50,603 nt of DNA. It comes from Planctomycetota bacterium. Its GTDB lineage: Bacteria; Planctomycetota; Phycisphaerae; Sedimentisphaerales; UBA12454. The stretch covers positions 1 through 50,603 of the forward strand of contig JAHJUV010000115.1 in the NCBI GenBank assembly GCA_018828825.1, read 5' to 3'. The notes below the pieces were generated by a model that was given only the letters and a program-made list of their open reading frames with translations, was not told the origin of the DNA and made no database searches. Below are positions 1-50,603 of this stretch, in pieces (the stretch's first letter is position 1; each line of letters opens with the position of its first letter). Both the position numbers and the translations under genes were made by a program.

Positions 1-594
1 CACTTTGCCGCCTATCTCGTGCTTATGCTTCTGTTGTGGCTAAGTGTAAGTTTTGAAAAAAAGGCGGATTGGAAAAAAATCCGGCCGTGGCTGCTAATGG
101 GAATAGTCGCAGTTTACGGCTTATTCGATGAAGTTTCACAATATTTCATAGAAGGCCGTTCAGCAGACCTCTACGACCTGCTTGGCAACTTCCTCGGAGC
201 TGCTATTGCTATGATACTGGTTACAATTATGGCCGGTCGTCATACGGCAATGATACCGTTTGTGATATGCCCGATGTTTCTGCCGGGGCTGGTAAGGTCA
301 AAACTTATAGCACAAAGTTCAATAATCGAAACTGCGGTTTATGCGGCTGCTTTTGCGATAATAACAATTGCCTGGGCCCAATATCTTTCGTCGGTCCATA
401 AACTTAATCTTAAACAGCTAAAACATATACCGGCATTTTTTGCAGGGTTGGCTGGAACTATCGCTATCGTAAAAATTTATGCGGTGTTTACAAATAAACC
501 AATGGGGAAAACAGCGATTTTAAGCGCCTTCGCCGCGATAATATTGACACTTATAATTTGGTCTCTGGCGAGAGAAAAAAGGACTACTGTTTGA
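1..594 (+). CDS. VanZ-like integral membrane protein (5' end outside window)
   Basis: The frame is open from base 1 (HFAAYL...). FDEVSQYFIEGRSADLYDLLGNFLGAAIA resembles the conserved VanZ-family block. Further hydrophobic helices follow. Confidence 0.5.
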   Translation, partial: HFAAYLVLMLLLWLSVSFEKKADWKKIRPWLLMGIVAVYGLFDEVSQYFIEGRSADLYDLLGNFLGAAIAMILVTIMAGRHTAMIPFVICPMFLPGLVRSKLIAQSSIIETAVYAAAFAIITIAWAQYLSSVHKLNLKQLKHIPAFFAGLAGTIAIVKIYAVFTNKPMGKTAILSAFAAIILTLIIWSLAREKRTTV

Positions 595-2155
595 TAGTGG
601 GTCTGTAAAGAGGGTCGCCTATAAGAACGAGCTGCCAGGAATTAAACGGGTTTGTCCTGTAAAAGGCTTCAGCCAGGCATTTGCCGTCGAGCAGTTCAGC
701 AAAAAACTCGTCCGGCTCAGGAAACGAATGGAGATAAGGCTCGTCAACCGGGCCCAGCGTGGCAGTTATGCCGTCGGCAAGCATAGCAGGACACCAGTTA
801 GTACTTGTGATGCTTCGTAAATTCGCCGCCTCGAAACTGGCTATATGAAAACCTACAGCGCCGGGAACAAAATCAAACGCATCGATATATTTTCTTACGC
901 TATACCAGCCGCAGTAAATTGCTGTCTTCGGACAGGAGCCCGGTGCGAAAAGAGATTCCGTGTTCTCTATGACAACTTTCATCGGAGTACGTTTTTTGAG
1001 CATAGCCGCAAGCGAATGCAGGCTCTTATCAAAAAATTCAAACGAGTGCGGCGCAGACTGAGCGGTAATATTCAAACCGCGGGTGTCAATATACGCATTT
1101 CCGGAAAGGCCGGTTTTCTCGGCTTCTATCGCCTTATCGATGAGTCCTGAGGCAATTTGAGCCGATGGGCCGTCGAGCCTTGAAACCATCAGAGTTCTCG
1201 AAGGCAACCAGAGAGGCATATTCTGCATCTGATTTTTCTGCCAGCGGTAAAGGTCGTAATCGTCAAACAGAACCATCGAAAGCTCGCTGTCAACCGAAGC
1301 AGATGTTTCAGCCCCCCTGCACCTGGCAATATCAGCTTTTAAGCTGGAAATAACATTTGTCAAACCTCCGACTGTTTCGAGGGCTGAATAAAAATCCGCA
1401 TCAAGCTTTTTAGTGATGGGCCATTTTTTCTGCTCAGCCATCTGTAAAACGAGGCTATTTTCATACAACTCGTTTTTTTCTGATATAGAAAGCCTGAACG
1501 ATATCTGCGGCAGCTTTTTAGCCTGCTGCTGAGCATTGGCAGGACCATAGAAAAGTCTTATCAGTTCTATCCAATCGTTATATTGCTTTTCCCGTGCATC
1601 TTCCTGCTCGACATATTCAATTCTTTTGACGACCTCTTTTGTATCGTCATTGAGATGTTTTAAAATATCTCCAACTGATTCGGCCTGAGCCGCTTCTTGA
1701 GGATTCGTTAACTCTTTTCTTCCAAGTTGATTAAGCTGCTGATAGGCATTTTTAAATTCTTCTTCTTTGGAGGAAAGTATGCTTGAAAGCTTTAAAACAA
1801 GCTGGTTGACATCCTTAACAGGACTGGCAGGAGCGACTTTTATCGGCACGCCGTAAACCGTCAAAAGACATTTAATCTGCCCGGACTTTCTGTTTTGTGT
1901 AAGCTCTTTTTTTACTGCGGCAGCCAGAATGTTATCGTATTTTTGCCGGGTTATTTGCTCAGAAAGGTTTTCCCCCAGCGGAATTTTCAGGATATTTTCA
2001 GATGGCACTGCCCTTTTGCCGCAGTAATATTCCGCCAACTGAAGCGACTCGTTAACATCTGAGTTTGCGATAACCAGAATCTGCGCGGGCTCAAGTGCAT
2101 AAGCAGGCAGAGAAAACAACCACAGGGATAACATGAGAAGATAAATCTTTGACAT
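584..2155 (-). CDS. Exported protein of unknown function (architecture recalls the uncharacterised TIGR03790 family)
   Basis: 523-aa ORF with a signal-peptide-like N-terminus (MSKIYLLMLSLWLFSLPAYA). The C-terminal block reads GWYS...PGAVGFHIAS...GPVDEPYL...IGDPLYRP. Its ATG overlaps the stop of the upstream gene (TAATG). Confidence 0.55.
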   Translation of the reverse strand: MSKIYLLMLSLWLFSLPAYALEPAQILVIANSDVNESLQLAEYYCGKRAVPSENILKIPLGENLSEQITRQKYDNILAAAVKKELTQNRKSGQIKCLLTVYGVPIKVAPASPVKDVNQLVLKLSSILSSKEEEFKNAYQQLNQLGRKELTNPQEAAQAESVGDILKHLNDDTKEVVKRIEYVEQEDAREKQYNDWIELIRLFYGPANAQQQAKKLPQISFRLSISEKNELYENSLVLQMAEQKKWPITKKLDADFYSALETVGGLTNVISSLKADIARCRGAETSASVDSELSMVLFDDYDLYRWQKNQMQNMPLWLPSRTLMVSRLDGPSAQIASGLIDKAIEAEKTGLSGNAYIDTRGLNITAQSAPHSFEFFDKSLHSLAAMLKKRTPMKVVIENTESLFAPGSCPKTAIYCGWYSVRKYIDAFDFVPGAVGFHIASFEAANLRSITSTNWCPAMLADGITATLGPVDEPYLHSFPEPDEFFAELLDGKCLAEAFYRTNPFNSWQLVLIGDPLYRPTIKQ

Positions 2156-3288
2156 TATTCCGGTCCATAAGACCTGTAAGGTTTGTCGGCAGGATAATTC
2201 ACTTCGTCATAATCATCAAACCAGCAGGCCTGCGGATTGCTCTTAAATATCATAAATTTTCCGCTGTCACTGTCATCTGCGGCCCTGTGGTATTTCATAA
2301 AAACATTAGTATCCGTTTTGCCGATTATTTCGATTTTTCCACTCGAGTGAGACATAACAAAACGAGCCCGTTTGGCAAGACCGGAAATCCTAGCTTTGGC
2401 CTGTTCAAAAATATCATAACCGGTTTCAATCGGTACAGTATATGCTTTGTTGCCGCTGGCCGGACGGCACTGAAATACATAATAAGGCACTACACCATAA
2501 AACGAAAGTTTTGCAAAAAGCTCGGCAAGGACATCCGGATTGTCGTTTATGCCTTTTATCAGGGGCGTCTGATTGGTCATTTCGGCACCGGCCTTCTTCA
2601 TAAGATGACAGGCTTGAATGGCGATATCCGTCAACTCACGTGGATGAACGAAATGTGTCATCATATATATTTTCTTATACGGAGTAGAATATTTCTCGAT
2701 TAAATCCAGAAGCTGTTTATCTTCGGCTATCCTGTAAGGATTGTAAACCGGCATCCGAGTCCCGATCCTAATTATCTGTACATGGTCAATCTGCCTGAGT
2801 TTTGTTATTATTTCTTCAAGCCCGTCTGTTGAAAGCATAAGCGGATCACCGCCGGTAAGCAGGACATTAGTTATTTCTTTATGCTGCGATATATAATTCA
2901 GCGCAGCGGGTAAGTCCGTAATACAATCCCTTTTGGAGCCAAGAAAGACCCTCTTCCTGAAACAATAACGACATATCCCGGCGCAGGTTTTGCTCACAAG
3001 CAAAAGCGCAGTAGAATTATACTTGTGCTCCAGGCCCGGCATCACCGTATAGCTTTGCTCGTCGGACGGATCGAGTCTGCCCCACTTTTCAAGCTCTTTG
3101 GCGTGAGGAACTACAACCTGCCTGATGGGGTCATTGGGGTCGTTCCAGTCTATAAGGGACAAATAATACTCGCTGCAATAAAACGGGTATTTAGCCGCGA
3201 CCTTCGCAACTTCACCGACTTCGGCCTGACTCAAGTTTTTAAGCTCTTTTACATCCGTCACATAACTTTGTTTTAACTCTGCTGTCAA
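2155..3288 (-). CDS. KamA-family radical SAM protein (lysine 2,3-aminomutase-like)
   Basis: CxxxCxxC cluster motif CAGICRYCFRKR. KamA-like N-terminal block YYLSLIDWNDPNDPIRQVVVP. A conserved Lys sits in the SSGK context near the C-terminus. Confidence 0.8.
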   Translation of the reverse strand: MTAELKQSYVTDVKELKNLSQAEVGEVAKVAAKYPFYCSEYYLSLIDWNDPNDPIRQVVVPHAKELEKWGRLDPSDEQSYTVMPGLEHKYNSTALLLVSKTCAGICRYCFRKRVFLGSKRDCITDLPAALNYISQHKEITNVLLTGGDPLMLSTDGLEEIITKLRQIDHVQIIRIGTRMPVYNPYRIAEDKQLLDLIEKYSTPYKKIYMMTHFVHPRELTDIAIQACHLMKKAGAEMTNQTPLIKGINDNPDVLAELFAKLSFYGVVPYYVFQCRPASGNKAYTVPIETGYDIFEQAKARISGLAKRARFVMSHSSGKIEIIGKTDTNVFMKYHRAADDSDSGKFMIFKSNPQACWFDDYDEVNYPADKPYRSYGPE

Positions 3289-3302
3289 TTATTTCTCCGG
3301 GT

Positions 3303-3926
3303 TTAAATATTGTTCTTGCCGCTTTGCCCTCTGGTCTCTTCTGTTTGCGAGTAGCGTTTTTCATAAATACTCCTGCGGGTCAAAACCTGCCAAAGCGTCA
3401 TAAAAATTATCTTAAAGTCCAGCAGCAGCGAAGCTTTTTGGACATATTCTACATCGAAAGCCAGTTTTTCTTCTCTCGTAAGCTCTCCCCTGCCGCTGAT
3501 TTGTGCCAAACCTGTAAGGCCCGGCTTGACAAACAGTCTTTTTTTATGCTCATTATCCCATTCTGCTATTTGTTCAATATACAAAGGTCTTGGGCCTACA
3601 AGTGTCATATTACCTTTTAATACATTAAAGAGTTGCGGCAGTTCATCAAGAGAATATTCGCGTAAAAAAATACCTGTTTTAGTCAATCGCGGGTCCTGGC
3701 CTGATTTAGGACTGGCTCCGAACGGGTCAACATCAATCTTCATCGTGCGAAATTTATAAAACTTGAAAGGTTTTCCATCCTTGCCGGCACGTGTTTGCTT
3801 AAAAATCGCCGGTCCTTTGCTGCCTCGTTTTATCGCTGCGATTATTATCACAAATACCGGCAGTAAAATAACAACCACCGGCAAAGCAGCCAGAATATCG
3901 ACCAATCTTTTTATAAACCTATACAA
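3303..3926 (-). CDS. Polyprenyl-phosphate sugar-1-phosphate transferase (bacterial sugar transferase, PglC/WbaP C-terminal type)
   Basis: One N-terminal TM helix, then DPRLTKTG, DELPQLFNVLKGNMTLVGPRP and KPGLTGLAQISGRG motifs. Confidence 0.85.
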   Translation of the reverse strand: MYRFIKRLVDILAALPVVVILLPVFVIIIAAIKRGSKGPAIFKQTRAGKDGKPFKFYKFRTMKIDVDPFGASPKSGQDPRLTKTGIFLREYSLDELPQLFNVLKGNMTLVGPRPLYIEQIAEWDNEHKKRLFVKPGLTGLAQISGRGELTREEKLAFDVEYVQKASLLLDFKIIFMTLWQVLTRRSIYEKRYSQTEETRGQSGKNNI

Positions 3927-4608
3927 TCTCTATTTCCTTTAATAAATCAGGTAATTTATTAATCGAATCAATTTCGTAACCAGGCTGGGCCTGCTTTGAT
4001 GGGGCCTGACCTAAATGAATCCGCTTGGGACGTATAATTCGGACAGTTTTAAAGCCCATCTGGTTAGGTGACAAAAAATCCTTTTTAAGATTATCGCCGA
4101 CATAAACGCACTGATTGGCTAAAACACCGAATTCGGCCAGCAGTTTTTCAAAAGCTGTCGGCGAAGGTTTCCAGTGCTCCCTGCCGAGCTTTTCGGTATA
4201 AACAATATAATCGAAAAATTTTTCGAGCGTCAGCGCCTTTACCTTATACTCCTGAGCGGGCAGGTAACCATCGGTAATCAGGCCGAGTTTGTAACGGCTT
4301 TTCAAACTTTCAAGAACCTCTCTGCTTTCAGGAGAAAGTTTTATGTCCGGCTTATGCTCACGAAAGACCTTTACAAGTTTTTCTATATAGGCGGCGTCAA
4401 AGACAACGCCAAGCTTTTCGGCGGCGGCGTTAAGGGTGGTCTTGTAATTGCCCGAATTGAAAATTTCCCAAAGGATATCAAAAACACCCCGGCCCGACAG
4501 TCCAAAATCATCGGCTATAGTTTGAGCCACCACTGCAAAACCGCTTTTGTAGTAGTCTATCTCGTCGTAAAGGGTATCGTCCATATCAAAGGCTATACAA
4601 TTTATCAC
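3919..4608 (-). CDS. HAD-superfamily hydrolase/phosphatase
   Basis: DxDxT motif (IAFDMDDTLY) and a downstream GDN..KD block (VYVGDNLKKD). Overlaps the next gene by 8 nt. Confidence 0.75.
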   Translation of the reverse strand: MINCIAFDMDDTLYDEIDYYKSGFAVVAQTIADDFGLSGRGVFDILWEIFNSGNYKTTLNAAAEKLGVVFDAAYIEKLVKVFREHKPDIKLSPESREVLESLKSRYKLGLITDGYLPAQEYKVKALTLEKFFDYIVYTEKLGREHWKPSPTAFEKLLAEFGVLANQCVYVGDNLKKDFLSPNQMGFKTVRIIRPKRIHLGQAPSKQAQPGYEIDSINKLPDLLKEIEIV

Positions 4609-4723
4609 TTAAAAACCCTGTCAAAAATGCCGATAATTAAAATATAGGCTATCGATTCAATTAACTGGACAAAAGTCCTATAATTAGTTAGACTTTTAGT
4701 AACTTTCTTTGGTGCTATAAGTT

Positions 4724-5728
4724 ATGGTAAATTACAAAAAGCCAAATTGCAAGCGTTTTAATATTTTGTTTACTTGTATCGGCAGACGGGTATCGCTTTT
4801 GAACAGTTTTAAAAAGGCCGCCAAAGAGTTAAAACTTAACTGCCGATTTTTGGGAACTGAAACAACAGAACTAAGTTCCGCTCTTCAGCTTTGTGACAAA
4901 AAATTTATCGTCAAATCCGTAGGTCATCAAAATTACACAAAACAACTATTGGAGATTGTAAAACAAAACAACGTAAAATTGCTGGTACCAACTATTGACC
5001 TTGATTTACAAGTTCTTGCTGATAACAGAGAAAAATTTACCGCTATCGGCTGCACTGTACTGGTTTCAAAACCAAATGTTGTCAATATCTGTCAGGATAA
5101 ACGTGAAACTTTTAAATTCCTCGTAAAAAACGGTTTTGACACTCCTGAAACTTTAACAGCTCGCCAGGCGATGGCGAAAAAGTCTCTTAAATACCCCCGT
5201 TTCCTCAAACCCTGGGACGGCTATGCCGGCAGAGGAAACGCCATCGTCAAAAATCGGCAAGAACTTGCTTTCTACGCAAAAAAAATACCTAACTGCATTG
5301 TACAGGAATTTGCTCAAGGTCATGAATATACTTGTGATTGTTTTATTGATTTTGACTATCAAGTTCGTTGCGTAGTTCCCAGAAAACGAATCGAAGTTCG
5401 TTCAGGCGAAGTAAGTAAAGGGCAAATTATCAAGAACAGGGTAATAATGGCCCAGGCGGCAAAACTGACTAAAACTCTGAGGGCCGGCCCAGGAGTTATT
5501 ACCATACAACTTATTCTTGCAAAGGGGCGAAGGATAGAATTCATTGAAATAAATCCGCGTTTTGGCGGAGGAGCACCCCTGTCAATAAAAGCTGGTGCAG
5601 ATTTCCCAAAGTGGATTCTGTCGCAGCTTATCGGGAAAAAATCACGAATTAAATTCGACGGCTTTAAAAATAACCTGACCATGCTGCGATATGATGCAGA
5701 AGTCTGGCTAAAACCGTATGGAGACTAA
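4724..5728 (+). CDS. ATP-grasp domain ligase
   Basis: ATP-grasp signature layout: PRFLKPWDGYAGRG, IVQEF..G.EYT.D and IEINPRFGGG. Confidence 0.75.
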   Translation: MVNYKKPNCKRFNILFTCIGRRVSLLNSFKKAAKELKLNCRFLGTETTELSSALQLCDKKFIVKSVGHQNYTKQLLEIVKQNNVKLLVPTIDLDLQVLADNREKFTAIGCTVLVSKPNVVNICQDKRETFKFLVKNGFDTPETLTARQAMAKKSLKYPRFLKPWDGYAGRGNAIVKNRQELAFYAKKIPNCIVQEFAQGHEYTCDCFIDFDYQVRCVVPRKRIEVRSGEVSKGQIIKNRVIMAQAAKLTKTLRAGPGVITIQLILAKGRRIEFIEINPRFGGGAPLSIKAGADFPKWILSQLIGKKSRIKFDGFKNNLTMLRYDAEVWLKPYGD

Positions 5729-5731
5729 AAA

Positions 5732-6916
5732 GTGCTTGCAAGTATCGTAGGCCCATACAAGGAAATCAGCTGGATAATACCATTCTGGCCGGTGTTGGTG
5801 TTTTCCTTTATTGCAGCATTGCCCGGTACATGGCTGTGCAAGAAAATTGCTCTTAAATTTGGTGCGGTAGACAAACCTGACGGCACGGTCAAAACACATA
5901 AGCAACCTATAGCCTATCTTGGAGGGCTGGGAATTCTTTTGGGGTTTGCCTCTGGTATCGTCGCGGGAATAACTTTACTCGAACAGACCGAGCTATTCGG
6001 ATTATACCTCAAACTGCTCGTAGGCATATTAGCCGGAGCATCTGTAGCGTGTTTTGTCGGTCTTGTTGACGACCTTTTTGATATTCGTCCCTCCCGGAAA
6101 ATACTCGGACAGGCGCTGGCAGCGGTTATTCTGCTAACGGTCGGAATCAGGCCAAACCTTAGCATTATTTTCACTCAGTTTGGAATAGAGTTGCCGGCAA
6201 CATTAGAGGCGATTTTAGGAATACCTGTGGTTATAATCTTTGTGTTAGGGGCTACGAACTCTCTAAATCTTATCGACGGTCTCGACGGTTTGTGTGCGGG
6301 AGTAACTTCTATTATTACTATTGGGATGCTGATCCTGGCTGTTCATCTTGGAACATGGAACTTATCGAGTGCTGGAGACCCCGTCCGCGCTATAGTTGGT
6401 CTTGGGCTTGTTGGCGCTACATTGGGATTTCTGCCATTCAACAAGGCACCGGCAAAAATATTTATGGGGGATGCCGGCAGTATGCTGCTGGGGTTTGTTG
6501 TGGCAGCGATGATGATACTGTTTGCAGAAAGGCAGCCGCTTTGGTGGATGGCGTCACTGATGATATTCGGACTGCCTATACTTGATACAGCAGTAGCGTT
6601 GGTAAGAAGATTACTAAATAAAAGGCCTTTATTCGTTTCAGACCGCGGGCACATATACGACCAGATGATGGACCGCGGAATACCATTGAAAAAGACCGTA
6701 GGTATTTGCTATATTCTTGCCGGGGTGTATGCTGCAATAGGATTGATTATGTGTCCGTTAAGACATCGATATGCAGCAATTATACTGGCTGTTACCGTCA
6801 TAATTTCGGCGGTAGTAATCTGGAAAAAGGGCTTTTTGAAAATGGAAGGATTAAGAGGAGCGGTGAAAAAAACCGGATTGAAAAAAACAGCTAATTCCGG
6901 CAGCAGCCATAATTGA
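5732..6916 (+). CDS. WecA/MraY-family (GT4) polyprenyl-phosphate N-acetylhexosamine-1-phosphate transferase
   Basis: Polytopic membrane protein with VDDLFDI, NLIDGLDGL and KIFMGDAGS motifs. GTG start lies 3 nt after the ATP-grasp stop. Confidence 0.8.
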   Translation: MLASIVGPYKEISWIIPFWPVLVFSFIAALPGTWLCKKIALKFGAVDKPDGTVKTHKQPIAYLGGLGILLGFASGIVAGITLLEQTELFGLYLKLLVGILAGASVACFVGLVDDLFDIRPSRKILGQALAAVILLTVGIRPNLSIIFTQFGIELPATLEAILGIPVVIIFVLGATNSLNLIDGLDGLCAGVTSIITIGMLILAVHLGTWNLSSAGDPVRAIVGLGLVGATLGFLPFNKAPAKIFMGDAGSMLLGFVVAAMMILFAERQPLWWMASLMIFGLPILDTAVALVRRLLNKRPLFVSDRGHIYDQMMDRGIPLKKTVGICYILAGVYAAIGLIMCPLRHRYAAIILAVTVIISAVVIWKKGFLKMEGLRGAVKKTGLKKTANSGSSHN

Positions 6917-8167
6917 AAGAAAAGGGATTGTACCCAGGGTATAAAGCGAATGCCCAATAAAAGTAGCGAACGGGAAATACCATATCGAATAGCACACTAT
7001 ACCGACAAGCAGCAACAGTCCCTCTTTCCTAAAAGCAAAAATTCCAACTGCTGCGGGAACCCATAAAATCAAATGAAAAACGCTTAGGCCCCACCGTTCA
7101 ATCGTTACATACTTGATTGCAAGAAAAGATTTTGTGAAAACAGGAAAATAGTATTCTGTCGAATTTAAAACAACTTTCTTTGCAAATAAAAGCGGATGAT
7201 TTTTTATATGCTCAATCATTTTTTTGTTAGCAATCTCTTCCTGAGCGATATCCTTAAAACCCTTCCAGTGAGTAGCGGTCGTTTCAGTGCCCTCTATCCC
7301 AAGGACCATTAAACTTGCGTCAATATAGCTTTCGCCTTTTCTTTGCGGCTCAGCTTCGATGCCCCTCCAGTGAACATTGCCATTAAAGTAAGCAAGGCCG
7401 CCCCCGCCGGACACAGGAATAAACTTATGAAAAACAATCCAGTTTCTGTAAGTCCATGGAGCAATAAGACAAATTACAACTAATCCCGCAAAAAGAGATA
7501 CTGATATCCTTTTCCTGCTCTTAATCAATGCCTTTACAAATAAAATTCCAATCAAAAGCAAAACTGCCGGCAGCATAGCAGCATGCGTCAAAGCCAGTCC
7601 CGCACCGGCAGCGCCAATAATTAGACCAATTTGCCGTGGTTTGAAACCGGACTTATTAAATAGTTCCCGCGATGAAAAATAAGCAAATATTAAATACAAA
7701 AACGTCTGCAGAACCGCTGCCATTGGATTCTTTGCATTCCAGTACACCCATGGATTTATCAAAAAAAACAGCAAGGCCGCAGTTCCCACAGTTTGGTTAT
7801 ATAATTGCCTTGCAATTTTAAATATCATCATTCCGATAAAGCCGACAAGAACACTCTGCGGAATTATAATAACATACCGCTGCAAATTCTCCGGAAATAT
7901 CGCTACAGGCACAAGGAACAAAGGATACAATGGCGGACGATGAAAAACCGGAGGACCGCCTTTTTCAAAGACATAACCATCGCCGGCAGCAAGACTTCTT
8001 GCGAGTTGAATATAACCGTCATTGCCCGCACCAAAATTTCTGCTCAGCCCCGTAATCGGCGAAACAACAAAAAGAATGATACCACAAAAGAAAAGACATA
8101 AAAAAAAGGACAACCAAAAAGCCTGACTGTCTTTTCCGGGAACGAGTTTTCTTAAATCACTTATCAT
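6851..8167 (-). CDS. GT-C fold membrane glycosyltransferase (ArnT/PMT_2, GT39/GT83-like)
   Basis: About 12 hydrophobic helices. First loop reads NDGYIQLARSLAAGDGY...HRPPLYPLFL, typical of PMT_2/ArnT-like enzymes. Confidence 0.6.
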   Translation of the reverse strand: MISDLRKLVPGKDSQAFWLSFFLCLFFCGIILFVVSPITGLSRNFGAGNDGYIQLARSLAAGDGYVFEKGGPPVFHRPPLYPLFLVPVAIFPENLQRYVIIIPQSVLVGFIGMMIFKIARQLYNQTVGTAALLFFLINPWVYWNAKNPMAAVLQTFLYLIFAYFSSRELFNKSGFKPRQIGLIIGAAGAGLALTHAAMLPAVLLLIGILFVKALIKSRKRISVSLFAGLVVICLIAPWTYRNWIVFHKFIPVSGGGGLAYFNGNVHWRGIEAEPQRKGESYIDASLMVLGIEGTETTATHWKGFKDIAQEEIANKKMIEHIKNHPLLFAKKVVLNSTEYYFPVFTKSFLAIKYVTIERWGLSVFHLILWVPAAVGIFAFRKEGLLLLVGIVCYSIWYFPFATFIGHSLYTLGTIPFLSIMAAAGISCFFQSGFFHRSS

Positions 8168-8177
8168 ATCAGAAATT

Positions 8178-9854
8178 CTATTTTCTTCGGGCTGTGTAGG
8201 CTTCTGTCAGATTTTCCACTGCTGTTATTTTTGTCTCATGATAATCTTCTTCGCTGTTGACCTGCCAGATACTATCTTTGTTTTTTATACCTTTGACAAT
8301 ATTCTCAACTGCTACCATTGCTGTAAGCATCGAATGGTCCTGGTTGTTATAGCGATGCATACCGTTTCTGCCGATTAAAAAAAGGTTGGCAAAACTATCA
8401 GTATAGCTCTTAATAACATCAAACTGGTTATAGCTGCCAAAATAAGCCGGATAAGTTTTTTCAACTCTTACAACTACACTATCAAGAACATCGCTCTGCT
8501 CTATTATTCCAATCTTTTCAAGCTCCAAAGCAGCCATCTTCTTAAACTGCTCATCCGGCATATTCCAAAGATCATCGCCTTCATTACAGAAATACTCAAG
8601 GCCGAGCCAAACAGTATTTTCGTCTGCTACCATAAAGGGACTCCAATTATTAAACACCTGGAGCCTGCCGATTTTGACATCTTTTTCCTGGATGTAAATC
8701 CAGTTGTCAGGCACAATATCATTTGTTGTTTTAATATCAGTATCATTTTTAATTTTTAATTTTTTAACCAACAGGCCTACAGTGATAAAATCTCTATAAC
8801 ACAAACCAGATGCGACCTGTCTAACATTTTGAGGAACAGTTTGTCCCATTTCTTCAATCAAATCCTTCACAGGCATTGTAGAAAAAACATAATCGGCGGC
8901 TACTTCTGCAACTTCTGAAGTCTGGTGATTTTTCACATTTACAGAGATTGCTTTTTTGCCGTTATGGTTAAGCCCAATAACCTTGCATCCAAGATGAATT
9001 TCCCCACCTTTCGATTTGATAATCTCTGCAACCTTTTCCCATAACTGGCCGGGGCCAAATTTGGGGTATAAAAATTGAGAAATAAGGCTCGTTTCTATTT
9101 CTTTCTGGCCTATCGACACATCCCCACGAATAGCGGCTTTTACGGCATGTTTAATCGCTCTGGCGATAGAAAGCCCCTTTATCCTCTGTGCTCCCCATTC
9201 AGGCTGTATTTTATCGCAGCTTACCCCCCAGACCTTCTGTGTATAGTCTTTAAAGAATGTTTTATAAAGTTCTCTACCAAACCGATTAACCAGAAAATCC
9301 TCAAGCGATTTCTCGTGCTTTATCCTGATAATCCTTGCCTTGAGATAACTTAGGCCGATTTTAAAAGTCCGTAAAATCCCGAGATTTACAATCGTTTTTA
9401 CCGTAAGAGAAATGGGATAATCAAAAAACTTTCGCATAAACAGTATTCGCGAAAGCCTTTTTCGTACCAACATAACATTGTCGGTCTTTTCCGGGTCAGC
9501 TTCGAGATTTCTGCCATACTCGACAGGCGGCAATTTCCTCCCAAGCAGAACGTCATCTTTTGCCGGCAGAGTCTGAACAGGCATTAAGTCCAGCCAGAAA
9601 TTCATCACTCTGTCAGATTTCGAGAAAAAGCGGTGCCCACCTATATCAATACGGTTTCCTTTATAGTTGACCGTTTTCGAAATGCCGCCGATATCTTCGG
9701 TCTGCTCGAAAATTATCGGCTTAATATCGGTTTTGCTAAGCAGTTCAGAGGCAGCAGTGAGACCCGCGGGACCTGCACCAATGATTACAGCAATTTTATT
9801 GAAAGGATGTTTTTCAGGCATTGACTTTAAGGCTTTAACTGCGGCACTTTCCAT
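8178..9854 (-). CDS. FAD/NAD(P)-binding oxidoreductase (amine-oxidase / UDP-galactopyranose-mutase-like fold)
   Basis: Dinucleotide-binding motif [15 protein letters not shown] and the GGHRFFSK block. The alternative start at 9821 (MPEKHPF) would remove the overlap with the upstream gene. Confidence 0.75.
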
Positions 9855-10870
9855 ATTTTTATTTCAGGACTAACTAAACAACCCGTGGCAAGATATTTCG
9901 AATCTGGTGAAAATGCAATATCAGAAACTGTTAAATTACTTGCCGGTATTTGGCCTATTTTTTGGCCGGTCGAAATATCCCAGAACCATACAACTCCGGC
10001 AGGCTCCGTATCTGCAGCAAGAATTTTGCCGTTGGGGCTTACCACTATACAGGAAATATTCTGCTTCTGATTAGCAGGAGTTTGATATTCGTCCATTACA
10101 AATGTCCTGAGAAGTTGTCCTGTGGCGGCATCAAACGCTAATATATGGCGGATTTTTTCAGCTATGAAAAGCAGCTTCCCATCCGGCGAAAATCCAGCAC
10201 GAGTAAATCTGCTGTATTTGTCAAACTCTTTTCCCCATAAAATTGTCTCGTTTTTCACATCAGATACAAATAGCCAGGCATGATTTCCTCCACCTGCACC
10301 TGCTAAAAAAGAACCATCATTTGTAACAGTAAAATCATATAAGACCGATTCGTCTATACTTGTGTCTTTCTGGAAAACAAATGATAATTCTTTAAACTCA
10401 GAATCAAACAAACCCAATTTAAACCGGCCTTTTTGTGTGCCTTCTTTAAAATTAACCGAAACTATGCCAAATTTGCCATTTTGTGAGGTTTTGATTGTTT
10501 TGCATTCAGCACCATAAGGCAAAGACAAACTTGTTAGCTCTTTATCAGCCTTTAGATTGGTAACGATTAGTCTCTCTAAATTTGTTGAAGGATTATAAAT
10601 AATTTTATCATCAGCAATTGGCACTGCTACTCTGGCTTGTGGTTTAGCGGCAACTGGCCAAATAGATAAATCCTTCCATTGCCAAGTATAAATATTATTT
10701 TCTTTTGAAATGACAAAAAGTCTATCTCCAACAGTGACAACCCTGTCAGTGCTTTCTGTCGGTCCCTGAAGCTGACGTACAAAATTGCTTTTTGAATCGG
10801 CGTAAAACATTAGTAATATAGGAATAATTATAACTATCGCTATAATAAGATTTCTATTTTTCTTGCTCAT
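9827..10870 (-). CDS. Membrane-anchored WD40/beta-propeller repeat protein
   Basis: N-terminal TM helix ([16 protein letters not shown]). Repeated blocks of the type SPDGK/SPNGK/SPDSK ... WD/W.V (e.g. [14 protein letters not shown]...IKIWKV). Confidence 0.65.
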
Positions 10871-10942
10871 AATTATTGCCCCTTTGCTTTCTTACTTCTT
10901 TTGACGCTGATTACGCGGATTTCACTGATTTTTTCTTTTGCT

Positions 10943-11566
10943 TCATACTTCAGCAACATATATGTTGCTGCTTATCCCGTGGCTGTCAATTTGTATGTTT
11001 AATTCAAATCCGCATTTTTTATATAATTTGTTGGCAGCCTCATTATCCGCAGCCACTAACACCTTAACTTTATCAATGCCACGTTTTCGGCATTCTTCAA
11101 AGCCAGTATCGACAAGCTGTTTTGCAATTCCCTTGCCTCTGCCTTCAGGGGCTACTGCGATTGAGAGTAATTCAGCGTCCGGCAAATCCATCTTTTTCAT
11201 TTTTGATGGATAAAAAAGATTATCCCATACTTTCTTAATTACCTGCAGGGATAACATTCTCTTAGCAAGCAAAAAGGCAAATTTAAAACCTTTTTTCAGG
11301 ACAACATGCTTATAAAGCTTTGAAAGGTTAGTCGAAAAGGCGACAAACCCCAAAACATTTTCATTCTCAACAGCAACAAAACCAAAACTATTTTTATCCC
11401 CTGCGATAGCTTCGTGTAATGCTGCTACAAACTCTTGTCCCAAAGAACTTATAAATCCGGTTGGAATATTTTTAATGTGCAGTTCTGCGATTTCGGGAAA
11501 CAAGTCTTTTTCGAGATGCTTAAATCTTACCAGAGATATTTTCGAATCTTGCTTCATTATCAACAA
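10943..11566 (-). CDS. GNAT-family N-acetyltransferase
   Basis: Acetyl-CoA binding motif VAPEGRGKGIAKQLV and C-terminal NEAANKLYKKCGF. Confidence 0.8.
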   Translation of the reverse strand: MLIMKQDSKISLVRFKHLEKDLFPEIAELHIKNIPTGFISSLGQEFVAALHEAIAGDKNSFGFVAVENENVLGFVAFSTNLSKLYKHVVLKKGFKFAFLLAKRMLSLQVIKKVWDNLFYPSKMKKMDLPDAELLSIAVAPEGRGKGIAKQLVDTGFEECRKRGIDKVKVLVAADNEAANKLYKKCGFELNIQIDSHGISSNIYVAEV

Positions 11567-11629
11567 ACTTTGATCAAGTCAGGGGATATCTTTATCTCTG
11601 TACAAATCAATTGTCCTGTTCCTGAACTT

Positions 11630-12754
11630 TTAGTATTTGAACACCACTTTGAATTCAGGTTCGTCTCCTACGGTAATGCGAACCTCGCCCTTTTCAAAAT
11701 CTCTGGTTACGGTATTACCCTGCCATTTTCTTTTTTCGCGAGGATTACCCAATTGCCTTTGCCACATCGGCCAGCCCCCTACCGGCCAGACTTCATATCG
11801 TGGCGAAGCGACATAAATCCCGCCCCAGTACGGCTGTTCAGGAGGCATAACAAGCAAAGCTGTTGCTGCCACCTTTCGGCCATCTTCATCCCAGCGACCC
11901 TTATTATATGTCAAAGTATCCGTATAAAGAAAAATACTTTTTCCTTTCTCAAGAACTGTCTGATAGCCATTTAGCTCCCGTTCGAACCCTTCAACAGTGC
12001 GAAGTCTATTTGGATGAGCAGCCATTTCATAACAAATGCCGTCAAGATATTGAGCAAATTCTGTCCACGTTTCAGGTTCGGCGGTAACATTGACAATAAG
12101 TTTCATATTTTCAAGTTCCGTCAGTTCTCTGGCGCATTTCAAAAATGCAAGACATTTCTGCGTCCACTGCTCAACTGTTAAACTGCCCGGAGACCAGAAT
12201 TTGTAAGTCCAATTATCCAAATAGAGCAAATTAACTCCGGCATGATGTACATTGTCTATAACCCTTTTCAATAGTGAACTCTGCACCTGCGGCAATCCGA
12301 CATCGAGATAATATCTATATCGGTCCCCGGGCCATGTTACCGGTCGATTGTCCTTGTCAACAATGACCCATGCAGGATTTATCGCACTGTGCGGAATACA
12401 GCCCTCAGGATAACCGGTTGTATCGCCAGCAGGTTTGGGCGGGGCAGATGTTGTTGAAGAATAGTAATAACCAATATACTTTACGCCATTTTGCTTCTGC
12501 TGTTGTATCGATTGGCGATATTCTTTTTCACTTGATGCGGTAGTCATCATCGTAATCCATGTAAAGATAAATTTATCATGAATCGGTCCTCGCCACTTAT
12601 TTTTACCTCCATGATACCAGCCATTAAAGAAAAAACGTTCTTCAGGCTTGTTGACGTCGGTGTTTTGTGGTAAAATAGGTTCTGCTGAGGATACCGATGA
12701 CAAAAAAACCGCCGCATCTAATATAAAAATTATGAAAAGCCTGTTGTATCTCAT
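11630..12754 (-). CDS. Secreted protein, possible TIM-barrel glycoside-hydrolase-like enzyme (GH114/GHL-like)
   Basis: Signal peptide (MRYNRLFIIFILDAAVFLSSVSSA). Blocks such as YYLDVG...GVNLLYLDNW and DGICYE resemble GH114/GHL hypothetical hydrolases. The family assignment was not verified. Confidence 0.4.
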   Translation of the reverse strand: MRYNRLFIIFILDAAVFLSSVSSAEPILPQNTDVNKPEERFFFNGWYHGGKNKWRGPIHDKFIFTWITMMTTASSEKEYRQSIQQQKQNGVKYIGYYYSSTTSAPPKPAGDTTGYPEGCIPHSAINPAWVIVDKDNRPVTWPGDRYRYYLDVGLPQVQSSLLKRVIDNVHHAGVNLLYLDNWTYKFWSPGSLTVEQWTQKCLAFLKCARELTELENMKLIVNVTAEPETWTEFAQYLDGICYEMAAHPNRLRTVEGFERELNGYQTVLEKGKSIFLYTDTLTYNKGRWDEDGRKVAATALLVMPPEQPYWGGIYVASPRYEVWPVGGWPMWQRQLGNPREKRKWQGNTVTRDFEKGEVRITVGDEPEFKVVFKY

Positions 12755-13902
12755 CTGGTTTCCAAAAGTTTTTTTCGATGTTCAACAATTGCTTTTATCA
12801 TTTCTTTACGGTCAAATTTATTAACTACTCTTTGTCTTCCGGCTTTGCCCATTTTTATTCGAAGTTCAGGCTGACATATAAGTTTTCTTAAAGGCTCAAG
12901 TTGAGCTTTAGAACTCTGTGATTTAACCAGAAAACCCGTAATGCCATCTTCGACAGATTCTCGCGGACCAATAGTATTTGTTGAAATAACCGGAAGTTCC
13001 ATTGCCTGTGCTTCAAGGTTTACCTCGCCAAAACCTTCCCTGTACGTCGGCAAACAAAAAATATCCATAGCAGAATAATAAGGCAAAGGGTTGTCCTGCC
13101 AGCCTGCACATCTTATGCGATTATTCCGCTTGATTATTGAAACTGTGTCGCTGTCAAGCTTGTTCTTTTCTTCCTCTTCACCAATAAGCAAAAGATATAT
13201 TCTTGGAATTTCATTTGATAAAACATCAAATGCCTGAACCAATTCATTTATTCCCTTATCCCCAGTCAGTCTTGCAACTGTCCCTATTACAGTAGCATTT
13301 TCAGGAATATGATATTGATCTCTTATTTGATTTCTAAAAGGCTTCCATTTCTCAGGATTGAACAATCCAAGATCAACTCCGCATGCGCTACCGTTAAGCA
13401 TTACTTCATATTTTTCTTTTGTTCCCAGACTTTCGCCGAGTGCAAATTCAACCATTTCATGGGAAATAGGAATAATATTAGTGCTGATTGAACAAATGTT
13501 TTTTTCAAAAAACTTGAAGAGTTTATATTTAAAACCTGTCTGACCTGTATAATATAAACCCCATAGAATATATACCCGAATCGGAACTTTGGCAAGGAAA
13601 GCGGCAATAGCGCTTAATAGTGATGCTTTCGGTGTGCTGTATTGAACAATATCAAATCGTTCTTTTCTAAAAAGATGGATTAACTTAAGGATAGCTTTAA
13701 TATCGCTAAGAGGACTGATCATTCTTGAAAATGGAACAGGATAGAATTTAACGTTTTCCGGCAATTGATTATTCAATTCTCCATCATCTGCGCATATTAC
13801 GGTTATGTCAAATCCAGCTTGTTTTAGGGCTTCTAATTGGCCTTTATAAAATGCTTTTATTGAAGCCGAAACCGTCGTTAAAATACAAATTTTAGCATTC
13901 AT
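12751..13902 (-). CDS. Glycosyltransferase family 4
   Basis: GT-B C-terminal E-x7-E region (REGFGEVNLEAQAMELPVISTNTIGPRESVEDGITGFLV). ATGA overlap with the downstream gene. Confidence 0.85.
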   Translation of the reverse strand: MNAKICILTTVSASIKAFYKGQLEALKQAGFDITVICADDGELNNQLPENVKFYPVPFSRMISPLSDIKAILKLIHLFRKERFDIVQYSTPKASLLSAIAAFLAKVPIRVYILWGLYYTGQTGFKYKLFKFFEKNICSISTNIIPISHEMVEFALGESLGTKEKYEVMLNGSACGVDLGLFNPEKWKPFRNQIRDQYHIPENATVIGTVARLTGDKGINELVQAFDVLSNEIPRIYLLLIGEEEEKNKLDSDTVSIIKRNNRIRCAGWQDNPLPYYSAMDIFCLPTYREGFGEVNLEAQAMELPVISTNTIGPRESVEDGITGFLVKSQSSKAQLEPLRKLICQPELRIKMGKAGRQRVVNKFDRKEMIKAIVEHRKKLLETR

Positions 13903-14507
13903 TATTTTTCAGTATCCAATCTTGTAAAAACATTAGGTTCTTTGTCAATTCTTGGTCCAATCACCTTAGCAGGCACTCCACAAGCAAAAACATTATCAGG
14001 AATATCTTTTGTAACAACTGCGTTAGAACCTATTATTGTTCCTGAGCCAATAGAACAACCGGATACAATGGTTGCGTGCGAGGCAACCCAGCTTCCTTTC
14101 CCGATATGAACAGGAGCTGTTCTGGAACCACCAAATCTTACAGAATTATCCTTAAAACAATGTGAACTTGTCGTGATGACCACAAAAGGACTTAATTCAA
14201 CTTTATCTTCAATGATTAATCCACCTATGCCATCAATCCAGCAACCGGTCGCTATATAAACATTATCCCCTATTTGAATGCCGTGGGGATTTAAAAACGT
14301 GATATTCCTTGCAAGCTGAAGATTCTTGCCGCAACTTCTAAGAAAAGGCCTGATAAAAGCACCGCGAAGTCTTATAGTAACTCTGTTCTCAGGCAGCCAA
14401 TTAGTGGTAAGCTGAACTATCCACAGCGGCAAAGGATATCTAATTTGATAAATTATCTCCCTAAATATACGAAGTGCTATTTTCTTACACATTTCCTGTT
14501 CGCTCAA
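13902..14507 (-). CDS. Hexapeptide-repeat (LbH) acyl/acetyltransferase
   Basis: Left-handed beta-helix repeats (IGDNVYIATGCWIDG..., IGKGSWVASHATIVSGCSIGSGTIIGSNAVV). Confidence 0.8.
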   Translation of the reverse strand: MSEQEMCKKIALRIFREIIYQIRYPLPLWIVQLTTNWLPENRVTIRLRGAFIRPFLRSCGKNLQLARNITFLNPHGIQIGDNVYIATGCWIDGIGGLIIEDKVELSPFVVITTSSHCFKDNSVRFGGSRTAPVHIGKGSWVASHATIVSGCSIGSGTIIGSNAVVTKDIPDNVFACGVPAKVIGPRIDKEPNVFTRLDTEK

Positions 14508-15699
14508 TAGTCATATTTTTAACTTTTTCGTAGAACTCTATTCGTCGCAACTCAAGCACATCTGCCGTGTACTCGCGGGCAATTTCAATATTTCTTGATA
14601 CAGCTTTCTTCATCATATCCGCATTCGAAATTACATATTTCAGCTTTTCATACAGCATCTCGACATCGGCAGGGGCGACGAGAAATTCCGGTTCGAGTAA
14701 TTCTGAAAATCCTCCTACCGTACTGCCTATACAAGGCAGCCCTCTTGCCATTGCCTCAATCACAGAACGTGGTAATCCCTCTTGTCGTGAAGGCAGGACA
14801 TATAAATCCATCTCGTCAAAATACTCAAGAACGCGTCTGCCGGGCGGCACCATTCCAACAAATTCAACCTTATTACCGGTACCTAATTTTTTTGCTCGTT
14901 CCCTCAACCATGTTTTATATTGACCGTCTCCGAGCATTATCAATTTAAGATTTATACCTTCACTAACACATTTGGCAGCAGCGTCAATAAGAATATCAGG
15001 GGCCTTATATAACTGGGCCATTGTACCTGCATAACAGATAAACCATGGCCCCCCTGAGTCAGCTTTGGCTTTTATTCTCTCGACTCTTCGCCTAACCATC
15101 CCTTCATCTGCTATTGCATCCACGGGCAGTTCTACGCTGGAATAATCAGTTGACCAGCCACCGGGAGGATACTTCTTCTGTAAGCTGTATCTGGTTACAT
15201 AGGAAGCGGCACAAGCTCCACGGCACTGGTCAGCGGCAACCCTGGCAAATTTCCATCTTACATACGGCCGAGATATGCTTTTAACGCTGCCAGCAGCTAA
15301 TGAATCCCACGGATCCCCAACAACTTCAACGCCAAAAGGAATATTTCGTTTTCTCAGCTCATACCACAACAAAGTCGACACTATACCAGGTATTCGCAAT
15401 ATAAATGCTTCTGGCTGTTTAACGGCTTTTCTTGCGAGGGATGCCAGAGAAAAATATTTCATCAGATATTGCCATGGTCCAATGAAACACGGAAGCGGCA
15501 GGAATTTTACTCCAAGCCCGTTTGCATATGTTTTTCCTGACGGCTTGTCAGGAACCTGCATAGCGCGGGCAAAAATCACTACTTCATCAAAAACCTTGAG
15601 GTATCTCTGCCAAAATCTGTAATCAAAACTTGACTGCGAATAAAAGCTGCCGTCCGGCGTACTTAAAAAACGCTCTTCAAGTGCAACCATTACACGCAT
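14485..15699 (-). CDS. Glycosyltransferase family 4
   Basis: RQEGLPRSVIEAMARGLPCIGSTVGGFSELLE motif region. Confidence 0.85.
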   Translation of the reverse strand: MRVMVALEERFLSTPDGSFYSQSSFDYRFWQRYLKVFDEVVIFARAMQVPDKPSGKTYANGLGVKFLPLPCFIGPWQYLMKYFSLASLARKAVKQPEAFILRIPGIVSTLLWYELRKRNIPFGVEVVGDPWDSLAAGSVKSISRPYVRWKFARVAADQCRGACAASYVTRYSLQKKYPPGGWSTDYSSVELPVDAIADEGMVRRRVERIKAKADSGGPWFICYAGTMAQLYKAPDILIDAAAKCVSEGINLKLIMLGDGQYKTWLRERAKKLGTGNKVEFVGMVPPGRRVLEYFDEMDLYVLPSRQEGLPRSVIEAMARGLPCIGSTVGGFSELLEPEFLVAPADVEMLYEKLKYVISNADMMKKAVSRNIEIAREYTADVLELRRIEFYEKVKNMTIERTGNV

Positions 15700-15737
15700 A
15701 TTACCACCATGATATTTTATCGACCGTGAATGAAGTA

Positions 15738-17294
15738 TTAATCATTTTCTTGTTGAGAAGAAAACTCATTAGCCTGATAATCAAAATTATAATCCGGCAG
15801 GTTAACTTTTATACGTGAAAACCAGACAACAATGAACGAGGGACCTAAAAACTTTACCAGTGAAAATACAAGAGTCATGGTGTCGCCGGAAACAATTGAG
15901 ACCGACATATAAATCAGCACAGGCAGCAAAAACACAAGCATTGGGTCATTTTCCCAGCGGTCAACCAGACTTTTCATAAATTTTATTACAATTCCCCAGC
16001 TAAAAAACGCAAATAAAACTCCATGCCATTTAAAATTCGCATACGCTTCGCCCACCAAACCCGCTATCATTGTTGTTTTTTCAGACATTCCTGCATAAGC
16101 ACCGCGTCCAGCTCGCATATCCGTAATAACCTCATTCATACCGTTTGGTCTAGATGGCCAGATTTTATGCGGTATAACAGTAACAACAGCCGCAACATAT
16201 GTCTTTCCCCAACGCAACGGATAATTCCCAGCATCAATTTCCTGTTTGACAAACATCCACACATTCATTCTGCCAAGATCACCTACAATCGTACCGAGCA
16301 TACTTCTGCCGGCACGTTTTTCAAGTCGTTCTCGTTCGGCTGGATTAAAAGCTGCATAAAGACCCTGCGTGCCGAAAGATTTATAAAGAGAATAGACGTG
16401 TAATGGCCATAAAAGTAACAGAAAAGATATTACCATAGTTGACGCGCGAACTCTTTTTACCAAAAAATGATAAATTCCCACTGCCCAGAGAATGTGTATC
16501 ATAATCAGAGAACGACTGCCACGAAGACCGACAAAAGCTATGATAATAAGTAAAGCTATAAAGAACCGGGATATAATTGCTCCTCGCAACAAAACATTCA
16601 TATTTGCAGAAACACTCTTTATCTTGATTATCTTGGATAATACCCAAAAAAGTATGGCGGACGGAATCATATCTACTAAAAGAAATAATAAAGCTTTGCC
16701 CTGTGTGAAGGAATATCTGGTTTCAAAATCACCTCTTACTGCCCCTGAATACACAATTAAAGCATACGCATAAGCAAGAAAAGCAAAAACCAACATAAGA
16801 ACTACACAAAAATCAAGCCGACCTACCGATGGAACAGCTGGCCGGGAGAAAATGCTATCAGCAAACCTTTTACCCAAAGAAAGGCTATAACCGGCAAAAA
16901 AACAGAACAATCCTGCCACACAGATTATCATGACCTTGCCCATTAAAGAGTTTCGGTCGCCTTCCAAGGGCAGTAACTCACCGTAATCCCCGACAATTAG
17001 ATGAATCAATGGAGTAACCACTAAGAGATGCGTCAAAACCAAAGTAGATAGGCATAGCGGATCGAAAGAATTCCTTTTGCCGATTAACCAGACAAATACC
17101 ATTGGCGAAAGAAATATACAACAAACAGATATTGGAACAAAAGACCAATGCCGCACTTGTGAAAAACTTACAGCTATAACAATCATCACAAACAAACCAA
17201 TCAGCCCGCCAATCACATAGTAAGCCGGATTTGGTTGAGACTGAATAGCTTCTGCCTGTGACGATTCAATATATGGTTCAAAATCCTGTTTCAA
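15738..17294 (-). CDS. Polytopic membrane protein, putative O-antigen/EPS polymerase (Wzy-like)
   Basis: More than 10 predicted TM helices with one larger loop. It sits between glycosyltransferases in a locus that also encodes a Wzx-like flippase. No diagnostic motif was verified. Confidence 0.5.
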   Translation of the reverse strand: MKQDFEPYIESSQAEAIQSQPNPAYYVIGGLIGLFVMIVIAVSFSQVRHWSFVPISVCCIFLSPMVFVWLIGKRNSFDPLCLSTLVLTHLLVVTPLIHLIVGDYGELLPLEGDRNSLMGKVMIICVAGLFCFFAGYSLSLGKRFADSIFSRPAVPSVGRLDFCVVLMLVFAFLAYAYALIVYSGAVRGDFETRYSFTQGKALLFLLVDMIPSAILFWVLSKIIKIKSVSANMNVLLRGAIISRFFIALLIIIAFVGLRGSRSLIMIHILWAVGIYHFLVKRVRASTMVISFLLLLWPLHVYSLYKSFGTQGLYAAFNPAERERLEKRAGRSMLGTIVGDLGRMNVWMFVKQEIDAGNYPLRWGKTYVAAVVTVIPHKIWPSRPNGMNEVITDMRAGRGAYAGMSEKTTMIAGLVGEAYANFKWHGVLFAFFSWGIVIKFMKSLVDRWENDPMLVFLLPVLIYMSVSIVSGDTMTLVFSLVKFLGPSFIVVWFSRIKVNLPDYNFDYQANEFSSQQEND

Positions 17295-17304
17295 AATTAT
17301 CCTA

Positions 17305-18456
17305 TTATCTTAAACAAGAATTATATATGTCAATTACATTGGAAACATGTCTATTCCAGTCAAATTTCGATTCAGCAAGCCGTCTGGACTCAAGCCCCAT
17401 TTTTTTGAGTTCCTCAGCATCTTTCAGCATTTGTCCCATGACGGCTCCAGCCTCATCAGGAGGGCTGACCGGCACAATGTGCCCATTGATTCCTTCATTT
17501 ACAGTATCAGATGCCATACGCTGCTCAAGCTGATCCTTTGCATAACAGACTAATGGTTTATACTGAGCCATTGCCTGTAATGCAGAAAGACCGAGATTTG
17601 GTCCATCCGTGGCAACAATATAAATATCGAATATATTTATAAATCTATTTGTATCTGTTCTCCAGCCGGTAAATACTACATTATTTTGCACATTCAACTC
17701 ACGGGCCTGTCTCTCCAGATTCTCCCTTTCGGGGCCATCACCAACCAGTACTAATTTTGTGTTTGGATATATCTGCAACAAAGACGGCATTGATGCAATT
17801 ACCTTGTGGCAACCTTTTACGTGGTACAACCTACCGATCGTTCCAATCACCGACTCGTCTGAAAGATTAAATTCCTCTATAAGCTGTTTATCCGGTTCAG
17901 TTGGCTTGAATTTTTCTATGTCTACGCCAAGACAGGAAGTATAAATGTTATCTACCGAGATATTGCCGAGATTAGACAGTTCCCAAGCCAAATAGTCCGA
18001 TACAGCAATGAATTTGGCTTTAAGGGCTTTGATTATGTTTGCACCAACGGCAGTGCCTATAAGCCATTTCTCCTGTCTGCTGTAATTGCAGAAAGCATGC
18101 ATTGGAGTGTGAAAGACTGGAATATTCGACATTCTGCCGCTAAACCACGCCCAAATTCCCGTATCAAGCATGACAGTATTGATTATATCAACCTTGTTCT
18201 CACGAAGATATCTGCCAAAACGCACACCAATCGGCCAATCAAATAAAAGCCTGAAAGGTCCAAGTTTCCCGAATTTCGTGAATCGATTAACTTCGAGATG
18301 TTTTACCTGCTCGACCGGACCCGGTTTATGCATCACCGACCCGCCAAAAGCCATTGTAACCTCAATGCCTCTGCTAACAAGACTATTAGCCAAGTCTATA
18401 AGATATCTTTCGGCTCCACCAAGTGTCATCAAATTACAGACAAGCAAAACATGCAT
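17305..18456 (-). CDS. Glycosyltransferase family 4
   Basis: N-terminal LVCNLMTLGGAERY and a C-terminal GT-B region (GPNLGLSALQAMAQYKPLVCY...NEGINGHIV). Confidence 0.85.
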   Translation of the reverse strand: MHVLLVCNLMTLGGAERYLIDLANSLVSRGIEVTMAFGGSVMHKPGPVEQVKHLEVNRFTKFGKLGPFRLLFDWPIGVRFGRYLRENKVDIINTVMLDTGIWAWFSGRMSNIPVFHTPMHAFCNYSRQEKWLIGTAVGANIIKALKAKFIAVSDYLAWELSNLGNISVDNIYTSCLGVDIEKFKPTEPDKQLIEEFNLSDESVIGTIGRLYHVKGCHKVIASMPSLLQIYPNTKLVLVGDGPERENLERQARELNVQNNVVFTGWRTDTNRFINIFDIYIVATDGPNLGLSALQAMAQYKPLVCYAKDQLEQRMASDTVNEGINGHIVPVSPPDEAGAVMGQMLKDAEELKKMGLESRRLAESKFDWNRHVSNVIDIYNSCLR

Positions 18457-18521
18457 TTAAACAACTCCCACAAACCAGTTTTGGCTAAATTATTCAGACT
18501 TGACTTTCTGGACATTCGGAA

Positions 18522-19076
18522 TCATCTATCCCCAGACCTCATACGTAGTGTTTTGGCGGGTACGCCAGCAACAACCGCATATGGCTCAATATCCTTGGTT
18601 ACTACTGCGCCAGCACCTATCTGTGATCCACGCCCTATGGTCGTTCCAGGAAGAATAATCGCCCCGACTCCTATGTCACAATTATCGTCAATATGCACAG
18701 GAGCAAATTCGATGCTGCTGTGCAGAATAGGCTTTTCAATTCCCTCTTCACTATGAAAAGAAGTGATAATTTTTACGCCAGGCCCTATCCCTACATTCCT
18801 GCCTATAATGAGGTCGCCAGCACTGTGAAAAAAGCATTGTTGGCCGATCCAAGTGCCCTCGCCGATAATCATTTTGCCTTTATGATAGCCCTTTAGTATT
18901 GTATTATGCCCAATATATACGCCGCTGCCTATTTCAATATTTTCGGGGTGAAAAACCAGTACTCCTGGTTCTACAACCACTCCAGAACCTACTTTCCTAA
19001 ATTCAGACAAATCGAAAATGCCCGTACCGTGTGATTTTCTCTTTTGGGGCAAATTACCGGAGTTAGAATTTTGCAT
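18522..19076 (-). CDS. Hexapeptide-repeat sugar N-acetyltransferase
   Basis: LbH repeats (IEIGSGVYIGHNTIL, IGRNVGIGPGVKI, IGVGAIILPGTTIGRGSQIGAGAVV). Lies next to a DegT aminotransferase. Confidence 0.8.
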   Translation of the reverse strand: MQNSNSGNLPQKRKSHGTGIFDLSEFRKVGSGVVVEPGVLVFHPENIEIGSGVYIGHNTILKGYHKGKMIIGEGTWIGQQCFFHSAGDLIIGRNVGIGPGVKIITSFHSEEGIEKPILHSSIEFAPVHIDDNCDIGVGAIILPGTTIGRGSQIGAGAVVTKDIEPYAVVAGVPAKTLRMRSGDR

Positions 19077-19106
19077 ACAAGACCTGATAAAGTTATTCGA
19101 ATGTGT

Positions 19107-20234
19107 TTAAAGTTGCTCTATAAGCTTTTTTACAACACACTTCTGTTCCGAAACCTTCAGTTTGTCGTGCAACGGCAAGGTAATAGCACGAGAAAAAACC
19201 GCATCTGTTACAGGAAAGCTATCCCTTTTGTAACCATATTTATTTTTGTAATATGTGGTTACAGGAATATACCAAGTGCCAATAGTGGTCTCTATATTGT
19301 TTCTTCTCATCTCAGCAATTATTTTAGAACATTTAGGAGCAGATTTTTCTGGGATAAGAATGACATAGGATTGATAAACATGCTCAGCACCATCTATGGT
19401 CTGTGGAAATTGAATAGACGTGCCGCTTAGAAGCTTATCATAATATGCAGCTCGCTTACGGCGAACAGCTATAATCTTTCTTATCTTATTCATCTGACTT
19501 ATTCCAAAAGCCGCCTGAAATTCAGTCATCCTGTAGTTAAAACCGGGCATTATAAAGTCAGGAGATGAACTGTTAGGATCAAGACCATGATTTCTAAGCG
19601 CTCGAAGTTTATCGGCCAATCCTTTACTATTGGTTACAATAATTCCTCCTTCACCTGTAGTAATTGCTTTTCTTGGATGAAAACTAAAACAGCCTAATGT
19701 CCCAAAAGTGCCGGCATGTTTGCCATTCAACGTAGCTCCAAGCGCACAAGCCGCATCTTCCAGAACCGGTATGTAATATTTTTTAGCAATTTTGATTATC
19801 GTTTTCATATCGGCTGTCTGGCCAAATGCGTGCACAGGAATTATTGCCTTAACCCTGTTGAAATTGTTTCCAGCCTTATGCAACCTCTCGATTTTGTCGG
19901 CAAGGTCAACTGGAGACATATTGAATGTGTCGCGGTCTATATCAACAAAAATGGGCACAGCTCCGCAAAGTTCAATCACATTGGCTGTAGCAGGCCAAGA
20001 ATAAGAGGTGACAAAAACCAAATCTCCGGGCTTTACATCAAGCACAAGTAAAGACAAATGTAAGGCTGCTGTACAATTACTGACTGCTACTGCATACTTT
20101 GCCTCGGTATAATCTGTAATACTTTTTTCAAACAATCTTACCTTCTCAGCCTGAACGAGAAAGCCCGATTTAAGTACCATTTCAACAGATTGTATATCTT
20201 CTCTACTGATATTTGGTATGGTCAGACGTATCAT
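19107..20234 (-). CDS. DegT/DnrJ/EryC1/StrS-family sugar aminotransferase
   Basis: Typical family layout, including CFSFHPRKAITTGEGG (PLP-lysine region) and NYRMTEFQAA. Confidence 0.9.
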   Translation of the reverse strand: MIRLTIPNISREDIQSVEMVLKSGFLVQAEKVRLFEKSITDYTEAKYAVAVSNCTAALHLSLLVLDVKPGDLVFVTSYSWPATANVIELCGAVPIFVDIDRDTFNMSPVDLADKIERLHKAGNNFNRVKAIIPVHAFGQTADMKTIIKIAKKYYIPVLEDAACALGATLNGKHAGTFGTLGCFSFHPRKAITTGEGGIIVTNSKGLADKLRALRNHGLDPNSSSPDFIMPGFNYRMTEFQAAFGISQMNKIRKIIAVRRKRAAYYDKLLSGTSIQFPQTIDGAEHVYQSYVILIPEKSAPKCSKIIAEMRRNNIETTIGTWYIPVTTYYKNKYGYKRDSFPVTDAVFSRAITLPLHDKLKVSEQKCVVKKLIEQL

Positions 20235-21191
20235 TTAAATGGTGCCTTTGTAAAATTCAGCAGTTTTAAGAATCCCTTCCTCCATGTCAATTTTGGCTTC
20301 AAAGCCTATTAGCTTTTTTGCTTTTGCAACACTAGGCACTCGCAATTCAACATCTGCATAATTTTTATTTACAAAAACAATTTTAGATTTCGAATTAAGC
20401 ACCCTGACAACTGTTTGAGCCAATCCGAAAATTGTAACAACGGCTCTGGCGTTGCCGATATTAAAGGATTCCCCAACAGCCTTGGGGTGGGTAATAGCAA
20501 GGATAAGACCATCAATAAAATCGTCAATATAACACCACGCTCGAATCTGATTTCCATCGCCGTGAATCTGTATCTGTTCATTTTTGATAGCGAGCTGAAT
20601 GAACGCTCTAAGGGCACCCTCTCCCACCTGACCGGGCCCATATACATTAAACGGGCGAACGCTTACAACAGGCATTTGAAATTCATGATAATAAGCAGCT
20701 GCCAAATGTTCGCCTGCCAGTTTGCTTACAGCGTAAGTCCATCTGGCTTCGCCAACAGCCCCTATATGAGTCGTCTGCATCTCCTCTGCGCGAAAAGCAG
20801 ACTGCCCAAATACTTCGCTGGTAGAAAAATCCACCAGTCGGTCAAGTCGTGATAATTCTTGTGCCGCCTCAAGAACATTTGCTGTACCAATCATATTTAC
20901 CCGCATTGTTTCTGTCGGTTTTTTTATCACCGTATCAATGCCAGCTATCGCGGCACAATGAACTACAATATCAGCACCCGTCATAGCTTCTTTCAGAGAA
21001 GAATAATCTAAAACATCTCCGTTGATAATTTTCAGATTGGGATGGTTTTTATAAGACTTGCCCGCAAGCGAATCACGACGAAAATTATCGTAAACAACTA
21101 TATTATTATCCTTAATAAGCCGTTCAATCAATGTAGAACCGATAAATCCCGCACCACCTGTAATGAAAATTTTACGATTTTTGATAATCAT
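20235..21191 (-). CDS. SDR-family NAD-dependent sugar epimerase/dehydratase
   Basis: Rossmann motif [10 protein letters not shown] and catalytic YAVSK. Confidence 0.85.
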
Positions 21192-22626
21192 TGGAATAAC
21201 CCTTCAATACCGTAACTTTGTTTAATACAGCAGACTTTCTGACAATATACCATGTTACAACTGCTGTCATCAAGACAAATCCAACTATATTAGAGATAGC
21301 ATTTGTCCACACAGCTCCAACAAGACTATATTTTGGAACAAGAATCAATCCCCCAATTAGCGTTACCACGAGCACCACCGCTCCTACGATAGCCGAAGCC
21401 GTAAAAGCCCGGCACGCAGTGCCGACAAATCCCATCAGGGAAGACAATCCGACAAAAACACTTGCCCCTGCAAATATCCACAAAACTTCAACAAATTGAG
21501 CATGTTGTGGGCTGAATAATAACTGTAAAATCATTTTGCCATATAATAGACATACAAAAAAAGCGGGGATACAAATAACCACAACAACCAGTGCTGCTTT
21601 TACTACAAGAGGCCATATTGCTGATGGTGTATTATCAAAATAATCGGTCATTCTGGGCAGCAATGCGTTGCCAATGGCCACGAAAATCATCGCCATGGCC
21701 ACACTTACATAACTCATCGAACCAAAATATCCTACGTAATCTTCACCATAATAGGCTGCGATTATGTATCTTGGCAAATTAACATTGAGCGTTATAAACA
21801 CTGTGGAAATAACCAGTGGCACTGACTGCTTTGCAAGTGCCGCGATATTTTTAAAGTTCAGATGTCCATATAATGGATAATATTTTTTTGTTTTGGGTAA
21901 ATCATACAATAATGTCATGCTACCATACAATACTAACCAGCCGAACATTGTTATGGTCAGACTGTGAGTAAACCATAGCAAAATAACTGTCACAATCAAT
22001 GCTCCTATTGCTTTCACCCCCTTGCTGATTCCAATATATTTCATGTTCTCCTTCTTTTGAAAAGCAGCATAACAAATATCCGAGACAAAATCGAAAGCCT
22101 TAAAACCGGCAATAAAGCCAAATGCATATAAAAATGATTTGTCATATGAAGACTCATATAGCATCAAATAAAAGCCTATCAACAGACAAACAATTACTGA
22201 GACAGCACAGGAAATAATACGAAGATAAAGATAGTTATAAAATTTGTACAGATTAAAACTGTCGGTGATCAAAAGCGCTCTTAGACCCAATGAAGTAAAA
22301 ACTGCAACCGGTGTAACTATTCCCAGACAGAGAAGAAATCTTCCCTGAATTTGTGCTGAGCCGAGTTTTGCCAGCACTATAAGAACGGCAAATAACGATA
22401 GTTCTGTAACAATATTACCTGTCAGTAGCCACGAAAAGTTTTTTCTAATCGAAGACGATGTATAAATATCCAACACTGCATCCATCGCCTCTGTGGCAAT
22501 TTCGACAGTAGCCTCATTTGACAACGGTATAAAGGTTTCAGGATTGTTGTTTTTCATTAAAATTTTCCCAAGGCAGAAAATTATAAAATATAAAAGCAAT
22601 GCTTTTATGCGACAACCGGCTGACAT
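21172..22626 (-). CDS. Wzx-like polysaccharide flippase (MOP superfamily)
   Basis: About 12-14 TM helices across the whole length, at the head of the glycosyltransferase block. The real start may be the internal MKNNNPETF (22557). Confidence 0.7.
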
Positions 22627-22749
22627 TACAATATCTTGCCGACTACTGAATGTCTGTTTACAATTTATTGTCGTCTTAAATTCAAAAAACGGCTCGCATT
22701 AAAAAACTTTACAGAATTACTGTTTGTTTTTATAAGTCATCCCAAAACC

Positions 22750-23041
22750 TCAAAAAACGCCATTTATGGCATTGAAACCGCCAATAATGGGGGTTTTGGG
22801 ATAGGTTCTAGTAACATAGTCAACCGCCTGTTTTCCATCCGCACGTTTGAGCTTTTCCAGATGCCTGTTGAATCTTTCGAATTCAGTAAAGAAATCCGCA
22901 TCCGGAAAATAGGAATCAAGAATTCCTACAGAATCCGTTTTGTCAAGTGCGGCAACAAGAACATTTCCAGTATCTTTTATCGCCTTCAAATGACACGGTG
23001 CAATATATCCTCCGACTCCAACTATTGCAAAATTTCTTCAT
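22750..23041 (-). pseudogene. Frameshifted, 3'-truncated remnant of a wbpB-like Gfo/Idh/MocA oxidoreductase
   Basis: Removing one T from the TTTT run (plus-strand AAAA, 23029-23032) gives [75 protein letters not shown]. That aligns residue-for-residue with the N-terminus of the intact gene at 30334-31287. Similarity stops near 22817. Confidence 0.8.
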
Positions 23042-23066
23042 AATTAAATTTAGCTCATTGACAAGT

Positions 23067-24212
23067 AAATTACGGTTTTTCATATCTTCTGCAAAGGATT
23101 CCAAATGATGCACTCCGGACTTTTCGACTGGCAAACCCGTTTCCAGCAACTCGACAACGGCGGCGACCCACTGGTAAAACTCAACCAAATAGTCAATTGG
23201 GAACTGTTCCGCTCGCCTCTTGAAACCATTCGGGATATCGAACGAAAATCCAATGCGGGTAGAAAGCCTTTCGATGTTATCGTTATGTTCAAGATAATGA
23301 TATTGCAGTCGCTGTACAACCTCTCTGATGATCGGATTGAATTTCAAGTGCGAGACAGGCTTTCCTTTATGAGATTTTTGGGGCTGTCTTTGAGCGATAT
23401 AGTTCCAGATGCAAAAACCATTTGGCTGTTCAGAAAACAATTGACCGAAGCAAAACTTATCAAAAAGCTGTTTAACCAGTTCGATGATTTTCTTCGTGAA
23501 AACGGCTTCTCTGCTAAAAAAGGCCAAATAGTTGATGCGAGTATTATAGCCGCTCCAAAGCAGCGAAACAGCAGGGAAGAAAACAAGGATATAAAGGATG
23601 GCAATACCCCGCAGGATTGGTCTGTGAGCAAGAAACGCCAGAAGGACACAGATGCTCGCTGGACAAGAAAAGGTGGACAGAATCATTACGGCTACAAGAA
23701 TCATATTGATATAGATGTTGAGCATAAACTGATTCGTGATTATGAAGTAACACCAGCTTCGATGCATGACAGTAATGTTTTTGAAGAACTTCTCGATGGA
23801 AACAACAGCAGCAGCGATGTATATGCGGATTCCGCTTACGGCTCTAATGACAAACTCGATGCTTTGAATAAACGCGGTTTTCGCGGCCATATTCAGCGAA
23901 AGGGTTATCGTTATAAGAAACTTAATGAACGCCAGATAAAAAGCAATTATCGCCGGGCAAAAATTCGCAGCCGAGTGGAACATATTTTTGGAGTCCAGGC
24001 AATGCGAGCCGGCAATTTGCTCATAAGAACGATAGGCATAATCAGGGCGAAGGCCAGGATAGGTTTGCGAAATCTTGCGTATAATATAGACAGATACTGT
24101 CTGCTGGCACAGACTTAGCGGCAGGTAGAATGGTGGTTTGGCCCAAAGGCCGCCTATTACCGACTGATAAAGCTGAAAACAGCCAGCTGTACAGTGTGAA
24201 TAACCGTAATTT
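23067..24212 (+). mobile_element. IS5-family insertion sequence (boundaries approximate)
   Basis: Imperfect terminal inverted repeats: AAATTACGGTTTTTCATA at 23067-23084 against the reverse complement of 24195-24212 (AAATTACGGTTATTCACA), 16/18 matches. They enclose a single DDE transposase ORF. No flanking direct repeat was found. Confidence 0.7.
23105..24118 (+). CDS. IS5-family DDE transposase
   Basis: InsH-like N-terminal region (GRKPFDVIVMFKIMILQSLYNLSDDRIEFQVRDRLSFMRFLGL) and a C-terminal DDE region (VYADSAYGS...RSRVEHIFG). Confidence 0.9.
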   Translation: MMHSGLFDWQTRFQQLDNGGDPLVKLNQIVNWELFRSPLETIRDIERKSNAGRKPFDVIVMFKIMILQSLYNLSDDRIEFQVRDRLSFMRFLGLSLSDIVPDAKTIWLFRKQLTEAKLIKKLFNQFDDFLRENGFSAKKGQIVDASIIAAPKQRNSREENKDIKDGNTPQDWSVSKKRQKDTDARWTRKGGQNHYGYKNHIDIDVEHKLIRDYEVTPASMHDSNVFEELLDGNNSSSDVYADSAYGSNDKLDALNKRGFRGHIQRKGYRYKKLNERQIKSNYRRAKIRSRVEHIFGVQAMRAGNLLIRTIGIIRAKARIGLRNLAYNIDRYCLLAQT

Positions 24213-24264
24213 TGTGATAATATGTTCAAAATTTTACTCAAAAGATATTAGCTGAAAATTTGAG

Positions 24265-24288
24265 CCTCTAAAATACGATTTTTAGAGG
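24265..24288 (-). terminator. Weak hairpin downstream of the FN3-protein gene
   Basis: CCTCTAAAA-N6-TTTTAGAGG perfect 9-bp stem, 12 nt after the stop at 24301. On the minus strand it is followed by CTCAAATTTT. AT-rich stem, so weak. Confidence 0.3.
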
Positions 24289-24300
24289 TGGCCTTCATAC

Positions 24301-24906
24301 TTACAGCACTACCATAACAGTATTCGACGGTTCGCCATCGCCGGATTTGTTGACTGCTACAATTCTATACTCAAGTTCCTTGCTTCGCGGCTGCTCAACC
24401 AATGTTGCTTCGCTGATTACAGCTGTTGCAACTTCTTCCCAGGCTCCGGCAGGCCTTTCACGCCTCATTACCTTATAAGCTGCAGGAACACCGCCATCGG
24501 CAGGGGCTTTCCAGTCGAGAAATACCCAGCCTTCACTCTGATTAGGCGCCTCCAAAAGTCGATGGCCGGGAGGAGTTAAAGCAGTGGCGGTCTTGCGGCC
24601 TGCCCAGCCGATAAGTTTAAGTTTATTATCATCGTAGTTGACTGTATTTTCTGCATATCGAATATTCGATTTTAAAGCTTCAATCAAATCTTCCAATGCT
24701 TCATCTTTTGCAGTTGTTGCCGCTTCTGCACAAGCTTTTTTCGCCAGCGAAGTTTCAAGCTTGTTTTTATACGCTAACGACTTTATCCTCAGGGCCATCA
24801 GATTAACCGGCGGATTGGGATAAATAACGCTATTCAACTGCAAACCACGCCATAACGGCTCTGCTAACGCGGCAACTTCTGCTTCTTTTATAGGAAATCT
24901 TGGCAT
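24301..24906 (-). CDS. Helical N-domain plus fibronectin type III domain protein, function unknown
   Basis: C-terminal FN3-like sequence (GWVFLDWKAPADGGVPAAYKVMRRERPAGAWEEV...YRIVAVNKSGDGEPS). Start placed at MPRFPIKEAE by comparison with the duplicated fragment at 28207-28419. Confidence 0.7.
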   Translation of the reverse strand: MPRFPIKEAEVAALAEPLWRGLQLNSVIYPNPPVNLMALRIKSLAYKNKLETSLAKKACAEAATTAKDEALEDLIEALKSNIRYAENTVNYDDNKLKLIGWAGRKTATALTPPGHRLLEAPNQSEGWVFLDWKAPADGGVPAAYKVMRRERPAGAWEEVATAVISEATLVEQPRSKELEYRIVAVNKSGDGEPSNTVMVVL

Positions 24907-24993
24907 ATTATTCTGGATGTGAATTGCGATGATTAATACAGACAATTTAGCTTTCAGATTCAAGCTTTCAATCTCATAAACGCCTTATGGGAC

Positions 24994-25317
24994 TCATAAT
25001 ATCTGTCCCTGTTTTCTGACATTTAACACCAGAGGCGATTCACTCATAGGGCTATTCCGGACATCATCGAAGCTATAGCAAATGGCAGAAAAAACCCTGC
25101 CGCATTTTAATTCTGCGTCAAAACACAGCTTTATAATCTCCTTTTCGATTTGCCAGTCAACCTTCGGCAGCACTACAAATATATCAATATCAGAGGCTTC
25201 ATCCATTTCTCCGCGCGCTGCCGAGCCATACAAAAGCACTTCTTCTGCCCCAAATTGTTCCCGAAACGCTTTGGCCAATTCCGCCAAACTTTGATTTTCT
25301 AATTCAGACAGTTTCAT
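24994..25317 (-). CDS. Nucleotidyltransferase-domain protein (MNT / Pol-beta fold)
   Basis: GS...D.D signature LLYGSAARGEMDEASDIDIFVVL. Small size (107 aa). Confidence 0.8.
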   Translation of the reverse strand: MKLSELENQSLAELAKAFREQFGAEEVLLYGSAARGEMDEASDIDIFVVLPKVDWQIEKEIIKLCFDAELKCGRVFSAICYSFDDVRNSPMSESPLVLNVRKQGQIL

Positions 25318-25329
25318 TTATATCGTCAA

Positions 25330-26271
25330 TTAGCTTTTTCCACTAAACCACTCAACAAACTTTTTCAATCCGACTGCAATTTCAGTCTTCGGATTATAGC
25401 CGAGCAGTTTTTTTGCCTTGTCCACATTCGCAAACGTCCTTTCAACATCGCCGGGTTGCGACGGCAGACGTTCTATAATCGCTTTTTTACCAAGCGCTTT
25501 TTCAATCTCTTTAATTAAATCATCGAGTCTAACAGGCCTTGATTCGCCGAGATTATAAATCTCATAACCGCTGCAATTGTCGATAGCGCCGGTTACCCCG
25601 TCAATAATATCATCTATATAAGTAAAATCCCGCATCATCGAGCCGACACCGAACATCGGGAGCGGCCTGTCGGCTTCGATAAGTTTCACAAATTTATGAA
25701 TAGCTAAATCCGGCCGCTGGCGAGGGCCATAGACAGTAAATAACCGCAAACAGCTAATATCAATCTTATACAAATGATGATATGTATAACAGATAAGTTC
25801 GCCGGCCTTTTTTGTCGCTGCGTAAGGAGAAATCGGGAAATCCACATTATCGGTTTCAGAAAACGGAACTTTTTTATTGTTGCCGTACACGCTTGAACTG
25901 GAAGCGAAAATAAATTTCTTAACATTAAACTTTTTTGCCGCCTCAAGCATTACCAGCGTTCCATTGATATTCACATCAGCATAACCAGTGGGGTCTTCAA
26001 TTGACGGCCTGACACCTGCTTTTGCCGCAAGATGGACAATTATATCAATGCTCTCTTTGCAGATTGACTGAACACTACCAGCAGCATCTCTTATATCGCC
26101 TTCGATAAGTTTAAATCTGTTCGATGATTTTAAAAGAGCGTTGATATTCGACTCTTTTGTCTTTCTGTCGTAGAAAGCATCAAAATTATCGAGTCCGATG
26201 ACAGTGTTGCCTTGCGAAATCAGCCTTTCGCAGAGATGCGAGCCGATAAAACCGGCAGCACCAGTGACCAA
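25330..26271 (-). CDS. SDR-family NAD-dependent epimerase, UDP-glucuronate 4-epimerase-like
   Basis: TGAAGFIGS, SSSSVYG, YAATK and FTVYGPRQRPDLAIHKF blocks. There is no ATG start. Candidates are TTG at 26271 or CTG at 26283, which would give MKAILVTGAAGFIGS. Confidence 0.8.
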   Translation of the reverse strand: MVTGAAGFIGSHLCERLISQGNTVIGLDNFDAFYDRKTKESNINALLKSSNRFKLIEGDIRDAAGSVQSICKESIDIIVHLAAKAGVRPSIEDPTGYADVNINGTLVMLEAAKKFNVKKFIFASSSSVYGNNKKVPFSETDNVDFPISPYAATKKAGELICYTYHHLYKIDISCLRLFTVYGPRQRPDLAIHKFVKLIEADRPLPMFGVGSMMRDFTYIDDIIDGVTGAIDNCSGYEIYNLGESRPVRLDDLIKEIEKALGKKAIIERLPSQPGDVERTFANVDKAKKLLGYNPKTEIAVGLKKFVEWFSGKS

Positions 26272-26275
26272 AATA

Positions 26276-26303
26276 GCTTTCAGCTTTCAGCCCTCAGCTT
26301 TCA
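26276..26303. repeat. Tandem heptanucleotide array (GCTTTCA x4, one GCCCTCA variant)
   Basis: TCAG recurs with exact 7-nt period at 26280, 26287, 26294 and 26301. The array spans the stop of the four-helix-bundle gene and the start region of the epimerase. Confidence 0.9.
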
Positions 26304-26646
26304 GTTTTTTAATATAACCAGTTAGCATTTTTTTGATTTCGACAATCTTGTCTTCTAATTCTTTATGAACAGAAGCAGGTATATAACCCAAGTCATCTGA
26401 TAATAATAGTTGATACTCAACTTCGCTGGCCGAGCCCATTGAAATCGTCATAAAATATTTCAACTCTTTATCGCCGCTGCGACAGGCTCCCTCTGCAATA
26501 TTACTCGAAATTGAAACAGCCGAACGGCGAAGCTGGCTCGTCAATCCATAAATTTCTTCCTTTGGAAAATTGAGTGCAATTTTATAAACACTCAAAACCA
26601 AATGGTGAGATTTCTGCCAAACTTTTATTTCCCTAAAATCTCTAAT
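26287..26646 (-). CDS. Four-helix-bundle protein (23S rRNA intervening-sequence protein family)
   Basis: Family-typical sequence RDFREIKVWQKSHHLVLSVYKI...LTSQLRRSAVSISSNIAEG...GSASEVEYQLLLS. The conserved N-terminus lies upstream of the TTG at 26601. The only plausible initiator there is ATT at 26646, so this is either a non-canonical start or a pseudogene. Confidence 0.7.
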   Translation of the reverse strand: MRDFREIKVWQKSHHLVLSVYKIALNFPKEEIYGLTSQLRRSAVSISSNIAEGACRSGDKELKYFMTISMGSASEVEYQLLLSDDLGYIPASVHKELEDKIVEIKKMLTGYIKKLKAEG

Positions 26647-26663
26647 TGTGCATTTCCCAAGAA

Positions 26664-26705
26664 CTGATAACTGACAACTGACAGCTGAGAACTGAATGCT
26701 GACAG
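26664..26705. repeat. Tandem heptanucleotide array (CTGANNN x6), inverted relative to the 26276-26303 array
   Basis: CTGA recurs with exact 7-nt period at 26664, 26671, 26678, 26685, 26692 and 26699 (CTGATAA CTGACAA CTGACAG CTGAGAA CTGAATG CTGACAG). Confidence 0.9.
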
Positions 26706-26709
26706 CTAT

Positions 26710-28011
26710 TTACGCTCTTCCTACGCAATAATACTCAAACCCAAGCTTTTTAACGTATGTCGGCTCATAAAGATTGCGGCCATCAAAGATAACAGGTTTT
26801 TTAAGTTTGTCTTTTATCAAATCAAAGTCAGGCATTCTAAACTGCTGCCAATCGGTAAAAATTACAAGTGCATCAGCGCCATCAATCGCCTGATAATCAT
26901 TTTGGGACATTTCAATACTTTGCTTCAACGCCGATTTGGCGGTTTCCATCGCTTCAGGGTCAAAGGCCTTTACTTTGATGCCGGCTTTCAAAAATTTATT
27001 TATGCACCAGATTGCCGGCGACTCTCTTACATCGTCGGTTTTCGCCTTAAAGGCAAGTCCCCAAACCGCAAGGGTGGTTTTATTTTCTCTGCCCTTGAAA
27101 TAACTCAATACTTTATTTGCGAATCTGTCGTGCTGCGAATAATTGGCCTGCTGAACCGCTTCGGCGATTGTTTGGGGACAGGCCATTTGTCTGCCCATAT
27201 AAATCATAGCCTTGACATCTTTAGGAAAACAACTGCCGCCGTAGCCTGCGCCGGCAAACAGAAATGAATTGCCGATGCGCGGGTCCGAGCCGATTCCTGC
27301 GCGGACTTTTTCAATGTCTGCGCCATATCTTTCGCACAGGCCGGAAAGCTCGTTCATAAATGATATTCGCGTTGCCAGCATTACGTTGGCCGCATATTTT
27401 GCGGTCTCTGCGCTGGCGGCGTCCATAAAAATTATTCTGCTGCCTTTGCGCATAAACGGCGAATAAAGCTGCTTCATTGTTTCCTGAACTTCCGCGTTGT
27501 CCGTACCAATGATAACCCTGTCCGGTTTGGCAAAATCGTCAACAGCAGAGCCTTCTTTCAAAAATTCCGGATTGCTTACATAATCAAACGGCACGTTTGT
27601 TTTGCTTTTTATCAAATCAGCCACAATTTTATGCGTACCGATTGGAACTGTGCTTTTTGTAACGATGATTTTGTGCTCCTTCATATACTCAGCGATTTTT
27701 TCACAGACGGCAAGAACCGCTGAAATATCCGCCGAGCCGTCCGGTGCGCTCGGAGTGCCGACGCCGATGATTATAACTTTAGAATTATTAACGGCATATT
27801 TTAAATCCGTTGTGAATGAAAGCCTGCCTGCCCTTTCATTATTTTTGATAATATCGGCAAGACCCGGCTCGTAAATAGGAATGTTCCCTTTTTTGAGATT
27901 ATCGATTTTGTTTTCGTCATTATCGACACAGATTATATGATTGCCGCTTTCCGCAAGACCGCCCGCCGCAACCAAACCGACATAACCAACGCCAACAACT
28001 GTTAATTTCAT
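26710..28011 (-). CDS. ugd: UDP-glucose 6-dehydrogenase
   Basis: MKLTVVGVGYVGLV N-terminus, GGSCFPKD catalytic-Cys motif, and typical length (433 aa). Confidence 0.9.
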   Translation of the reverse strand: MKLTVVGVGYVGLVAAGGLAESGNHIICVDNDENKIDNLKKGNIPIYEPGLADIIKNNERAGRLSFTTDLKYAVNNSKVIIIGVGTPSAPDGSADISAVLAVCEKIAEYMKEHKIIVTKSTVPIGTHKIVADLIKSKTNVPFDYVSNPEFLKEGSAVDDFAKPDRVIIGTDNAEVQETMKQLYSPFMRKGSRIIFMDAASAETAKYAANVMLATRISFMNELSGLCERYGADIEKVRAGIGSDPRIGNSFLFAGAGYGGSCFPKDVKAMIYMGRQMACPQTIAEAVQQANYSQHDRFANKVLSYFKGRENKTTLAVWGLAFKAKTDDVRESPAIWCINKFLKAGIKVKAFDPEAMETAKSALKQSIEMSQNDYQAIDGADALVIFTDWQQFRMPDFDLIKDKLKKPVIFDGRNLYEPTYVKKLGFEYYCVGRA

Positions 28012-28246
28012 ACTTATTCCTTCCTAACCATAAACAACCGCCATCGCGGGCATAATTTACAATTAACGAATCGCTCTGCTGCCATTCCTGAGGAGTCATA
28101 GCAATGGCCTCTATCGGTTCGAATATCTCGTAAATTGCCTCCGACAAAACGTCAATTCTTTCCCAGTAACTTTTATTTTCAAAATCTTTTGATATTACCG
28201 CCACATCTATATCGCTGTCCTGGCGATAATTGCCGCTTCTGCACAA
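27920..28246 (-). pseudogene. 5'-truncated nucleotidyltransferase (MNT-type) gene fragment
   Basis: It encodes ...GNYRQDSDIDVAVISKDFE...IEAIAMTPQEW but lacks the upstream GS part of the motif. Its 5' end is replaced by the FN3-gene fragment. The ORF runs on into the ugd start. Confidence 0.55.
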
Positions 28247-28419
28247 TCTTTTTTCGCCAGCGAAGTTTCAAGCTTGTTTTTATACGCTAACGACTTTATC
28301 CTCAGTGCCATCAGATTAACCGGCGGATTGGGATAAATGGGAATATTCGACAGCAAACCACGAAATAACGGCTCTGCTAACACAGCAATTTCAGCTTCTT
28401 TTTCGGGAAATACTGGCAT
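28207..28419 (-). pseudogene. 5' fragment of a second copy of the FN3-protein gene
   Basis: MPVFPEKEAEIAVLAEPLFRGLL...YPNPPVNLMALRIKSLAYKNKLETSLAKK.CAEAA matches the N-terminus of 24301-24906. About 105 nt are almost identical at the DNA level (2 mismatches by eye). The fragment ends in a premature stop at the junction with the MNT fragment. Confidence 0.75.
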
Positions 28420-28552
28420 TTATTCAAGCTCCGTCTAAACTCTGTCCCTGTCGGTTACACATAAAAACATATAAGCTTGTATCGACATTTGGTTTCTTAT
28501 ACTTCTTAAACTTCTCATCCATACAAAAAGTATCTATACAATCTTTAATAAC

Positions 28553-29656
28553 TTATTTGACAAATTTCAGAATCGTTTCTGACACAAAAGTTTTCATCTC
28601 ATCTGTCAGCTCCGGATATACCGGCAAAGCCAAAACTTCTTTAGCCGCTTTTTCAGATTCAGGAAAATCACCCTTTTTGAACCCAAGATATTTGAAGCAT
28701 TCCTGCAAATGCATCGGAACAGGATAATAAATCTCACAGCCGACATTTTGCTTCTTTAAGTACTCCATTAGGTTATCGCGATGCGACACTTTTATTACAT
28801 ATTGATTATAAATAGTAACACAATCTTTGCTGATAAAAGGGGTCTCGACAACGGTGCCGGAAAATTTCTTATTATAATACTCGGCATTCTTTCTTCTGGC
28901 TTGCGACCATTCATCAAGATAAGGCAACTTAACCAGCAGCGCCGCCGCCTGTATCGGGTCAAGTCGGAAATTGCCGCCAATAAACTTATGATAATACTTC
29001 GGTTCACTGCCGTGATTCCGCATAATATATAGCATATGATATAGCTTCTCGTCGTTCGTAACGACCATTCCCCCGTCGCCGATACCGCCAAGGTTCTTGC
29101 TCGGAAAGAAGCTGAAACAGCCGCACGTCCCTACACTGCCGGCTTTTTTGCCTTTATAGGTACTACTGATGGACTGAGCCGCATCTTCAATCACGTAAAG
29201 GTTGTGCTTGCCGGCTATATCCATAACCGGGTCCATATCTGCCATTTGACCGAACAGATGGACAGGCATTATCGCTTTCGTATTCTTTGTTATCGCCTTC
29301 TCAATCAGCAAAGGATTTATGTTATAAGTCTTCGGGTCGATATCGACAAACACAGGTTTTGCGCCGACCCTCGTAATGCACCCCGCCGTGGCAAAAAATG
29401 TGAAAGGAGTCGTAATCACTTCGTCACCGCTGCCGATATCGAGACTCATAAGACTTGCCAAAAGTGCATCCGTACCGCTCGAAACGCCTACGGCAAATTT
29501 ACAATTGCTGACCGCTGCCACCTGTTTTTCAAGTTCGGCAACTTTTGGTCCGCCTATGCATATCTGACTATCGAGAACTTCCCCGATAGCTTTTAACACA
29601 TCATCTTTAATTTTCGCGTACTGCGCTTTTAAATCCAGCAATGGAACCTGCATCAA
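28553..29656 (-). CDS. wbpE: DegT-family aminotransferase, WbpE-like (UDP-2-acetamido-2-deoxy-3-oxo-glucuronate aminotransferase)
   Basis: N-terminus VPLLDLKAQYAKIKDDV, FSFFPSKNLGGIGDGG PLP region, and position after the wbpB/wbpD homologues. Confidence 0.8.
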   Translation of the reverse strand: MMQVPLLDLKAQYAKIKDDVLKAIGEVLDSQICIGGPKVAELEKQVAAVSNCKFAVGVSSGTDALLASLMSLDIGSGDEVITTPFTFFATAGCITRVGAKPVFVDIDPKTYNINPLLIEKAITKNTKAIMPVHLFGQMADMDPVMDIAGKHNLYVIEDAAQSISSTYKGKKAGSVGTCGCFSFFPSKNLGGIGDGGMVVTNDEKLYHMLYIMRNHGSEPKYYHKFIGGNFRLDPIQAAALLVKLPYLDEWSQARRKNAEYYNKKFSGTVVETPFISKDCVTIYNQYVIKVSHRDNLMEYLKKQNVGCEIYYPVPMHLQECFKYLGFKKGDFPESEKAAKEVLALPVYPELTDEMKTFVSETILKFVK

Positions 29657-29668
29657 AATCTCCGTAAA

Positions 29669-30325
29669 TTATTGTTTATTTCTGAATATCTTATAACTTG
29701 TCTTGCCAACCGACAAATCCGCCGGAAGCGGCTTATCTTCGTCAAGGTTAAGACATTTCAAAACACCTTTTTGAATCTCTTTATATCTGCAGCCGCTTTC
29801 AGGACAAACCATAATGCCGTCTTTGTCCGGTTTGGGCAGTTTTATCCCGTGCCTGCTCATCCAGCCGAGCTGTTTTGCAGGCACACCGGCCATCATTGCA
29901 TAATCAGGCACATCCTTTGTAACAACGGCACCGGCGGCAATAAAACAATATCTACCAAGTTCGATGCCGCAGACTATCGTCGCGTTAGCTCCGATTGTTG
30001 CGCCCCTTTTGATTACTGTTTTCTCATAGACACTGTGGCGGTTTACCTGCGAGCGGGGATTTAAAACATTTGTAAGCACACAACTCGGACCGAGAAAAAC
30101 ATCGTCTTCGATAATCGTCCCGGTATATATTGAAACATTATTTTGAACTTTGACGTTATTACCTATGACAACATCGTTGGCAATGTGAGCGTTCTGACCA
30201 AAAATGCAGTTTTCGCCGATTTCACATTTCATTATATGGCTAAAGTGCCATATCTTCGTTCCTCTACCTATTTGGGCACCATCATCGACAAAACTGCTTG
30301 CGTGTACAAAATAGTCTTTTGTCAT
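29669..30325 (-). CDS. wbpD: Hexapeptide N-acetyltransferase, WbpD/WlbB-like
   Basis: N-terminal VHASSFVDDGAQIGRGTKIWHFSHIM, LbH repeats, and a C-terminal extension with a CPESGCRY element. Operon context. Confidence 0.75.
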   Translation of the reverse strand: MTKDYFVHASSFVDDGAQIGRGTKIWHFSHIMKCEIGENCIFGQNAHIANDVVIGNNVKVQNNVSIYTGTIIEDDVFLGPSCVLTNVLNPRSQVNRHSVYEKTVIKRGATIGANATIVCGIELGRYCFIAAGAVVTKDVPDYAMMAGVPAKQLGWMSRHGIKLPKPDKDGIMVCPESGCRYKEIQKGVLKCLNLDEDKPLPADLSVGKTSYKIFRNKQ

Positions 30326-30333
30326 TATCTGCC

Positions 30334-31287
30334 TTAAAATTTAATCGATTTTAAAATCGGATGATATTCACCTTTTAGACCAATAAGCTCGGTGCTTCGA
30401 ATATCGGAAGCTATTTTTACCGAAGGCATTACGTCTTTTGTGCCAAAACCATCACCCGCAAGTATCTTTTTATAACTCTCCGTATGCAAATCGGTGAAAC
30501 CTCCGGAAAATTCCACTTCCTGCCCATCCACCGTTATGGAACGATAGGTCATCGGCTTGCCTGCCTCCGGCTTTACTGGTAAATCGTCTCTTTCCAGCGA
30601 CAAAAACCAGCGGACCCGTGCCTTTTCAAGTTCCAGAAAACCTGCCGCCCTTTTCGGCTCTCGGATGTGAACTATATTTTTCTTAACATCGCCGAATATC
30701 CAGGCAAGCATATCGAAAAAGTGTATCCCGATATTGGTCGCTATTCCGCCAGACTTTTCCATGTCCCCTTTCCAGGAAACCATATACCAATGCCCACGCG
30801 ATGTTATATATGTCAAGTCCACATCATGTATTTTGTCTTCGCCGGCAGAATCTACTCTCTCCTTCAGCTCTATTATCGCAGGGTGCAGCCGAAGCTGCAA
30901 AATTGTATTTATCTTTCCTTTGCTCTCTCTTTCTATTTCATCAAGACCATCAATATTCCAGGGGTTCAAAACCAGCGGCTTTTCGCATATCACATTGGCT
31001 CCAATTCTCAACGCAAACCTTACATGGGCATCGTGCAGATAATTAGGTGAACATATCGAAACATAATCTACTGCCTGTTTCTTATCGGCTCGCTTGAGCT
31101 TTTCCAGATGCCTGTCGAATCTCTCAAATTCCGTAAAAAAATCTGCGTCCGGAAAATAAGAATCCAATACACCGACAGAATCACTTCTGTCCAGAGCAAC
31201 CACAAGAACGTTGCCTGTATCTTTGATGGCTTTTAAGTGCCGGGGAGCTATATAGCCTGCGGCTCCAATTAATGCAAATCTCTTCAT
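30334..31287 (-). CDS. wbpB: Gfo/Idh/MocA oxidoreductase, WbpB-like (UDP-GlcNAcA 3-dehydrogenase)
   Basis: MKRFALIGAAGYIAPRHLKAIKDTGN N-terminus and EKP motif (ICEKPLVLN). Lies between the wbpA-like and wbpD-like genes. Confidence 0.8.
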   Translation of the reverse strand: MKRFALIGAAGYIAPRHLKAIKDTGNVLVVALDRSDSVGVLDSYFPDADFFTEFERFDRHLEKLKRADKKQAVDYVSICSPNYLHDAHVRFALRIGANVICEKPLVLNPWNIDGLDEIERESKGKINTILQLRLHPAIIELKERVDSAGEDKIHDVDLTYITSRGHWYMVSWKGDMEKSGGIATNIGIHFFDMLAWIFGDVKKNIVHIREPKRAAGFLELEKARVRWFLSLERDDLPVKPEAGKPMTYRSITVDGQEVEFSGGFTDLHTESYKKILAGDGFGTKDVMPSVKIASDIRSTELIGLKGEYHPILKSIKF

Positions 31288-31291
31288 AGTT

Positions 31292-32596
31292 TTACGCCTT
31301 GACTATTTTATTTCGACCTATCCCCACATTTGCCGTTGCATTACGGGTATCAACAACTAATTTCGAGTTTTTGACAATCATCTTATAATCGTAACAACTG
31401 TGATCAGTTGAAATCAAAACAACATCGTATCCTTTAATCATTTTTACATTCAACGGCTTGCTTTTCATTTTCAAATCGTGCTCACGCATTTTATGCGTTT
31501 GCGGAATAAAAGGATCGTTGTAATCGACTGTTGCACCTTTTTTCTTAAGCAGCTCGATTAACGCCAGCGATGGCGATTCTCGAACATCGTCAATATCCTT
31601 TTTGTATGCCAGTCCCAAAACAAGAACTTTAGCTCCATTAAGACTCTTTTTCTTCCCATTCAGAGCATCCATAGTCCTATGTATTACATAGTGCGGCATT
31701 GCGGTATTGATTTCGCCGGCAAGTTCGATAAATTTCGTCGGCATACCAAACTGTCTTGCCCGCCACGTCAGATAAAACGGGTCTATCGGAATGCAATGTC
31801 CGCCGAGCCCAGGCCCAGGATAAAACTTCTGAAAACCGAAAGGCTTCGTACCAGCCGCCTCGATTACTTCCCAAACATCAATTCCCATCCGGTCAAAAAG
31901 CCGTTTCAGTTCATTGACCATCGCGATATTAACGCAGCGATATGTATTCTCCAGAATCTTTGCCGACTCTGCCACATCGCACGATGAAACCGGAACCGTT
32001 TTATCTATCGCATATTTATAAATCTCCAATGCTATTTGAAGGCTCTTTTTATTGTACCCACCGACAACTTTCGGAATCGTCGCCGTCCTGAAACTCTTAT
32101 TGCCCGGGTCTTCTCTTTCAGGTGAAAATGCCAGATAAAAATCCTTCCCCGCTTTCAATCCGCTTTTTTCGAGTATCGGCTTCATTACCTCTCTTGTCGT
32201 TCCGGGATATGTCGTACTTTCCAGAACTACGAGTTGTTCTTTGCGCAGATATTTTGAAATCGTCTTGCACGTAATCACAATATAAGTCATATCTGGTTCA
32301 CGGTTTTCTGTCAGCGGCGTCGGCACACAAATTATCAAAGCATCCGGCTTGCTCATCAGCTTCATATCCGTTGTCGAATTGAATCTGCCGCTCTTAACCA
32401 TTGCGGCAATATCCCCAGAAGGTATGTGCTTGAGCGGGCTTTGACCGGCGTTTATTTTTTTCACATTCTTTTCATTTATATCGAAACCGATTACCTTTGC
32501 TCCGCGAAGGACAAATTCCCTCGCCAGAGGCAGACCTACATATCCCATACCGACAATGCCTACCAGCGGCACTTTTTTCCTGCTCTTCTTTGCCAC
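31292..32596 (-). CDS. wbpA: UDP-N-acetylhexosamine 6-dehydrogenase (WbpA/WecC/TviB-type nucleotide-sugar dehydrogenase)
   Basis: VGIVGMGYVGLPLA Rossmann motif and catalytic GLGGHCIPIDP. Heads the A-B-D-E gene order. Confidence 0.7.
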   Translation of the reverse strand: MAKKSRKKVPLVGIVGMGYVGLPLAREFVLRGAKVIGFDINEKNVKKINAGQSPLKHIPSGDIAAMVKSGRFNSTTDMKLMSKPDALIICVPTPLTENREPDMTYIVITCKTISKYLRKEQLVVLESTTYPGTTREVMKPILEKSGLKAGKDFYLAFSPEREDPGNKSFRTATIPKVVGGYNKKSLQIALEIYKYAIDKTVPVSSCDVAESAKILENTYRCVNIAMVNELKRLFDRMGIDVWEVIEAAGTKPFGFQKFYPGPGLGGHCIPIDPFYLTWRARQFGMPTKFIELAGEINTAMPHYVIHRTMDALNGKKKSLNGAKVLVLGLAYKKDIDDVRESPSLALIELLKKKGATVDYNDPFIPQTHKMREHDLKMKSKPLNVKMIKGYDVVLISTDHSCYDYKMIVKNSKLVVDTRNATANVGIGRNKIVKA

Positions 32597-32613
32597 TCAC
32601 AAACCTTTCGAAA

Positions 32614-33552
32614 TCACAGATTTTCTTTATACCAGTCAATCGCCATTGCTATGCCTTCCTCGAAACTCACAAATGGCTCATAACCTATCAATTCTTTCGC
32701 CTTTTTAACATCCGCAAGCGAATGTTTTATATCACCCGCTCTCGGCGGCGCATATACGGGCTTGATATTCTCTTTGCCGAGAAGTTTTCTTATCGTATTC
32801 ACGACCGTATTTACGGTTACCGCGTTTTTTGTGGAAATATTTACCGCTTCGCCGTGTGCCTCTTTCACATTTGCCGCGAGCCAGTTCGCCTCCATTACAT
32901 TATTGATATATGTAAATCCGCGAGACTGCTGACCATCGTCAAATATTGTCGGTGATTTATCTCTTAAAAGTGCTGAAACAAACAATGGTATCGCCGCGGC
33001 ATACTGACTCGTCGGGTCCTGCCTCGGCCCAAAAACATTATAATACCGCAGGCATACTGATTGCAGTCCGTATGTCTCGTAAAATGCCCTAAAGTAAATT
33101 TCGCCGATAGCCTTGCTCGCTCCGTATGGCGAAATCGGGCAGAGAGACAAATCTTCGTGCTGCGGCAGAACCTTGCACTGACCATAAACCGATGAGCTCG
33201 ACGAAAAAACTATTCGTCTTACTTTGGCGTCCCTAGCCGCAAGCAGAACGTTGAACGTTCCATTAACATTTACATCATGAGTTGTTGCCGGGTCTTTCAT
33301 CGACCTCGGCACAGAACCCAAAGCAGCCAGATGATAAATAACCTCCGCACCCTTGACTGCCTTTTCGACAGTATCTTTATCGCGAATATCACCTTCGACC
33401 AGTTCGATTCTGTCGGCAACTTCCGTAAGGTTTTCCCGTTTGCCAGTCTCGAAATTATCAAGAACGCGAACCTTCTGCCCCTTATCGAGCAGAAACCTCG
33501 CCATATTGCTGCCGATAAATCCTGCTCCGCCTGTAACAAGTGATAAAGCCAT
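32614..33552 (-). CDS. SDR-family NAD-dependent epimerase (WbpP/TviC-like)
   Basis: [23 protein letters not shown] and YYNVFGPRQDP blocks. Confidence 0.8.
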   Translation of the reverse strand: MALSLVTGGAGFIGSNMARFLLDKGQKVRVLDNFETGKRENLTEVADRIELVEGDIRDKDTVEKAVKGAEVIYHLAALGSVPRSMKDPATTHDVNVNGTFNVLLAARDAKVRRIVFSSSSSVYGQCKVLPQHEDLSLCPISPYGASKAIGEIYFRAFYETYGLQSVCLRYYNVFGPRQDPTSQYAAAIPLFVSALLRDKSPTIFDDGQQSRGFTYINNVMEANWLAANVKEAHGEAVNISTKNAVTVNTVVNTIRKLLGKENIKPVYAPPRAGDIKHSLADVKKAKELIGYEPFVSFEEGIAMAIDWYKENL

Positions 33553-33593
33553 CCTATATCAATCCTTTCAATGGTAAAATAAAAGCTGACAGT

Positions 33594-34568
33594 TTACCCA
33601 TTTTGGTCCCGTTTGTCAGTAATAATCTTTTCAAGCATCTGCTCAAGACTGACCTTCGGCTCATAGCCTATCGCCTTATTTATCTTCTCAAGACAGGGCA
33701 GTCGCCTTTGCATATCGTCAAACTCCTGTCCGTAAGCCTTGGAATAAGAGATGAATTGCTTTTTACTGCTGCTGTGTGTTTTCTCGATAATTCTATCGGC
33801 AAGCTCTTCAATACTGATTTCCTCTTCTGAGCCGACGTTAAAAACCTCGCCGTTGGCTTTCTCAAGCTTCATAAGAGCCGCCATCGCCCCAACCGCATCT
33901 GATACGTAAGTAAAACTTCTTGATTGTTTCCCGTTGCCGTAAATCAGTATCGGCTCATTCTTCAGCGCCCAGTCCAAGAATCTTGGCACAACCATACCAT
34001 ACCTGCCCGTCTGCCTCGGCCCTATGGTATTAAAAAGCCTTACGATAACCACAACCAGATTATACTGGCGATGATAAGCCAGTGCCAAAAATTCATCTAT
34101 CGCCTTGCTGCACGCGTATGACCAGCGCGAAAATCTCGTACTCCCCAGAACCGTATCGTCATCCTCATTGAAAGGCACCTGCTCATTTTTCCCATAAACT
34201 TCTGAGGTCGATGTTATCAAAACTTTCTTGCCAAGCTGGTTGGCGACTGAAAGCACTACCTCCGTGCCGTGAATATTGGTCTCGATGGTATGAACAGGTT
34301 TTTCGATTATAAGATTGACCCCAACAGCAGCAGCCAGATGATAAATGCAATCGCACTTTTCAGCCTGTCGGCGCATCAAATCCTCATCGCACACCGTTCC
34401 CTGGATAAATTTAAAATTGCGGTTGGAAAGAAGATGCTGGATATTGGAAAGACTTCCCGTACTCAAATCGTCAACGACAGCTACTCTCTGTCCGCAGTCC
34501 AAAAGATGCTCACACAAATGCGAACCGATAAATCCCGCCCCGCCGGTAACAAGTGCTGTCTTAATCAA
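33594..34568 (-). CDS. SDR-family NAD-dependent epimerase/dehydratase (ArnA C-terminal / UXS-like)
   Basis: [21 protein letters not shown] and YACSK blocks. Confidence 0.8.
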   Translation of the reverse strand: MIKTALVTGGAGFIGSHLCEHLLDCGQRVAVVDDLSTGSLSNIQHLLSNRNFKFIQGTVCDEDLMRRQAEKCDCIYHLAAAVGVNLIIEKPVHTIETNIHGTEVVLSVANQLGKKVLITSTSEVYGKNEQVPFNEDDDTVLGSTRFSRWSYACSKAIDEFLALAYHRQYNLVVVIVRLFNTIGPRQTGRYGMVVPRFLDWALKNEPILIYGNGKQSRSFTYVSDAVGAMAALMKLEKANGEVFNVGSEEEISIEELADRIIEKTHSSSKKQFISYSKAYGQEFDDMQRRLPCLEKINKAIGYEPKVSLEQMLEKIITDKRDQNG

Positions 34569-35015
34569 ATATTCCCTTAATTTTTAAATCCGTAATCTCT
34601 ATTTAGACTCCGTCCCCGTCGGCTCCGCCGAAAGGGAAACAAAAAGTCCTCAAATATACATAAATATCGGCAAAAAAAGAAGATAGCTTTAAATTAGATG
34701 TGCCTTCCTCCATACCGCCTGTGCTCTAAAATTGGCCTCAAATACGCAAATTCTTCAACCTTAAAAAGTGTAAAATCAGAACTCAACGATAAAACTGACA
34801 GATACTACCATAATACAGGCAAACTAACAATATTGTTCGCCTTTATATTAGTTAGTACAAACCCCCTGCATACGCCAAAAAAGGCGATTTTTAACACAAT
34901 TTAAGTTGCGTAATCAGTCAATATTATAACTTTTTCAATAAAATTCCTATTTTCTCCTTGAATTTTAATATTTTTTGTTATAATATCGTAATATTTGATG
35001 ATTATTAAACAAAAA

Positions 35016-35056
35016 GGTGCCAGCGGACTTATCTATGCCTTCTGGTGGGGTTTTTT
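35016..35056. terminator. Weak bidirectional terminator-like hairpin
   Basis: An A5 tract, an imperfect stem (GGTGCCAG...CTGGTGGG; 4 Watson-Crick pairs plus wobble pairs), then a T6 tract, about 190 nt downstream of the hexokinase stop. The stem is poor. Confidence 0.25.
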
Positions 35057-35244
35057 AAAAAATCTTTTTTCAAAGGAACTAATTATAAAATCCAGGTAAC
35101 CTTGACCTTGCCCCCAAAAACTGTACTGGTCGCCAAATTGGCGGTTTACTTCTTTGTAAAGTTATCTTTAGTTCATAAATTTGTTTGGGTTGGCTCGTTT
35201 TTAATTTTTGCACAATTTGTTTTTTTAATTTGAACTTATAACTT

Positions 35245-36552
35245 TTAGTTTGTCAAACCGGCGATAGCTGCGCCAATCAGAGTAGCATTTTCAACACTAA
35301 TAATATCGTGGTAAATCTCAAGTTCGCTTTCAAGATACTGCTTAAGATAAAATTCTACTCTGCTTTTCAGCCCTTTTAGGCTATAAAATGTCGTACCTTC
35401 GGCCACAATGCATATCGGCCTGTCAGGACTTGTATCACAATCAGATTTAATTGCCATTACTGAAAGATTTATCGCAGTCAACTTTGCGGCGCGTTCAATC
35501 AACCGGTCAATTATGTGATATAAAATCCGCACATCTCTTTGCTTTCCTTTTTTGCAGATACCAGCAAGAACATTATCGCCATACGGATGATACATAAAAT
35601 CATTAACCTGTTTTGTGCCAAGCTCTTTTATTTGAAGAACGGCATCGGCGGTATTTTTTGAAAACAAGCCATCCCCACTGGCCGTTTGCACCGTCAAAAG
35701 ACACAACGACCCCAAATAAGCTCCTGATATCATTTTTTCAAATTTCTGGGCGCCGGGATTATTTGTAGATTTGTCAAACAGAACATCCAACTGCCCCATC
35801 TTGCAGCGGTTAAATCCCCCCGATTCGGTATTGATAATTTGACTTCCGGACAAATCAAGGTCGTTTCTCTTTTTAATGTTACTGTTTTTTTCGACATAAC
35901 AGCAGTTGGTTCCTGTGCCGAGAATAAAACCAATATATCCGCTGAATATTCTGTTATTATGCCTGACTCCACCCAAAAGCGAGGCAACGGTATCGTTCAA
36001 AATCACAATACGTTTATTACCGCCGAGACCGATTTTCCCCATCGCAAGATTAAGATTTTGACCGATGATTTGTCCCTGTACATCTTTAATTTTAATCTCT
36101 TTGGAAAAACGAATCAGTTTTCCATCCTTACTGGGAAGAATTTCAGTCGGATACGAAAAACAAAAACCGATTTTCTCAGAAGCCCCTGCAATATCCCTGA
36201 TGTAATCAGCTATAGCCTCAAAAAATTCATCCTTACTGACTTCAGATTGCACACCGGGCATCATATGTTTTTTCAGGTTTTCTATAATAGGCTCTTTTTG
36301 CTTATTAAATCTCACTGTAGCACAGCGAAAATTTGTACCGCCCGCGTCTATCACCACCACCGGCTTATCGGCTGGAATATCCGAAATAACACTGATAAAG
36401 GTCGGTATCATATCGAGCGTGCTTTTTTGCCCCTCAAGACCTCGCTGCATTTCGTCGAGAAATACTTTTACATTTTCTTTTATATCGATGTCTCGATAGT
36501 CCATCCGATATTTTCCAAGGAACTCCGATGCTGTTTTCTTTGCTTTATCCAT
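35245..36552 (-). CDS. Hexokinase-family sugar kinase
   Basis: Hexokinase signature VIDAGGTNFRCATV, FCFSYP, ILNDTVASLLGG and LGTGTNCCY. Start set at MDKAKK (36552), 1 nt after the galE stop. Confidence 0.8.
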   Translation of the reverse strand: MDKAKKTASEFLGKYRMDYRDIDIKENVKVFLDEMQRGLEGQKSTLDMIPTFISVISDIPADKPVVVIDAGGTNFRCATVRFNKQKEPIIENLKKHMMPGVQSEVSKDEFFEAIADYIRDIAGASEKIGFCFSYPTEILPSKDGKLIRFSKEIKIKDVQGQIIGQNLNLAMGKIGLGGNKRIVILNDTVASLLGGVRHNNRIFSGYIGFILGTGTNCCYVEKNSNIKKRNDLDLSGSQIINTESGGFNRCKMGQLDVLFDKSTNNPGAQKFEKMISGAYLGSLCLLTVQTASGDGLFSKNTADAVLQIKELGTKQVNDFMYHPYGDNVLAGICKKGKQRDVRILYHIIDRLIERAAKLTAINLSVMAIKSDCDTSPDRPICIVAEGTTFYSLKGLKSRVEFYLKQYLESELEIYHDIISVENATLIGAAIAGLTN

Positions 36553-36553
36553 A

Positions 36554-37534
36554 TTATTTATACCCTTCAGGATTATCATTATGCCATTGCCAGGCAGTTT
36601 CGACAATTTTTTCAAGTTCGGGATATTTTACTTTCCAGCCAAGCTCTTTTATCGCCCTTGTCGCATCCGCGGTCAAAACCGGCGGGTCTCCCGGCCTTCT
36701 TGGGACTTCGGTAACCTTGAAGTTTTTGCCGGTAACCTTTTTAACGGTTTCGATAACATCTCTAACTGAATAACCTTTGCCGTTGCCGAGGTTATAGACA
36801 AGCTCGTTTTGGTTTTCGAGTTTTTCAAGTGCTAAAAGATGAGCAGAGCACAAATCCTCGATATGGATGTAATCTCTTACGCAGGTCCCGTCCGGCGTCG
36901 GATAATCTGTGCCGAAGATTTTAACATCTTCTCTTTTACCCATTGCCGCGGCTATTACCAAAGGGATAAGATGGGATTCCGGTTTGTGGTCTTCGCCAAG
37001 CGTGCCGTTTGCGCCGGCACCTGCGGCGTTAAAATATCTCAAGGCGGCATATCGGAGTCTAATAGTTTGACTTTGAAAACGGCACATCTGCTCGACCGCC
37101 AGTTTGGTATGGCCGTAAGGATTGATTGGGTTTTTCGGAGCATCCTCGGTTATAGGTGTCTTATCAGGAGCTCCGTAAACAGCCGCCGAGCTCGAAAAGA
37201 CAAATTTTTTAACGCCGCATTTCTCCATCGCGGCCAAAAGCATCTGCGTATTGCAAACGTTGTTACTGTAAAATTCGAGTGGTTTTTTGACCGATTCGCC
37301 CGCCTCGATAAACGCCGCAAAGTGCATTACCGCATCGATTTTATTTTCTTTCAAAACCTTTACAAGAAGGTCCAAATCCGCAAGGTCGCCTTCTATAAAG
37401 TCAAATCCCTTTATGGCCTGTTTATGTCCGTTGCTGAGATTATCGAAGACTATCGGTTTATGCCCCGCCTGGGCGAGCATCGCCGTCATATTACTGCCGA
37501 TATATCCTGCTCCGCCGCAGATGAGAACATTCAT
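36554..37534 (-). CDS. galE: UDP-glucose 4-epimerase
   Basis: MNVLICGGAGYIGSN, SSSAAVYG, YGHTK and RYFNAAGA blocks. Confidence 0.9.
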   Translation of the reverse strand: MNVLICGGAGYIGSNMTAMLAQAGHKPIVFDNLSNGHKQAIKGFDFIEGDLADLDLLVKVLKENKIDAVMHFAAFIEAGESVKKPLEFYSNNVCNTQMLLAAMEKCGVKKFVFSSSAAVYGAPDKTPITEDAPKNPINPYGHTKLAVEQMCRFQSQTIRLRYAALRYFNAAGAGANGTLGEDHKPESHLIPLVIAAAMGKREDVKIFGTDYPTPDGTCVRDYIHIEDLCSAHLLALEKLENQNELVYNLGNGKGYSVRDVIETVKKVTGKNFKVTEVPRRPGDPPVLTADATRAIKELGWKVKYPELEKIVETAWQWHNDNPEGYK

Positions 37535-37690
37535 CCCGCACCTTCCAAATATTCATCCCGCACCGGAGAACTATTGAATAAAAAAATGGTGCGGGATTCA
37601 ATAATTTTTTGTAGAGAACCATATATCCCATTAGAAAATAGGAATTTAATAAACTTAAAAGAAATCGAATAAAATGAAGGTGCGGGATTC
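37529..37690 (-). promoter_or_regulatory. Four copies of a GC-rich 10-14 nt motif (ATCCCGCACC core) in the galE leader and start region
   Basis: ATTCATCCCGCACC at 37529-37542 (contains the galE ATG on the minus strand) and at 37551-37564. Inverted copies GGTGCGGGATTCA at 37588-37600 and 37678-37690. Confidence 0.6.
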
Positions 37691-37691
37691 A

Positions 37692-38267
37692 TTATCTGCC
37701 GCCTTTTTTGCTGGTAAGTTTTTTATCGATTTTATCCAGGATAACAGTTTCGAGCCGAGGATCTCTGCCGATATCGAGCCATTCCATTTGTGCTTCCTGC
37801 TCTGGGTTAATAGCCAGGCTTTGTTCCGATTCCTCGCTACTGGAAAACATACTGTATGTACTTGCGGCACTGTCGATTCGTTTTTCAGGAATTGAAAGCC
37901 TTTCGAGGGTAACTTTACAGACAATGCAGACCTGTCCCTGATTTTCATTAAAACCAAGCTCAACTATTCGCTGAATGGTATGCAGGCTCGACATCGCCCG
38001 GTTATACCCGCCGACATTATCCTTCCGCCAGAGTTCAAAAAATTGACCCCCTATCAGCGGTTTGGTTGTGATTATGGAAAGTTTCGGGTCGGCCTTATTA
38101 ATAACAAAGTTCATACCGACAAGAACTTTTTCAGAGCCCCTCATAGCTGAATCAATATTAACGCCCGACAAACATTTCGGTTCAGACGGTATTTGTTGTT
38201 GTTTTGCACAGCCTGACAAAATCCCTGCTGCCAGAAGCATAAATACGGCAAGCCCTGACTTTTTCAT
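37692..38267 (-). CDS. Lipoprotein of unknown function
   Basis: Signal peptide with lipobox (LLAAGILSGC). Confidence 0.65.
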   Translation of the reverse strand: MKKSGLAVFMLLAAGILSGCAKQQQIPSEPKCLSGVNIDSAMRGSEKVLVGMNFVINKADPKLSIITTKPLIGGQFFELWRKDNVGGYNRAMSSLHTIQRIVELGFNENQGQVCIVCKVTLERLSIPEKRIDSAASTYSMFSSSEESEQSLAINPEQEAQMEWLDIGRDPRLETVILDKIDKKLTSKKGGR

Positions 38268-38378
38268 ATCAAAATCCCTTAAAAGAAGATTGCCGGATTA
38301 TATCCTCAAAATCCCTGTCTCTCAAGGGCGAAATTATTAACGGTTTCCAGTTATTACAGCCGAAAAAACAAACAGGCA

Positions 38379-39374
38379 ATGAAACACCTGCTCGAAATTA
38401 GGCAAAAAATCAATTGCTTATCGGACTATTATCGTAAAATGTCAACACAACTGCAAAATTTGAACGCCCGGCTGGAAACAGAATCGCTTGGCAAGATAGT
38501 TTTGGCCTTTCTGAACTATCTTACCGTAGAAGCGGGTCTGAGCGACAATACTATTCTCGGCTACGGCCGGGACTTGAAGGATTTTACCGCTTTTTGCCAT
38601 TCGAAAGATGCTAAACAGCCCCGTGAGATTACCACCGCTATTATTTTCGATTACGCAAAGAGTGTTGCCCGCCAAAACAAGGCTGAGGCTTCGATAAACC
38701 GTTCGGTAGTTGCGATTAAGATGTTCCTTCGTTTTTGCAGGATGATGGGGCATATCAAGGACGATTTAACGGTTTTCCTCGAAAGCCCAAAGCTCTGGCA
38801 GAAGCTGCCTGTCATCTGCAGCAAGGACCAGGTCGCTAAACTGATGGATGCCCCTGATGAGAAAGAACCTTATTATTTCAGGGACCGTGCCCTGCTCGAA
38901 TTGCTTTACGCTACCGGCACAAGGGCAAGCGAAGTAGCGGGACTTAAGATTAGCGATGTGAATCTTAAAATCGGTTATGTAAGATGTCTCGGTAAAGGCA
39001 AAAAAGAACGGATTGTTCCTCTTAACAGGTCTGCAGGTGCCGCTGTTGAACAATACATTGAACGGCTCAGGGGCAAACTTGCAAAATCATTCAGTAAGGA
39101 TTTTCTTTTCCTGTCGCGGACGGGCAAGGCCCTTGGCAGGATTGAAATCTGGCGGCTCGTAAAAAAATACGTCTGTCGGGCAGGATTATCGAGACAGATG
39201 ACGGCACATACGCTTCGGCACTGTTTTGCGACGCACCTTTTAAGCGGCGGAGCCGATTTGCGAAGCGTTCAGGAGATGCTCGGCCATGTCGATATTGCTA
39301 CAACCCAGATATATACCCACGTCGACCTGGAAAGATTAAGAAACATCCATAAAAAATATCATCCGAGGCCGTAA
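38379..39374 (+). CDS. xerD: Site-specific tyrosine recombinase XerD
   Basis: LELLYATGTRASEVAGL, CLGKGKKERIVPL, HTLRHCFATHLL, LGHVDIATTQIYTHV and a terminal HPRP. The start may be the internal MSTQLQ (38439). Confidence 0.8.
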   Translation: MKHLLEIRQKINCLSDYYRKMSTQLQNLNARLETESLGKIVLAFLNYLTVEAGLSDNTILGYGRDLKDFTAFCHSKDAKQPREITTAIIFDYAKSVARQNKAEASINRSVVAIKMFLRFCRMMGHIKDDLTVFLESPKLWQKLPVICSKDQVAKLMDAPDEKEPYYFRDRALLELLYATGTRASEVAGLKISDVNLKIGYVRCLGKGKKERIVPLNRSAGAAVEQYIERLRGKLAKSFSKDFLFLSRTGKALGRIEIWRLVKKYVCRAGLSRQMTAHTLRHCFATHLLSGGADLRSVQEMLGHVDIATTQIYTHVDLERLRNIHKKYHPRP

Positions 39375-39419
39375 ATGTTCACTGGTTCAGGGCCGGATTT
39401 CATAAAACAATCCTTCTTT

Positions 39420-42155
39420 TCAGGGAAGCTCCGCCAGCCAGCTTTTGCCGATTGTTATATCGACTTTTAAGGGTGTGTTTAGTTTTATCGCACCTGTCAT
39501 TTCCCTGCCGAAAATTTTCGCAAGACTTTCCGCCTCTTTGCCGGTCGTTTCAAAAACAAGTTCATCGTGAATCTGCAGAATCATCTTTGCGGGCAGTTTT
39601 TCTTTTTCGATTTTGTCCTGTATCCTTATCATTGCGATTTTTATCAAATCAGCGGCGGAGCCCTGGATAAGCGTATTTATTACAAGCCTTTCGGCCTGCG
39701 ACCTTACATTGCCGTTTCTGCTTTCAAGACCGCTGATTTTTCTTCGTCTGCCGCAGATAGTCTCGGCATAGCCGCTTCTTTTCGCTGTTTCTATGGCATC
39801 CGTTTTGAACTGCTGTATGGATTTATAGCGTGCGAAATAATCGTCGATAAACTTCTTGGCCTCGGCCATATTCATACCTGTTGTTTTGCCCAGCCCGAAA
39901 GCCCCCTGCCCGTATATCAGCCCGAAATTGACCGCCTTGCAGCGGGAACGCATATCGCTCGTTACATCTTTGATATCGACATTATATATCTGCGAAGCGA
40001 CAAAACTGTGAATGTCCCTGTCCTCCTGAAATGCTTTTATCATGGCCTTATCGCCTGAAAAATGCGCCAATACACGAAGCTCAATCTGCGAGTAGTCGAG
40101 ACTTACAATTTTATCACCCTTGTTTTCAGGCACAAATGCGGCCCTGATTTTTTTGCCTATTTCCGTTCTAATAGGAATATTCTGCAGATTCGGGTCGGAT
40201 GAACTCAGCCTGCCTGTCGCCGTTATCGTCTGGTTAAACGATGCGTGCACCCTGCCGGTTCGCCCGTTTATAAGGGCGCCGAGTTTATCGGTATAAGTAT
40301 TCTTGAGTTTACTTAATTGTCGATGCTGAAGTATCTGTTCAATGACTGGATGCTCGCCGGCCAGTTCTTCCAGAACGCCGGCGTCTGTACTGGGCCCTGT
40401 TTTGCCGCTGCGAACGGATTGCAAGCCTAACCTCTCGAAAAGCACCTCGGCAAGCTGTTTGGGCGAATCAACATTGAACTTACCGCCGGCAAGTTCGTAA
40501 ATTTTTTCTGTCGTCTCCTCAAGCTGATTATTTATTTCTATAGACAATTGCTTAAGAATAGGCACATCAAGCTTTACGCCGTTAAGCTCCATTTTGGTCA
40601 ATACCTCGACAAGAGGCATTTCCATTTCCTCGAAAAGCTGCTTTAATTTCGGCTCTTTTTCAAGTCTTTCGTTTAGGTATTGATAAAGCTGGAACGTCAT
40701 ATCTGCGTCTTCACTCGAATATTCGCAGGCCGTAGCGGTATCGACCATCTCGAAGCTCATCTGGTTTTTGCCTTTGCCTATCAGGTCTGAAATCGGAATG
40801 GACTGATAATTCAAAAAATCCATTGCCATATTATCGAGCGAATGACTTCTTTCAGCTTCAAGCACATAAGATGCTATCATTGTATCAAAAAAAAGACCTT
40901 TAACAGGCATCCCGCAGTTTGCCAGAACTATCATATCGTATTTTGCGTTCTGGAAGATTTTTTTGACCCTCTCATCGGCCAAAATCGAAGCTAATTTCTG
41001 CCGAACCGCCGACAATTCCAGATATTTCGCTCCCAGCGGCCCTTTCACAGCCAGGTAATACGCTTCGTGCGCCTGCCAGCAGAAACTCATTCCCACAAGT
41101 TCTGCCCGATGCGCCGAAATAGATGTTGTTTCTGTATCAACAGCGAAAAGTTTCTCCTTTTTAAGCTTATCAACAAAATCATCAAGCTTTGTCGGCGTGT
41201 CTATCAAATGATAATTATGTTTAACGGTTTTTATCGAATTTTGCCCTGCACCCAAAGCAAATTCTTCAATGGACTCATCTTTTGTTTCTTTATTTTCTAC
41301 TGGAGTCAATCCCGTTTGTGTCAACAACCGGCTGAAACCAAGTTCGCCGAATATAGCCGCCAGTTTCTCGTTATTGAATCCACTGACTGCAAAAGTCTTT
41401 TCATCAAGCTTTACAGGCATTTCGCAATTAATTGTGACAAGCTTTTTGCTCAGATACGCGATGTCTTTCGAGTTCCGCAGGTTATCGCCCCGCTTGCCTG
41501 TTATTTCATCTGCGTGCTTGTAAAGGTTATCGAGCGAACCGTATTTTTTTATCCATTCAAGTGCTGTCTTCGGTCCTACGTCCGGCACGCCCGGTACATT
41601 GTCTGCTGCATCGCCCTGAAGCGCAAGAATATCGATAAACTGCTCCGGCTCAAGGCCGGTATCTTTCTTAAACGATTTCGCATCCGTCACAGTACCTGTT
41701 TTGATATCGTATATACAAACGCCTTTATCGAGAAGCTGGAGCATATCCTTATCTTTAGAGCAGATATAGGCATCAACTCCTGCCTTTACCGCCTTTGCGG
41801 CGAGTGTGCCGATTATATCGTCGGCCTCGAATGTGCTTTTGCGTATAACCGGAACGTTCATCGCTTCGAGGATTTCCTCTATCCGATTTATCTGCACCGG
41901 CATCTCATCCGGCATCGGCGGTCTGTGTGCCTTGTATTCTTTGTAAAGTTCCCTCCGAAAACTGGGCTCTTTACTATCCATAGCGACAACGAGCATATCA
42001 GGCTTTTTAGTTTCGATAAGATTAAGAATCATCGTCGTAAATATATATGACGCTTTGGTAGGTTCCCCCGATGGGCTGGTAAGCGGCTTCATCGGTGCGT
42101 AAAACGCTGCGTAAATATGTGCATGCCCGTCAATTATATAGAGGCTTTTAGCCAT
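39420..42155 (-). CDS. polA: DNA polymerase I
   Basis: 5'-nuclease N-terminus (LYIIDGHAHIYAAFYA), 3'-5' exonuclease motif (FAVDTETTS), and polymerase motifs (DYSQIELRVLAH, QIHDELVFE). 911 aa. Confidence 0.95.
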   Translation of the reverse strand: MAKSLYIIDGHAHIYAAFYAPMKPLTSPSGEPTKASYIFTTMILNLIETKKPDMLVVAMDSKEPSFRRELYKEYKAHRPPMPDEMPVQINRIEEILEAMNVPVIRKSTFEADDIIGTLAAKAVKAGVDAYICSKDKDMLQLLDKGVCIYDIKTGTVTDAKSFKKDTGLEPEQFIDILALQGDAADNVPGVPDVGPKTALEWIKKYGSLDNLYKHADEITGKRGDNLRNSKDIAYLSKKLVTINCEMPVKLDEKTFAVSGFNNEKLAAIFGELGFSRLLTQTGLTPVENKETKDESIEEFALGAGQNSIKTVKHNYHLIDTPTKLDDFVDKLKKEKLFAVDTETTSISAHRAELVGMSFCWQAHEAYYLAVKGPLGAKYLELSAVRQKLASILADERVKKIFQNAKYDMIVLANCGMPVKGLFFDTMIASYVLEAERSHSLDNMAMDFLNYQSIPISDLIGKGKNQMSFEMVDTATACEYSSEDADMTFQLYQYLNERLEKEPKLKQLFEEMEMPLVEVLTKMELNGVKLDVPILKQLSIEINNQLEETTEKIYELAGGKFNVDSPKQLAEVLFERLGLQSVRSGKTGPSTDAGVLEELAGEHPVIEQILQHRQLSKLKNTYTDKLGALINGRTGRVHASFNQTITATGRLSSSDPNLQNIPIRTEIGKKIRAAFVPENKGDKIVSLDYSQIELRVLAHFSGDKAMIKAFQEDRDIHSFVASQIYNVDIKDVTSDMRSRCKAVNFGLIYGQGAFGLGKTTGMNMAEAKKFIDDYFARYKSIQQFKTDAIETAKRSGYAETICGRRRKISGLESRNGNVRSQAERLVINTLIQGSAADLIKIAMIRIQDKIEKEKLPAKMILQIHDELVFETTGKEAESLAKIFGREMTGAIKLNTPLKVDITIGKSWLAELP

Positions 42156-42235
42156 AACAGGCTAAATATACCCTGTTTAAGGATAGCTTCAAGAAAAAAG
42201 ACTTTGGATGGTTTATATCAGAGCAGGTGGCTATC

Positions 42236-42421
42236 TTACTTTTTATTTTCCCGCCTGAGCCAAAATGCCAATACAGCGGTAACTATACACGCCGCAGCAC
42301 TCATCCATAGTGGAACATCGAAAGTATTAACACTTACTTTCCATTGCAGTATCAGCCTTATCAAATGTGCTGCTGAAACAATTAACAGAAATATTACAGT
42401 GACAATAACAGATGGTTTCAT
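42236..42421 (-). CDS. Small two-helix membrane protein, unknown function
   Basis: 61 aa with two hydrophobic helices. A canonical AAGGAG lies 7 nt upstream of the ATG, unusual in this window. Confidence 0.5.
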   Translation of the reverse strand: MKPSVIVTVIFLLIVSAAHLIRLILQWKVSVNTFDVPLWMSAAACIVTAVLAFWLRRENKK

Positions 42422-42477
42422 AATTATTCTCCTTTCCCATCAGAAACAGCTATCGATTTTCAACATAAACTTTGCCA

Positions 42478-42604
42478 GCCTTTGACGCAAGCGTGCCGAT
42501 TATATCATAACAATCATCGATGAGCTGGTAAGCGGCTTCATCGGTGCGTAAAAAGCCGCGTAAATATGTGCATGCCCGTCAATTATATAGAGATTCTTTC
42601 CCAT
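42478..42604 (-). pseudogene. Degenerate duplicate of the polA 5' end
   Basis: 42518-42604 aligns with polA 42069-42155 (8 mismatches in 87 nt by eye) and would encode MGKNLYIIDGHAHIYAAFYAPMKPLTS. 42478-42506 aligns with polA 41791-41819 (25/29), implying an internal deletion of about 250 nt. Confidence 0.75.
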
Positions 42605-42674
42605 TCCCGATAACTGTATTTATTACACGATTACACGGTGCAATGTCAAGGCAATAAGCGTTAAGTAATGGGTT

Positions 42675-42773
42675 GGGAAAGGAACATCGTACCCCCCTGA
42701 TAAAGATTAGATGTATAACTTACCCGTAGTACAAACAGTTAAGATAAGGGTGTACGATGTATCATGTTTTCCC
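42675..42773. repeat. Long imperfect inverted repeat / hairpin
   Basis: GGGAAA (42675-80) pairs with TTTCCC (42768-73). ACATCGTAC (42684-92) pairs with GTACGATGT (42752-60). CCC pairs with GGG (42748-50). The loop is about 50 nt. Confidence 0.6.
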
Positions 42774-42813
42774 TCGAAAGAAGAACTGAATGATGAGAAT
42801 ATTTACTATCTAC

Positions 42814-42842
42814 TTGCCAAAACTCCTTTTTGGGCTTATAGT
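42814..42842 (+). promoter_or_regulatory. Sigma70-like promoter candidate for tgt
   Basis: TTGCCA, a 17-nt spacer, then TATAGT, about 60 nt upstream of the tgt start. The promoter consensus of this organism is unknown. Confidence 0.3.
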
Positions 42843-42896
42843 TACGGGGATAGGGGATAGATATAACAGAGCCTGGAGTGAGAACGACAGGGATAA

Positions 42897-44054
42897 TTGA
42901 AAAATATGAGTATTTTTGAAGTAATAAAAAAAGATACGAGCAGCGGTGCAAGGACCGGGGCGCTTAAGACTTTTCACGGCAAAATAAAAACGCCGGTGTT
43001 TATGCCTGTCGGTACAAGAGGAGCCGTTAAGGGCACAATGCCCAGGCAACTGGATGAGGCGGGTTCGCAGATAATCCTTGCCAATACGTTTCATCTAATG
43101 CTTCGGCCTGGCGTGGATGTGGTAGAAAAGCTCGGCGGACTCCATAATTTTATGGCATGGGACAAGCCGATATTGACCGACAGCGGAGGATTTCAGGTTT
43201 TCTCGTTAAGCTCAATCAACAGTATCGATAATGACGGCGTGGAATTTGCCAGCCCTTATGACGGGATGAAAATCAAGCTCGACGCCGCCAGTGTTACCAA
43301 AATTCAAAACAGGCTCGGAGCCGATATCATAATGTGTTTCGACCAGTGTCCCGCTTTTGACGCCAAACCTAAAGAACAGCACAAAGCTGTTGAGCGAACG
43401 ATTAGATGGGCGAGGATTTGCAAAGAGTCGCACTCCAATAATCATCAGCTGCTTTTCGGAATTGTGCAGGGCCAGATCGACAATAACCTTCGGCAAAGCT
43501 GTGCGGCAGAGCTTGTCAAAATGGATTTTCCCGGCTATGCAATCGGCGGCTTGAGCGTCGGCGAAGGAACCGAGCAAATGCTGAAAACTGTTCGTTTTAC
43601 CACCCCACTGCTGCCGGAAAACAAGCCTCGCTACCTTATGGGCGTCGGCACACCTGCGGATATTATCCAGGCTGTTGAGGCTGGGGTCGATATGTTCGAT
43701 TGCGTAATGCCGACTCGAAACGGCCGAAATGCACTGGCATTCACATCGCAAGGTCCTATAAGATTGCGGAATTCGGCCTATATAGACGACAAAGGCCCAG
43801 TGGACCCTGCCTGCGGGTGTTATTGCTGCAAAACCTTCAGCAGAGCGGCGATAAGGCACTTTTTTAACGTCGGAGAAATGCTCGGTCCAATACTCCTGTC
43901 ACTGCATAATATCGTTTTTTATCATAATTTAATGGACAAAATACGGGAAAATATAGAGAATGACACGTTTGCGAAATGGGCGGCACAGGCCTTGCAAAAC
44001 CCTGCTTTCGCCCGCGGCAGTAAGGTAAATGCCGACATAAAAAATATTGAATAG
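42897..44054 (+). CDS. tgt: tRNA-guanine transglycosylase (queuine tRNA-ribosyltransferase)
   Basis: ARTGALKTFHGKIKTPVFMPVGT, LTDSGGFQVFSL and zinc-site C.C.CC (CGCYCCKTFSRAAIRH). The start may be MSIFEV at 42906. Confidence 0.9.
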   Translation: MKNMSIFEVIKKDTSSGARTGALKTFHGKIKTPVFMPVGTRGAVKGTMPRQLDEAGSQIILANTFHLMLRPGVDVVEKLGGLHNFMAWDKPILTDSGGFQVFSLSSINSIDNDGVEFASPYDGMKIKLDAASVTKIQNRLGADIIMCFDQCPAFDAKPKEQHKAVERTIRWARICKESHSNNHQLLFGIVQGQIDNNLRQSCAAELVKMDFPGYAIGGLSVGEGTEQMLKTVRFTTPLLPENKPRYLMGVGTPADIIQAVEAGVDMFDCVMPTRNGRNALAFTSQGPIRLRNSAYIDDKGPVDPACGCYCCKTFSRAAIRHFFNVGEMLGPILLSLHNIVFYHNLMDKIRENIENDTFAKWAAQALQNPAFARGSKVNADIKNIE

Positions 44055-44068
44055 AGAAAGGAATAATT

Positions 44069-44476
44069 ATGGAATACGGATTAATTTTAGCACAAGCCGA
44101 TCAGAATACACAGGTTATCAAGGCTGAAGATATTTCAGGCAGCGCCGCCCCAGAGGCAATGACCAAACAGGCAGACCCGAATTCTGCCACTGTACCGGTC
44201 AGGAAAAACCCCAAAGCCCAGTGGACGCAAATAATTTTTATAGTTCTTCTTTTTGTGCTTATGTATTTTATGCTGTTCAGGGGTCCCAAAAAACGCCAGA
44301 AGCAGCAACAGCAGATGGTTCAATCACTTAAGAAAAACGACAGGGTGCAGACTGTCGGCGGAATCCTGGGTACGGTTCTCGAAGTAAATGAAAACGAAAT
44401 AACCATTAAAATCGACGAATCCAATAATACAAAAATAAAGGTGCTGCCTTCGTCAATCAGCAAAGTAATTGGATAG
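44069..44476 (+). CDS. yajC: Preprotein translocase subunit YajC
   Basis: Single TM helix followed by KKNDRVQTVGGILGTVLEVNENEITIKI. Lies immediately upstream of secDF. Confidence 0.8.
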   Translation: MEYGLILAQADQNTQVIKAEDISGSAAPEAMTKQADPNSATVPVRKNPKAQWTQIIFIVLLFVLMYFMLFRGPKKRQKQQQQMVQSLKKNDRVQTVGGILGTVLEVNENEITIKIDESNNTKIKVLPSSISKVIG

Positions 44477-44526
44477 TAATAAAAATTCTAAATTTCACTT
44501 AGACTAATTTTTTTCAGGAAACAATA

Positions 44527-47500
44527 ATGGACAGAAATGTTGTGCGTTTCGGACTCATAGGAGTAATTTTACTGGTAATTTTCGCGGTAGCGGAGCTTTA
44601 TCCGCTGGGTGAGACATTGAAACCCGGCATCGACCTTGCAGGCGGTACAAGCCTTATCTACGACATTGACACAACGGGGCTTAATGAAAACGAGATAGAC
44701 AACCTGGCCCAGAAACTCGTGCCGATTCTTATGAAGCGAATCGACCCCGGCAATATCCAGAACATCGTTATGCGTCCGCAGGGCGATACGCGAATCGAAA
44801 TCCAGGTTCCACTGTCAAGTGCCGAAACATACAGGAAACGGCAGGTTTACGATGATGCCCTTAACGCTTTGGTTAAAGACAATATTAATATAGCGACAAT
44901 CAAAAGAGCGCTGACCAAAGAGGCGAATGAGAGGACGGAACTGTTCGCGAAATTTGCCGGTGACAACGTCGAAAGAAAGGGAATTCTCGACAACCTCGTA
45001 TCGGCCTACGACACAAGAAAAACGGCCCAGCAGAAAAGGGACGATTACAAAGCTCAGCTCGACGCAATAGCGGAAAAACTCGACAAGGCCGGCGTAAATA
45101 AGGAAAAGCTTTCTATGCTCGCTCCCGGCTGGGACAGTATGGACCCTAACGAACAGGAACTCACAATCAATTCGATAATTTCAGAAGCCTCGTCAGGGCA
45201 GAACAAGGAAAACCGCCAGCAAATCGAAAAGTATCTGGCAACCTTTAAGCAGTGGGCCGAGGTTGTTAACGAGCTGACCAGGCCCGAAACGGGCCTCAAT
45301 GCAGTTTACAGAAATGCAGAGATAGCGCTTAAGGACTTCAATCTTAACATAGAAACGATAGTTGAAGTGCTTGAGATGCCCGAAAACTCCAGAAACCGGG
45401 CTGAATTTATCGCTCAGTTCAAAACCAGATTTCCTTCACGAACGGACAAAATAGATGTCTTGATAGCGGCGTTTAAAGAATATCGGCCGTTGAGAGGACG
45501 CATCGACGGGCCCCAAGACGTCAAAAGAATGCTCAAAGGTTCAGGCGTACTCGAATTCCGCATCCTGCCAATGCTTAACGACGGCAGGAGTAATCGAGAA
45601 GAATTAATTACCTATGCCGAGGCGCTAAAAACAAAAGGCCCCAAACTCGCCTCGGACTACAAATATATATGGCTCGAGATAGAGAATCCTAAAGACAGCA
45701 CATGGCAGACCAGCGAAAGTCATCAGATTCTCATAGGTATGTTCGCGGATAAATACTATGTCCTGGCGAGCAACCAAAAAGAAGAGTGCATGCTTAAAAA
45801 TTCGGGCAAAAAACCATGGAAACTGCAGAAAGCAGGCACTACTGCCGACCAGCTCGGCAAAAGAGCAATTAGTTTTTCTTTTGACGAAGTTGCGGCCTCA
45901 CTGTTTTACAACCTGACCAGGAATAATCTCGAAAGGCCTCTGTGTATAACACTTGACGGCTTTGCCGTATCTGCTCCGAATATCCGCAGCGCGATTCGTG
46001 CCAGCGGCATAATCGAAGGAAATTTCTCACAGATGGAACAAATGGATATGATTGACAAGCTCAATGCCGGTTCGCTGCCAGCCAGGCTGATTGAGCCGCC
46101 GGTGTCGGAAAAAACCATTGGGCCAAGCCTCGGCATCGATAACCGCAATATGGGAATCAAGGCGGGAATGATAGCGCTGGGCGTCGTTATGTGCTTTATG
46201 ATTATTTACTACCGGATTACCGGTATTATCGCGTGTATCGCGCTCAGCTTGAATATCCTTTTCATCCTGGCGATGATGGCCATTCTCCGCGCGACTTTTA
46301 CTATGGGCGGTATCGCGGGCATCGTGCTTACCATCGGTATGAGCGTTGACGCCAATATTCTAATTTATGAACGGCTCAGAGAAGAACTGGACGGCGGCGC
46401 AGGCATACACACTGCAATTGCCAATGGCTTCAAGAGAGCTTTTCTAACAATTTTCGATTCCAACGTGACGACGTTTATCCCAGCCCTGATTTTGTATATG
46501 ATTGCATCGGAAGAAATCAAAGGGTTTGCGATAACACTTATGCTCGGTATTATCTCTTCTCTGTTCACCGCGATTTTCGTAACCCGCATCATCTTCCATC
46601 TCCTGCTTAACTGGGGAATCATCCGCGACAAGTTGACGATGATGCGAATAATCAGGACTCCAAATATTAACTGGATGGGACAGAGGCCTGCTTTTCTGTT
46701 GATATCCGTGCTACTGCTGGCCGCGGGAATATTCGTCTTTTACAACAGAGATGAAAGTACCAACAGCAAATACGACATCGAATTTACGGGCGGCACAAGC
46801 CTGCAAATTAATCTGAAAGACAGCAGTCCGCTTGAAAGAGGCGAGATTGAAAACATCATACGCCAGCAAGGCAAAAAGCTTAACAACCCTGCCATAGCCG
46901 CGGCGAAAGTTTACCGAGTAGGCGATAAGGAGTCCAAATTACAGTATGAAATTACTACGATAGAAACGAATAAAACCACGGTTCCCGTAGTTTTCAACGC
47001 CGGTCAGAACCAGACTGTTCAGGGCGTAACTGATGCGATTAACAAAGAACAAAAAACAATGCGGGGCAGACTCACCAACCTGGTTATAACGCAGGATTCC
47101 GCTGACCCGCAGAAGTTCATTATTACGACCAACCAGACAAACACACCGATTGTCAGCCGAATTTTGAATAAAACCTTCGGCGAAACCGCGGTCATAGGCG
47201 AACCGGTTGTCGATGAAACAGTTACCAACGCTGTAAAAGACGCTTTTGCCGGCAAACTGGAAATGCTCGAAAATCTTCAGCCCCAAATCGTTTCAACTCA
47301 GAAGGTTGACAATACTATGGTGGATACTTACCCGGAATTGGGCGAGTTTCTCGGCGGAATCAAAATCGAATTTACCGTACAAAAAGCCGTTACCACAAAC
47401 CAGATGAAGCAGAGATTTAATGATATACGGTTCAAGCCGGATATGCAGAATCTTTCGTGGTACCAGTATCGGCTGACCAGTCCCAAACTGGAGACCGCAG

Positions 47501-48234
47501 CGGATGAGCCTCTTACAGCTTTCGTTTATTACAGTATCGAGCCAGAAGCGGGTTACCGCCAGTTCAGCGATGACGAATGGATGCAATTCGTAAATAACGA
47601 AACCCAAAAACTGACCGGAGCCGCCTCACTGCAAAGCTCCCTGCCGAGAGTTACCCAGATAGCTCCGTCAATCGGCGAAGAGGCAAAGACACGGGCAGTT
47701 GTCGCTACGGTATTATCTTTAATTGCAATTTGTACTTACGTCTGGTTCCGGTTTGGCACTCTCCGTTATGGCGTGGCTGCTATTGTACCAATCGCTCATG
47801 ATATTATTATCACAGTCTGTGCGGTTGTCGCCTGTACATATATCGCGAGCACAAATATCGGCCAGAAAATGCTCATCGGCGACTTTAAAATTGACCTTGC
47901 GATGATAGCAGCATTTTTGACAATAATCGGCTATTCAATCAACGACACTATCGTTGTCTTCGACCGTATTCGTGAAAGAAGAGGCAGACTTTCGACTCTG
48001 ACGCCGGAGCTTATTAGCCAGAGCATAAACCAGGTTCTTTCGAGAACTATACTGACATCGTTTACCACTTTCCTGGCAGTACTCATACTGTATCTTTTGG
48101 CAGGTCCGGCTATTCGCAGCTTTGCCTTTGCAATACTTGTCGGTATTATAATTGGAACTTATTCTTCTATTGCTATCGCCGCTCCGATACTTATACTCGG
48201 TAAAAAGTCAAAGGCCGCTGTCAATAAGCAGTAA
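44527..48234 (+). CDS. secDF: Fused protein-export membrane protein SecDF with enlarged periplasmic domains
   Basis: SecD motifs (GIDLAGGTSLIYDID, IGPSLG, six-TM bundle), then SecF motifs (DIEFTGGTSLQI, second six-TM bundle, INDTIVVFDRIRE). 1235 aa. Confidence 0.9.
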   Translation: MDRNVVRFGLIGVILLVIFAVAELYPLGETLKPGIDLAGGTSLIYDIDTTGLNENEIDNLAQKLVPILMKRIDPGNIQNIVMRPQGDTRIEIQVPLSSAETYRKRQVYDDALNALVKDNINIATIKRALTKEANERTELFAKFAGDNVERKGILDNLVSAYDTRKTAQQKRDDYKAQLDAIAEKLDKAGVNKEKLSMLAPGWDSMDPNEQELTINSIISEASSGQNKENRQQIEKYLATFKQWAEVVNELTRPETGLNAVYRNAEIALKDFNLNIETIVEVLEMPENSRNRAEFIAQFKTRFPSRTDKIDVLIAAFKEYRPLRGRIDGPQDVKRMLKGSGVLEFRILPMLNDGRSNREELITYAEALKTKGPKLASDYKYIWLEIENPKDSTWQTSESHQILIGMFADKYYVLASNQKEECMLKNSGKKPWKLQKAGTTADQLGKRAISFSFDEVAASLFYNLTRNNLERPLCITLDGFAVSAPNIRSAIRASGIIEGNFSQMEQMDMIDKLNAGSLPARLIEPPVSEKTIGPSLGIDNRNMGIKAGMIALGVVMCFMIIYYRITGIIACIALSLNILFILAMMAILRATFTMGGIAGIVLTIGMSVDANILIYERLREELDGGAGIHTAIANGFKRAFLTIFDSNVTTFIPALILYMIASEEIKGFAITLMLGIISSLFTAIFVTRIIFHLLLNWGIIRDKLTMMRIIRTPNINWMGQRPAFLLISVLLLAAGIFVFYNRDESTNSKYDIEFTGGTSLQINLKDSSPLERGEIENIIRQQGKKLNNPAIAAAKVYRVGDKESKLQYEITTIETNKTTVPVVFNAGQNQTVQGVTDAINKEQKTMRGRLTNLVITQDSADPQKFIITTNQTNTPIVSRILNKTFGETAVIGEPVVDETVTNAVKDAFAGKLEMLENLQPQIVSTQKVDNTMVDTYPELGEFLGGIKIEFTVQKAVTTNQMKQRFNDIRFKPDMQNLSWYQYRLTSPKLETAADEPLTAFVYYSIEPEAGYRQFSDDEWMQFVNNETQKLTGAASLQSSLPRVTQIAPSIGEEAKTRAVVATVLSLIAICTYVWFRFGTLRYGVAAIVPIAHDIIITVCAVVACTYIASTNIGQKMLIGDFKIDLAMIAAFLTIIGYSINDTIVVFDRIRERRGRLSTLTPELISQSINQVLSRTILTSFTTFLAVLILYLLAGPAIRSFAFAILVGIIIGTYSSIAIAAPILILGKKSKAAVNKQ

Positions 48235-48603
48235 ATGCGAAAAGACGTCAAGACAGGATTGCTCGTCGGCACAGGATTGTGTCTGGCTGTCGCGGTATGG
48301 TTTTGTATGCATCAGCAGGTAATAGAACAGCCGCGAATAAAACCTCTGTTGCCACAAGATAATATCGAAGCGGATATATCATCACAAACTACCCCTGCCG
48401 AAACTGAAAGAAAGGCTCATACCAGCAAAATAGATTCTCTAAGAACGCATATAGTCCAGCCGGGCCAGACTTTGAGCGACATCTCAAAAATTTACTATGA
48501 CACGACAGGGAACTGGAAGAAAATTTACGAGGTTAATAAGGAATCCCTTCCCAACGGTCCGGATACCATCAGAGTGGGAATGAAACTTGTTATTCCGGAA
48601 TAG
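48235..48603 (+). CDS. Membrane-anchored LysM-domain protein
   Basis: N-terminal TM helix and a C-terminal LysM (HIVQPGQTLSDISKIYY...WKKIYEVNK...IRVGMKLVIP). The ATG abuts the secDF stop (TAAATG). Confidence 0.8.
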   Translation: MRKDVKTGLLVGTGLCLAVAVWFCMHQQVIEQPRIKPLLPQDNIEADISSQTTPAETERKAHTSKIDSLRTHIVQPGQTLSDISKIYYDTTGNWKKIYEVNKESLPNGPDTIRVGMKLVIPE

Positions 48604-48610
48604 ATTGCGC

Positions 48611-49366
48611 TTATAGATACTTGGATGCCTGTTGGTCAATTAACCAGGTAACTTTGTGAAGAATCGGCCATAAAGTATGAACTGGATATTTGACTTCATC
48701 CGGCCCGCCGAGCAGTACTTTTTGCACTATTTCAGCTTTTTCCTCTCCGCTGACCATAACGATTATCTGCTGTGCGGCGCACATAACCGGATGGGTAAGC
48801 GTTATCCTGTTGAATCCCCTGCACATCTGATACACAACGGTTACAAGGTCTTCGGTGTCAAATACCGCGTATGAATTTGGAAGAAGCGAACCGATATGGC
48901 CATCCGGCCCCATTCCAAGCACCATCAGGTCAAATACCGGAAGCTGGCCCGGCTCCAATCCGAAAACATCTCTCAGCAGGCGGTCATATTCCTGGACGGC
49001 AAGGCTATAGTCATCTTTTTCACCGGTAATTCTATGGATGTTCTTTTTTGGAATTGGAACCGCTTTTAGAAAACTATCGGCGGCAAGTTTATAATTACTG
49101 TCCGATGAATCCGGACTTACGCACCGTTCGTCCACCCAGAATAATTCTATCTTGTCCCAGGGCAAACTAAGGCTTTGGCCGTCTGTGCCGAGAAGCTGGT
49201 AAAACAGCCGAGGAGTTTTCCCGCCGGATATGGCAACATGGAATACTCCCTTTTCCGATATGGCTTTCTGGGCGGCTTCTTCAAATAACTCAAGGGCTTT
49301 TTGGGCAAGCTGCTGGGAGTCCTCGACATCTACTATTTTGAGTTTATCGCTGTTTAATGTTTTCAT
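48611..49366 (-). CDS. pgl: 6-phosphogluconolactonase
   Basis: AISGGKTP motif, FWVDERCV and LGMGPDGHIGSL. Start placed at MKTLNSDK (49366) rather than at the longer ORF. Confidence 0.8.
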   Translation of the reverse strand: MKTLNSDKLKIVDVEDSQQLAQKALELFEEAAQKAISEKGVFHVAISGGKTPRLFYQLLGTDGQSLSLPWDKIELFWVDERCVSPDSSDSNYKLAADSFLKAVPIPKKNIHRITGEKDDYSLAVQEYDRLLRDVFGLEPGQLPVFDLMVLGMGPDGHIGSLLPNSYAVFDTEDLVTVVYQMCRGFNRITLTHPVMCAAQQIIVMVSGEEKAEIVQKVLLGGPDEVKYPVHTLWPILHKVTWLIDQQASKYL

Positions 49367-49585
49367 AATACAGCTCCTTTTGCCTATCAAGACCTCCTGT
49401 CCAAGATACGTACCCCCGGATAAATAGTTTGCCAAATTCCTCAGATTGTGAACCGTTCCGTATATATATATTATCGCTATAAAAACCGATAATAGCCACA
49501 AAATTTTTAAGAATTTGATAAACAGGACTGTAAAACCCCTGAATCTGTAAAGTTATACAAGATATAGAGTTGGGGTTAATATGCC

Positions 49586-50603
49586 TTATCTGGATTTAAA
49601 TCTGCCAAAAAATTGTTTAATATCTTCTATAACCATATAAAGCGATGGCACAAGAAATAGGGTAATCAGTGTTGCAAAAGCAACGCCGAATGCAAGACTG
49701 ATAGCCATTGGTATAAGAAATCTTGCCTGCAGACTCCGCTCAATGAGCATAGGAAAAAGTCCGAAAAATGTCGTCAGCGTCGTCAGCATTATAGGCCTGA
49801 ACCTCCTTGTTGCAGAGTCTCTGATTACCTCGGTCAGTTTAACGCCTTCTTGTCTTTCGCGGTTAATCAGGTCGATGATAATCAGCGAATCGTTCACCAC
49901 AACCCCGGCTAAGGCAACCATGCCGAACATAGAAAGGATACTTAAATCATACCCCAACAGCAGATGCCCCAGTGTCGCCCCAACTATTCCAAACGGTATC
50001 GCTGACATAACAATCAAAGGCTGGGCATAGCTCTTAAACTGCACCGCAAGCAGACCATATATCGCCAATAGCGCGATAAGAAAATTAGTTTTCAAACTTC
50101 CTAAAGACTCATTCCTTTCCCGCTGTTCGCCGGCAAATCTATACTGCAGCCCGCCGAACTCCATAGCCAACTTCGGCAAAACTTTTTGACGCAGCTCTTT
50201 GTTAATTGCCCCGTCAACATCGCCTCTGCCGACAGTTTCATCCACCTCAGCGGTAACAGTAACAACCCTTCTGCGATCAATCCTGTCAATAGTCGCGTAT
50301 CCCCTGCCGTATTTGACATCTGCAACCGTCTTGAACGGAATCTCTGTCCCGTCAGCCAGACGTATTCTCATATTTTCCACGTCTGCGATACTTTTTCGTT
50401 CAGCTTCCGGATAGCGAACCATAACACGAATATCGTCCCTGCCTCGCTGTATCCTCTGTGTTTCCTCTCCATAAAACCCCTGCCTGATTTGTCTGGCCAA
50501 ATCGGAAAGCGTTAAACCAAGCATTCTGCCGCTGTCTTTAAGCGACATCTGCAATTCTGTCTTGCCCGGCTCAAAACTGTCGGCAACCTCACTAACGCCT
50601 GCA
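49586..50603 (-). CDS. RND efflux transporter permease subunit, C-terminal part (5' end outside window)
   Basis: AcrB/CzcA-type C-terminal TM bundle (SAIPFGIVGATLGHLLLG..., VALAGVVVNDSLIIID, RRFRPIMLTTLTTFFGLFPM). The frame is open to the window end. Confidence 0.85.
   Translation of the reverse strand, partial: AGVSEVADSFEPGKTELQMSLKDSGRMLGLTLSDLARQIRQGFYGEETQRIQRGRDDIRVMVRYPEAERKSIADVENMRIRLADGTEIPFKTVADVKYGRGYATIDRIDRRRVVTVTAEVDETVGRGDVDGAINKELRQKVLPKLAMEFGGLQYRFAGEQRERNESLGSLKTNFLIALLAIYGLLAVQFKSYAQPLIVMSAIPFGIVGATLGHLLLGYDLSILSMFGMVALAGVVVNDSLIIIDLINRERQEGVKLTEVIRDSATRRFRPIMLTTLTTFFGLFPMLIERSLQARFLIPMAISLAFGVAFATLITLFLVPSLYMVIEDIKQFFGRFKSR

Follow-up and report, generated by a model that had tools for sequence, protein, structure and literature searches.

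Here we report that the small four-helix-bundle (4HB) open reading frame lying between a ugd gene and a sugar epimerase gene in a planctomycete contig is probably, though by no means certainly, the core of an IVS-type heptad-hairpin cassette, in which a PF05635 gene enclosed by inverted 7-nt arrays is co-transcribed within an operon. The window, that is the whole 50,603-nt stretch of DNA analysed, contains a co-directional gene cluster from ~14.5 to 37.5 kb; between 14.5 and 38 kb the ORFs of at least 150 aa with a Pfam match encode polysaccharide enzymes, one hexokinase and one IS transposase, and three ORFs of at least 150 aa in the same interval had no Pfam match. The cassette fits exactly between the ugd stop and the epimerase start of this long polysaccharide operon. 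All three genes are on the minus strand, and the coordinates given for them and their stops in a preliminary description of this DNA all hold. The ugd gene (UDP-glucose/GDP-mannose dehydrogenase, 26710..28011, 3/3 Pfam UDPG_MGDP_dh domains matched) ends in a TAA at 26712-26710, within the base of the predicted stem, after which the reading frame stays open until a TGA at 26289-26287 and then continues through the epimerase to 25330. The 4HB ORF (26287..26646) consists of 119 codons plus this TGA, its N-terminus being set by homology at an ATT (26646), and the NAD-dependent sugar epimerase/dehydratase (25330..26283) has its N-terminus at a CTG (26283-26281); in the translation from this CTG the Pfam match begins at residue 5. 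An in-frame TTG lies slightly downstream of each start, at 26271-26269 for the epimerase and at 26601 (codon 16) for the 4HB ORF. We found no promoter-like or terminator-like sites within 26250-26720 on the minus strand, no Rfam family matched in 25000-28200, and PADLOC gave no match.

PF05635/TIGR02436 is a very large family named after a few rRNA intervening sequences (IVS), and we know of no function for it. On profile evidence the 4HB ORF is a full-length member, which bears out the earlier assignment to the four-helix-bundle, or 23S-IVS-protein, family: PF05635 scored 130 bits against a cut-off of 33.8 over profile positions 1-106 of 106, TIGR02436 scored 130.6 bits against a cut-off of 24, and the NF008911 alignment begins at residue 1. 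The solved homologues 2gsc (E 1.9e-18) and 2rld (7.9e-06) have five chains in each entry, and 2gsc is described, in a statement cited in PMC10053308, as five four-helix bundles. The DGR accessory protein Avd, which is pentameric, has a homologous four-helix-bundle fold; identity with DGR Avd was rejected (PF22296 30.5 against a cut-off of 40, NF033474 28.9 against 80), and there was no reverse transcriptase among the ORFs scanned within about 12 kb. Profile searches and PADLOC revealed no recombinase or nuclease domain in the 119-aa protein.

The ORF has no internal stop but lacks a canonical start at codon 1. The missing start codon noted earlier is thus real in the window, but it is not a general feature, as orthologues have ATG at this position (P0001 and P0002 begin MKDFR) and the change from ATG to ATT is specific to the window. 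Judged by comparison with these orthologues, the initiation region of the window copy is recently degraded, with a rewritten spacer as well as the lost ATG, and it now holds an out-of-frame mini-ORF, AUG CAC AAU UAG (26642..26653, minus strand), read from the sequence and aligned with orthologues; the protein is therefore probably made poorly or not at all. Among intact copies the 4HB gene has a dN/dS of 0.13-0.22, and the copy in locus L089 carries a premature TAA.

The inverted heptad arrays said to flank the small ORF were confirmed both by Tandem Repeats Finder, which reported period-7 arrays at 26275-26308 and 26662-26707, and by pattern search: CTGAN3CTGAN3CTGA matches at these two arrays only in the 50.6 kb, on opposite strands, where shuffles expect 0.00. 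On the minus-strand mRNA the 5' array (26664..26705) consists of six NNNUCAG units (CUGUCAG CAUUCAG UUCUCAG CUGUCAG UUGUCAG UUAUCAG) and the 3' array (26276..26304) of four CTGANNN units (CUGAAAG CUGAGGG CUGAAAG CUGAAAG). The latter had been described as four copies of GCTTTCA; the array stands, but its units are not identical, three being GCTTTCA and one GCCCTCA. It codes for the 4HB C-terminus (KLKAEG, stop) plus the first epimerase codons and is almost invariant in six related loci. Heptad copy number ranges from 4 to 6 among close relatives, and the six units of the window 5' array represent a 14-nt expansion, since orthologues have four.

Folding predicts that the two arms, at approximately 26676..26715 (5' arm, taking in the ugd stop codon) and 26266..26307 (3' arm) on the minus strand, pair in MFE and centroid structures alike (471-nt fold; z -4.3, 0/100 shuffles). 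The arms alone give a 35-bp helix of -51.0 kcal/mol, compared with -24.7 +/- 3.9 for shuffles (z -6.7, 0/300), so pairing proved better than in shuffled controls in both tests. Pairing had been proposed over ~28 nt, a length that the predicted helix exceeds by reaching beyond the heptads; it also takes in the ugd stop (AAAUAGCU) as well as codons 3-5 of the epimerase (AGCUAUUU).

The bracket is not a local oddity of this contig: it recurs in most of the 78 usable homologous loci, from many phyla, that made up our survey (80 were retained by the scan). Period-7 arrays were present in 74% of the flanks upstream and 79% of those downstream, compared with 4% of displaced controls, and both flanks were array-positive in 51/78 loci. 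Arm complementarity, scored as an ungapped helix with controls, had a median of 39.5 against 19 for the controls and exceeded the control 95th percentile in 82% of loci. RNAduplex over whole 150-nt flanks was dropped for want of discrimination, because long sequences pair by chance. The heptad unit varies by lineage and the arms remain complementary in register, with Watson-Crick pairing of 0.88 at the best register versus 0.61 after a shift of 7 or 14 nt. The commonest array length was 5 units (29/78 for one arm and 32/78 for the other), both neighbours were co-oriented in 54/74 loci, the gaps to them having medians of 69 and 46 nt, and the 3' array in other loci mostly ended within ~10 nt of the next start codon. 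Orthologues with ATG starts and no repeats, a combination envisaged earlier, were encountered only by half, as the 4HB ATG starts were seen and the repeats were nevertheless present.

Several observations fit the earlier suggestion of an IVS-like mobile, or at least exchanged, cassette. In the closest epimerase relatives (L092-L096) ugd abuts or overlaps the epimerase start, so that empty sites of the kind sought do exist. Between two genomes the cassette is ~95% identical whereas its flanks are ~75% identical, identity being 92-100% across about 26640-26245, and dS is 0.15 for the 4HB gene versus about 1.8 for the epimerase; this island of identity indicates that the cassette has been exchanged horizontally. 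The same site holds different cassettes in different genomes, and we saw no target-site duplication. Screening the DNA upstream of epimerase relatives for 4HB genes by regex proved too coarse and gave way to tblastn plus HMM; the A1 HMM used for the 4HB screen misses a distant subfamily present in L107. Heptad arrays also occur without the gene, as ORF-less hairpins in L114 and L098 and in phage contigs, and next to the 175 heptad arrays in viral contigs we found ORF-less hairpins and unrelated ORFs but never a 4HB gene. The ORF may be a passenger.

Among the start-codon and frame anomalies raised in the preliminary description, the epimerase CTG is, as far as sequence comparison can tell, the only recurring feature. 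Around 70 of the 80 closest epimerase relatives start with ATG AAR GNN, the TG of the glycine motif coming five codons later, and the CTG occupies the exact position of this ATG. The claim that the epimerase lacks a canonical start at its conserved N-terminus is accordingly upheld, with CTG at the ancestral ATG position in the window, L001/L002, L008, L089 and L091; its recurrence covers five cassette-bearing loci. Upstream of the GxxGxxG motif, neither ATG nor GTG nor TTG occurs in L002, L089 or L091; complete epimerase ORFs are intact in L002 and L089, and L091 is an 80-codon fragment. In five loci the 4HB ORF stops 6 nt before the CTG and in L091 ~90 nt before it, and in L013, a Phycisphaerae locus, the cassette is followed by a normal Shine-Dalgarno sequence and ATG. 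Bacteria studied to date initiate very weakly at CUG, and the epimerase dN/dS of 0.03-0.10 is no proof of CUG expression because it mostly reflects history before the arrival of the cassette.

The closest parallel is the 23S rRNA IVS of Coxiella burnetii, in which a run of 3-4 tandem heptamers precedes the S23p ORF and the terminal stem spans 28 bp; RNase III cuts within this stem, at the first repeat (PMC4990558). The window cassette shares with it the protein family, heptamers just upstream of the ORF and a stem enclosing the ORF, and as in ORF-containing 23S IVS such as those of Coxiella and Leptospira, horizontal acquisition is inferred and the ORF is sometimes decaying; for Coxiella a probably unexpressed, decaying S23p ORF has been reported (PMC4990558). 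Unlike an rRNA IVS, the window cassette sits in an mRNA operon, with protein-coding genes on both sides, its unit is CTGANNN rather than GACAGAT, its 3' arm overlaps two coding regions, and its stem is predicted from sequence whereas cleavage of the Coxiella stem by RNase III has been demonstrated. The analogy rests on architecture, because 0/40 sampled loci placed a homologue within rRNA. Similar heptads of about five nnnCTGA units are known from Geobacter metallireducens, whose class 3 paired sites (consensus MTYCTGA x5) lie on opposite strands between operon genes (PMC2700814), as the window arrays do, and from Beggiatoaceae, Cyanobacteria and Bacteroidetes, where TAACTGA direct repeats adjoin start codons and canonical ribosome-binding sites are few (PMC4679880), much as the 3' array of the window extends into the epimerase start. 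The binders proposed for these arrays are IHF/HU, or S1, Csp or CsrA. In contrast to these ORF-less arrays, those of the window enclose a PF05635 gene, and a term search of the two papers (PMC2700814, PMC4679880) turned up no link between heptamer arrays and the PF05635/TIGR02436 family.

In the account that we favour, the cassette would be transcribed as part of the operon and both arms would pair within the polycistronic RNA, forming a helix that, by analogy with the Coxiella 23S IVS, may be a substrate for RNase III; cleavage would free the 4HB message and split the ugd message from that of the epimerase. The epimerase ATGAAAG would have been assimilated into the final heptad as CTGAAAG, a change that would oblige translation to start at CUG or, in the window, at TTG 26271. 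The degraded 4HB start and the epimerase CTG are then secondary consequences. A possible but rather unlikely alternative is that the element works on the level of DNA: the tandem heptads would be bound by an oligomer, for which the pentameric 4HB protein is a candidate, and would form the terminal inverted repeats of a mobile or recombining element, comparable to a RAYT gene between inverted REP sequences, with the RNA helix as a by-product. Mismatches in 47 strong helices were split between 46 of G:U type and 45 of A:C type with no sense-strand bias, so that this asymmetry test for RNA-level selection was negative and complementarity may owe its maintenance to a process acting on DNA instead of to selection for an RNA stem. 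Complementarity in register is also expected of true inverted copies, five-unit arrays match the five chains of 2gsc and 2rld, and the island-like identity and the variety of cassettes at one site suit a DNA element. However, the protein lacks a recombinase or nuclease domain, target-site duplication is not visible, co-orientation and tight packing point to dependence on read-through transcription, and the Coxiella stem is demonstrably an RNA processing site.

The cassette could alternatively serve translation control, the 3' array acting as a Shine-Dalgarno-less leader and the stem hiding the epimerase CUG until 4HB translation or cleavage. The recurrence of CTG at the ancestral ATG position in the window and its relatives, the intact epimerase ORFs of L002 and L089 with no ATG, GTG or TTG start, the 6-nt spacing from the 4HB stop, the proximity of 3' arrays to start codons elsewhere and the nnnCTGA-type arrays directly 5' of starts (MacGregor 2015, PMC4679880) would all be in keeping with this. 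We nevertheless consider it quite improbable, since the distant stop in L091 means that direct termination-reinitiation is not general, the CTG junction moves together with the cassette and its recurrence is thus not independent evidence, and L013 has an ordinary Shine-Dalgarno sequence and ATG. The weakness of CUG as an initiator also counts against it. Neutral debris, that is slippage-prone repeats around a pseudogene in decay, functionless at every level, is very improbable: the loss of ATG in the window, the premature TAA in L089, the variable copy number and the reported decay of the Coxiella S23p ORF (PMC4990558) are what it predicts, but the bracket has been kept around homologues in many phyla with its arms complementary in register, intact 4HB copies retain their low dN/dS, and the orientation bias is strong. 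Barely credible, finally, is a recoding scheme in which stop readthrough or frameshifting fuses Ugd, the 4HB protein and the epimerase. The single frame from 28011 to 25330, broken by the TAA and TGA only, is present in the window as described previously, but its ugd/4HB part is not conserved, being lost by a 1-nt indel in L008 and shifting with each 7-nt step in copy number. The 4HB/epimerase phase is automatic because, by the geometry of CTGANNN heptads, each CTG has a TGA 6 nt upstream, and with at least three heptads every frame contains a TGA, a hindrance to readthrough.

A broader and still unlikely proposal is that PF05635 proteins and heptad arrays form one widespread module, in which a pentamer would recognise RNA or DNA arrays of ~5 heptads and maintain, regulate or spread hairpins that colonise operon junctions and rRNA helices. 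RAYT genes are flanked by inverted REP sequences, and REPs also form ORF-less intergenic hairpins; by analogy, the cassette likewise has one small gene between inverted short repeats that occur without the ORF as well, although the 4HB protein lacks a Y1 transposase domain and the repeats are tandem heptads of lineage-specific sequence. The ORF-less arrays of Geobacter, Beggiatoaceae, cyanobacteria and phages would then be non-autonomous derivatives, related to the gene as REPIN is to RAYT, and the arrays could even give downstream genes non-AUG, Shine-Dalgarno-less initiation regions.

Tandem heptamer arrays have so far been reported separately in several genomes, without explanation, and in the literature searched we found no paper tying PF05635 genes in general to flanking heptad arrays. 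Our results join the two, in that a PF05635 gene is typically packaged by inverted, in-register heptad arrays inside operons, in a package that is exchanged between genomes and of which the rRNA IVS is one special case. On a practical level, annotators should be aware that genes 3' of such cassettes may have no canonical start codon.

The ugd-4HB-epimerase block is also bracketed by two copies of a 190-nt direct repeat (24717..24906 and 28230..28419; 89% identity, spacing 3513 nt), the second of which reproduces, in truncated form, the 5' part of the ORF at 24301-24963.

The four-helix-bundle (4HB) ORF of the window lies between ugd and an epimerase gene on the minus strand, and the two inverted heptad arrays said in the preliminary description to bracket it were both recovered: each was called as period-7 by Tandem Repeats Finder, and the pattern CTGAN3CTGAN3CTGA has just two sites in the 50.6-kb window, one on each strand, against 0.00 expected in shuffles. 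Following ugd (28011 to 26710, stop codon TAA), a 5' array of six NNNTCAG units (26705-26664) begins four nucleotides past the gene and is separated by a 17-nt spacer from the 119-codon 4HB ORF (ATT at 26646 to TGA at 26289-26287), while a 3' array of four CTGANNN units (26304-26276) overlaps the end of this ORF and the start of the epimerase, which reaches 25330. When the whole 471-nt RNA is folded, the MFE structure and the centroid structure alike pair the two arrays (z -4.3). The arms alone form 35 bp at -51.0 kcal/mol, compared with -24.7 +/- 3.9 in dinucleotide shuffles (z -6.7, 0/300), so that the stem predicted to enclose the ORF outperforms shuffled controls. The helix reaches past the heptads, with AAAUAGCU, which contains the ugd stop, paired with AGCUAUUU (epimerase codons 3-5). 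Overall, the earlier observation was confirmed and its interpretation supported in part.

The same architecture recurs across the family. A scan of GTDB genomes retained 80 loci (78 usable for quantification) from Cyanobacteriota, Chloroflexota, Acidobacteriota, Planctomycetota, Verrucomicrobiota, Bacteroidota, Proteobacteria, CPR and others, and when the flanks were read, most of these loci proved to have tandem heptads on the upstream side and the reverse complement on the downstream side, with lineage-specific units (nnTCAGC/GCTGAnn, TTAGCnn/nnGCTAA, TTGGTTG/CCAACAA, AAGTnnA/TnnACTT, GAGCTnC, TAAGAAG and more). Among the 78 loci a period-7 signal was present in 74% of upstream and 79% of downstream flanks, compared with 4% of controls on either side, and on both flanks in 51. 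The median arm complementarity score was 39.5 against 19 in controls, and 82% of these loci exceeded the control 95th percentile. Pairing was 0.88 in the best register, 0.61 when shifted by 7 or 14 nt and 0.27 out of phase, and five units was the commonest array length on both sides. Both neighbouring genes were on the same strand in 54/74 cassettes (median gaps 69 and 46 nt), and none of 40 sampled homologous loci had an rRNA location. One cassette (locus L019, 2807-2892) immediately follows a tRNA gene, not a protein-coding one. Several Acidobacteriota loci (L062, L065, L074, L081 and L083) have a common upstream gene end (..gtgaagagcttctag) and differing units (GAGCTnC, CTnCTAG, nTnTCAG), with the final 7 nt of the gene in phase with the array, which hints at either a site preference or arrays seeded from flanking sequence. 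The full-text literature that we searched, with incomplete coverage, held no statement of a general link of PF05635 genes to inverted heptad arrays in their flanks, which is an absence of evidence and no more.

Read from the ATT, the 4HB ORF scores 130 bits against PF05635 over the full profile and 130.6 bits against TIGR02436, and since the NF008911 alignment begins at residue 1 of this translation, the ATT occupies the family's Met position. The nearest proteins, 92% (a metagenome contig) and 87% (Planctomycetes bacterium GWC2_45_44) identical, both keep the ugd-4HB-epimerase order and carry the same arrays in their DNA. Orthologues start ATG AAA GAT where the window reads ATT AGA GAT; in the window the spacer is also rewritten and the array expanded by 14 nt (two heptads), which marks the missing start as degradation of recent, local origin. 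The reported lack of a canonical 4HB start thus holds for the window but not for its orthologues, which have both the ATG and the arrays. The 4HB dN/dS is 0.13-0.22 among intact copies, and a C-terminus conserved in many homologues (..KL[KRN]A[DE]x) is the translation of the beginning of the 3' array. The orthologue of Planctomycetes bacterium ADurb.Bin401 (L089, 19-66) has a premature in-frame TAA at codon 15, which together with the ATT of the window suggests that the ORF may often decay while the arrays persist. Among solved structures the closest are XCC0516 (2gsc) and 2rld, each deposited with five chains; 2gsc comprises five four-helix bundles according to a reference cited in PMC10053308. 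An identity as Avd, the DGR accessory variability determinant, was rejected, as Avd models scored under their cut-offs.

Of the 80 metagenomic proteins closest to the epimerase, about 70 start ATG AAR GNN, at a distance of exactly five codons from the TG of the downstream glycine motif. The CTG of the window thus stands at the ancestral ATG position; a single substitution, ATGAAAG to CTGAAAG, yields a perfect heptad. The CTG proposed as the beginning of the epimerase N-terminus recurs, with its junction (CTGAAAGCTGAGGGCTGAAAGCTGAAARCT), in the window and in comparison loci L001/L002, L008, L089 and L091. No canonical start precedes GxxGxxG in L002, L089 or L091; the epimerase ORFs of the first two are complete and intact, and that of L091 is an 80-codon fragment only. 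The 4HB stop of L091 lies ~90 nt upstream of the CTG, and simple termination-reinitiation therefore cannot be a general mechanism. In L013 (Phycisphaerae), where the cassette likewise separates ugd from the epimerase, it is followed by an ordinary Shine-Dalgarno sequence and an ATG. The continuous frame claimed for ugd and 4HB is broken in L008 by a 1-nt indel. The frame shared by 4HB and the epimerase is automatic, since a TGA stands 6 nt ahead of each CTG in (CTGANNN)n; three units give TGA in every frame.

The empty-site search recommended earlier succeeded in the five closest epimerase relatives (L092-L096), where the ugd stop abuts or overlaps the epimerase start. Between the window and L008, dS is 0.15 for 4HB and ~1.8 for the epimerase, and nucleotide identity is 92-100% over ~26640-26245 as opposed to ~75% in ugd and ~72% in the epimerase; in L002 a matching cassette adjoins an epimerase of only 48% protein identity. 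This island of identity between divergent genes indicates that the cassette, the 3' array and the first epimerase codons have been exchanged between backgrounds, in keeping with the mobile cassette first envisaged. Other occupants of the junction include inverted heptad hairpins that lack an ORF and are built from different units, in L114 (60-175; nGACAGA x8 then TCTGnCT x4, resembling the Coxiella GACAGAT unit) and L098 (1375-1490; AAAAGCA-type units opposite TTTTTGC units). L107 has at this junction a two-ORF cassette (445-1480, bracketed by AAATTCT x3 and AGAATTT x3-4) encoding a distant 4HB subfamily (..GANYIEA..), undetected by our own 4HB profile (A1 HMM), and an unassigned ORF of ~160 aa.

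The 23S rRNA intervening sequence (IVS) of Coxiella encodes S23p, of the same family as 4HB, has 3-4 tandem GACAGAT heptamers ahead of the ORF, and has a 28-bp terminal stem, within which RNase III cuts at the first repeat (PMC4990558). The window element matches it in every point of architecture except the rRNA location, and we therefore class it as IVS-like in its working rather than as an rRNA IVS. On balance we lean towards a horizontally exchanged, operon-embedded heptad-hairpin cassette of IVS type, whose arms would pair in the transcript and probably be processed by RNase III, with the 4HB ATG loss and the epimerase CTG start as putative secondary consequences. The chief competing account, a repeat element that would be bound by protein and act at the level of DNA, seems rather unlikely to us, and it draws support from the 47 strong helices, in which G:U-type mismatches equal A:C-type mismatches (46 vs 45) and a signature of selection on the sense-strand RNA is absent; the arms could be preserved in the DNA itself, for example by quasipalindrome correction or by symmetric protein-binding sites. 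Less probable still is a module in which the protein would recognise the heptads and non-autonomous hairpins would derive from it.

A further ground for caution is that heptad arrays also occur apart from any 4HB gene: besides the hairpins of L114 and L098, tight inverted arrays are present in phage contigs. Eight IMG/VR contigs (L183, L186, L187, L201, L213, L216, L268 and L273) carry ORF-less hairpins of at least four nnnTCAG followed by at least four CTGAnnn units, 28-67 nt start to start, and no 4HB gene was found near these hairpins. Paired MTYCTGA x5 sites have been described between operon genes of G. metallireducens (PMC2700814), and TAACTGA arrays adjoining start codons by MacGregor (PMC4679880).

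Most of the ORFs scanned over the 23 kb around the element belong to a co-directional polysaccharide cluster, which comprises glycosyltransferases, DegT aminotransferases, acetyltransferases, epimerases, a flippase and a second dehydrogenase; there is also one hexokinase, three ORFs have no Pfam match, and none of those scanned is a reverse transcriptase. An IS5-type DDE transposase (PF01609 + DUF772; 23105-24118) lies within the cluster but on the opposite (plus) strand. A 190-nt direct repeat (24717-24906 and 28230-28419; 89% identity, 3513 nt apart), the upstream copy of which duplicates, in truncated form, the 5' part of a 220-aa ORF (24301-24963), encloses an NTase fragment-ugd-4HB-epimerase-NTase block, and suggests that this block may have arrived or been rearranged as a unit. 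Two small MNT-type nucleotidyltransferase ORFs lie on either side of the block (24994-25317 and 27920-28246, minus strand), the second apparently truncated; their equivalents at the orthologous locus L001 are HEPN-NTase pairs, and no HEPN partner was seen in the window. A 22-nt tandem repeat of 2.5 copies (37523-37575, 68% matches) lies at the end of another epimerase gene (36557-37534).
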